A DNA stretch of 64,000 bases from Girardia tigrina. Taxonomy: Eukaryota. This document shows positions 1 through 64,000 of this stretch, piece by piece; the first letter of the stretch is position 1, and each line of letters opens with the position of its first letter. The notes under the pieces are model-generated. The model worked only from the letters and a program-made list of their open reading frames with translations, searched no databases and was not told the origin of the DNA. Both the position numbers and the translations under genes were made by a program. Location: NCBI GenBank assembly GCA_001938485.1, contig MQRK01241122.1, forward strand, positions 1 to 64,000, in the 5' to 3' direction.

Positions 1-494
1 AAATATTATTTTCATCAATATTATTATTAATATCATTTTTGAGTGACTTAAATTTCATTTTTTGAAAGAAATAATAAATTTGAAATTTAAAGTCTATTTT
101 ATTGTATTCATTTGTGATAAGAAGAATTAACTGTCTAACTTCTAAAAAATAATTCAAACAATAAAAACAATTACTTTATCCTTTCAAAATCGAGCAAAAT
201 GTGCAATTATAACTGAAGTTACTTTTTTACTTATTTCATTCAAATGATTTTTTTTAAAGTAGAATTTTCAATTAAAAACTTTTTTAATCCCAAAAAACTA
301 AATATATATTTTTATATACATGAAATCAATCATAATAATTGTTTAGCTATTTATCCCAATGAAAAAAAATTTAAATTTTATGCTTCATCAAAAGCCAATA
401 CATTTTCTTCAATACATAAACAAATATAATTTACGTCTAACAAAATAAATTCCCGCAAATTATATAAAGTGATGTAATTCATAATAAGTTTTAA

Positions 495-604
495 AATACG
501 AACTTACGAACTATACGCTCGTTTAGAAATTGCTAAACGTTTAAACGTCCTAAAAAACGAAAACGTTTAAACGGTCGTTTAAACGCTAAACGTGCCCACC
601 TCTA
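495..604. mobile_element. hAT-type transposon terminus
   Basis: Reverse complement starts TAGAGGTGGGC, followed by multiple TAAACG/CGTTTA subterminal repeats; partner end not seen. Confidence 0.5.
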
Positions 605-999
605 ATTTTGCGTCACCTTGTATATAAATATGGTTTTTGTTCGACAAGTCCTTCTTTCAAGCAAATGTATCATTACATTATATTTTAAATTAAGTACACT
701 TTTTCTTTTTAAAAAAATAAAAGAAAGATAAATAAAGATAAATTTCTGAAGATCTACGAGCTAGACCACATCTGAGAACACATCAATCAAGGGATAAAAA
801 TTTCTTCAAACATGAAGAACAAAGCGAACAATTTCTTGAAATCAGTAAAAAAAATTAAAAACTCAAGAATATTGACTAAAAACGTAAATTACTCAAATAG
901 AGGTCAATGATCGACTCACAAGACATAAGAAACAGTAATAATTAAACAACTCTGTAACCACTTTTAATAATAATAACGATAAGTAATGATTGAAAATTT

Positions 1000-1254
1000 A
1001 GCTATGTTTAGGGCTCATAAAAGTCATATTTTGTCAGAATATTATTGCAGAAAATATAACCTCATTTAGTGTTTGTGCTCTATCAAATTCTCCAAAAATG
1101 ATTTTTATCTGTCTTCTTTTAATGTGAATCTACAAACTTTATATTCACACTGTGTCGCATGAACATTTTTCAAATATAAATATTTTCATAACAAAGAGAT
1201 TTATTTTTGTAAATTAAAAATATTCAAGATTACTTATTCCTCACATCTTCCCCC
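1000..1254 (-). mobile_element. Polypurine tract plus start of a 3' LTR (Gypsy-like)
   Basis: Minus strand reads GGGGGAAGA|TGTGAGGAATA, the same start as the abundant LTR-like family; left boundary approximate. Confidence 0.45.
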
Positions 1255-2974
1255 ATGATTTCTACAAAGAGCAGAAGTCCAATAGTTTTTTTTTTAATAT
1301 AACTTGTTAAGTCCCTAAAAAGCTTATAATTATGAAAATATTAATAAAAAAGTAGATGGATCATGATGGGACGAACATATTACCCCTGTATGTAACAAGT
1401 TGGTCAACACTCGTGTGTTCAATTAACTCGTGAAAAGGGTCTTAACAAACCATCAGAAATTAGTTTTGTTTTTGAAAATGTTCTCACGATACGAGAGAGA
1501 GAACGGCACAGATAAATCTCGATTTCGATTTGTGTTTGTTGTTCAAAGGTTTCAAGGAATGATCTTCTGTTGTAACAATATCGATGGAAACGTCAGAGAA
1601 TCATTTGGTTGCTCAACGAGATTTTGAGAAAATAGATCACATAAAGAGGAGCACTTTCAGGGGGAATATTGATAAATGGGTTTGTAGAAAACTCCTTTAC
1701 GAACCGATTTCACAAGAAAACGCTCTGCAGGCAATATAGTATAATTGTAAACAGTATTAATGATTGTTTTTATCGATCGTTTTTATATATATAATTTTTA
1801 ATATATATATATGTATCATTTTATATATAATTTATATATAATAATTGACTGGGTCACTACAGTTTTCTTCATCGTTTTAATTTACATCGGTTCTTATCCA
1901 TTTTTGATTCAATTTCAGCAAACATTGACATTTTTCTACGAAATATAGTACCACTTATTTGGTTTTATAACTTATTCAAATCTGATGGATTGTGTTGTGG
2001 AGAGTATTATCTGATGGATATCGTTCCAGTGATAATGATTGTTTATACGATCAAGATTCGGATTAAATATGCCAATTATAATTTGAAAATATAATTATTT
2101 GCTTCAGTAATCAAATATAAAATATAATACAAATCCGATAGAGAGTAACGCTAACCTTTATTTATGTTCATTTTAAATAATTGGCTTTCTAACGGGACTA
2201 CAGAAAATTGTTTCTCGTTGTTCTTTTTATCATTTAATAAACTTTCGGAACATTTATTTAGGATAATCATTCAAATAAATAAAATATTAATATTGAAAAA
2301 TGTTTAGAAGACATTTTTTACCAGTTTTCTAAAGTTCAAGATGCTTCCACCTCTCCTTGAAATTATAATGAATGTATGATAAATTCAAAATAAACCCGTA
2401 TCAATTATTTAAAGATTCGAATAATATAGGAGGAGTCAAACAGCTTTGGATAATTAACACATAAATGATGCCGGGGAAAAATAATGTTTATTACGAATAA
2501 AAAAATATTATTGAATTTCTGTTTGGAGAACATAACACTGATATTATTCGAACACATGGTTTTTCGATCTATTTTCCAATTTTCGCAATCAATTTTCGAA
2601 TAAAAATAGAATTTAAAAAATTAAAAAAATGAATAAGGAAATAAAATTATAAAAATTATCATAATTAAAAGTAATAAATAAGTAAATAATTTCCAAAAAT
2701 TTATCTTTGACATAGAATTTTTATTCAAGAATTGCTTCTCTCCTTTCAGCTTTCATGACGTATCTAAGAGTCTTCCAATAATACCTGTGTCAGATTGTGG
2801 GAAAAAATTGGACATAAAAATTGCTTATCAGTACTAGAAGCATTGTTGAAGGGTGGTATAAAGGTTTAGGTCTAAAAGATTTAGGAGTAAGGTGAAATGC
2901 GGGTCAGCAGCTACACAAACATTCATTGTCATCTTCTTAATAAATGATATGTATTTATTGAACCATGTATAATA

Positions 2975-3366
2975 ATTTAGAATATGTTCAGTAATAAATC
3001 GAAAACTCCTTTGAGTTTATGTTCGGATCTTGTGTATAAATTTGAGTGTAATGGGTGCAACGCCACATACATTGGAAAGACAGTCCATCATCTCTGTAAA
3101 CGGGTTCGTGAGCATGGACATCTAAGTGGTAGTAGTAATATTGCTGAACACAAAAAACATTGCAAATCGTCTGTTGAAATAAATAATTTTAAAATTTTAT
3201 GCAGCAATTTCAAAAATAATTGGGAAAGAGTCTCGTGTGAGGCATTAATAATTAAAGCGGTTTATCCAGTAATTAATGTCCAATCAAGTGACTTATCAAC
3301 TTTGTTGAATGTTTTTGCTTGAAACAGTATTTACACAATCGATTACATAATCACCATTTTAACATA
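2975..3366 (+). mobile_element. Penelope-like element 3' fragment (GIY-YIG endonuclease); tail resumes at 5610-5690
   Basis: VYKFECNGCNATYIGKT..KRVREH..EALII..INVQ; tail is homologous to 52500-52620. Confidence 0.88.
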
Positions 3367-5609
3367 CAGTGGACTCCATATATATCGAATGTACGGATAT
3401 ATCGAAGATATGTTATTGTACCGACTAAATATCAGGGCTTTTTCGAACAAAAAACTATGCTTATAACAAACTATGGCTTTATCGAAATTACGGATAAATC
3501 GAAGTTACTGTAATGTACGAATGAAATTTTACTATTCGTATATCGAAGTCAATACACTTTAAAAAATTAAAAAAAAGCAATTTTGTTATAACTTCGTTGA
3601 TTGTTTTAATGTATAAAATTACAAAATATTTGTGAAACTGTTTTCAAAAATATAACATTATGTGACTTCATCTTCTCTCGAAAAACGCAAATCAAACGTA
3701 TTTATTGGGAATCATCATCCCAATAAATTGATTGAAAAATAAAAGTAAATTTATTTTCAAATATTCGTCTGAAAAATAAAACAGTGCAACGCAAAATGTT
3801 GTCATTTAATATTTTTATAATTTAATAAATAGTAAAATTAAAAGTTAATATCAAAAGTAGTATTTTTACTTAATTAATATTTGGTTAACTTTTCATTATT
3901 TTTTATAACTTCTGAATTTCTTTTTGGAATGGAATCAATCAAGTTTCAAATAATTTCTTGATCAAAATTTTTCTATTCATCCAAAATTATTTCTTTCAAA
4001 TTTCGGATATTTTTAGGGGATCTTTTTTCAACCTTTTTTTAAAGTTCCCATAGATTTTCAATTGGGTTCAGATCTGGTGAGTTCGGAGGCTATTCTAGAA
4101 CTTTATTATTTTTTGATTCTAAAAATGCTTTTTAAAATTTGGATATATTACAAGGCACATTATCTTGTTGAAATAAACACTTTAGTTTTGAGTTTTTTTT
4201 GAGAAATGATATTTTATCAGCTCAACATATTTTTCAGAGTCGAGATTGCCATTATAAAACAAAATTAATGGATCCCCAAAACATAATTTTAGTACATTAT
4301 TTCAATTTTTTCGAAATCTGAGGTTTCTCTTTTTTGATCTTGAGGGTATTCCCGAATAATTGGCAAGTTGATTAGTAGGAAAATATTACAGATTTCTAAT
4401 CTGTTTTTTCATTTTCCAATGCCATTTTTAATCTTTTTTTTAAAATTTTTATTATTATTTCTTTTTTTATTATTTAAAAAGGAGGATTCTTTTTTCTTGC
4501 CATTTTCGTACTTAAGTCTTTTTAACGATCGTCAAACGGTATCTCGAGAGACTTCTTAATTTCTTGAGTTTTTTAAATTTTCGGTTATTTCTGAAGCTGT
4601 TATTGTTGGTTTTCTTCTTAGAAATAGGTCGATTGCAACATTATCGATCTTTATAATTTCTTTTGGACGACCAATCTCATTAATTTCTTCTAAAGGAATA
4701 TTATTTTTCCATTTCTTTGTAATAAGGCTTGATAGTACTTGTTGGAATATTTGTTTTTCTTAAAAGTTCGGCGAAGTTTAGAGTTTTTTGCATAAAATAC
4801 GGATAGAAGCCAGAGAAAGAACAATTCAATCATGCTGGAAGAAATGAGGAATTTAGAAGGTTCCGGAAATCCCTAATGATGATGTGGAAGATATCTCATA
4901 TGATTATCCTGACGTTGAGATCATTTTACAGTAGTTGAAGAGTTTGTTGGAGATACCGAATGATGTTCTTCCAGAAAAGTACTTCTCTGCAGATGACAAC
5001 ATTGAAATATCTAGACTGTTAAGTGATAATGATATCTTTTCCTCTTTGGTGAGAGGATCTCTGAGTGAGCCCTGGACTCTGAGTTAGACAGTGAGGAAGA
5101 AAAAAACACTCCAGCAGTAACTCAAGCAACTTCCAGAGATTATCTTGAAGCCATAAAAAAGTACGAATCTTGTTCCAGTGCCAAGAAAAAGACTTCTCTG
5201 ACCAACTGAAAGCTTTGAATAATATCGAAACAATCATTCAACAAGCAGTATTTGAAAAAAAAACAATACAAAAATTATTTTCCCTACTTGTGATCGTATT
5301 AAAATGTTATTCACATTGCTTTAGAGATCACAGTCTAATAATGTTTATTAATAAGGTCTTCTGCATTATTCATTGTTTATTATGTATATTAAAAAAGCTT
5401 TTTCAGCAAAGATTGTTTAATTAAAAATGATATTGTAAAATTTATTTTATAAAATTTATCACTGAGGATTGTCCTTTTATCATTATCACAATGGTTGATA
5501 AATTGCTGCGTCTTAGGTAATTGAAGGTGACGCTATGGCTATATCGAACTACGGCTATATCGAAATTTTTATTTGGAAAACAGCACTTCGATATATTCGG
5601 AGTCCACTG
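3367..5609 (+). mobile_element. pogo/Tigger-like DNA transposon, decayed
   Basis: TIRs CAGTGGACTCC(AT/GA)ATATATCGAA with TA on both sides; TATATCGAA subterminal repeats; acidic Tigger-like C-terminal remnants at 4800-5260. Confidence 0.8.
3782..4790 (-). mobile_element. Tc1-like (DD34E) transposase remnant nested in the pogo element
   Basis: Minus-strand QQDNVPC and LE*PPNSPDLNPIENLW (4045-4175); CAGTG terminus at 3782; right boundary approximate. Confidence 0.75.
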
Positions 5610-5635
5610 TATATAAGCTTAACAGCTACAATCAG

Positions 5636-5680
5636 AATCGCCTGATGATGACTGATATTCCGTCGAAATATAATGCATCA
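5636..5680 (+). ncRNA. Minimal type I hammerhead ribozyme motif (Penelope tail)
   Basis: CTGATGA-T-GAC-loop-GTC-GAAA-TATA; cleavage site degenerate (AT instead of TH). Confidence 0.6.
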
Positions 5681-7183
5681 ATAAAAAATTTTATTTTAAA
5701 ATGTCATCTTCTAATTAAAAAAAAACTGCCATTGTTTTTTTTAAATTTATCATGCATAATAATATTTATTCTATAATATTTATTTATTATTTTTATATAA
5801 TTGAAAATTTGATAATTAAAATACAGCCGTATTTTTCTAAAACTGTATGAAATTTGTTAAAATATCATCAAACCATATTGGGATCTTTCTTAACGGATTT
5901 TTAGTGAGATATGTTTAACAAACACTTCAAGAAGCAGCACTAACGCAACATCATCCGTTTAAGCGGTCCCGTGCATATAATGAAAAAGGTTCTGTGTGTA
6001 ATATCAGTGTGGTACCGACTGCTGAACCGAGTGGCGGCAACCATCATCTCTTAATTGTGCGGGAAATTGTCGCTGGCGGACATGATCGGTCGGTTCCAGT
6101 GTCCAACAGTCGATACACGGGCGCGCGTCGGCGCTGCAAATGGCTCGCCGAAGTGTGTTGGTCCTGTCGGCGGCGTCGCATCGGTCAGTGGTCCACTCGA
6201 TGCGTCCAAGTGGGTTGTCCGGATGCCGATTCGCTGAACAATGCGGTGACAGCTCTGGTACGCTCGCTTTCATTCGATTACAATTTAAAAAATTAAAAAA
6301 GTAAGAAATCGGAAGAATTTATTTTTAACGACATTTTTACCACATTTGAATTTCCCTCGTTTTAAAAATTTTAATTTAATTTATTTAAACAAGTCAGTTT
6401 TTTTGTTTGCTATCGATTATCGGATCCATACAATCAGCTTTTGATGAATATTTACTTTTTTGAAGGAAATTTTCCATTTACTTGACTAATTGGTATTCTA
6501 TGTGAATTTGTTCGTAAATGTTGTAGAATAAACGCGCTTGATTGACGTTTAAATACGATCCAATTCTGGCTTGGGATGAATTGTCAAGGAGGCAGTTTGT
6601 TTACGGACAAGTTGGTTAGTATTGAATAGACTGTGGGTGAATTTGTAGGGGGTTAGATTGTTGATACGTGAGTTCATTGGTATCCGAAATCGGTATAGGT
6701 ACTTGATACTAAAAACAGACTTAGTGTTTTACATTCATAGACTAATAATTTAATTATCTGATTCATACATATTTGAAATTGATAATTTTTAGACTCCGAC
6801 AAAGCCTGACTTGGACAATTATGTATATTCCCATGATAAAAATCAACCTCAGAGAAAAAAAATCTTTACAGTAGCCATGGGAAATAGTAAAAAATTGGTG
6901 AAGCTTAATACCATTACTGTACTTAATGGGTTCATAATCTGTTAATGTTCAAAGGTTACTAAAATAATCGGAATGTTAAATTCCAACGATGATTCTATCA
7001 AAATTGTTGACAGGGTTATTAATAATTATAAATATATTTATTTATGATATTAATAAATATCTATTATATATTATAAATTCGTTAGTTAATAGTTATAAAT
7101 TCCTTGACAAAAATGATAAATGACATAAAAGCGATCAAAATCTAAATAATATTATTAATAAAAAAAATTTTTTATAAAAACAA

Positions 7184-8025
7184 CCACGTTTTTCAAGAAT
7201 TACCAATGCACTAAAAAGAGGAAAATAATTTTTTTCTAGACATGTGCGAAATTTTATACCTAACCAAAAACGTGGGGCGGATTTCTGAATNNNNNNNNNN
7301 NNNNNNNNNNNNNNNNNNNNNNNNNNNNNNNNNNNNNNNNNNNNNNNNNNNNNNNNNNNNNNNNNNNNNNNNNNNNNNNNNNNNNNNNNNNNNNNNNNNN
7401 NNNNNNNNNNNNNNNNNNNNNNNNNNNNNNNNNNNNNNNNNNNNNNNNNNNNNNNNNNNNNNNNNNNNNNNNNNNNNNNNNNNNNNNNNNNNNNNNNNNN
7501 NNNNNNNNNNNNNNNNNNNNNNNNNNNNNNNNNNNNNNNNNNNNNNNNNNNNNNNNNNNNNNNNNNNNNNNNNNNNNNNNNNNNNNNNNNNNNNNNNNNN
7601 NNNNNNNNNNNNNNNNNNNNNNNNNNNNNNNNNNNNNNNNNNNNNNNNNNNNNNNNNNNNNNNNNNNNNNNNNNNNNNNNNNNNNNNNNNNNNNNNNNNN
7701 NNNNNNNNNNNNNNNNNNNNNNNNNNNNNNNNNNNNNNNNNNNNNNNNNNNNNNNNNNNNNNNNNNNNNNNNNNNNNNNNNNNNNNNNNNNNNNNNNNNN
7801 NNNNNNNNNNNNNNNNNNNNNNNNNNNNNNNNNNNNNNNNNNNNNNNNNNNNNNNNNNNNNNNNNNNNNNNNNNNNNNNNNNNNNNNNNNNNNNNNNNNN
7901 NNNNNNNAAACAGACAAACAGACAAACAGACAAACAGACAAACAGACAAACAGACAAACAGACAAACAGACAAACAGACAAACAGACAAACAGACAAGAA
8001 AGCAAGCTAATAAAAACGTGGTAAA
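7184..8025 (+). mobile_element. Microsatellite-bearing non-autonomous element (Helentron/DINE-1-like), spans a gap
   Basis: CCACGTTTT...AAAACGTGG inverted motifs; (CAGA)-type repeat just before GCAAGCTAATAAAAACGTGGTAA; same end at 12935-12985. Confidence 0.45.
7908..7996. repeat. (AAACAGAC)n tandem repeat
   Basis: About 11 perfect 8-mers abutting an N gap. Confidence 0.95.
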
Positions 8026-8072
8026 AAATACATTACTTATATTTAATTAAAAAAACGAACTACTAAAGACCA

Positions 8073-10010
8073 TGTGAGACATTATTCTCCGTTATTTTAA
8101 TTCACCGAACCCGGTGATAGTTTTTGTTTCAAATATATCTTTTGCATCATCTGCCGATTGTTTCATACAAGCTATCGCGGCCAAAAAGAATCACTCCAGA
8201 GATGAAAATTCTCTTGGTGGCTGGATCGATTGGTGGGACCACAGGGGCTACAATGCTGGTACGCGCGATCTTCTTAAGGTGAGAAGACGCTTTTGGATTC
8301 AGCGGAATCAGAATAGACGCCAACTCGATCGATTTCCGGCGTGGAGAGATTATGGTGGTCGGGAGTGTGGTGGCCGGTCTGAGGGAGATGTCGTTGCGCC
8401 GGTGGCGGTGCCAAAGGAAATTGCCAGAAAGAGCCAATTTTTAGGAGCACGATCGATGGGTCGGCGGTTTGATCTTCAAGGATCGGGATGTACTGCGATC
8501 AGGGACGCCAGTACGCTCCGTGGTGGGGTTTGATCGCGGATGTATCTCGCCGTGTTTTGCAAGAGCAGACAGGGACGCGAGGTTCGAGATCCAGGATGCG
8601 TAATTAATGTTCTAGGAGAGGATCTCGAGGGATATTCGTGCTGGTGGCCCAGAGCGTGGACGGAGGGGCGTTTATGGTGCTACCACTTGATCGGCTGGAA
8701 CTCGGGCTACGGTGGCGCGCAGTGAAAGCGACCAGGATTGACGACAGCGGATCATGTTCAGGGACGAGACTCACATAAAAAAGATTGAGGACGCTTAGCT
8801 GCACGATTTTGGATGGGAGCAGGTGATCAAGAGTCGGGTTGCTTGAACGCTCAGATGATTGAAAGACGGGTTGCGAGGACAATAACCGATCGAGAAGCAA
8901 ATCGCAAGATGCGCGGGAGATTGAAAAGCGGGTTGCAGGCGATCGAGAAGCGGGTAGCGGGGATTTGAGAGGATAATCAAGGGCACCAATCCCATCAATT
9001 TCTGACGGGGAGTTGTGATAGTGATCGGTAGCGTGGTGGCGAGCCAGAGAGCGATGTCGAAACCGGTGGCGACACCCAAGTGCATCGCACATGTGGCGGC
9101 TATTTCAGTGAATGGGAACCGATCGATCGGTGATTTCATCAAGGAGGTGATGAAAAAGGTCGGGAGTGAAAATCAAGGTCAAGTCGACGACGAGATACGC
9201 TCGAAAATGGAGGGAGCCAAGGGCTCATCTTTGAGCATATCGATCAAGTGAGTTCGCTGGATGAGATGGAGCCGCTGCTGGAGAAGTGGATGGACAAGTG
9301 AGTGGATTTAGTGTGCGAGATCGACGGGGAGCAACCTTGGATGAATCTGGTGGTGGTGGTGAGCGCGCTACTGGACCGAGCGGAGAAACTGCTGCGAGTT
9401 GGCGGTATTGTCGAAAATCGAGAGACTGGGGCAATTGATTTTTGTGACTAGCGCGAGAGCCGAGTTGGAAACAGGCCGAATTCGGCAACTCGGAACGCGG
9501 TCTAAGGACCGCAATTTGATTTTACCTTTACCAATGGACTTAAGCGATTAATGGGTTTAATGTGGAAGGCCAGGATCGGGCAGCACTCGGAAATTCCCTT
9601 TGTGGTCTAATGACTGCAGTTGGATTTTGACGATGTACCGCAATGGCTGGATTGAATGTCGAGGGTCGGGACAGGGTCGAATCCGGTGACTTGCGGTGAG
9701 GTCTATGGGCCGCAAATTTAATTGGCTTACCCCTTTGCTAATACAATGAACATGCCATGATGGCAGGGGAACATGTGAGATATTTTTTACGACACGACTC
9801 GAATAAATAACCTGAAGGAAACCCTTCTTCTCATCCAGCGCCCAGTACGTCCGAAACCATTAGTGAGAGTTTGTAGGGATAGTCAAACTCGACTATCCCC
9901 CTTATTTGCAAATTGGTCCCGAGCACACCGGGTGCCAGACGTGAGGAGAGCTCCCTAGGCTTCGACCTTGCGATCCCTTTCCATTCGATCCCAGCCAGTG
10001 AAAAAGCCTT
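8073..10010. other. GC-rich island with a decayed minus-strand ORF and a PPT/LTR-like junction at 9774; probable retroelement accessory region
   Basis: GC content far above the flanks; internal duplications; GGCAGGGGAACA|TGTGAGATATT at 9762-9784. Confidence 0.4.
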
Positions 10011-10057
10011 TGAAATCTTTTAAGAAGTCAAAAAAATGAATAAGTTTAATTAGTTAA

Positions 10058-10273
10058 CACATTGTAATCGGATCACGTATTAATACGTTTTAGCAAATTA
10101 ATGGTAGAGAGCGGATCACGTATTTATACGTTTTTGATAGATTGTTAGTGGAGCGCGGGTTACTTTAAAATACGGTTCAATTTTTCAAGAGGTCTACGTT
10201 AGTGCGAAATTACGCGAAAAATCACCCGTTACCAGCACTAATACGCGGCCGAAAACTACCCGATCACAATGTG
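10058..10273. mobile_element. piggyBac-type MITE
   Basis: TTAA on both sides; 14-bp TIRs CACATTGT(A/G)ATCGG; internal repeat GGATCACGTATT(A/T)ATACGTTTT. Confidence 0.85.
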
Positions 10274-10609
10274 TTAATTAAAAAGATTTTACCTGTGATG
10301 ATTCAAAATGAATCAGATAAATATCTGCAAACAGCAGGCCGGATAAAGGAAGGCGCCTAGTTGAAGGATGTCGTCCGTGCATCATAACTGCAAATAGAAT
10401 TAGCTAATCTAAACATACGTGCTGAAATATAAACAATTATCTTGATTGCAGAAGTAGAACGTTTCATTCATCCGTTAATTTGTTCGAAAGCTTCCATCTA
10501 TGCAGTTGCCGATAATGAGATTACGTGTCTAAAACGAAAATAAAAATCTCTGCAGTTTGAAACATGAAATAAACAAACCATGACATGAATATTTATAAAA
10601 AGATAAAAT

Positions 10610-10992
10610 AAATTATTTTGAATACATGTGAGTCGGTCGACCCGATTAAAGAGGAGTAAGATTAGTCACAACATTTGCCATTAATTTATGGAATGTATAT
10701 CAAATCGAAATTCATAGACTTCCACATACTAATAATGCAATTGAAGGTTGTTATAATAGCTTTTCGAGTATGATAAATGCAACCCATTCAAATATTTGTA
10801 AATTTATTACAGCTTTGTAAAAGGAATAAAGTTTAGGTCGATTAAAAATTGAACAAAATTATAATGGAGCATGAAAAAAAATTACGAAAAAATATAATGA
10901 CATCGCCAAAAGAATTCAAAGAATTGTTCAAGATTATCGAAATCTAACAATGCTAGAATATTGACGCTCACAATTTTCAATTTCAAATCTAA
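10610..10992 (+). mobile_element. MULE/Mutator transposase C-terminal remnant
   Basis: NYFEYM*VGR..FAINLWNVY..LPHTNNAIEGCYNSF..HSNICKFITAL*KE, with stops. Confidence 0.75.
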
Positions 10993-11801
10993 TTGAAATA
11001 TTCAGCATATGATATTTCTATACTATTAAATGTTGTTTTATTTTTTGTTTGTCTTTCCAATAGAAACATGATACAATTAATAGAATGATACATAATACTT
11101 AAAAGAACATAATGTAAAAGGCAATCACCAATAAAGATATGATAAACAAACAACTTAAGCATTTACAAATATTAAAAATAAAATTCTTAAAAATTATTAA
11201 AAAAATTATTAATATTATAAATTTATTAAGTTTAGTTTATTCATGCATCGAATTATCGTAATACTGAACAGTCACTGCGCTTTTTAATTTTAAAAGCTAA
11301 ATATTTGTTGGACAACCTTGTTTTAAGTTTTTGTTAAGTAAAACAATATTTAATCCAATTTAATTATAAAATTTTAATCATTATAGTCATTTAAAATACT
11401 AAAAAGTATTTATATTATTATTTAATCATTTAAATAATAATATTATTACAAATAATTACATGTATAAAAAGAGCTTTTTATATTACCACGTTTTTAACAA
11501 TAAATTTTTTCCACTATATTGTCCTTAAAATTTCAGTTTTCTTTTTTAAAATATTTAATCACTATATTCTCACAAACAAACACAAAATACATAAATTTTT
11601 ATGAAATATTTAAATAATTTAGTTATCAACTGTTTACATTAACTATTAAAATCCCTATACTTTCAACAACGCCATTTATCGATGTTGTTCTTCAATTCCT
11701 ATATATTTAAATTGACCGGTATTAGCGTTAACTAGAATTGATAAAATAAAATGATGAATTAAAATTAATTTATATCGTAAGATATAATCTGATTTGAGCT
11801 A

Positions 11802-12698
11802 CGAGGGGTGTCCCAAAAGTTCACGGACTGAGAGAATATGGCATGGTCACGTATGTGGGTGACTGTAACGCGCGATGTGTGTACGATGACATGAGAGGGA
11901 ACCAACCAATTGTAATTGAGGTGAACTCTCATTGGCTGCTCGTCGGCATGTGTGTGACATACGAATGCATTATTTTGTCATTTTTCTCTCTTGTAGTTAG
12001 TATGGAAGAGGCAGTGAAATCTCAACAAGCAATCATCTATTTCCTTTGGAAGGAAGACACCCGCACTGCAGATATTGTGCTCCGTTTACACCGCGTCTTT
12101 GGTGATGCCGCTAAGGGAAGAACGGCTGTCTTTAAGTGGGTGCAACGATTCCAGGCATGGCGTCAATCATTGGAGGATGATGAACGGAGTGGGCGACCAA
12201 CAACGTCCGGATGTCAAGAAAATGTGAAAGTTATCGAGGAAGTCATTCTTGGTGACAGATGTCTCACTATCCATGAGATAACAACTATTACAGACGTTTC
12301 TAAAAGTCAGGTGCACCGCATCATATCAGAGGAGCTGCATATGAGGAAACTGACTGCAAGGTGAGTGCCGCGCCTCCTCAATAACGGAGCAGAAGACTAA
12401 TCGAAAGTCTGCTTGTCAAGAATTCGGTGAGGCGTTCTGGTCACGAATTGTAACAGTGGACGAAACGTGGCTCCCGTTTTATCTTCCTGAAACAAAGGAG
12501 CAGTCCCGTCAATGGTGCCGCCCAGGTGACAGATCCCCTTTAAAGGCGAAGACCGTCCCTTCAGCCGGGAAGGTAATGGTTACAGTCTTTTGGGACTGTG
12601 ATGGGATAATTCACATTGATTATCTGTCAAAGGGGGTCACTATCAACTTTTGAATTTGTTGTTACTTATCAGTCCGTGAACTTTTGGGACACCCCTCG
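11802..12698 (+). mobile_element. Internally deleted mariner element (irritans-like TIR)
   Basis: Perfect 30-bp TIRs CGAGGGGTGTCCCAAAAGTTCACGGACTGA with TA TSD; transposase from ATG 12002 (HTH, *VPRLL, VTVDETW, KVMVTVFWD); C-terminal catalytic half absent. Confidence 0.93.
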
Positions 12699-12769
12699 TA
12701 TTAATAATTGTTAATTAACAACAACGGAGATTCAAATTTGATCAAAACAAAGATTCAAATCATTCTATT

Positions 12770-12985
12770 ATACAAAATTTACCCATATAAATTGTCTCCA
12801 TACAAACTGTTTTTTGCCAAAATGACAACTTAGATATGTCCGATCAACTTGAAATATTTTTTTTTCATGCATTGTCTTCGGGTTTTGATCTCAGCCCGAT
12901 AGCTAGTCAAATTCGAGTTGAAAGATTTTTCCCGAACAGACCGACAGATCGACAACAAGTGAAGTTTATAAAAACGTGGTAAAAT
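12770..12985 (+). mobile_element. Second copy of the CAGA-microsatellite element end
   Basis: CAGACCGACAGATCGACAACAAGTGAAGTTTATAAAAACGTGGTAAAA resembles 7985-8025. Confidence 0.4.
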
Positions 12986-13094
12986 AATATTATTAATCAT
13001 TTAAAATTTTAAAAATTATTTCAAAACTCAATTTAAAAAAATTATTATAGAAAAAATTATAAATCTTAATTTTTATTTATATTTTATTTTTTAG

Positions 13095-13484
13095 CTGAAT
13101 TTTCGCCGCACTGAATTGACGTAAATCAGAAAAGAAGACAATGTTATGGTGCTGGATGTTCAATCAAAGCACCAAAGGTCTGCCATAAATGCAACAAGTT
13201 GATGTGTGACAAATGTGCCAAAAGAGAAAAAATTCTTATTTATCACAATAGTTTGTAAATATAACTTAATTTTTGAATGGTTTTCAGTTGACTAAGGATT
13301 TGAATTGTCCGTTTATATTTACATTTCAAGTTACATTTTGTCCGTAATTACTATAAGTGATTAAATAATATATAACACTCATCTTCATTCAAAATAAATG
13401 AAAAAGCAACAAAAAAATTAAATATATAGTATTTTCTTATGTTAAAGTAGTCAAAAAATCCCCGACTTTCTGTTGTTAAGGTTG
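13095..13484 (+). mobile_element. piggyBac 3' remnant with C-terminal cysteine-rich domain
   Basis: KRRQCYGAGCSIKAPKVCHKCNKLMCDKC..* (to 13258); degenerate end CCCCGACTTT..TTAAGG TTGA. Confidence 0.5.
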
Positions 13485-13836
13485 ATAAATATTTTTGAGT
13501 ATTTAATATTAATAGTTATATTACTATCATAAAATTTTACTTCCTTCAGTCTGGTGAATACTCGGATCAATATCTTGGTCGGTAAAAATCAAAATTCGAT
13601 GTACATAATTTATCAAATTGGTTCCAATCTTCCTGCTCCAGTATGTAAACCATTCCTATCGCCGAATTTGAGGTTATAAGTCAATAACTGTTATCTCGTT
13701 CTACTGCCTTGTTAGGCCACTTAGGCGCGCCAGTCAATTAATTAACTTACGGATGAAAGGTCATTCATTCACTTTCGAAATCATCTAATTTATTATCTAA
13801 TATTTTTATTTTATTTTTATTTATTTATTTTATTTA

Positions 13837-14657
13837 TTGGTGAAACGTATAGACATTTGCGATTCCCTTTTGAAGCGCGAACAAAGGGATCCATTTTTGA
13901 AGCTCTTGATTACGGGTGACGAAAAATGGATCGTTTACAACAATGTGGAACGCCGACGATCATGGACAAAACGTGTTGAGCCTGCCAAAACGATCCCAAA
14001 AGCAGAAATTCACCAAAAGAAGGTTATGCTTTCCATCTGGTGGGATTTTAAAGGAATTGTGTTTTTTGAACTCCTTCCGATGAATGAAACCATCAATTCA
14101 GACAGATATTGTGGTCAGTTGGAGAAATTGGCTCATTCAATTCAACAGAACGTCCTGAATTGGTAAATCGAAAAGAAGTTGTAATTCAGCATGATAACGC
14201 AAGACCGCATACAAGTTTGACCACTCGCCAGAAACTCTTATCACTGGGTTAAGAGGTTTTGCCGCACCAACCGTATTCTCCAGACTTGGCCCCATCGGAT
14301 TTTCACTTATTTAGATCACTGCAGAATTCTTTAAACAGAAAAACATTCGCCAGTGATGATGACATCAAATCGTTCCAAGACGGCTTTTTTGCTGACAAAG
14401 GCAAAGGTTTTTATGAATCAGGAATAATGAAGCTACCGGAAAGGTGGAANNNNNNNNNNNNNNNNNNNNNNNNNNNNNNNNNNNNNNNNNNNNNNNNNNG
14501 GTTTTTATGAATCAGGAATAATGAAGCTACCGGAAAGGTGGAAGAAAGTGATTGAAAATAATGAACAGTATATCGTGTAAAAATATTTGTGCATCCATGT
14601 CATTTTTTGATAATAAATGTTTTAGTAAAAAACGCAATGACTTTTTGACCAACCCAA
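13837..14657 (+). mobile_element. 5'-truncated mariner element (DD34D)
   Basis: ITGDEKW, HDNARPH, PYSPDLAPSDFHLF; frameshift and stop; right TIR ..GACCAACCCAA followed by TA. Confidence 0.92.
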
Positions 14658-15255
14658 TATAATGAAAAACATAGAAAAGCAAAAGCCAAATTTTATTTTA
14701 CTCGGTTCTACTGAGAACAAATAAGAATAAGAGATGAGACACTATAAAACGTGGGGAAGACGGCTTATCAATAAACAAGGCATGGCATGGGTAATAACAC
14801 TAGTTGTTTGCAATTCCTTATGCCTGAAATGGGAAAAAACTTTGGTTGACAGGGTTGCCACAATTATTTCATTTTTTGACAGACACGGTCGCTCACCTCT
14901 GATAAAGATCATCATATTTTTCACAAATTGTTCACTAAAATTTTTCAAAAAGCTTTCCAAGGCGATGTTAATTATCACAGAATGCATTTATCCGTAACCT
15001 AATTTCTCAGTATAAAAAGATCTTGATGTTTTATAACAACTATAAAATTTGTCAAAATGGTTTTATCTTTTTTGATTTAAGTTTAACTATTGTTTGGTAA
15101 ATATTATTCTACTTCCATTCTTTTATAAAACCTGAAATAGTATTTTCTTCATTCTTAAGCCCAGTCCAAGCCGTCAACAAATCTCTCTAAAATATCGATA
15201 AAATAAATAATTATATTAAGTTTTTCCCGACTGTGACGAATAACTGTATATTTAC

Positions 15256-15326
15256 TATATATATATATATATATATNNNNNNNNNNNNNNNNNNNNNNNN
15301 NNNNNNNNNNNNNNNNNNNNNNNNNN

Positions 15327-15385
<59 letters not shown>
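15256..15385. repeat. (TA)n microsatellite with gap
   Basis: Direct observation; others at 27899-28015, 48188-48231 and 50242-50277. Confidence 0.95.
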
Positions 15386-15389
<4 letters not shown>

Positions 15390-17980
15390 AATTACGACAC
15401 ACAACATTGGCGCTCAGGGTTGCTAATCATAGACTCTGTAACAGGTAAAAGCCTTAAAAAACACAAGAGCTTCTAATCCTCTAACACGGCATTAGATATG
15501 AGTGCGAGCCTTTAGTGCACTAGCACGTTTCAGTTTGCCTCTAAAAGATGACCAATCATGATCCCTTATACTATGGTTTTGAAAGGCTTTGGTTGTATAA
15601 GTGCATTTAGTGCAACATGGAAAGGGACATTTTAATATCCTCTATCTGTTATATTATCAAATCGAAAAACCAAAACCACATTCGGGATCACTACTTGATC
15701 CCTATAGTCAGAAGTACTACCAGATATTGGCACATGTATTTTTACGATTGGATTTAAAATATTTGTACGTCTGAGATGTTTCATGCATTTACTGAACGAT
15801 TTGTACCATAAACATTTATTCGATAATCAACTAACATATGCTTCTGCAACCATCCTTTAGTTTTATAATTTTTGTGGCAGTTATCTATGAGGCATATATA
15901 AGAACCATTACCCCTCTGTCGCTGAGGCGCCATGTAAATTCTTAATTTATTCTTCTCAGCGAAATCTTTTTAACAAGACTGTAATGTACAGCTTATTTTT
16001 AGATATTCATTTCCTTGTTCCACAGTCTCTTCCTTTTTTTCGGTTACAGTATCTTTAAAAAGGTATTGGTATTACTCATCTTTTTCAAAGACCCCTCTTG
16101 AATTTATGCACTCTCCATATTCTGCCAAGGCATATTATATTACTTTACTTATCTAGAAAATCGACAATTTTGTTAGAATAATCTTATCTCAAATTCGAAA
16201 ACAAAAAAAATAATAATTATATTTATTAATTAAAAAATTAAAGAAAAAATTTCCTTGAAAAAAATCAATTTCAATTAAAAAACAAATACCAAATGACAAT
16301 GAGCGTCTGAGAGTTCTAATAATTCTATGACCGATAGTGAATTCAATGGAATGATGAATGGAGCATTCTGATTGGCTGATGAATCAGATTAGCACACTTT
16401 GGCATTATTAGATATATATTCGAGGAACACCGCGAGACATCCCATTCTGACTTTAGGATGATTTAAGGAAATTCGGTTTTATTTTATCAATTATTAACAA
16501 TTTATTTTATATAAGGATTCCATGTTAATTTCCAAAATAATTACTACGGTTTGAATTATATTTTATATTTTATATATTTATATTTATTATTTTAACTATT
16601 ATTTTCGATTATTAAATAAAATTATAATGATTTTATTTCATGTTATTAATTAATAAAATTTATTAATAAAAATGATTATTTTTAACAACTTTATTAAATT
16701 AAATAATATTATTTAATTATTATAATAATTATTAATTATAATAATAATAATATTATTTATTTAATTTTTAATAATATTAACAAATATTTATAAAAATATT
16801 TTCCTCTGGAATTTTTTCTTTCAAAAATATGATAAATTTGCAAATAATAAATAAACTAAATTTAATAAATTATCGTACAAATAATAATAGATAAAATGAA
16901 TATTTATCAATCAATTATATTTTATTTTAAATGTCAAAAATATTTTTCTTTTAACACGAAAATTTTCGGCAGATAATTAATAAATTTCCTAACTGTTTTA
17001 TTTTACCACAACATTTTTTTCCAATTTTAATTGTGTAAAATTGAATTTTTAACTATTTTTATAAATATTTTGAACAAGTTTTTTGACGGAGAGAGAAATT
17101 TAATCATTTTTGGAAGAATGTCGAGAGTTATTAGCAAATGTTTCTGAATCTCAAGAAATCCAGCTATCAATGTTGGGGTAGGATTAATTTTCTAATTGGG
17201 GATTATTTTTTTAACAGCTTTTATATCTCAAAGTGACGTTTTATTTTCGAAATGAAATACGAATGAATTAAATTAACATAACAATTAATTTATTATCTTT
17301 CGACTGGTTTAGATAAATTGGTTTTCCGGTGGTCCCAGTTTCTCGACGTATGATTTAATGAGTTTCAGTAGAAACAGTTTTTTTTAAAAATATAATATAA
17401 AAATAATTCTTTTCGTTAAGTAGTTCTAAAAGTTCGTGGTCGCTGCGGGACAAATGACTGAGTCCGCGAGTTGTCCCAAACTTGCCGAGTAAAAATGGAC
17501 AACTCACTGAAACTCTTAAATTAAGTTTTATTTCTTTTTATATAAAATTATTTATTTAAAACTAACAAGACTTGGTTTAATATTAAATTTCATAATTAAA
17601 TTTATTGCTGTAATGAAGTTATTGAGACATTGTAGAACATAAGTTTCGGCGAGTTGTCCAGCACTCGTTTCAGTGCAGAAAGTATTTTTAAAAATATAAT
17701 ATAAAATTTACTCTTCGTTAAGTCGCTTTAAATTTTCTTGTTGCTTTTGTTGACAATATTCTTTATTTTTGAAGAGCAAAAGAAATTTTTATGTAGTTTA
17801 TTGTTTGAAAATTGAACTTGTAACTGGGTGTAAACTTAGTAGAGAAATTATAAAATATATATAAGATACGTTATAACCTCTTGTACGAAAAGTCAAAAAC
17901 TAAATATGTTTGCTAAAACGTTTGAAAGAAAAAGAAAAATAGAACTAAACCTAAACCTGAGATTTACAAGTATATTTTAA

Positions 17981-18164
17981 CCCTTTGCGGTTCATTTTTT
18001 TTCAATTGAATATTCTACAGGTTATAAAATTTTTTTATCGGACCATCGTCAGCATATAACAGATTATATGAACTTTTCACTATTACCGTCAGGGCTGCCC
18101 CGACAGAGGACCGGAACGTAAAACTTTCAATGTCGGGGCTGCCCCGACAGAAGACGGCAAATGG
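17981..18164. mobile_element. piggyBac-type MITE, decayed
   Basis: TTAA|CCCTTTGCGG ... CGGCAAATGG|CTAA; two copies of the GTC(A/G)GGGCTGCCCCGAC palindrome. Confidence 0.6.
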
Positions 18165-18344
18165 CTAAGGATATTATTGGCTACAAGATGATATTCTCAA
18201 TCTTGGAAGATGTAAACTTATTTGGATTTTGAAACATATAGTTTAGCAAAAAAAAAATAGATCAATCTTAAATAATTTTTTTTTGTTATATACATATGTA
18301 TATGTTTATATATAATTTAATTAAAGCTATTTTCAGAAATTTAT

Positions 18345-19162
18345 TATTGAAAGTGTTTTGAAGTTTCATTTTCCATCATCAATAATTATAATTTGAAATA
18401 TAATTGAATATTAATTTAGTTGTTTGTTTTTAATGGAAGATTAAAAAAATATTATTATTTCAATATCATTAGATTTTAATGATGAAATTTTTCATAATTG
18501 AATTAATAATTTTAGGATTTGAAACGGTTTTACTATGCAAATTTTGAATTTTAATTAATATGCTGTAATGTCTTATTAATAATGATTCACAGAACTGTCT
18601 CTCATAATGTGAATCAAAGCCTTCAGTAAATCAGAAAACTCGTCCTTTGAAACGGAAGAGATTCTATCCTTACAACATAACCAATGATCAAGAACCTTAC
18701 TCGATCGACTCATTTGCGAGTGCTCACTAATCCTTGTTTTGAGATGACGATTTGTTTCTCCAATGTTCGAGTTTTTACAAATGTGACAATTAAATTTATG
18801 AACCAGGTGAGCTTCAATTAACAAATCATTATCGATCGTTTGAAGAAGAAACTTTGAACTATGGATATCATCGAAATAACTTTGACAATATCTTTATTCT
18901 TGAAAATACTCTTCTGAAGTTTTTTAAATCCTTCAGAATATGATATTTTAAAGATATTTTGTTCTCTTTAATGTTTATTTTTTTATTCTTTCTTAAACAG
19001 TGCTTCTATTCTTAATTTGTCCAATGACTTGTTATCACATTATGAGAGGTAGTTCTGTGATAAGATTATGGACCAGAGACTACAACACATTAAAAAATAT
19101 TCAAATACTTCCCAAAAAACAATTGCTGATGAGGGAGTATAAAACTTCAAAACAATTTCAAT
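18345..19162 (-). mobile_element. Penelope-like fragment (second family) with an inverted copy of its own 3' end
   Basis: Minus-strand GIY-YIG remnant FNCHICKNSNIGETNRHLKTRISEH (18576-18824); + strand copy of the 3' end at ~19000-19162; degenerate hammerhead motif at both outer ends. Confidence 0.75.
19122..19162 (+). ncRNA. Degenerate hammerhead ribozyme motif
   Basis: ATTG-CTGATGA-G-GGAGT..ACTTC-AAAA-CAAT-TT-CAAT; stems I and II pair, but GAAA is AAAA. Confidence 0.5.
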
Positions 19163-19164
19163 AT

Positions 19165-19291
19165 GGGCTAGTTCGTAAAATACATAATACGAAAATTTGG
19201 ATTTTTAGACCCCACACCCCCCTAATCACAAAGTGTCACACTTTCACAGACCCCCTCCCTCCTATGCGTTATGTATTTTACGAACGAGCCT
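19165..19291. mobile_element. Small MITE (PIF/Harbinger- or Zator-like)
   Basis: TIRs GGGCTAGTTCGTAAAATACATAA / TTATGTATTTTACGAACGAGCC; C-rich interior like 36108-36318. Confidence 0.65.
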
Positions 19292-21328
19292 TATTTATAT
19301 ATAAATAGTATTTAAATAAAATGTAGTCGATATTTGATTATTTAAAAGTAACAATTCAATGTTAGAAATTGATATTTTATGAATTTTGATGATGTTTTTG
19401 TTCAGAGAATTGATCGATTTGGATCAACATATGAACCAATTATTCATTAAATCACTATTAATATTTTTCTTACTAAAATTTACAGAAAAAAATTTCCATT
19501 TTATTTGGTTAATATAACTTTGTCAAAGAAAAAAATAAATTTTAAATTTAAATGACTTAAAATTTTAAAAATAATTTTTCCAAATTCTACCAAATATTTC
19601 GTAATTATTATAAATAAATCTTGTCCGATAATGACAAAACTTGTTAAAAATTCGTATTGGAACATTTGTATTTATAAAATCTGACACTATTCTGTTTCTT
19701 CGGATCAGAACAGATGTGAATATTTTTGATACGAATGTTCATTATAAGACATAGTAGACAAATAGTTGTCTCCTTATCATTTCCATCATAAAACACTCGC
19801 AAAAATTCACAAGAAAAAACAAAAAGATATACAATGTTAAGATAAAAGGATTTCGGCGGGGCACAGAAATGTCGTCCATGGTTTAATGTCGATATTATGT
19901 CTGATAAATTTGATCTTTTCTTTAATTGCTCTCAAAGTTTTAGACGGTTTCATTGAATGGTTTGGAGCGATCAGCTTTTGTTTGCTTTTCAAACGGATAA
20001 AATCGTAAATCACGGTTAAGTATTTCGTCCCTAAAGGCGCCACATTATCAAAATTAAAAAAAAACAAAGGGATTCTCCATCGTTTTCAACATTAAAAACT
20101 ATCGTAACTGTAATTATGCATCGATTTAGGATGACAAAAGTTGAAAACAAACTTGAAAACATCGGAGTTATTTTTTGAATGATCATCAAATAAAGTCCAG
20201 AAGCATTTTGTGCTAAACATTCTTTTTAAACATTTACGCACGAAACATTTATCAGAATTACGGATACCGCATTTGCTAAAATGGATCATAAATGTGAAAG
20301 ATTCAATATTTAAAAATAAATGATTCAAGTACAATCTTTTATTTCTTCAAAATTGTTGAAGAAAAAAGAATGAGCACAAAAACAGCACTGACCAAGTGCA
20401 CTCAAAAAGACAAAGATCATTTATTCATGTGGAAGTGTTGTTGAAATTGTTTTTTTTAATGATTCACAAACATAATATTAAGAGGTGAATTCGTTTAATA
20501 TTTATTTTAATTTATGTCATAGTTTGAAGATCGAAGTTTCTCCTGATGGTAAAAGAAGGAATACAGGGATATATTCCACGAACAAAACTGATTCCTCACT
20601 TACAACAGAAATAAAAACTTGCTGTATTATCCGACAAGTTTTAAACGAATTTAATAAATTTAAAGAATGCTATTGTTCAAACATCAGTATTTGGTAGCTA
20701 CGAAATTGTTCTTTGAGGTGTTCCAAGATTGTGAAATGTATCAACGTAAATGTAATTCAAAAATAATTTTGAGTATTAAAAGTTCGCGATCTGATTGAAT
20801 GTTCCAAACAAAAAATAAATGAAAACTCATTTTATTCGACAACGATTATCTAAATAAAAATGTCAGTAAAAACTAGAATTTTAAGTAAAACGTTGATCGT
20901 CAATACAATGTCATGGTCGGGCAAAACGCGGATATGATACGTGGTAGGAGTTTCGGAAGAACAAACAGTGATGCTCCAAACAATTATGAAAGATAATAAT
21001 AAACTACAAACAAGTAAAGAAACTTTTACATGGCTTCGAAAAAATGTTTCAGTTTCATAATTCCACAAAACTTCCAGATTTAAAATATGCATTATTCCAT
21101 AAGGGAAATATTGTTGCAAGAAGTTTAGCCAACTAGCCATGATGGGTGTAATATCCGTTACATTATATTTATATTTATTCTAAAAGTTACATATAGTAAT
21201 ATGAATTCTTCCTATCCTTGCTGGAAGATCTTACTTAAATTTCCAGAGAGCTAGAAAAAAATCAATGAACGAATTCAAAAATGATTACAAAAAGTAAATA
21301 AACAGTTTAACAAAATTATAATCAAATA

Positions 21329-22588
21329 TTAGGTTGGTCGAAAAATAATGGCGGTTTTTGAGCTTTATACTTTGTTTATCTACTTTGATATGTATATAAG
21401 TTTAAATGCATTAGTGTTAGATATTATTTGAAATCTTANNNNNNNNNNNNNNNNNNNNNNNNNNNNNNNNNNNNNNNNNNNNNNNNNNNNNNNNNNNNNN
21501 NNNNNNNNNNNNNNNNNNNNNNNNNNNNNNNNNNNNNNNNNNNNNNNNNNNNNNNNNNNNNNNNNNNNNNNNNNNNNNNNNNNNNNNNNNNNNNNNNNNN
21601 NNNNNNNNNNNNNNNNNNNNNNNNNNNNNNNNNNNNNNNNNNNNNNNNNNNNNNNNNNNNNNNNNNNNNNNNNNNNNNNNNNNNNNNNNNNNNNNNNNNN
21701 NNNNNNNNNNNNNNNNNNNNNNNNNNNNNNNNNNNNNNNNNNNNNNNNNNNNNNNNNNNNNNNNNNNNNNNNNNNNNNNNNNNNNNNNNNNNNNNNNNNN
21801 NNNNNNNNNNNNNNNNNNNNNNNNNNNNNNNNNNNNNNNNNNNNNNNNNNNNNNNNNNNNNNNNNNNNNNNNNNNNNNNNNNNNNNNNNNNNNNNNNNNN
21901 NNNNNNNNNNNNNNNNNNNNNNNNNNNNNNNNNNNNNNNNNNNNNNNNNNNNNNNNNNNNNNNNNNNNNNNNNNNNNNNNNNNNNNNNNNNNNNNNNNNN
22001 NNNNNNNNNNNNNNNNNNNNNNNNNNNNNNNNNNNNNNNNNNNNNNNNNNNNNNNNNNNNNNNNNNNNNNNNNNNNNNNNNNNNNNNNNNNNNNNNNNNN
22101 NNNNNNNNNNNNNNNNNNNNNNNNNNNNNNNNNNNNNNNNNNNNNNNNNNNNNNNNNNNNNNNNNNNNNNNNNNNNNNNNNNNNNNNNNNNNNNNNNNNN
22201 NNNNNNNNNNNNNNNNNNNNNNNNNNNNNNNNNNNNNNNNNNNNNNNNNNNNNNNNNNNNNNNNNNNNNNNNNNNNNNNNNNNNNNNNNNNNNNNNNNNN
22301 NNNNNNNNNNNNNNNNNNNNNNNNNNNNNNNTTTTTCAGGCATTTGTACAACTTCCTACGTGAAAAAATTTTCAAAAACCAAAATGATGCTCAAAATGCC
22401 TTCCAAGAATTAGTCGCTTCGAGAACCGATGCATTTTATGCTGATGGAATGAAACAACTTGTTTCTCGTTGGCAAAAATGTATTGATGCCAACTGTTCAT
22501 ACTTTGATTAATAAACTTTTGTTTCTGTGAATTTGCACGTCTTTGAAGTTTGTGTCCCAAAACCGCCATTATTTTTCGACCAACCTAA
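21329..22588 (+). mobile_element. cecropia-subfamily (Hsmar1-like) mariner; interior is N
   Basis: TIRs TTAGGTTGGTCGAAAAATAATGGCGGTTTT; ends nearly identical to 59664-60934. Confidence 0.9.
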
Positions 22589-23404
22589 CATATAACACGA
22601 AGAACCAAAAAAGAGAAGAGAAAGGAATTTTATATCGATACAAAATAAGTTTGAATAACAATCCAAACATTTAATCTCCCTTCCAAATAAGTCAATTATC
22701 AATCCTAAACTTCAAGAAATAATATCAGTCAAGAAACGATACGAAAGCTGCACGAGTTAAGATAAAAAGTCTTAAGAAATGTCGTAGGCGATGAACCATT
22801 GACAACATTTGTGATGATATTTTTCGAAAATTTTTCTAATGCCTATCAAAATAGATTTGTATATATAAATCGTTTAGTTTTTTAAGAATTCATCTACTAA
22901 TTTTATTAAAGTACTAATATAATTATAATAAACAATAATATTATGAATCTACAACAATTTTTGACATTTTACGTAACGACATTATATTGATGTTTATTTA
23001 ACATTAAAATATCAAAATATAAATAAACATATAAAATAAATATTTTCATATATCATCTGAAACATTTGAGCGCATCGAGATAATGATTATTTATAAACTA
23101 TAAGTCAGATACAAATATGTTATTAAAAACTAAATTCATCCATTAAAAAATATATTTATTGACAATATATTTCGACGGATCAACCGTCATATTCAGCTCA
23201 CTGATTAATAATTTAATTTACCTGTAAATAAATGAAAAATAATAATTATGTAATCTACTGCAATAAATCATGCTAATCAAAAATTCTCAATAAGCTGGTT
23301 GAGACTGTCGATTGAACACTGATTTTAGGGCAACGCGGCCTAATCAACAACACTTCATACGGCACTCTCCACATAACTATCAAATAATTAAACCATCAGT
23401 AATA

Positions 23405-23765
23405 AATCTATTACATCTTTAACACTTTGTTCTGATATTGTTTATGAATATAAATCTAATGGGTGCTATACCACATTTAATGAGAAACTTCCAAACCATC
23501 TCTGTAAACGAATTCAAGAACATGGTCAATAAGAGAGTAACATCAATATTACAAAACATAGGAAAAATGTAAACGTGATATTAATATTGATCATTTCAAG
23601 ATTCATTTAAGACTTATGGATCGCACCACGTAGAACTTTTGACTAGAGTGATTTCATGCAATGGATTAGAGAATCATCCTTTTTGAATTTATGAACAGGC
23701 AAATTAAATTATTAATCAGTGACCTGCAGATGTCGGTTGATTGGTCGAAAAATATTGTCGTTAAA
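23405..23765 (+). mobile_element. Highly decayed Penelope 3' end with hammerhead remnant (23719-23761)
   Basis: LCSDIVYEYKSNGC..HLCKRIQEHG; GAC-CTGCAGA-T..GTC-GAAA-AATA-TT-GTC. Confidence 0.7.
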
Positions 23766-24999
23766 TATATTTTTAAATGGATGAATTTTGTTTTCAATAT
23801 AAAATAAGTTCTCAAAATTACTGGATAAAACAGTAAAAAAATATTCTTTTGAATTAATTAAATCAAAATTAATTTCCAATGTCTAAAATGTGGAAGTCTT
23901 TCCATCTAAAAATGAGATTCTTTAATTGATACATAAAAATTAAGTAAATAAGAAAATGAATATTGAAAACTTAAATAATTGGAATATTTAATTTAATTAA
24001 TTATTTCTTTTGAACTAAATTAAGGAACATTTATAATTTTAATTAAAACAGGATTTTGTTTTGTTTTCAATTATTTTTTTTGACAGACAGAAACGAAATC
24101 CAATTTTCTTTTTGGTAATAAAAAATAATATATTATGTTTTTGGAATTGACAGTTTTTTATAAGCTAATAAATGTTTCTACATATTAAACACCAAACCAC
24201 AAATTTGTTCATGATTTACGTTTTAATTAATATATATATTTATCTTTTTATATGTATATATTTCCATCTTTATATATATGTTATCCTACTTAACTTTATC
24301 TATCATACTTAAATGTATATGTTCCAATAAGTTCTGTTAAACCCTCATTATTTACTAAATAAAATAGATATTTTATCACTTAAAGAAAATGTATTAAGTT
24401 GTCAGAAATGGTCTTAGAGTTTTTTTATTCGATCATAACTTTCGTGGTATTTACCGAACATAATCAAAATAGAATACTATTTGAATCAGTTCAAGTTTGT
24501 TGAAGCAATACAAGTTGATTTATTCCGTCAGCGAAATTTATTGCTGACACAAATCACAAAGAGTGTTTTCGCCTGGTTCTGATTGACGAAGGTTCTAAGT
24601 CCTGAGAAAGATGGTATTTAGTTTGAAAAAGGTCTAGAAAGTATGATGGTGACACAGAATTTTGAACTGGAAGTCGTTTAATTTTTTTCAATGAATTGAA
24701 AAACGTGTGGATGGACGTTGTAGTGCAGTCAATTGCCGCCATATCTGTGGACCATCTGAGAAATCAAAAAGGCTTTAAAAATATTTTCAGAACAAGTCCT
24801 TTTTAACACAAAAGACTTTTATTTGATTATAAACGAAGAAGAGATTTCAAAAACATCAAAAAAGAGCAATATTTACAGAACTTAAACATTTTCAACATTT
24901 ATTACATTCACAATTTTGATCATCTTTATAATTTAATAGTGATTTCGCTCATATTCATCAATCAATGTTTGATACTTCTAATCCAAAAACGTGAACTAA

Positions 25000-25313
25000 C
25001 TTGAAACTATATTTTATTTTAAATATTTACTACAAATGGTATTGGTTAAAATAAAGTTGCTATTAATAATTTAATAAATTAATTTAATTTAATTATTTAC
25101 AAATTTAAAAAAATAAAATTATTTAAAATTTACAATCATAATAAATTAAAAATTTGAATATTAATTATAAATTTGAATTAAATTAGTTTCAGATTATAAG
25201 AATTAGAATATTAATCATCAATCTGAGTAGGGAAGGCACAATTCCAAAGCAACGCACAACATGCAAACTTTCAAACAACACACAAAACATCAAAATTCTT
25301 AATATTCCTCAAA
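25000..25313 (-). mobile_element. Decayed copy of the LTR-like family
   Basis: CAATCTGAGTAGGGAAGGCACAATTCC..AATATTCCTCA resembles the family core; left boundary approximate. Confidence 0.45.
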
Positions 25314-27159
25314 GGCCAGAAAATAAATTCAAATACCAGTATATAAAATTCAAAATTATAATATTCCGGTTGATCTGATAAATTGAATCATGTGTCAGAA
25401 AAGTCATATCCTACTTCTTTGAAGGCTTGCACCAAATCTTTGTAATTTACTAGTATTGAATCAGACATAAAATATCCTACATTATAATTACAAGGTCGTT
25501 ATTAACATAGTAAAATTTATTAACCTAAAGAATGGTGTCAGCATCATTTAATTAATATTCATACAAAGATAAGACAGGGATTGAAACAATTACTTATGTT
25601 AGAGGAAATGACTTATTTCTTACCAAAATCAGTCGAAGGGCAATGAAGCTTTGTAAGCGACATTTAATATCTATTACTTCAATTCGGGCGAGAGTAAATT
25701 ACAATTTAAGCACCGCTGTTATTGAAATAGTTAAATCCCGAAAAGATACCGAAATCAATACCAAACACACCCACGAAATAGTAATGTTAGAATCTTTATA
25801 ATAGGGGGATGTTTAACAGTCAGCCAAAATTAAGAAATAATTGATTATGAGTCAGAAAAGTCTAAAAAATTGCCTTTTTAATAATACTTCTGTATAAATA
25901 CTCATTGCGAGGAGATGGCCTGATAATTATTGTTTGTTGATTGAAATTTGTTGAGTATGTTGTTCTCTCTCGTTTAATGTAATTATTTTTACGATGATTT
26001 TAATTTAAATTATTTAATGATATAATTAATATGTCAATTAAATGTATTTGTTTTAATATTCTGTTTATATCTGCGGATAAATTAAAAAATTTTGTTATTG
26101 TATATTGTTTTCTAAATAAATGATTTCCAAAGAAGAGTCTTGTTTTTTTGATAAGCAGACCGAAACGTGCGGAGTAAATAACACTCATAAAAACCAAACT
26201 ATAAAATTTTGTTTTTCAAAAAGCGTTAATAAATTCAAGAATAAAATTTAGTGTAATTGAATAACTTACTTTGCACATTGTATACATATTAAAAAAATTA
26301 TTAAGATTTTTCTTAACTAAAATCCAGGTTAATAAATCAAAAAACAAATTACATATTAAATATATACATTAATTTTTCAAAGATAAATTAACAGACGAAT
26401 AATAAAAATGAATAAAATTTTTTTTCTTATTAACTAAAAATGTTATTTTTTGATAAAAAAAATAAAAATATTTTTTTTCTTTAACTATGAAGAAAAAGAA
26501 ATTGTTTTATGGTATTTTTTACAAGTGTAAATTTTTTTTCAATTTTTAAAAAAAATATTATTTTTGAATCCAAAGGAAAAAGAAAAATATTTCCACTGGA
26601 AATTTATATTGAAATATATTTTAGAAAATATTAAATTAATAAAATGGTGTAATTTGCAAGCTAATACTTTTCACCAAGTACCGCCGACAAAATATATAAT
26701 GTTATTCTTGATCTAAGGAATCATTTGCTATTTTCCCTTTGATATCTCAATAAAGTCGCGCAGCAAGCAACATATGTTCCGGGCTGAATTTACTTTCCTT
26801 CAAATGTATCACATGTAAATATTCTTTTTACATATTTTGATATTCATAAATTCGTCTTTATAGACTTTTTTTTAAAATTTTAATATCTTTTTTTTCTTAT
26901 TTATTGACGATTTTGAAAACTTTATTATATAAATATAAATAAGCGTATGTTGGTAAAGAAATATATAGATAAATATAAAAAAAAGAAATATGTTTGAAAA
27001 ATAATTTTGTTAAAGCTTTTTTTAAAAAAATGATAATTTTAAGTTTTGGAATTTCGTAAAATTTTAATTAATTGGATATTTTATCAATAAATATTAACTT
27101 TTTAAAGATTTTATTGGATATAAAGGGCAAATAATTTTTATTTATTTTAATTTAAGATT

Positions 27160-27455
27160 TTAAGAATTAACACGGTTTTACTTTGCCAATTTTAAATATT
27201 AACTAATGGGCTGTAGTGTCTTATTAATAATGATTCACAAATCTGCGCTCGTAATGTGAATCAAAGCCTTCTGTAAATCAGAAAACTCATCTTTTGAAAC
27301 ATTTTTACAACGTAACCAATGATCAAGAACCTTACTCAATCGACTAGATTGCGAGTGCTCACTAATCCGGGTTTTGAGATGACGATTTGGATCTTCAATG
27401 TACGAGTTTTTACAAATGTGACAATTACATTTATATACTAGATTAGTGTGCAATC
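27160..27455 (-). mobile_element. Penelope GIY-YIG remnant (same family as 18576-18824)
   Basis: LVYKCNCHICKNSYIE.PNRHLKTRISEH; DNA-level similarity to 18500-18800. Confidence 0.8.
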
Positions 27456-27894
27456 GACAAATTGTTTTTTATTTATTATCATGTTAATACATTATGTCCT
27501 ACTTATAAGTAGTGATCTTGAATCTATAATCAATGACAGAAAGTTGAAAACTAAATTGCTTGCATAAATCTAAAAATCTCTAAAAATCATGGCAGAGAAC
27601 TCATTTCAAATGTATGTCCATGATACTAAGGCCTCACAAACCCTAAACTAAGTCTAGATGTTAAACATATTGATTTTAGCAATAAACTGTCATGAGTAAC
27701 GTACTTATTAAAGCAGAGGTTCGCAAATCAAAGTGTCAAAAATTCTGATTTTAACAGATTATCTCATCCTAAAATAATAACTTTGTCGTAAATAACAAAA
27801 CTTTCGCGTTATTAAAGTACATTAGAGGGGTTGAAGATATTTTTCTAAAAAAACTTGCGATTTGTTGGATAAATGATTGTAGTGACCTAAAGTC

Positions 27895-27939
<45 letters not shown>

Positions 27940-27989
27940 NNNNNNNNNNNNNNNNNNNNNNNNNNNNNNNNNNNNNNNNNNNNNNNNNN

Positions 27990-28020
<31 letters not shown>

Positions 28021-30477
28021 GTACACATGTATACATATAAATTATTAATTAATAAATATTTATTAATTAATGCTACTTGAAAATATTTCATTCGGATTTC
28101 TGTGTCGGTTTATCAATTATCCCATTTATCTCAGTTTCCAAAGGATGTTTACCATAGAATTATAAAACTGTCAACAGTGGATTCTCATACATTTCTTGTG
28201 ATATAAACATTTCAACAACAGCAATTTCCGAAACCTATCCTCAATTGTCGTCAATATCAACAACAAAAAATTCACAAAATTTAACAACCAATTCTTATCC
28301 CAAGAATCTCTCTTGATCTCAATCAACAATTCCAATTGCAATCCGAATTATTTGACTGCCACGTCCGCTATCAATCTCGTTGACGATTAGCACAATTATA
28401 ATCACAATAACAACCCAAATGGTCTGGATTTGATATCAAGTTTCTTTTATTATCGTTTTACCGTTATATTGTTCTTTTAGTTTATTTATATTTTTATTTA
28501 TACAATTTATTCGTTAAAAGAGTTCACTGAAACATACGTTTCAGTTAGCTCTCTTATAATGATATTATTTTCAAATTTATGGAATTATTTTCATAGCATT
28601 GAAAAATGCCATAAATCTAACAACAATAACACGATCCCTAACTTCTAAGTATGTGCAGAAAACAATTTCCAACATAGTTAAAATTTAGTTTGTGTTTCGT
28701 TTACCAAAACATGTTTGCGAAAGGTGTAACACCACAAACATTGTAGAGACTTTGCGTCATCATTGTAAAAGAATCCAGAAAAAATAAATTTTCAAAATCA
28801 TTAAACTTCATTCATTTTGTTCATAAAACCTTTTTGGAGAGATTGACACTTGTGTGAAGTTTTATATATAAGATCTATGGGTCCTAAAATTAAAGACGCT
28901 CGAAAACTTTTTTTTGGAGTTTTTCAAATGATATATTGATGACGCATTGATTATATATTCGCTAACCAAATTATCTTTCTGTGAACAATTCATTTGTTTG
29001 GCCGTCTAAATTAATAGACCAAAAATAATAAATTTTAGTTTCGATTGGTAAAATGATTTTTTTAAATATTTAAATAATAAAAAAATTATATATTTAAATA
29101 TTATATGAATTGTCTGTAATTTTTATTTAAACTAACATTTATGTGAAGAATAGAATAAATATTATAAAAAACATTTGAAAAAGAAAAATTTAATTATAAT
29201 TTCCTTCTAAACATTGAGATTTAAAAGATTGTCGCAGGTTTTTATATTAATTTTTTTAATAATAATATTGAAATAAGATCACTTTTATATTTTAAATATT
29301 AATACAAAATGCGATTTTACATCTGAAAAAATAAATTTCTTGGTTAAAACGAATTCGTAATAAAAGAATAAATTATTTTATATTTTATATCAAATTATTT
29401 TTTTTATTAGTTAATATTATTTGGCGTATACAGAAGATAGATCTTCGTCTCTGAAAATATTTATCAGTGACTTTGAGAATAGGATTAAGATATTGTTGTG
29501 TACATGTTATTGAATATACTAAAAGAATCAATAATTGTAGAATTTGTCAAGAACTAATGTCTAGAGAATCAAGAATTTAATACGTACAGGTCTATCATCA
29601 AAAGAATATACAGTCCCATTCATCTTTCACTAAACTTAAACATTTTTTCCAATATAGAATTTTCCAGATCGTATGAGCCGCCAATAAATACAATATCATT
29701 GCATTTTAGTAAATACGATTTAGTTTACTTTTTATCCATAATCGATTTTTTTTGATCAGAACTAATAATTCCTTTTTATTCCTTTAACATTGACTAATAA
29801 TTTTTTGATCCCGTTTGGTTGAAGCTATTGATCCTGCAATTTTTTATCCGACGTCATTAATTCCCGTGTAAAAAGTAACATCTGTAGGAAAAGGGGCACA
29901 AAAGTTTTTGTCAAGAGTTTTATAGTAAGACACAACAATATATATATATATATAAGTTTATCTTATAATTTTATTTCGTTACACTTTATTTTAACATTGC
30001 TTTATTTATTTTATTTATTTACTTTAATTTCATTTTATTTACCGATTGTATTTATTTAGGTATTTATTATTGCTATTTCCGGATATCTCGTAGTTGGAAA
30101 AACGTAAGAACATTTTATATTTTTTATGTTTTAATGGATTTCTTTTTTGAAAATTTTTTTTTTAAAACGCTAATTAATATCGTCATTTAAAATAAATTTT
30201 GTTAAAAAAATTGAATCATAAACTCTGAAAATTCTCTAAACTAAGAGTAATAGAAAATGTTAATTTTTATCAAAATATTGGACCATAAATTGACATCTAA
30301 AAAGAACTTTCTACAACTTTTTTTGGAACGAAGTTTTGCTTCTACAATCTCTAATTACTTTTTTTATATAAAAAGTGTGAGATATAAATTAATAAATGTA
30401 AATATTAAATGTAAACTAACTTAATAATTATTTTATATAACATATGGTTCAAAAAATTCAAATAATTAACTCTCCGA

Positions 30478-31035
30478 TGTAAATAAATATGATTTAATAA
30501 AATTCAAATTGTTTTTATTAAGAGCACCAACATGGGTTTTCAAACTTTTATTTTCAATACAATCAGAATTGTCTTTTGGACAATTCTCAGCAAAACTCTC
30601 GTCATTCGACATCGTTCTAAATTGATAATTTTTTCTAATGGTTGTTAATAAACAATTATTTGAACAAATTTTTCATTATTTTCAGATTTTATTTTTAAAA
30701 TTTAAATTTTGTAGTTTTAGTATTAATTTTTATTTACATATTAATTTTATTTAAAAATTATTTTATGTAAAGAAAGAACATTTAATTAATTCAAAACTTA
30801 GTTAAAACTATTTATTTTATTTAAATTTTAATATGAAGATTTTATATTTTTAATGTTTTTAAATATCTTATGCTGTAATTTAAAATATAAATTATACTCG
30901 AATAATTATCTATCGTGAACATCCAAAATATTAATTTTCCATCTGGGTGGGAGAAACACATTTCCAAATACTAAACTCAACATACAAAATTCAACAAACC
31001 AATTTCAACATACCAAATTTAAAATATTCCTCACA
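30478..31035 (-). mobile_element. Solo LTR-like repeat containing a gag N-terminus
   Basis: Starts TGTGAGGAATATT; core TTCTCCCACCCAGATGG; ATG at 30612 gives MSNDESFAENCPKDNSDCIENK; no TSD found. Confidence 0.65.
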
Positions 31036-31148
31036 GTTTTAATAATTGGATTATCGCATATATTTTTTGAATTATTAAATATATTTTAGAATCTAAGTTT
31101 GCGTTATCAATTTTCCTAATAAAAAGGATTATTAATAATGATTATCAT

Positions 31149-31668
31149 TGTGAAGAATATTTTAATTTGTTTGAATGTGTAAATGTAGTGATGCTGTATG
31201 TTGATTTAAGTATGTTGAATTTAGAATGGTGATTCTCCCACCCAGATGGAAATTGGTATTTTTTTATTTAAATTTAAGGGATTGACTATTCGAACATAAT
31301 TAAAATAATCATTTTATAAGTTCATATTTTTAATTTCACAATTAAAATTAAGTTTAATAATTTTTAGTAAAATTTAAATTAAATGCATTTTTAATAATTT
31401 GATGACATTTTTATTATTTTGGGATTTATTGAAAAATGGTAGAAATTATTATTTTTTAATTAATATTTTTTAGAGATTAAATATTTTAAAAAATAACTTA
31501 GAAAAATTGTTCGAATAATCATGATTAAAAACAGAAATAAGAAAACCAATTAGAAGGATGACAAACGATGAAAGACTTTCTGAGAGTTGTAATGACTCTA
31601 AATGTGATTGTAATAAACATTCAAATGATACTTATTTAAATGTTCTCAATAATCATAAATAACCCACA
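31149..31668 (+). mobile_element. Solo LTR-like repeat containing a gag N-terminus
   Basis: TGTGAAGAATATT...CCCACA; same core; ATG 31558 gives MTNDERLSESCNDSKCDCNK. Confidence 0.65.
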
Positions 31669-31789
31669 ATTGTATTAGCATAATTATTTAATTTTTTTTA
31701 CTTTTGCAACAGTTTAATTATCAATGTCTTCCTATTCTTAAGGTTTTACTCCAATCCTACGACTTAAAATATTAAAACCTTCAACATAG

Positions 31790-32230
31790 TATCAATTACA
31801 AATAACTTTTCAATGTTGGACCTACCATCTCTTTCAAGAATGGTATTAAGCCTACACGATCTTTAGATGGTCCACCAAAACAAAATAAGTACATAAGTCT
31901 CCCGATAGGCCTCCTTCGGGGACGTCAGCCTTTCGCTTCCGCCCACACTTTGGAAATTCAGTGAGAAACGACCAGTTATGGGTAGTGATCCCATGATTCT
32001 ATATCCCTTTGGCTAAGTACGTGGACTTTACACATCCACGAAACGGGCATCTGAAGGTTCCACACGCAGTTAGATCTGTAAGGCGGTAGTCTTGATGGGT
32101 TTCTAAAGGACTCGATTCAGACTCTCCTGTCGCAATATATAATTGCCACTTCAGTTGCGTTTTTTATACTGACGCTTTCAGTGGTTAATTCCATTCTTCT
32201 AATTGTCTGGACTGATTGGTTCTGTTCTGA
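31790..32230 (-). mobile_element. 3' end of a LINE related to 42760-45270 (last C2H2 finger)
   Basis: DYRLTDLTACGTFRCPFRGCVKSTYLAKGI*NHGITTHNWSFL aligns with NFRLDNITDKVLFYCPFHRCTKCVYTARSIQNHGTK*HD*SFL. Confidence 0.65.
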
Positions 32231-33145
32231 AATATTTGGACTAATTGTTCTTCAATTTTGGGCGCAGTTCTGATATGTTTATCTATGTTAAGAAACTTCT
32301 AATAATTTATATTAAATCCCTCTTACATAGACAATCTCTCACAATCTCTATATTTTTACATTTTAAAAATATTTTCAACAATATTTTCTAAATTATTCAT
32401 CCTATAATATGAAGCCAACAATATAGGATAATTGAACAAATTAAAAGTATTGATATAAAATTCTTTTGTCTCCCTAGAGATATTAATTTATTCTAAAAAA
32501 TATTAGAAATTTCGAAAATAAAAAAATCTTTATACATCTGATACATCGTATATTCAAGCCAACAAAAGGTATTTTACCTAGCAATCAGTAAACGTGTCAT
32601 AAATATGTTTTCTTTAGATAATAATGTTATTTTTCATAAATAAATGAATCATACATCTCTAAATTATAAAAAAAGAACAATTTCCTCTCACAGGCATTTG
32701 TGGTATCGAAATAAGATTCCCCCGGCTGTCAATATAAAACATTTAGATTATTCAGACTAAAGATTAATTCTCCCTGAAACACGATTGATTCGATCCTTGA
32801 GGCCCTTAATTAACAGACTTATTAATCATTAAAAAACTTAATAAAATTATGTTTCTGTTAGACACTTTCCCCAAATGTATTAGGAAATTAATATGAATGT
32901 CTAACTGTAGACATCCCACGCAAATCTGTTGCTATTCACGATTATTAAAAGAAACATAAAATACCAAATAAAATCTTCATATACAATTTTTGTTTTGGTT
33001 GAAAAACACAACGTAGAAAGTCTTCAAAATGTTAGCTATTAATAAAGATGATTAAATAAATAATTTTTAAAGTCACAAATAAAGAATTAAACAACATAGA
33101 TTTGAAGGACAAAGTTGTAAAGGATAAAGAATAATACATAAATAT

Positions 33146-34240
33146 TAGAGTTTGCAATACCGGTATTACCGAAGTCGGTATTACCGTATTCGGAAAGAAA
33201 ATTAACTTCGGTAATACCGGTATTATGGACTTTGAAAGGAGTTATTAAAATTACGAATTAAAACATTTTATATGAATACAATATTTACACTTGATTTCTG
33301 AAATTATTATTTTTTATTTTTGAAATTAATTCTTAGTCAATTTTATTTTAATTAGTTTTGTTTTAATAATTTAAATTCTTTTTTTATTTACAATTTTAAA
33401 TAGGTTAGTAATTTTCTATTTAGTATTTTAACATTTTACAATTTCCAAATAAAATTAATAAGATTTTCTCAGTTAAGGAATACTTTTTCAATAGTTGTGT
33501 AACTCAAAAACTATCTTTTCTTTTACTTTTTAGTTGTGGGGGTTACGTATTGTGTTTACCTAATAACTGTTGATAAATAAAAATGAAATCTTCAATAAAA
33601 AGCCGATGACGTTTATATCCAGTGGAACAACAGTTAAATGCTGTTGGAGTCTTACCATTTCAAATCATTAACAAGCTAGAGACAGCGCAGCCATCTGAAT
33701 AAGAACATTTGTTAATGAATGGAAAATTGCATTTAATGATTCAAAGAAAAATTTCTTCAACTAATAGTACTAAAGCTGAAAGGCTCAAACAAACAGAACT
33801 AAAACTGTTTATGGAGCAAAAAAGCAGAGGAAAACATTTGGAATTTTTATATGAAGCTCTATTGACAATTATTATTATCAATTATTGAAGCGGAGAGAGC
33901 CTTTTCTGTTGTGGGTTTGCTTTGTATTCAGATTAGATAAGATACAGAATGAATGACTCTACTTTGCATTCCTTTTTGCTTCTTGCTCTCATATTTTTTG
34001 TATCAATTAGTTATAATTAGGTATAATTAGTTAATCAGTTTTTGATCTTCTTCTTTAGACCTTCTGGTGATAATATTTTTTGAACCAATAGTATAAATTA
34101 ATAAGTTTTTGAATAATTAATGGTCTTATTCGTAGACTCTTAATATTATTAGAAAAAAATACTTTCATTTTTATAATATATCAAAAGACATGAATGATTT
34201 ATAAACAGCTTCCTTTTCATGACCAATACCGGTATTAAAA
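33146..34240 (+). mobile_element. hAT element remnant
   Basis: TAGAGTTTGCAA terminus with AATACCGGTATT repeats; dimerisation motif RGKHLEFLYEALLTI..EAERAFSVVG at 33800-33990. Confidence 0.7.
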
Positions 34241-34769
34241 AGTTTGTCTTTTTAATTTTCATATATAAAAGCTCATAAATTTTCTAGAATCAAGTGTAAT
34301 ATTTTAAAAATTCAAACAGTAAGAAATCTTTTTGGCCTTTCCGTGGTTGACAACAGCTTCTAAATTAAAACGGAAACTATATTTTCGAATTAAAATATTA
34401 TTTTTAATATATCAAATTATGTATAATGAAAGTCATTCTCAGAAAAACTAAATCAAATACCAATAAAATGTTGAAAACGTATTCCTTCATAATGGGAAGA
34501 ATAAATCCCCATGAAAGTATAACAATTATTAATATGTTTTATTAATAATATGTTAATTTCCGTTATGATCATGGTGATTTCTAGGGTTCAGTAAGAATAA
34601 CCATGGTGGCCAAAAGAGCCCATTCAACATTGTCTCACGAATGAACTTGCTTTTGACAAATTTCTTTTATTTTTTTTGTTTATTGTCACTCAAGTTATTT
34701 TGAATTAGAAAAGCATTAAAACAGTTAAACTATATTTTAATCCGTAAAAACACGAAATGATCTCATATA

Positions 34770-35460
34770 CAGTGTGACAGTAAAGTGGAAATCTATATAA
34801 AAATGTATGTATTAATACATTCATCATGGAAGGTTAATGATCCGCACCACATATTTTCATTAAGCATCTGATATATATGTTCAAATAGGTCATCGTTAGA
34901 TGCAATAACTGCGGTCAAGCAAGACACAAGACGCATGCTAGGAAAGGTTCGGAAACATTTTGACTTACTTTTGTGATAGAAAAAGGAATTTTCTCTCAAT
35001 TCGGACTCTAACATTTTTTTAAGAAAGTAATCAACTCATAAATTACTTGAAATTTTTTTAAGCCCACAGTCAACACGAAAGCACACTTGTCACCAAAAAC
35101 ACTGCCCACCCCACTTCGTGATAATAGTGCTCGAGTATCGTTTTGGTACATATTCAGAAGACAGAGCCATTAGCAGAGGCTGTAAAAACGTTTAACCATC
35201 GAGGTCTTTTGATCTCAATCACTTTAACTACTGGCTTTAAGATTGAATGAAAGCGAAGATTTACCTCAACCATAAGTCAACCAAACTTCAGCAGTTACGT
35301 AAATAAAAGTTTTATATTTGTGCATAAATTGTGAATGATGAATTCGGAGCTGCTGAGTCGAAAATTGTGTATCGGTTTAAGACTGTTATTGCTTTTGATG
35401 GAGAATTATTTAAGTGCACATAGTAGATGCTTAATGAAATATATAATGTAGATTAGTAAA
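34770..35460. mobile_element. Tc1/mariner-superfamily (maT/rosa-like) remnants; two 3' ends in opposite orientation
   Basis: TA|CAGTGTGACAG terminus; PSRSFDLNHFNYWL*D*MKAKIY resembles WPPRSPDLNPLDY.LWG. Confidence 0.55.
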
Positions 35461-36107
35461 CTTATATTATAAAAATTATTAATTTAAACTGCTTCTCTGA
35501 ATTAGGGTCACAATCGAAAATTTTCGTAACTGTAGAGCACATTATAAAACACAAAATTACAGAAAAGAATCGAAAAATTATCTTTAATTACGATAAAAAA
35601 ATCTAAATTTATAAAAATTTGAAAAATATCACGCTGTGATGTTATTGTTTCTTTTAATTTTTAATACAAATATTTACACAATATTATATTACCATTTAAT
35701 TATGAATTCTCTCACAAAATGACGCTATTTCGTATGATAAGTGTCATTGTCAAGACCATTTATTACTGGCATTCAACTGCGTGATCGCGTCAAGTAATGG
35801 ATCACGCAAATTATGTAAATTGCGCTTAACACAAATGATTTTGTTTCATTCATAATTTTATTATCAAATTAATATAAAAAAGAATCTTGAGGAACAATAT
35901 TGGTAATTTTATAACAAATAGAATCATAGTCTTTTGTTGGTTCCAAATATTGTTTAATATTAAAAAAATTATATTATATATTTCTTATATATCAATTATG
36001 ATAATAAACATTCGATTAAAATTTTCTATCAATATATCTCGGTAAATCCACTATAAAATGTGATTCCCTAAGGGATCATGCTTAATTCCTTTCTTTTTCT
36101 TCCCTAA

Positions 36108-36318
36108 GGGGCTGTCCAAAAACGACGTCTCGCGTGAGGGAGAGAGGAGGGTCAGATTTTTGTGACGAAGTGAGACATGGGTGGAGAGGGGTTTGGGAAA
36201 TGTAACGTCAAATCGAACTGCAGAAGTATTTAGGGAAAGAATTCTATGACAAAATGTGACGAGGGGGAGGGGTTAGGAAATCTGATAAAATCGCGTGACG
36301 TCATTTATGGACAGCGCC
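36108..36318. mobile_element. MITE with TAA TSD (PIF/Harbinger- or Zator-like)
   Basis: TAA|GGGGCTGTCCA..GACGTC ... GACGTCATTTATGGACAGCGCC|TAA. Confidence 0.8.
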
Positions 36319-36763
36319 TAAGACATTTTATGTTATGTGTGGCTACTATCCATCCAATTCAAAACTTTATAGGACATTGTCAAAAGTAAAATGAAAAGTA
36401 AATATAAAGTCATCATACGATGATGGATTGTTTCCGTGTTTGGATTCATCTCTACTGATATTTCATGCCAAGGAAAGCATGGAACCTCTATTTGTTGCAT
36501 ATAGTTTTGATTGTTTTAGCAGAAACAGCAGGTGTTTCATCGTAAATGTAGGTATTTAACATTAAATTCTTGATCTAATCGACATCACACTGAAATACAG
36601 CCTCATGTTGAAAACTGTTGAAAGTAGCTCTCATCACTGGAGATAATTGTTTCCGAGAAACAAAATAGCTTGCGTTTCATTTCTTGAGTCTATTGCCAAT
36701 AACGAATAATTGCTAGGGGATAACACTGACTTCAAAAGAGATGCCATACATTTGTACCAAAAC

Positions 36764-37100
36764 CTAGTCAGTGGAAGAGAGACTTGTTAAGACATTAATG
36801 GACGGATTAAGTGATTTAATCAATAATGTTTCACAAGTAACTCTTTCCAAATAATTTTTAAAATTACTGCACAATATTTTAAAATTATTTGTTTTCACCT
36901 CCGATCTACAACCCTTCATATGTCCAGCAATATTACTCCCATTACCCAATCGTCCATGCTCCTGAATCCGTTTACAGAGATGACGAGACGTCTCTCCAAT
37001 GTATGCAGCGTTGCACCCATACACGAAAATTGATAAAACCGATAAAAATATAAACTCAAAGGAGTATGAGATTTATTGCGGAACATACTTTGAATTTTTG
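36764..37100 (-). mobile_element. Penelope GIY-YIG remnant
   Basis: GCNAAYIGETSRHLCKRIQEHG..ERVTCETLLIKSLNPSINV. Confidence 0.85.
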
Positions 37101-40100
37101 TGAAAATTTGAATTTAAAAATCATTTCTAAATCTATGGAATAGACAATTACTCAAGATAATGTTTATGAACCCTCTCTATATTTTTGCCTTTCTAAAGGA
37201 AGCATTTGTCCAAAAATATACTTTAAAATATTTAAACCATTAAAGCTTTTTTTTATGATTCTGTTCATAAATAAAATGCCAAATTTTCAGACGATTTGAA
37301 ACTTGTTAAATTCTCGGTGCCGACCTTCTATCAAGATTTGAGTTTCTTAAAGTCCTCGCATAACTGAATTATAAGAATTCCATAAATCTCGTAAGAATAA
37401 GGAAATTTTGCGTCTATTCCTAATTTAACGTCTACTTTTCCAAGTTAATTCAAAATAAATATTATCCGATATAATACAACTTCACGATCAGTATAATATT
37501 CTAATGTACAAAATGCTTTAAAAGTCATTATAATATAATCAATGTAAAGTTTTTGGAGAATAACCCCCCCGATGTTGTCAAAGAAAGTGTTTGACCAAGG
37601 GCATTAGTAGCTCTCAATTCATAAACACTTACATTAGATCTGGTACACAAGTTTTGTCTCAGTCATTAAGATTGTTAAGGAGTGTAAATACGTTTCTTTC
37701 CTTTTGACGAAATAAACGAAAATGCTTTAAATATATCGTCAATATACAAACTTTTAGATTAAGACAAAAGATCAAGATTTTTGAATTTGAACAACAATAG
37801 AATGTAGCATTTTGATTCAATTTCGCTGACAATAAAAAAGGTTCATTATTAATTGCAACATTGTTTGTGGAATTGATTCTTAAGCTTCTCAAACACAATT
37901 CGTTTTCAGGAAATTGTTGTTTTTGATATCATCCTCTTTGTATGCTTCTTTAAAAGTCATTTCAGTTTATTATTTGTTGAGCAGTGCTCCAGCAGTTTAT
38001 TGCTTGACCTTTGAGAAAAAAGATTTTTTAGCATCACAGAATCTGGAGAAGGATTATGGTTTAAAATAACAGCAACAACCTCATCACCAATGGTAAAAAC
38101 ATTTTCCTTTAGCATACTTTAAATATCTCCAAATTACCTTAAAATTAATTTATTTTTTCGAAGAAAAATTATTTCCGTTTTCTTGGTACTCAATAAACTT
38201 TTTTTCATCATTATTATACTTGCAATACCCAGCTTCATTTAATTTTTTATACAGTCTTCACACAGTTTTGCTGAAGAAGACAGTGATTAAAACTGTATAT
38301 TTGTGATAAAGATGAAAAAAGAAACAGTTTGGGAAATATCCTTTCCACTTACAGGTGTAATGACCTCTTCAAAAATATTATTTGAGTATGATAGTTCTCA
38401 TTATGGTATATTACTAGTGTTAGATGTTCTTGGAACATTCTCATAATAATTATTAGAAGTTAATTCCAATATCAAATCATGTCATGCATTAAAATCTTTA
38501 TAGTTTTTTTTAAATTATCAATACTTTTTGTATTCAAATTTGAAGCAGGTAACGATTAAAACAGGGACCTATCGAAGGGTAATAAAGCTTCTGATATTAC
38601 GCCATATTCCCTTAGACCAAAGTTTTCTCATTTGGATGAGATGTATGACAAAAACTCTTCCTCACGCAGAGCAATGTACAAGTTGATTGCACTCATTTAA
38701 CATAAAAATGTCAGCTTTTTGATAACCAAAGGACTAAACACAAAAAATAGCTAAGAAGACGATCGAATAACAAAACTAGCCCTGGTTGATGCAGCAAATG
38801 TATGCAAAGGAATCATACCAGAAAGTTTGTATGAATCAGGAAAGTAAAAGCTGATGTCCAGATTTGTATACAATCTTCTTTCATTCGGGAAACAAGAGAA
38901 GCAACTGATGTGCTCTCATGTAAATATTCTTCTGCTTTCCTAACTGCTAACCAAGTTCCAAGAAGATGATATCCATAACCTCTTATATAAAATAATTCAT
39001 GCTGAACAATGTTGTGAAAAAACTTGCTAAACTCTGCATCAAATTCTGTTCTTTTCTTGGAGTATACTGGAATTCTCGACGAAAAGAACGGGGCATTATC
39101 ACGGAGTTGAGCGAGGACAATGAAGTCTCATGTGTTATCAGACATGGAATTTCTTTAAAACTGTGTAGTTTGAATTGATCCAGTGATGGAAAAGTGTATG
39201 AATCTCTTTCTACTTGTTATATGTTACTATGTAAGAGTAACATAAATTATTCAATTACTTTCCCAATTGTTGCACAGACCTTCTGAATGCTCATTCTGTG
39301 TTCGATAAGATCAAGTTCATCTCTATATATACTAGTTTAAAATTAAAAATTACATCTTATCAAAAACATGGTGCTGAATGAACTTTAATATTGCAAAAGT
39401 CCTACTTTATTTACTCGCGTACAATCATGGTATAAATAGGTAATTATGATAAAAATAAATAAATTAACTAAATTATTATGATTGACGCATATGACACCAT
39501 AACATATGTGAAAATATACATCAAACGGCTTTTTACCTATTTCGTGTCAGCTCCATTTACGTATTCATAACAAACGACACCGGAGACAATTAAGATTCCA
39601 GTTGAGCATATGGGATCACGAAGGGTCTTTAAAATGGGAAAAATATAATTTGATTTCTTTATTGTAATTAGTCAAATAAATCGACTATTATAACTTTTAA
39701 AAAGTAATTTGTGATTCAAAAATTGTTATAAAATATAGGACATTTTTGTCATATGATACACCCATCCCTCTGACTGCACCGTCAAACTATTGTGTCACCA
39801 TTTGTTAAAATTATTTATTTTAATTAATATTTACATAAGGAAACGTAAATAAACAATCTGACAAACTGACATAAAGAACATTGGGCTAAAATACTATTTT
39901 TTATAAACATAATTTATTGAATAAAAATTAACATAGTATACATTTATTGTTAAATATAAATTAGAATGTAAAGCGAAATGGGAAGGTACAGATTCTCGGA
40001 CTCTTATAAATATATAATTGAGTACATAAGAGGAAAATCATTTTTATAAAAAAGATTTATAATTATTTATTAATAATGCTTCAGTAAAAATCCTTTCATA

Positions 40101-40734
40101 ATTTGTGTCAAAGTTATTAAAAATAATTTAAAATTATTTGTCGCGACCCTCACTATGACTTCTCTCACCTTCTTTAATGTGGGTTAAAATCGATCTATTT
40201 CTATTCCATTGAGTTTATTCTTCAATTTAAGATTCTCCTTTATATAAAATACTTCTTTATACATAATAAAATAATTTGTCTTTAAAAAAGTTTGTGCTTC
40301 GATAATTTATTAATTTATCACCACAATAATCATATGACATTCAAATTAGAACGTATTGAGGTATTTATGTTTACTCTGTTTTACAGGTTTGGTACACAGA
40401 GTTTATTCATTATCATCAACCTTTAAAGTAAATCATAAGGGTTCGAACATTTTCAAGAAGAGATAAAATTGGCAAATGTATTTAGGAAATACATATTTGA
40501 AATACATAATGTTTGTGAGATATAATTAACCAAAGTAAAAGAAATTTATAATTAACTAAGTAATTTGAAATACATAAATAAAAATATAAAATAAAAATAT
40601 TGAGGACTTATTTATGTGTTGTTTAAATCTTCAGAATTAGTGTACTTTTTAAAAATATTTAAACTAATTTAAACAAATATTTGAACAAATAAATATTCAA
40701 ACACAAAGTAGTTCGGATTATTAATAACAATGTA

Positions 40735-41890
40735 TTAGGTTGTCAAGTATGGAATTTGTAGAAAATTTTATTGATAATTTACCAATACAAATATTTATGT
40801 CATTCATCAATGTACGCACCGATATTATCGACACACTTTTGCCATTTGAGCAGCAACTTGTTGAGGCCATTTGAATACATATTTAATGGGCGCAAATCTA
40901 TAAATTCTTGAAAGGCTATTTTACGGTACCTTCGAAATTGATTTTTTCCCTATTAAAAGGTTCTTCAAATTGAGGAAGAAATGGTAGTCAGTTGGAACTA
41001 GGTCTGGTGAGTATGGAGGAGCAAACTGAAGTATCAATTCAAAATCTTGAAGTTTTGACACAGTTTTAAGTGCAGTAAGTGGTTTTTCATTGCCGTGGAG
41101 CAAGATTAAAGTTGACCTGTTAACCAAACGCAGCTGTTTTTCTTTGAGTTTCCATATCATATCTTACGAATGGTTGCAGTAGACATCTGCTGTAATCGAT
41201 AAATCAGGTTTCATGAAGTTGAAATGGATCAGACCTGCAGCAGACCATCAAACACTCACCATCAGCCTCATTTGATGAATGTTGTGCTTTGGACTGTGTT
41301 TCGGTGCTTCATTCGTGTCCACTCTGAACGTTAGCAATTATCATATTGGATTTATCTTTGATCACAAGTGACGATTCGATTAAAAAAATGATCACATTTA
41401 TAAAGAGAAAAAATTATATAGCAAGCATCCAGAAGCTTTTGTTTTTTTGCATGTCATTCAACTCATGTGGAATCCGATTATCGAACGTTTGTATTTTACC
41501 AATTTGAGCCAAGTGATCCAATTTTGTTTGCTTTGTAATAGCAAATGTTAGTCATGAATCTTGAGCACTTTGTGATGGATCCGACTCCACACGTTTCTGG
41601 GAGACACCGAGATTCATTATTAAGGTGAAAATTATCTTTTACAAATTTCATGTACCAATTTGAGACTGTCTGCTGTGTAGTAGCATTGTATCCGAATACA
41701 CTATTGATATTTCGCATGGTTTCTGATTCTGAAGTTCCACTAGGAACTCGTACTTTATTTATTTGTTTTCCATTTTTTTAAAATAATGATTATTAAAACA
41801 TGTTATCAATAATTTTAATCAATTTATTAATAATGTGTTCAATTACCAAGATATGTACCAATCAAACAAAATAATGAGCAACAAAATGTT
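40735..41890 (-). mobile_element. Decayed mariner element
   Basis: TA|TTAGGTTG TIR; LLHGNEKP, PPYSPDLVPTDYHFF; N-terminal HTH from ~41773; many stops and frameshifts. Confidence 0.85.
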
Positions 41891-42759
41891 AAGTCATTGT
41901 TAAATTATAACTATTTGAATTTATTGTAATTATAAATTATTATTTATGTGATTATTAAAACTATTCCTATGCAAAGTTTCTTTCAAGTCGCTACTTTTTG
42001 CTTGTACATTCATAAAATCAAATAAATTAATAAATATTAAATAAAAACTAAACTAAACTAAATACTACAATCAAAAAAGCTTGAAATAAAAAATGGAGCT
42101 AAAATATTTAAATTTTCTTCCTTCAAAGTGGCATCTAATAATCGCATGTAGAATCTGTGAGACATTTGTTTGGGGACCTCCCCCGAATTAGATGCAGTGT
42201 CAACAAACCTTCTGGGGATTTCCATCATTAAACAAATTCCATAAAACTGTAATCGATGTCAATTTTTATTTAAACATAAAATTTTTTAACTTAGAAAGAT
42301 TTTATAATTTTTTCTTTGAAAAAAAGTAAAAAATAATATCTAAAACTAAAAAAATCCTATCTCATGTAAAATAATATTAAAATAATTCAAAAGTATTCTT
42401 AACGTAAATGGAATGTGAAGAATAATTTAATATATGAATTTCTTTTATTAAATTTGGAATTGTGATTCTTCTACCCAGTTGGAAAATTGATGTTTATTGT
42501 GCTAACGACATTTAATTGTTCAAATAGGATATGCATTATTAAAAGTTAAAGCAGTAACATTTTAATTATTATGAAATAATGATTAATGATGAAAATTGAA
42601 ATATAAGTAATATTAAATAAAAATGATGTAAAATATACAATAGAACTAGGTTAATAGCACAACCCTCCAGACCGGAAAAAGTGTGCTATAAACCGGGCAG
42701 TGCTATTAACCAAGAACGATTGTTTGAATACCACCTCAATAATAAAAGACAGTAAGTAT

Positions 42760-45270
42760 AATAACATGTATTGTAAAGTACAATATGAAATTACACGAAA
42801 ACTTAAAGAATTGCAACCTACAATTCAGAGTAACCGCGTCCCAATAGTATTAAAGAGAAAACTGATTAAGACTAATATTTTCTCTGTGGTCTATTATGTT
42901 ACTGAGTGCTGGGCAACGCCTGAGAAGGACGTTGCACGGTTACAAGCCTTCCATAATTGCTGCACAAGGACAGTTCTCAAGAAGAGTAAACTCGACAGGA
43001 TACCGAATAAGGACATGACTATTGGACTGACTGAGGCAAGAGTGATTCTAGCCAAAAGACGCATATTACTCTATGAATACAATTTACGGAAGGGTGTAAC
43101 TGAGGTTGCCTCAAAAAATCACAGAATCAGCAACCGTAAAAAGCAACTGATGAGAGAGCGCATTGCTTGCGATGTGCTCTGGATATTCAACGATACAGCA
43201 GATTTGACAGAATACAGGGAAAGTCTAAACGAAATAGATCTTCTCGACAATGACGAAAATTTAAACACCTGATCAAAGGAACCATATCTGAGCGACTGAA
43301 AGAGGCAGTCGAGCTCGAGAAAGAATATCCGAAAATGCTTCAGCCGCGCATCAAAATATTAGGTTGCAAATTCCCTTCTTGCTTTAAAGAATTTGCTGAG
43401 CAGAAGGAACTCACAAGACACATTAAGAATGTGCATCTGGCCACGACACAGAGAGGTGGTGGTTCATTCATATGTCCCAACGAGAACTACCACAAAACTT
43501 ATAAAACTAATTGATGGCTAAAACGACATTTATTAATTGATCATCGAAGGTAATAGTACTACAAACATCTAAGTAGTACAAAGAGAAGAAACATAAAGAC
43601 GTACTGGACCTTTGAACTTGAACGCGGAACATGATATGCCAGTGTCTGTCAGTGTAACTAATGAGAACTGTCCAAGAGTAATCCCTAGTGGGGTGCTGAA
43701 TTTTCGGCTGGATAATATAACGGATAAGTCAGTGGTCGGCAACCTTTTTGCCAAATTTTACTATTTGTTAAAAAAATTAAAAGTCAGGAGCCTTAGTTTT
43801 GTAATTATTAAAAAAATATAATTTAACCTAGAAGAAGTTTTTAGTGTAAATAAAATAATTTTTTTCTAAGAAAAGAATCGAATTTTATTATAAAAAATAA
43901 CATTTTACATATAAAATTTAACTTGAGTTTTTCATTTAATGTGATCTGTAAAAGGTTTTTCTCGTTGAGAAATTTTGTGTAAGACTGTAAAAGTTAGCTT
44001 GAGTCGTATTGTTAGCTGAGTTCATAAAAGTTTTCATCACATAACTCAATTGGGATGCATTTTCTTGCAAATATGTAATCTCTCGAGTTCTTTCATCTCC
44101 AAGTAGATATTTAGCTGCAAAAGCCTTGTGTTTCCGTTGAAAATGCCTTTCAATGTTCGATTTTTTAATGCTTTCATAAATCTTTCAAATCTTTCATAAC
44201 ATATAAGATACTTCGGTAATCCATTCACCTCTATGATGACTGCAATTATATTTATCCATTCTTTACGGAAATATCTACGCTCGTCGTAGATTTTGCGCTT
44301 TTTTGGTGACTGCATTTAATGTCCTTATAATGAAAGTGTTTCTTAAATTATTTTTTAATTACGAAATTACAAATTTTGGCAATAAAATTAAACTTACGTT
44401 ACAAATTTTCTAAATTAAGCTACGTGCTTCAGTATTAATGAAGAATTATTTGAAAGAAGTTAAATAATTGTTTTATTTTTTTGTATGATTTGAACTCACT
44501 TGAGTTAAAAAGAAGAATTTTAACTATTTTAAACAACCTCTTTTTTCTACAATGACTTTAAATTCTAGTCTGGTTTTTTGCTAAGACGAAAACTATTTTC
44601 AAAAAAAAAACACTAAACAAAAATTTAATTGGAATTAACGTATATATATTTTGTTGTTTCTTTTAAATTGATCATTTTTACTTGACCATTCGATAACATT
44701 TTATTACAGCAGGTTCATTTTTTTACTAAATTCGTGAACATACTATACTTATAACACTATTATTTTTTCATATATTGAACTATAAAAAATAAATTTTCTA
44801 AAGTATATGGAAAATTAATAATATTTTTTGTGTAGAACAAAAAATATTTTATGTTGAGCGTGTAAATTTACATCCACTGTAAAATTTGATGTGGAGCCGT
44901 AAATTTATACATCCGGAGCCACATTGGGCTTCGGAGCCGCAGGTTGCCGACCGCTGGGATAAGGTATTGTTTTATTGCCCATTTCACCGTTGCACTAAGT
45001 GCGTTTATACAGCCAGAAGTATCCAGAATCACGGAACGAAGTAACATGATTAGTCATTTCTCAGAGGGAAGTCGAAGCGTGCCCCTGCATTGAAAGCTCG
45101 CACTCTTGCATCTGAAGCCGTGTGAGAGGATCGGAAACTTTGTATTTGTCAAAAGGTTTCTACTCGATACAGAGTCTATAATTCACTACACTGTGTGCCA
45201 ATGCTGAGTATTATTTGTAATACACAGTTATCCTAAATAGTCTGAGGAGGCTTATTATGAAATTACAATA
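42760..45270 (+). mobile_element. 5'-truncated RTE-like LINE with C2H2 zinc fingers, interrupted by a hAT
   Basis: Post-RT motif LKRKLIKTNIFSVVYYVTECW..RLQAFHNCCTRTVL..DRIPN; three C2H2 motifs downstream. Confidence 0.7.
43730..44956 (-). mobile_element. hAT (Charlie/Buster-type) deletion derivative
   Basis: TIRs CAG(T/C)GGTCGGCAACCT; 8-bp TSD GGATAAGT/GGATAAGG; N-terminal remnant MQSPKKRKIYDERRYFRKEW..LICYE. Confidence 0.9.
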
Positions 45271-47859
45271 TAACAAAATAATCAGAAATAATGGTTTCTT
45301 TATTTTTCCTCAAACAGATTTTTGTGAAAAAAATCGTCAAGACCATCAATTTGGTTTTCTTGTATTTCTGAATTGCCCTCGAATTGTTTTGAATATTTGA
45401 AAAGTGCATAAAATATCGAATAATCGAATATTCGTAAGTGAAAACTCTATTTTGCGATTTTAAATTTTAAAGGGTTCAGAGCGAAAAGATTAAAGTTGCA
45501 TCGAGTCCATATTCCAATTATCCCCCTAAACTATCAAATTAACTATCTTTACTTTACCATGACAACAATTGCTAATTGTCTTTGTCATGTCATGATTCAC
45601 TAGCCACTTAACTTGAACATACCCACCTACTGTGATATTAACCTGGCACAAAGGAGGCGTCATGACAGAATACCTGTTCTATAAACCGATTTGTGCCAGT
45701 AACCGAGCACAACTCACTGTAAACTGCTTCCAAAGTTCGTGCCACAAAAATCCGTGCTATTAACTGGTTTGTGCTATTAACTGAGTTCTACTGTATTTCG
45801 AATATTTTCATCTAATGAATTCTAGAAAATTAAAGCTTAACAAAATATTTAAGAAATTACGTTTAAAAATTAAATAGATTAGTTTTCAAATAATTTAATA
45901 AGTTTTATAAAGATTCAATTAAAAAATTTAAAGGATTTTTTAAAAATATTTACAAATTTTAAAAGATGAAAAAAATTAATTTTATCAAAAATTAATAGAA
46001 ATTTTGTTTGAATAATCTAGAAAGACAAATAGCGATTTAGAACGATGATAAATAGTGGAAACTCTGTAGAAAATTGTCCCGAAGACAATTGAAATTGTGT
46101 TATAAATATAAATATTGAAAACATTATTAATGCTTTTAATAGACAATACTAAATAAGTATTTTGTTTGCAATTGTGAAATTGTTTTATTTTAAAAAACTT
46201 AATTTTTGGCCAGAAAAGGCTCTAAGAGTTACCAAAAAAGAGGTATCTTCAACCTTCTACCCTCCAATTTCGAATCCACGTTTTTCCAGTTTACCGAGAT
46301 GCTTCGTAGTTGAAGTGAAAAACAATCAATTTTGAGTCCCCGTAGCATGATTTTAAAGAAAGATATACTTCTTAACAATTTAAAGTCTGACATTTAGGTC
46401 AGGACATTTCGTCCCATACAATTCTGTTCATTTACTTTACCAGGTGATACTAAATCACAAATACCAGCTATCCTGATGAAAACTTCGGAGGAAATAAGAG
46501 ATTAAATGACTCGATTAGTCTTTTGCCTTCATAGTCATGTCTGATGATCAAGTTGTGTGAGCAAACGCTGCAGTCTTCCATCAAAGTTTTAAGCATTGAA
46601 GTCAAGCATTTTAATCAAAAAATGACTTTAGTCGCTGCCCAATATAGTAAGAGTCACTATGACATTTTCGTTAACAAATTTTTCTAAAATCGTTAAATAA
46701 TGAAAATATACTTGCATATGCGTTCTCTTCGAAATTAATTTTCAATTATTTTTTCTTTTTTTGCTCATATTCACATCAATATAAGTGACTTCAACCTGCA
46801 TAAGCATAGTTCCATATCTGGACAAGAGGAGTTCCTTAACAGTCTTCGTCACTTTGTCACAATCTTCCACTTAATTGTATCATTTAAATCAGTCGTACAT
46901 ATAACTCTAAAACATTTTCAATAAATAAAATATTTTCTGAAAAACGAAATTCGAGATTTATTTTCTTTAAAAAATATTTTTCTGATTTTAGATTCTTTTT
47001 ATTTCATTAATGATATTTCAAACTTAATATTATTTTTTTACTCTGCACGACATCTGAATGTGGGTCTTAATTTTATAGCACAGAAATTTTCTAATTTATA
47101 TTTATTAATTAAATTATTGGCTAGAAAAAGAATACAACAAGGAATTTAAATTAATAATTGTTCTCGTTGGCGACTCACAAAGCAATGATTAAACTATTTG
47201 TAATTCCATAAACGGCGGAGTAATAAACTAGCTAGATCCATCTGTTAGATTTTTTTTAACTTATTAAAGGGGTAACCTTTTTGGAAATTAATTACTGTAT
47301 TTAGTTTGACCTTTGGAAAAAAACATTTATTTCTCGGTTATTTTCGTCTGAAGATCATTATTTATCAACGGTAACGTGTTGACGTATACCCAATGTTTTT
47401 AACGCACTGCTTATCATATACCATTCTCATTTTTATGTTAACCGTTTTTAAAAAAAACCAAATATAAAATAATTTCAAATTTAAATATTGAATTTTTTTA
47501 TGATCTAATTTTAGAGCATATTTTTGGAGATCGACTAATGAATGGACTCCGTGTTCGAAACCTTGTGGCAAAGGAGAAGAAACGCAAATGTTTATTTGCC
47601 TAAAGAAAACTCACTATCGTACAGAAGAATACCAAGATCCTAAAAAATGCTCCGGCAAAGCTCTTCCGAAAATGTAATTTATAATTTTTGAATATAATGA
47701 ATTATAAAGGAAGATGTAATATTTCATTTTTATAGGTTAAAATCCGAATACTTATTCAATAATAATCGTTCAGTTATAATTACACTTATTACACAAGAAC
47801 TATTCATACTTATTTCTGCAAATAAAAATGATAGGGACAGATATAATAGCGTGAATTAC

Positions 47860-48184
47860 ATTCAGGAATGTTGCCAATAATCTTCTGGGCAACAAAAAGC
47901 TCAAAATTACAACGATCAAGTATAAGAACCACTTGACAGTAATCAAGCCTTAGGTTGTAGAATGTCATTCAAACTCCACTATCTACACTTAAAACTTAAT
48001 TTTTTCCAGAAAATATAAGTGCTGTCAGTGAGGAACATGGAGAGAGGTTCCAGTATGACACACAATTGATGAAGAAACGTTATAAGGGACGATGTGATGA
48101 AGCTATGATGGAAGATTACATATGTAACTTTGTAAGAGACGATAAGATAAGTCATATAAGAAAAAAAGTCTCCTACACACTTTT

Positions 48185-48234
<50 letters not shown>

Positions 48235-48901
48235 GTACATAGCATTTTCACTATTGTTTCATTTTATATCATTACAAAACGTTATTATTATTAACAACAT
48301 CAATATGAGGTTTTAAACATTTATTATTATCACCAACGCCTTCACTATTTGACAATTTTCTTGATTAATATATTTTCTGAATTCATACTTTTGAATTTCT
48401 GAATTCATTTTTCAATAAATGAAAATCTTTTAATAAAAATCATTAATTATAAAGCATCTAATTTGTTAAAATTAAATCTAAACATTTTTAAAAAAGTACA
48501 TATTAAATTAATATTTTTAAAATTTTAAATTACATTAAAAATTAAATAATACATTCAACAATTATTTTAAATCTTTTTACTTTAAAATTAAATTAAATTA
48601 TTTTTAATTAGTAGGCATCAAAGAAAATATCAATCCTCCATCTGTGTAGAAGAGACACAATCCGACAACATACAACAATCAATTAACATTCAACATCAAC
48701 ACACAATTCAAAACAGTCCTCACAATTATTATATACGCTTTTCTTGTATATAATGTAAAATTTTGTAATTAACTGTTTTGAAGAAAGCTTATAGCTAGGT
48801 AAAAACTAATGTTATTTTCGGATTCGCCGTCTCAAAATTGATGTAGAGAAATCTAAAATTCAAATGAAACAGACATTTCAAAAAAATTTTGTTGCTCTGT
48901 G
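47860..48901 (+). mobile_element. Chapaev3-like (CMC) transposon 3' part, interrupted by (TA)n and an LTR copy
   Basis: LGCRMSFKLHYLH..FFPENISAVSEEHGERFQYD..RYKG..MMEDY; terminus TTTTGTTGCTCTGTG. Confidence 0.75.
48270..48724 (-). mobile_element. Decayed LTR-like copy with gag-like start
   Basis: TGTGAGGA start; decayed core at ~48637; NCQNSEGVGDNNKCLKPHIDVVN. Confidence 0.55.
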
Positions 48902-49197
48902 TAATTTTAGTTATTATATACTTAGAACAAACTTTTAACTTTTTGGAACAGACCACGCTGATAGTCTTACTAAATCAACACAGACTTTCATCTATCTCGA
49001 ACATTTTGAATATCTTTTCTTATTGAGAATTCCCTTGTTTTAACACATTATCACTTTATAATAATCATAAAAGTGTTAAATAATTTTAAGTCATGGTTCT
49101 TCATTCCGTTTTAATCAATCTTATTTACTTGACAAATTTATTTTCGCCAAATATTTATTACCTAAAAAACCGTAAATGAAGTCTCAATATTTCACAT

Positions 49198-49870
49198 CAG
49201 GGGTGTAGCCAGGAGTAATGAAGAGAGGGGGCTATCGGAATTTTAGGGGGGCTTACATCTCATCCTTTGAACTACCTTGCTCATCTTCAATTACTTCTTA
49301 AACAAAAGTATTTGACTAATGTGAAATCATAACTGTTCTTCATGTAACAAATACACACGTTTTATATCAACTAAATCTTTCCAAAACAGCAATAAAAATT
49401 ATTAAAATCTTCAAAGGATTTCCATCAAAGTGTTTATTATATTAAAAAAGCTATAAATGTTTTCCCAAAACTTTTGGAAGTCATTGCAGCTTGTGAGACA
49501 ATATCTATTTGTGTTTCTAAACTAAGATCCTTTATTAAAATATTAAAACCATTATTATCATTTATAATACTATTGTCTTAAAAACATTTGGGATCATTAA
49601 TAACCTCTTTATGACTCTTATGATTTTATAATTTTAGACAACTTAGACTGTAGTTTCCTAACTCTTTACGTTTGTCTTTTCTATTTTTACAATCCCCAAG
49701 TAAGTTCTGTTTCGAATGTCTATTTTTCAAATGCAGAAAATCTTTGCATCAATATCTGTTAATAAAAATTTATTTATATTATTCTTAATCAGCTCAAATT
49801 TTTGTATGAGTTGCTGAGCGTTTTTCTAACTCTCCTTATCTCCTTTATCTGAAAATTTCAGATTGAAATA
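49198..49870. mobile_element. Possible hAT (Tip100-like) terminus and decayed body
   Basis: CAGGGGTGTAGCCAGG terminus with GGGGGCT repeats; no partner end. Confidence 0.35.
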
Positions 49871-49948
49871 AGATATGACATAAGATATCAAATAAGATTT
49901 TTATGAAATGAAGTATGAAATGTTTATCAAATTATTATCATTTTGTAG

Positions 49949-50213
49949 AACGAAACCATGTTCATTGGGACAATGTCCACAAGGCTTAACTGGCTCATTT
50001 GTATGGCAAGTGGGAAACTGGAGTTTGTGTCCAAAGAATTGTGGTGGAGGCGCTCTTCAATATCGAGATGTGAATTGCTACATGATGACATCTAAAGGAG
50101 AGTTTTTGTTATCGAAATTATCGAAATGTGACTACAAGGTGGAGCCTGCACGATATATTAATTGTGCTAAAGCTGACTGTCCACCTAAATTTTTAACCAG
50201 CAAATGGGAAAAG
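49949..50213 (+). CDS. ADAMTSL1/madd-4-like: ADAMTS-like (punctin/MADD-4 type) protein, internal exon A (TSP1 repeat)
   Basis: TTTTGTAG acceptor; encodes TKPCSLGQCP..WQVGNWSLCPKNCGGGALQYRDVNC..CAKADCPPKFLTSKWEK; donor AAG|GTCTTT, phase 0, joins the next exon as WEK|CPISTDC. Confidence 0.85.
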
Positions 50214-50238
50214 GTCTTTATCATATTTTAATAACTAT

Positions 50239-50281
<43 letters not shown>

Positions 50282-51289
50282 TTGATAGTAGAGTCAAAAC
50301 CAAAAATTATTGGATTGCAAATGATGATTATCTTACGCCAAGACGTGGTCTGTCACATATAACCATACTTTAGAAATATTTTTCTTCATTTACAAATTAA
50401 AATAGGGAAATCTAATAAATAAAATGAAGATGTTGTTTTATTTGATAGAAACTTGTGATTTAAACAATTAAAATGATATTTTGAACCCTTTCGAACAAAA
50501 TGCTTTGGCATCAATTACTTTTCCTTCTGTACTTCTTCAAAATCAGCAATAAAATAAATCAGATTTATTATTGAACTTTTTTTAATTGTTTCCTTTTTGT
50601 TTAAAAATATTACTTAAAAAATAGAAAAACTGGTTATTTTTTAAAATTTGGTAATAATTTATATTTTTTAACATTTTGATGATTAGAGGTTGAGAAGAAT
50701 GTAACCACTGAAGACAATTTTTATACAACTTACCGGAATGATTTCTAAAAGAATTTATAAATTGGAAAAAGTAAATTTTTAACATAGCTTAACTATAAAG
50801 CTTTCTATACTTGATGAATATGCTGCTCTCTTCTTGTAATTCTTTTCAATAAAAATTTTATATAAAAATCATTTAAACAAAAATTTTTTATATATTCATT
50901 ATAGAGAATAAAGTTAAAAAATAAAGGCATTTTTTTTAAAACACATAAGATACGCCATTTCAAAATATATTTTTTGTGATAATATATTTTGATGGTTTTA
51001 CCGTTGTAAAAATGTAAACTACAAAACAAAATTTATTAGATAAAATATTGATCGGGGTTCGATAACCAATTGAACTTGGAAATCCTCTTCTTCTATATTA
51101 AGGCAATATTATATAATATTATACAATATACCCCGGGGTCTGTTGATGCAATTGAAATTGACCTTGCAATTGCATATTCCGGTGATGTCATGACATATGA
51201 ATTCACCTGAATTTGAACTCTAGTGATGTCATGAAATGTGACATCATTGAAGTTCAATATTATTGAATGTGATGAGGAATGACATCACC

Positions 51290-52620
51290 AGAACCGTCAT
51301 CTTCAAATCACTGATTTTTAGCTTTATTTACTTCTTATATATATGAAATGGACGATTGTTTAATCTATTACGTAAAATTAATCGAATTGTGTTGTGATCT
51401 TTGGTATACTAATCAATTAGACCATGATGATCTAGATGAAGTTGCATTCCAAAAACATTTTTACTTTTGCTTTTTCAGATGTGCATTTATTGTTTAATGG
51501 TGAATGGTAAAAATAAATAGATGGGGTCGCAATAGACTCACCATTAGCAGCAACATTGGTCTCCAAATTCTATCTCGACCTTTAAAAGTAAAATAGATAT
51601 AATAGATATTTTGATAACCTTTTTGTGGTCTTTAAATCTCAGGAACATATGTCTCAGTTTCTACATTGTATAAATTCAATTCATCCAAATATTGAAATTA
51701 CAGTGGAGGAGGAAAGAAATGGAAATTTACCGTTTCTAAATTTATTAATTGATACACAATACAATCATTTTGAAACAGATATTTATCGTAAGAAAACTGA
51801 TACTGGTTCATACACTTTACCAGACGATTTTTGAGAGTCTACATATAAAAGGAATATGATAAAAGGTCTGTTTTATCGTTCTTGGTCCTTTTCTTCTAAT
51901 AAAAGCATTGAAACATCGAGTAAATTGTTGAATAATACGTAATGGAAATTCTATGTCTTTTATGGAAAAACTCCCTCGTGAGACTTTAGTTAAAATAATT
52001 GAAACATATTAAGATTGATCAGTCTAACGAGACAATTAATTCACCTGTGGATGAAAAAGTGAATAATAAAGTTGAGAAGGGTCTTAAGATTGAAAATTCT
52101 TTCATACAAGGTGATAACTTGAGTTTACCTTATTCTGAAGGATTCAAACAACCAATGAATTTTCTTTTAAATTTAAAAATCATATCTCAGTCATTTAAAG
52201 TTGAAAATATGTTTTGTAATAAATCACTTACTCCTTTGAGTTTGTGTTTGGACGTTGTTTATCAGTATAAGTCTGATGGGTGCAATGGCCCATATATTAC
52301 GCGACATCACCCGTCTTCTTTGCAATCGAGTCCAAGAACAGGCTTGTAAATTCAACTTGAGTATAAATGATTTCAAAATTCAGTGCAAATATTTTAAAAT
52401 TATTGGGAGAGAGTGTCGTGCGAAGCTTTGTTAATAAGGTCTCGTAATCCTAAAATTAATGTTCAAACGGCACTCTCAATCAATTTGTATAGCGTTTTCA
52501 ATTAATTGTACATAATCGGTTATGTAATCATTCATTTTACACATATAAGCAGTAAAAAACCTAAAAATCAGAGATCTGAAGATGATGGTAAAATAATCGA
52601 AATATATTATGGCAAAAATA
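51290..52620 (+). mobile_element. Decayed Penelope-like retroelement (RT C-terminal half, GIY-YIG, tail) with an inverted tail copy at the 5' end
   Basis: DGVAIDSPLA, RYFDN, INSIHPNIEITVEEE..LPFL..IYRKKTDTG; VYQYKSDGCNGPYI; 51290-51360 is the reverse complement of the 52530-52590-type tail. Confidence 0.88.
52570..52612 (+). ncRNA. Minimal type I hammerhead ribozyme motif
   Basis: CTGAAGA-T-GAT-loop-ATC-GAAA-TATA-TT; core intact, stem I short. Confidence 0.65.
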
Positions 52621-55055
52621 TGTTCATTATAATCATAAAAATATGTTTTAAGATTTTCAAATCACTGTTAATATTCAATAAATCAGTTGGTAGAAAAAAA
52701 CGTTTCTTTCCTTCTCAACTTCCTATTTAAAAAGAGACTTGTATCTTTCTTAACAGTTCGTTTATATAAATTAGTAACGCTAATTTGCCAGACATATGAA
52801 AAATTTAGACAAAACAGAACATATTTTATATTTCCCTAATGCATTAAAAATAGAATTTAATAATAAAAAAATCTGTTTTCCACACTGCATAACATTCAGT
52901 GACACAAGAAACTCACACAAATCCTTCAGAGATTCTTTGACGAAACATGTTTTCACATTTAATACGGCATCGTAAAACAGACATTTATCCAAACACAGCC
53001 ACTGATAAACGTTTGTCATAATCAACTTTATTCATTTATTAATTATGTTTTTCTTCAGTTTCTGTTTCATAAATCTTTTTTCTCAGAATAAAATTCATCT
53101 TTCTTTGAGACATGAAACATCATAAAACGATCGTCAGACCGTCCATCCGGTCATATGATGGAATTTATTATTTCACATGGTCATTATATTTCGAATGTCA
53201 GTTGTCGCTTTATATTTATGCGTCATGAAATTTCGTTTAATGTGTGGTTAAATGTAATGATATATTTTGTTGAGATTTTCTGAACATTTGACATTAACTG
53301 TTTGATATTAATTACAAATTTCAGAGATTTACTGCAAATTGAACGCATTTGCTTTCAGGGGGTCGAGATTCTGTTTATCGTCCATCAGGCTGAGACACAG
53401 CCGCCTTCTTTGTTGATCCCAACAATAAGTTTATTAGCCCATTAAATTACTTCATCATCTAAAAGAAATAAAAAATAACAGAGAATTTTACTTTTAATAA
53501 TATTATTTATTATAAATCCAGAAACAAATAATACTTTAATTATATTAAAATGTAATTTCTCTAACTTTTGTTGGAATGTCTCATCTTTCACGCGACTGTC
53601 GGGCCACACTCCTTGACAAATTGTCAAAATAAACAGTCAAAATCAAAAGCCAAACTAAAAATAAATCAAAATATTTTCAAAACTAATTTCAATAATCTCT
53701 CAAATATAAATATAAAATTATAAATAGATTCACTTTTTCTAAAAGAATGTGGTAATTTTTCATTAAATTAAATTCACTTAAAAAATTAAATACAAATTTA
53801 TTAAGTATTATTATTTTCTATAGAGAAAATATTTAATTTTCAGTTGAAACTAAAACGAGAATATATATAATAAAAAAATAAAGCGATGATAAATTCAATA
53901 ATTTCGTAAACTTAAAAGTCGAAAGCCACTTGAAAATGTTTATTAATTTCGACGGATTAACTGTCATCGTCAGAACAAATACTTTTTTACTTATATACTG
54001 CCAGTAATTATTATGCAATCAATACGTCATCGATAAATCATTTAAAAACCCTCAATAAAGTTATCGAGAGTGCATTTTGAACGTTAAGTTCAGGATACAA
54101 AGATCTTATATATAACGCTTCACATGCCACTCTCTCCCAATAATTCTTAAATTGATTGCACAGAATTTTAAAGTTATTTTAAACTTTAATTTTAAAACTG
54201 CAATTTTAAACTTTTGGTGTTAGGTAGTGCCCTTTTGTTTATTTTTATGTTTGTTTTTTCTTTCGCTGTGCCTCTGTATATTGTGTTTCAGATACGGACA
54301 TGTTTTTCCTCTTAACCACAGGAGGTTTGTTTACAGGTGGTGTTTTTGTAGGGGTTACGTTAAGTATGACTTGGTTTTTTGCTTAGGCTGTTTGATGGTT
54401 AAGGCTTGTATTTCGTTATTGATATTGTTTCGTTATTGTAGTAAGACTGATGTTCTATAGAGAATTATAGAACATTTTCGTAGTAAGTAAATGTTCTTCG
54501 AAGTTCATCTAGCTAGAAAATTTCCGAATTTAGATCTTTAAAATACTTTGGTCAGTAAGGCTAATGATTAAGATTATTTTTACTTTCGTTAAATGAACAT
54601 TATTATTAATGGTGCTGAATTAAAAAATTTAAAAAATAAAATTGGTATTGTATTTAAAATAATTTTAGGTAAAAAATGCTTTTAAACTGAAATATTGATA
54701 ATAAATAAAACGTTAAAATCTTTTATGAATTATAAACGTTTCACAAATAAAAGAAAATAACATTAAACTAATTCTAAAATAATAAAAAATCATTTTTGTT
54801 AATTTAGTAAAAATATGACTATAATAAATTATGTTGGTTTTAATTTAAATTTAGTTGCATAAAATGGAGGAATGTAAATTTTCAAAATAAAGAGAATTAA
54901 AAAATTTCAATTTTAAAATAGCTTATCAGTATTTATAATTCCATATTTTTATATAAAAATCTGGTCAAAAAGAAAACGAAGAAAAGTTCCTCGACAAAAA
55001 ATTGTTTGAATAATTGTTATTTGTGTTAGAAATAAAATTTTGGTGTTAATGAGTC

Positions 55056-55493
55056 TTAATCTCGATCAAGAATCCAACACCGGTCAACTTCGATCATTGC
55101 CGAGATTTTATCGACATTCTCAACGATAGGCCTGCCTGTGCGAGGCGCATCTTTAACATTAAAAATGCCTCCACGGAATCCACGAAACCAAAATTGCATG
55201 TAATTAGCTGTTACAGTATTGGCACCATAAACACCATTCGCAATAACAGCCGCCTGGCTTGCATTTTCGCCTTTATCGAATAAAAACTGTAAAATGTACC
55301 GAATTTTTTCTTTGTTGACTTCCATTTTTAACACCCTGTAACTCAGAATTGAATAAAGAAAGCAATACATTTTTTTGTGAAATTACTGTGAAATATTACC
55401 TTAACAAAGTACATAAATTTGAAATTGTTTGATCGATAAATAATGAATTAAAATAATGGACTAAAATAATGGATTACTTTTTCCCTAACCTAA
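55056..55493 (-). mobile_element. Mariner 5' fragment
   Basis: TA|TTAGGTTAGGG TIR; MEVNKEKIRYILQFLFDKGENASQAA..WFRGFR..DAPRTGRP. Confidence 0.88.
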
Positions 55494-55615
55494 TATATAT
55501 AAATATATAGCAATACAATTTTCAATGAGTGAAATTGGCTCAATTCGTAAATCTAGTGTTAATATATTTTAATTAATCTTTATAATGTAAGATTTAATTT
55601 CATTTCGTCATTCAG

Positions 55616-56467
55616 TGTCCCATATCAACAGATTGTAAACAGCAAGTGCGTCGAAGAGAAGTAAAATGTGTCTCATTATTGAGTTCTGGAAGCCTAAAAA
55701 TTCAGTCCAGTGGAATTTGTTATCGAATGAGAGAAAAACCTCCAAGCAGCTGGATGCATTGCCAGTCGAATCTCAATCAACATTGCCTTGAATTAAAAAA
55801 GGAAAATAAAAAAGCCCATTCAATAATTAAAATTAAACAGGAAAATTCTGAGATTCATCAAATGAGACATACAAAGCGTCTTAAGGTGTTTGTTGGTCAA
55901 ACGGCGTACGTGTTTGGTTTTTCCAGATTATCATTGTTTTGTCCAGTTTCAAAAATCCATCGAAATAAAATCATGTGGATACATGAAAATAAAAGTTATG
56001 AGTACGATGGAAGTCTAAGAGAAAGAATTAAAGTCAACCCAAAAGGTGCTTTAATCATTCGAGAATTTTATCTAAAGGATGCTGGTATATGGCGATGTAA
56101 AGTTGGTAAATACACAGCAGATGTTGTACTTCGACTTGAACAACAATCAACTGGATTTGACAACTGGCTTAAGAGACATGCTAATCACAATTATGGAATG
56201 CTAAATGAAGAATCAAATGTTTCTTTTATTAGACCGGAATCAATAGTTTGGATGAAGTCAGAATGGAGTCCATGTTCAACAACTTGTGAGAATAAAGAGA
56301 ATAGTGGTTTCCAGACGAGAAGAGTAACATGTGAAAAGATAGAAAGTCAATATTACAAAATAATTGATGACAAATATTGTCCTCCAACAAAACCTATCTC
56401 AGTAAAGAAATGCAAATCTGCAGACCTATGTCCTGTTTGGAAAGTTCTTTCTGACGAACAAGAACAG
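55616..56467 (+). CDS. ADAMTSL1/madd-4-like: ADAMTS-like protein, exon B (end of TSP1, Ig domain, TSP1)
   Basis: TTCAG acceptor; 852 nt open frame; Ig motifs LFCPV..IMW..GALIIREFYLKDAGIWRC; TSP1 WMKSEWSPCSTTC..GFQTRRVTC; donor CAG|GTAAAA. Confidence 0.9.
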
Positions 56468-56599
56468 GTAAAATCTTATAAATATATATAAATTTTATAT
56501 TTTCCTTTAAAATTAAAAGTCTTTCATTATTAAAGCGTCATAAATGTGTCGAAATAGTTAAAAATAATTATAATAACACATCTTAGACAATTATTAAGT

Positions 56600-57170
56600 A
56601 TTAGGACACAAATAAAACTTTTAAAGTAAAATACCTTCAAAACGTATCTCCAAAAGAATACGACCATGTTTTTGTGGATGGCACAGATGATCGTCAAACT
56701 ATTATTTGACGGACAATATCTGATAGCAAAGTTTTGAATATTGTTGCAGCAATTATGCAAAATCACTTACGTATTTCGAATTTTTTCATAATGGTGAATC
56801 CATCAACGCTGAGAGATACCTATAATTCCGGCAAAATATGATTTCAAACTTTGAAACAATACTATCTGCAGGAGAAATAGTCATTCAGCATGACTATACA
56901 AGACCTCACGTAGCACAGGTGATTCAACTTTGGCTTGAAGAATATCAGTATCTCTATTAAAATAACCTGCCTACTCACCAAACACAAACCTCACTTTATC
57001 TTCAAAAACTATGAGTGCTGCAAAGGAGGGATAAACTTCTATAATTTAGTAGAAGTGATAAACAATTTTCATCAATATGTTTTAGATTTTGGTAAGATTT
57101 TATCGACAAAAAATGAAATATTTTTGGTCCCTATATTTATAAACTTGCATTTTGTATCCAATATAATTTA
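56600..57170. mobile_element. Scrambled mariner remnants
   Basis: KNMVVFFW on minus; VIQHDYTRPHVA on plus. Confidence 0.45.
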
Positions 57171-57229
57171 AATATTTATTATAAATGTTTTATTTGTAAA
57201 AGTATCAGCCACTGAATATTTTCTATTTG

Positions 57230-58140
57230 TCTTTGTCCTTCGGTCTCTATATTTAACATTCGAATAATTTCTTCTGTCATCTCTTCCGGTCTTTCCATTG
57301 TCTCATTTCCATTGCTCCCGTTCTCTGAATTTATTCGGATTTTCATAGTACTGTGTTCCTACGTGTCCTTTCCTGTTAGAGGGTTGCACATAATATTTGG
57401 GCATTTTCTTCTTACAAGACCTTCTTGTGGCATGCCCAACAAGAAAATCTTTTAGTTTTGAAATTTCTCTTTGTTTCTTCTGTTATTCTTTCTTCGTTTC
57501 GTGATCTTGGTTGTCGTCTGGAGAAGGCATCCACTCTTATATCTCTGCTCTTTGATTCGAATTCGTATATTTTCTTTTGTATACATTCGATACCCTCAGC
57601 TTACGAGACACCTCTCAGGGCTATCTTTCTCTTCACTTCTCTATCATCTACCACGTAGGCATATGCCAGGTCTGATATATATTTTTCCAATTTCTTTTCC
57701 ACTAGTTTTCCAACTAGTTCGTCTTTTTTCCAAAATAAGGTTGATGGGTCGTTCGATCCAACTTTTATTTCAACAAGTTCTCTCATTCTCTCTACGATGT
57801 TCTCTTCTCTAGTGAATGCAGATCTCATTTTTGTTGGCCAGCTATCTCCTTGTGCATTATCGTACTTATTTATTGCTTCCGGAGTCATGAATGCTGTCAC
57901 CAGCAAGACTTTTCTTTCTTCTGAGAATCCCATGATTTTCGTTTATCTACCAAAGCATATTAAGAACTCCTCTACTTTTGACTCAGATCCGTCAAATATC
58001 TCTGGACTTCTAATGTTCTGAGTCACATGGTCGTTGGTCAGCATATTAAGAACACTAATTGGATTTTTCATACATTTATTTGTATCACAACTTGAATCGC
58101 CACTAGGACAATTCTCCATAAAACTTTCATAGCTAGTCAT
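57230..58140 (-). pseudogene. gag: Gypsy-like gag pseudogene
   Basis: PEIFDGSESKVEEFL capsid-like start; helical body; decayed knuckles CWACHK-EGLVRRKC and C..GKGH near 57350-57445; stops and frameshifts. Confidence 0.75.
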
Positions 58141-58454
58141 CGTTCTTGATTGATAAATTTAATTCTATTTCCGAACGTCTTATTATTTAAAAAAATTAAA
58201 TTACAATTTATTTATAATTTGATTTCAAAATAATTTATAATATAAATTACAAAAATAATTTTAATTATTTAAAAAATATTTTAGATATATTAATTATGAT
58301 ACATTAATTTAATTTTAAAGTAAGTTATTTAAATTTTAACACTGAATAAATACTTCGACGTTTTAAAATATTTAAGATATCAATCTTCCATCTGGGTGGG
58401 AGAACACAATCCTAAAACAACATACTATAATCACCTTTTAAAATATTCCTCACA
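58030..58454 (-). mobile_element. Putative 5' LTR overlapping the gag start
   Basis: TGTGAGGAATATT start at 58454; core TTCTCCCACCCAGATGG; gag ATG at 58140 lies within the region shared with the solo copies. Confidence 0.6.
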
Positions 58455-58976
58455 ACAATTAAAAAAATAATTAAATGTCGATGCAAGAATTGATAACCTT
58501 ATTTGATTAAATTGTGATATGAATGACTATTACTTATTAGTTTGAATGATGAAGAGTTTTAATTTATATTGTCAGAAAAAAGACACAATCACTGGAACAG
58601 ATTTATTGATACATGGAATCCTAATAATCTAAAGTATATACTTCTAGATAAAGCTTAGATATTCCAATTTCTCTTGCTTGTGTAGGCTTCAATTAATCTT
58701 TAACCACAAATTTTTAAAGGTTATAAAGTCTATCATCAGATTTTGATGACATCTGTTTAATTTAGTTTCCTCATAAAACAACACCAACATTATAAAACAA
58801 AATTTTTCCAATTAAAACAAAGTTTTTCTTAATCTTACAAGTAGTGTTTACAAAACTATATTACAAAAATTTCATTTAGCTACTAAATTTAAGTTGTAAA
58901 ATCAATTAAACTACAAAATTTTATATTTCAGAAGAAAAATAATACTAAAATTTAATTAATAGTTCTTCCCATTTAG

Positions 58977-59147
58977 TGTACGGACGAATGTGTGAATGTC
59001 GGTGTTGCCAAAACTAGCACCAAAATAATTTGCGAACACAATAATAAGTCTGTGGATTTATCCTTCTGCGATCGGGATAAAATACCAAAAATAACATGCC
59101 CTAACATAAAGTGTCAAATTTCTTATTATTATGGGCCGTGGTCTCAG
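58977..59147 (+). CDS. ADAMTSL1/madd-4-like: ADAMTS-like protein, exon C (degenerate TSP1)
   Basis: TTTAG acceptor; CTDECVNVG..C..C..CPNIKCQISYYYGPWSQ; donor CAG|GTATAT; phase 0 at both ends. Confidence 0.85.
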
Positions 59148-59206
59148 GTATATATTCATGTATTTAGAAATTAAATAAATGCTAATTTATTCTAATTTAC
59201 TACAAG

Positions 59207-59369
59207 TGTTCCCTGAGTTGCAGCAACACAACCGACAGAAGCATAAGGAGTCGAACGATGAAATGTGTATGGAATCACACTTTGAAACCAGCTTACCATT
59301 TATGCCAACAACATCAACTTTCCTTCTTTCCGTTGACTAAGCCCTGTAGAGTGCCAAAATGTATTTTGG
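59207..59369 (+). CDS. ADAMTSL1/madd-4-like: ADAMTS-like protein, exon D (TSP1); not in the ORF track
   Basis: 59-nt intron with CTAAT branch-like sites and an AAG acceptor; encodes CSLSCSNTTDRSIRSRTMKCVW..C..PCRVPKCIL; donor G|GTAAGT, phase 1. Confidence 0.82.
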
Positions 59370-59663
59370 GTAAGTCAATTAGACATTTGTTAAAACAGAC
59401 CATCATCTGTTGAATATGAAAAAATGAAAATAAGTCTGGAAAAATAGATTCTATGATTAAATTAACAAAATTTACGGGAAAAAATTGCAAAGGAATAAAA
59501 AAAATATTTTTGTTCAAATTCATATTTAATATCAATTTATCGGCTGAAATATTTAACCGTACCACGTTTTTATTCGTTTTGATTTTCTGTTTTAATTTTT
59601 ATCGAAAATTAATTTCATTATTTAACAATAATTTTGAAATTAGATTTTAATAGAAAGCACATA

Positions 59664-60934
59664 TTAGATTGGTCGAAAAATAATGGCGGTTTTGGGACAC
59701 AAACTTCAAAGTCGTGCAAATTCACAGAAACAAAAGTTTATTAATCAAAGTATGAACGGTTGGTATCAATACATTTTTGCCAGCGAGAAACAAATTGTTT
59801 TATTCCATCAGCATAAAATGCATCGGTTCTCGAAGCGACGAATTCTTGGAAGGCATTTTGAGCATCATTTTGGTTTTTGAAAATTTTTTCACGTAGGAAG
59901 TTNNNNNNNNNNNNNNNNNNNNNNNNNNNNNNNNNNNNNNNNNNNNNNNNNNNNNNNNATGAAGCAGGGTTTCATAGCCCAACTCATTAAGCTTTTGAAG
60001 AGTCACTTTCGAAATATGAGGTCTAGCGTTATCATGAAGAAGGATGGGACTTTTTCGATTGACCAATCCCGGACAAAAGGTTTTCAATTTTTTATGCATT
60101 TCATCAATTTCATCACAATACCTCTCCGCTGTGATTGTTTCACCTGGATTCAAGAAACTATAGTGGATGATTCCAGCATCACACCACCAAACTGTCACCA
60201 TAACCTTACGGGGTGTTAGTTTCGGTTTTGGAAAGTGTTTCGGTACTTCATCTTTGTCCAACCACTGTGCAGGTCGACGTCGGTTATCATAAAAGGATCT
60301 ATTTCTCATCACAGGTAACAATACGATCAAGAAATGGATCGAAGATGATTGACAGAACAAATTTCATAGCGTCGATTCTTTTGATTTTCATTCAAGTCAT
60401 ATGGAACCCATTTATCAAGTTTCTTGATTTTTCCAAGTTGTTTTAAATGATCCAGAACTGTTGAATGACTAATGCCCAACCCATCTGCAAGTTCTCTGAT
60501 TGTTGTACGGGGATCTGTTTCCACCATTGTCCTCAAATTGTCGTTATTCACAGCAACTGGACGACCACGACCTTCTTCATTTTCAAGGTTTTCATCTCCA
60601 TCAGAAATTTTTCGGAACGATCGTTGCATTGTGCGCTCAAAAGCTGTTCCCTTGCCAAACGCTTTATTGATATTACGAGCCGTTTCTGCTGCTTTACGAC
60701 CCAGTTTAAATTTGCACAAGAAAATTGCTCGAATTTTAAGTTTTTCCATTATTAATTTAGCACCGTAATATTCTAAAAAATAACAGCAATATGTTAATAA
60801 TGGCTATAGGAATATACAGCTAGGCATAAGATTTCAAATGATATCTAACACTAATGCATTTAAACTTATATACATATCAAAGTAGATAAAAAGTATAAAT
60901 CTCAAAAACCGCCATTATTTTTCGACCAACCTAA
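59664..60934 (-). mobile_element. Near full-length cecropia-subfamily (Hsmar1-like) mariner; transposase 60749-59741, frameshifted
   Basis: TIRs with TA TSD; IRAIFL..GRKAAETARNIN, WVPYDL, TCDEK*, HDNARPH; 1271 bp including a short gap. Confidence 0.95.
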
Positions 60935-61699
60935 TATATATATATATAATATTATATATTTATTGTTATTTGTTGTCATTAACACTATAACGGGAATGGT
61001 ATATTTAAATGAAATAAAAAATTAGGCTGCTATTAACGGTAGATTTTATTGTTACTTGATTTGTAAAAGACGTAGGTTGAGTTCTTTTCAGTACATTAAC
61101 GAAGCATAAACAACACAAAGGAAAGAAAGAACGCAAACTAAGAGAGACGTGAATTAATCGCACTGACTGAAAATAAATACAACATAGTTGTAATTACAAA
61201 ATGCAACAATATCGAAAAATGATTGTGAGATATTTAAAATAGAATTATTTTAAAATCTCGATTTTTAATGATAAAAACAAATGAAGGAAACAATCAAAGT
61301 AAAAAGTAATATGAGAATAACAGAAAATAATCCCCTAAATAAATAACGCATAAAATCAATATCAATATTTACAACATATTAATATTTTTATACTAGAATC
61401 GTTATGTCGAAAATTAAGAAAATTAATCGACGGGTTCTGAAAAAAAATACATGAACAATAAAAAAATATATTTCTTTAAATATTCGAATATTGTTGGGTG
61501 GTTTTTTTGAAAGAATACATTTTGGAACCGTTTAAATTGTTTTCACCGACTTAGCATATTTTTATTAAGCGAATTTATTTTATCGATGACCGTTACGTTG
61601 GACGATAACGAGCTGGCCGGGATCGGAGCTCAGAATGATACAAGGTCGTATGAAGATTATCTATGAGAGACTGAACGAATTTGTTACAACTTTTCCTTT

Positions 61700-62068
61700 T
61701 ATACATTTATATTATTTTCAATGATTTTATTTTCTAAATTTCTACTTCAATGATTTCTTCAATAACTTTATTTAAAAATTATTTTAATTTAAACGATTTC
61801 ATTTAGAAAAAATTATGTCATCGATTTTTAAATTCACTAATTTAATTAATTTTAAATTTATCAAAAATTTTAATATTTTAAAAGTTAAAATTTTTAGATA
61901 TCATATTTTAATTTAAAATGTAAATCATTTCCGAACAATTAATCATTACGAACATCCAAAATATCAATTTTCCATCTGGGTGGGAGAAGCACATTTCCAA
62001 ATACTAAGCTCAACATACAAAATTCAACATATCAATTTCAACATAATAAATTTAAAATATTCTTCCCG
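61700..62068 (-). mobile_element. LTR-like family copy (5' part)
   Basis: 61948-62065 is nearly identical to 30915-31032. Confidence 0.65.
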
Positions 62069-64000
62069 CTTTGAAATATCTTTAAAATATGCTATTTAAA
62101 TTAAAATATCCTTGATTTCCCCTGCTAATAAATGCTATTTCAACTACTCAAGTTATTTTCCAAAAATTGAGACCATAGACTCAAATTGACAGAATACTTT
62201 TGACCTTTTATTGAACAATATTTACTAAATGAAGTTCGAGATTATTGTGGGAAAATTTTGTAACAGCAATTTTTATTACATGGTGAAACAACGTCTAATT
62301 AAATAAAGATTTTATATAAACTGTTTGACCATGATTCAGTTCGTCATGCTTCGTCATACGTAAACTATAATCTCCTTTCCATATTTATCAGACTTAAAAG
62401 TCGTTATTGGTTTCTAAACGTCATTTATCTAGTACAGCTTTCTACACATGATGTAAAGATATTTATTATTTTTTTTATTTAGTTCATTTATAAATTTATA
62501 ATTACGTTTATTATTACCCTGTATAACAGGGTTTATAAAATAATATCTTGGACTAAGTGGGAAGGATAAATTCTAGTTCATTGATTTTGTTGTATTGATT
62601 ATATTGTTGAATATGTTGGGACTAGTGAGTTTTTCCTTCGCGTCAGCCTCGGGCCTATTCATTGCAGAACCATTTGTAACTTCACAAGAACACTCGGTTC
62701 TTAATCAATAAAAACTTTTCGTGAGCATATTTCCAATTTATAGTTTTACTGAAAACCTTATCCAAACGATTTTCGTTTCCGTATCTGAGTGTTTACTTAA
62801 GTTTTCGTCCATCCCTCTGAACTCAACATCTGTACTAATACATTTTGAATCGGAATATAAAGAAGTTCCAAACTCACGAAATACAATATTTTCTTCATAG
62901 AAACTACTATCGTAACATGAATCAAGTGCAATTTGTTTACAAATAGCCAATACAATGTTTAAACTCATAAAATAACTGAATAATAACAAAAGTTTCCTAC
63001 CATAACTCTTACAAGATGTTCTTCAAAACATGATCCATAATTGTACTACTTCTACATAATTAGGAATGTTTAGCAATTCTGTTCTTTATTTGTCTCATGA
63101 TCAAGGAATTTTTTAGACAAACTAAAGATTCTGATATATTTAAGAGACATTTAGCGATTCGAATAATTAAAAATATTTTAATTATTACATCTATTATAAC
63201 GATTTTTTCTTAAATCATCTAAAAGCCTTAGTTCTTTCGTATCACAAAAAGTAAAGTTTCCTTGTATTACTCCATTCTTCACCTTAGTGATTGAAATACT
63301 TATTTTTAAATAAATTAATTCTAAAATATAAATTCTTGCACCTTTGATGAACAAATTGACCCCTTCTTTACTTTGAAAAAAATCTGACTTGTTTAGTCAA
63401 TCTAATAAAAAAACTTCAAAACTGAAAGATCCTTAGCATCACTGGTCATTTGTAAATCTTTCAATCATTAAGTAGAACCACAAGAAAAAATGAAGGGCCC
63501 CTGCAAATCAGAATATATTTCCACACATTAAAAGACAAAATACATTTTATTAATGCAGTTCTTTATCTGAGAGTGAAGAATACTGAATGATTTTTTGATT
63601 AAATAATTATATTTACTTGCGTCATGTTTATTGAACTTTTAAAAATGATAAAAAAACATAAATTTAGCAAAAATCCTTTTTTTACATTTTCAAAGCTAAA
63701 AAATAAATAGTGAGTCAAAAACATTCAGTTTGTATACCTAACAGATTTTCTGCGACATTAAAGAACTTATGTTGAAATATTATTATTTATATTTTGAAAA
63801 TAATTTTTCCAGAAACAAAGATTCATAAAGATAAATCTTGTTATTCGGAGAGTCCTGTCACTGAGTCAGCGGAAATTAATTGACTATTTATGTATCGGAA
63901 TATGGATAAATAAATATGATCAAAGGGTTTTTTCCAAAGTCCAAAATCCTATGGCTTAATGTAAATAAATATAAAAAACTATTATTTATTTAATTCGGCT

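Follow-up and report, generated by a model that had tools for sequence, protein, structure and literature searches.

A Ty3/Gypsy group in Girardia tigrina with a gag frame that opens inside the LTR and a tRNA-Arg(ACG) primer site within that frame

A gag start codon inside the LTR is atypical for animal Gypsy elements, and the repeats of this locus raise the question of whether it can lie there, and how such an element would be primed. The window analysed here is a stretch of 64,000 nucleotides (contig MQRK01241122.1 of assembly GCA_001938485.1) from the planarian Girardia tigrina. A preliminary description of the window proposed a family of solo LTRs that contain the gag AUG, with a primer site inside coding sequence and possibly unusual priming. 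The elements are a Ty3/Gypsy group that uses the intact 3' end of tRNA-Arg(ACG) as its primer, and in which the gag frame opens 26-32 codons inside the LTR and crosses the LTR end and the primer-binding site (PBS). We consider it likely that translation of Gag begins within the LTR, as it does in Ty1.

LTR boundaries, element class and copies in the window

The host assembly (1.43 Gb) is AT-rich, and the GC content of the window is 28%. All seven repeat starts listed in the preliminary description (25313-, 31035-, 31149+, 42414+, 48724-, 58454- and 62068-) are present in the sequence, as are the four ATG-led peptides with ATGs at 58140, 30612, 31558 and 46045. The shared core that it had reported, searched as a 19-nt pattern, has 15,179 exact matches across the genome of the host, versus none for the reversed control. 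The repeats are LTRs of 410-530 bp (TGT...AATA, 5-bp target site duplication, TSD) that belong to an abundant Ty3/Gypsy group. Their boundaries were fixed with two-LTR copies, four of which occurred among 20 long stretches fetched; the two LTRs of a copy are 87-96% identical, and the 5-bp TSDs are exact in two copies and match at 4/5 positions in the other two. In the lineage of the window copy at 58 kb, the LTR is about 420 bp long, the polypurine tract (PPT) adjoins the 3' LTR and TGGCGAC.. adjoins the 5' LTR. The termini, as placed by the TSD, read TG...TA in all lineages, a variant of the usual TG...CA and not the loss of a defining feature. Read in the gag frame, the AAT that precedes the last LTR base encodes Asn, so that a switch between CA and TA would be silent. 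Element-type 5' junctions (1,070-1,172) are far fewer than cores (15,179), a rough comparison because the patterns were of unequal stringency, which suggests that solo or truncated LTRs predominate. Many short contigs break off 13-60 bases beyond the core motif; the assembly seems to break in the AT-rich middle of the LTR, and copy counts may be distorted.

The element is a Ty3/Gypsy LTR retrotransposon. Pfam domains include zf-CCHC in the gag of an open relative and RVT_1, RT_RNaseH and Integrase_H2C2 in Gypsy order, and three-frame translations of the two-LTR copies give the order PR-RT-RH-IN, with the protease motif spotted by eye; the integrase does not lie upstream of the reverse transcriptase (RT) as in Ty1/copia. 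The nearest solved structure to the RT is that of Ty3 (E 7e-37), all others being at 5e-23 or weaker, including the retroviral and caulimoviral comparison. The pol stop is a TGA at nucleotides 3-5 of the 3' LTR, and the integrase C-terminal frame crosses the PPT at each of the junctions recovered (8/8); in one of these the part upstream is disrupted. Because this frame runs into the 3' LTR, there is no third ORF or env after pol of the kind found in Errantivirus-like elements. The gag and pol frames overlap in -1, and G GGA AAC is present at 33 of 44 sites, a count that covers the ten commonest classes with overlapping loci left uncollapsed. A hairpin is predicted 3' of this sequence (-17.7 kcal/mol), and ribosomes would reach the pol frame by a -1 shift at G GGA AAC. 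At many lineage A copies an antisense open frame of about 242 aa overlaps gag (e.g. positions 623-1348, minus strand, of locus L036), which may be a mere effect of purine-rich sense codons.

The window copy at 58 kb is a 3'-truncated Gypsy copy on the minus strand. Its 411-bp 5' LTR (58044..58454, TGT...AATA, delimited by two-LTR relatives and BLAST) carries the conserved core motif at 58388..58404, recognised from the sequence and its genome-wide matches, and, by sequence and lineage comparison, an internal ATG that begins a run of 32 open codons in frame with gag (58045..58140). The tRNA-Arg(ACG) PBS follows at 58035..58043, with two of its nine positions mutated in comparison with intact junctions, and the last LTR base together with the first two PBS bases forms a second in-frame ATG (58044-58042). 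The gag remnant (57205..58043) comprises a capsid-like region and degenerate zinc knuckles, to which the zf-CCHC domain of the open relative corresponds. From 58454 to 57205 the copy is about 79-84% identical to its relatives, and the alignment with the 29 other copies fetched holds to roughly the 57205 point, nearly all of them extending beyond it. This copy had been described as the only one that continues into a capsid plus CCHC gag; the gag is there, but it is broken by stops at 57945 and 57603, its zinc-knuckle region is damaged and it is cut off at 57205. About 700 bp from it lies a 297-aa open frame (55598-56491, plus strand) in which Ig-like and TSP1_ADAMTS domains are recognised; it probably represents an exon of an ADAMTS-like gene of the host. 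Remnants of mariner transposase are found at 11798-12364, 13801-14166, 22350-22591 and 59661-60937.

The claim that the remaining copies are solo LTRs is borne out for three of them, each with an exact TSD. One is a lineage C LTR at 30516..31035 on the minus strand (ATG at 30612, TSD AAAAC, boundaries from BLAST), another a lineage B LTR at 31149..31651 on the plus strand (ATG at 31558, TSD ATCAT), and the third an old LTR at 48289..48724 on the minus strand, in which the ATG region is apparently deleted and the TSD ATAAT lies in a low-complexity flank. The copies at 42414+ and 46045+ are apparently one LTR (42414..46141, ATG at 46045, no TSD) split by a TIR-bounded insertion. The copy at 61711..62068 (minus strand) is a 3'-truncated LTR without ATG, in which only the first ~370 nt of the LTR are matched, and that at 24870..25313 (minus strand) is a degenerate LTR of another lineage, with an ATG near 24958, a frameshift and flanks that match at 3/5 positions. 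The insertion at about 42636-45795 (~3.2 kb) is flanked by TA, is Tc1/mariner-like and contains a LINE-RT-like frame at 42658-43272. The short copies do not stop about 40 codons into gag, as had been stated, but at the LTR end, 32 codons and one nucleotide after the ATG (31 codons and one nucleotide for 31558). They are solo LTRs produced by LTR-LTR recombination, or truncated LTRs.

The primer site and the fate of the primer tRNA

Intact junctions read TGGCGAC.., a canonical PBS for tRNA-Arg(ACG) that adjoins the LTR without a spacer. The apparent lack of a canonical TGG PBS was noted earlier because the PBS of the window copy is mutated. The further proposal that the primer site lies within coding sequence proved correct, since the PBS falls within the gag frame, which is open across it. 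The complement of the PBS matches 22 genomic sites, including arrayed tRNA-Arg(ACG) genes, and the perfect match between PBS and tRNA extends over 9 nt in lineage A, 7 nt in lineages B and C and 11 nt in lineage E. At 52 sites an exact complement of the tRNA, 15 nt or more in length, follows the LTR end, tails below 15 nt being undetectable by this search. Thirty of these junctions were fetched and represent 17 events, as grouped by eye from shared flanks. The tail is 18 nt long in eight events, 17 nt in three, 15-16 nt in two and longer in four; three of the four longer tails carry a wrong base opposite A58, and one halts just before G37. Reverse transcriptases halt or misread at m1A58 and m1G37. 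Priming is by the ordinary intact, modified 3' end of tRNA-Arg(ACG).

Several of the tRNA-tailed loci merit separate mention. In L138 (~349-425), a single case, the LTR end is followed by the complement of the whole 76-nt tRNA-Arg including CCA, with an anticodon reading GCG; this reading would fit inosine-34, but GCG also occurs in a genomic variant. L120, L139 and L145 carry the LTR with a 39-nt tRNA tail, and the sequence beyond the tail may be large-subunit rDNA, which it resembles. In L130, L132, L136, L137 and L140, a 3' LTR, with the integrase end and PPT upstream, ends in a 17-nt tRNA copy; these loci are one insertion that occurs several times in the assembly, apparently a cDNA integrated without trimming of its plus-strand end. 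The idea of a mini-element that propagates with a perfect PBS was rejected: loci with the same tRNA tail have identical flanks, meaning that a single insertion was assembled repeatedly.

The tRNA sequence is rarely inherited. Junctions with the PBS of the element itself number 1,070, versus eight (<1%) in which the tRNA 18-mer is followed by gag, three of the eight sharing one junction and perhaps not being independent. Four of the eight are longer by 4 nt and four by 1 nt, so that gag is shifted in all. According to the available text of PMC5371799, the primer tRNA's sequence is not passed on in Ty1 and Ty3, and the rarity observed here fits that pattern. As in the two yeast elements, plus-strand transfer would normally discard the tRNA-templated 18 nt, and thereby the gag frame that spans the PBS would stay intact.

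These data bear on two alternatives. Unusual priming, be it Tf1-like self-priming, a half-tRNA or no primer at all, was suggested by the absence of TGG behind the LTR in the window copy and might draw on the perfect PBS match of just 7 nt in lineages B and C; yet TGGCGAC.. stands behind the LTR in >1,000 copies, and the integrated cDNAs bear the CCA end of tRNA-Arg(ACG), mostly halting at 17-18 nt, which refutes it and makes it very improbable. Even less credit can be given to the notion that the short copies are not solo LTRs but gag sequences cut short at random 3' positions. The ends of some copies, namely 62068- and the 58-kb copy (at 57205), are indeed arbitrarily placed, but the 3' LTRs of two-LTR copies share the same end base as the short copies, and three window copies have exact 5-bp TSDs at that end, so that this explanation is refuted and its probability practically negligible.

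A gag frame that opens inside the LTR

The ATG that had been placed inside the LTR is indeed within it and in frame with gag, and its use as the start codon is likely. The LTR ends 31-32 codons past this ATG, or 26-28 codons past it in two sister lineages, and the frame continues into gag. A pattern that spans from the ATG to the PBS junction has 1,172 matches, versus none for the control; it requires an ATG, so that these counts describe lineages that have one. Among the first 100 of the 1,172 junctions, a few of them duplicate contigs, the distance is 32 codons in 53 and 31 codons in 35, whereas lengths that are not multiples of three occur in 12 scattered copies. In sister lineages the distance from ATG to LTR end is 96, 84 and 78 nt. 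Indels shared by lineages are multiples of three in 4/4 cases versus 0/12 (Fisher p=0.0005), with gaps set by eye and lineage B possibly holding two events. By contrast, the spacings immediately upstream of the ATG follow no such rule (50, 46, 51 and 36 nt). Copies of modal length contain 0.05-0.25 stops in the ATG frame, 0.25-1.9 in frame +1 and 5.9-8.7 in frame +2, versus 0.9-4 per copy in the 96 nt upstream of the ATG; in lineages C and E, frame +1 is likewise rather open. Several lineages include copies whose frame is unbroken from the LTR ATG through gag.

Other observations count against the use of this ATG. Net dN/dS between lineages, computed without E3, is 0.26-1.10 for the LTR codons and 0.54-1.39 and 0.24-1.47 for the other two frames, versus 0.11 for gag just downstream of the LTR. 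Thus, dN/dS of the LTR codons is not clearly below 1 and does not fall under that of the two alternative frames. The frame includes AATAAA (Asn-Lys) 37-40 nt before the LTR end (37 nt in the 58-kb copy), likely the poly(A) signal, indicating that the LTR segment carries nucleotide-level signals; the ATG context, AATAAA and the terminal AAT could be kept as DNA or RNA signals. The N-terminal peptide would then be a weakly constrained extension, constrained in frame but relaxed in sequence. Transcription would start upstream of the LTR ATG, which would place the ATG and the poly(A) signal within R.

Related proteins show a similar extension. All six database Gags at 37-94% identity have one (6/6). 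More distantly, 55 representatives were collected at E<=1e-10, of which 14 were dropped as fragments or knuckle-only sequences (three of these show the motif), leaving 41. An extension of 5-38 aa precedes MA(T/S) in 31/41, with Asn directly before the motif in 28/31, whereas the predicted start is at MAT in 8/41 and the motif is absent in 2/41; against a chance expectation of 0.36, the count of 31/41 has p of about 4e-8. Translation of the PBS gives the same N-MA(T/S) motif, suggesting that MA(T/S) marks the PBS of the distant Gags. Logan contigs from four runs cover the stretch; a contig of this kind reveals neither the transcription start nor the strand or level of expression and may contain DNA, and among the 17 runs listed, all of them Logan contigs, only two are recorded as RNA.

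The principal competing explanation is that Gag starts at the junction ATG, formed by the last LTR base and the PBS with no leader at all, and that promoter, poly(A) and attachment-site signals give rise, as a side effect, to the upstream ATG and its open frame. The lack of clear purifying selection on the amino acids of the LTR codons speaks for it, as do the strong context of the junction ATG (A at -3, G at +4) and the distant Gags that begin with MAT. It does not account readily for shared indels that are all multiples of three, for an upstream in-frame start in most of the distant Gags, or for an LTR frame that is free of stops across lineages only about 55-75% alike, where the shuffled segment is open with p 0.03-0.11. 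We therefore regard a start confined to the junction as unlikely. As judged from the sequence comparisons, the LTR ATG probably serves as the gag start, and leaky scanning may use the junction ATG as well.

Relation to known elements and implications

The layout, with an in-frame ATG in the LTR and a frame open across the PBS, is that of Ty1 of Saccharomyces cerevisiae, and a PBS for a tRNA 3' end, which self-priming (Tf1-type) and half-tRNA elements lack, is present. In the available text of PMC10512236, the Ty1 GAG start codon sits 40 bp upstream of where the 5' LTR ends, and that of PMC4974528 places the 10-nt PBS within the GAG ORF; the two systems share a gag frame that opens in the LTR, a PBS in that frame and non-inheritance of the primer tRNA. 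They differ at the other end, where the POL stop of Ty1 is 25 bp before the 3' LTR (PMC10512236, same text) and that of the planarian element is inside it. Ty1 is primed by tRNAiMet and is copia-type, whereas here the primer is tRNA-Arg(ACG) and the element is Gypsy-type, with 79-97 bp of coding LTR. In the copia-type order of Ty1, integrase precedes RT. Tca5 of Candida albicans, according to the parts of PMC4139406 at hand, has an ORF that reaches far into the left LTR, where more than one ATG is in phase and the true start is unknown. It shares the ORF beginning in the LTR but is copia-type, with a single ORF, a tRNAiMet primer and few solo LTRs.

Among Gypsy-type elements, Ty3 of S. cerevisiae has the same PR-RT-RH-IN order, the closest RT structure and a tRNA that is not inherited. 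It differs in its tRNAiMet primer and +1 frameshift, versus tRNA-Arg(ACG) and a predicted -1 frameshift here, and, in the text available from PMC4974528, in a 5' PBS segment by the 5' UTR, outside GAG, whereas the PBS described here is in the gag frame. The Drosophila elements 412/mdg1 have a tRNA-Arg-type PBS directly behind the LTR, and a leader sequence or short ORFs precede their gag. Likened by these general features alone, they agree with the planarian element in type and placement of the PBS and differ in the gag leader. Membership in CsRn1 is unlikely because the PBS tRNA (Trp there, Arg here), the TSD (4 bp versus 5 bp) and the Gag knuckle (CHCC versus CCHC) all differ. Our search, confined to open full-text papers, found no description of a Gypsy element with the gag start in the LTR; the layout is not addressed in the available parts of PMC12801592, PMC11381356 and a bioRxiv paper on Dugesia. 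This negative is a weak indication that the layout is new for Gypsy-type elements. A link to Gypsy elements of microsporidia was considered as well; in the accessible text of PMC4202319, planarian exchange is reported for Merlin and not for LTR elements.

The layout described for yeast copia elements would thus be extended to animal Gypsy elements, suggesting that annotators who place the gag start after the PBS miss the N-terminus. The genome also holds a fossil readout of reverse transcription: integrated cDNAs reveal which tRNA serves as primer and at which positions RT halts (A58, and in one case just ahead of G37), and the junction counts (8 versus 1,070) give the rate of tRNA inheritance. 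A mechanism known from yeast genetics thereby becomes examinable in an animal genome. More tentatively, and with less confidence than in the start codon itself, we can envisage a large unnamed Gypsy clade with both LTR ends coding (gag start in R, pol stop in U3) and a tRNA-Arg primer site translated as MATT. Such a clade might need its primer tRNA to go uninherited, as in Ty1, since inheritance shifts the gag frame, and each of its solo LTRs, which number in the thousands, might bring a promoter, a start codon and a frame open into host DNA, able to seed chimeric proteins. Host sequence could acquire start codons from solo LTRs that have an ATG and an open end.
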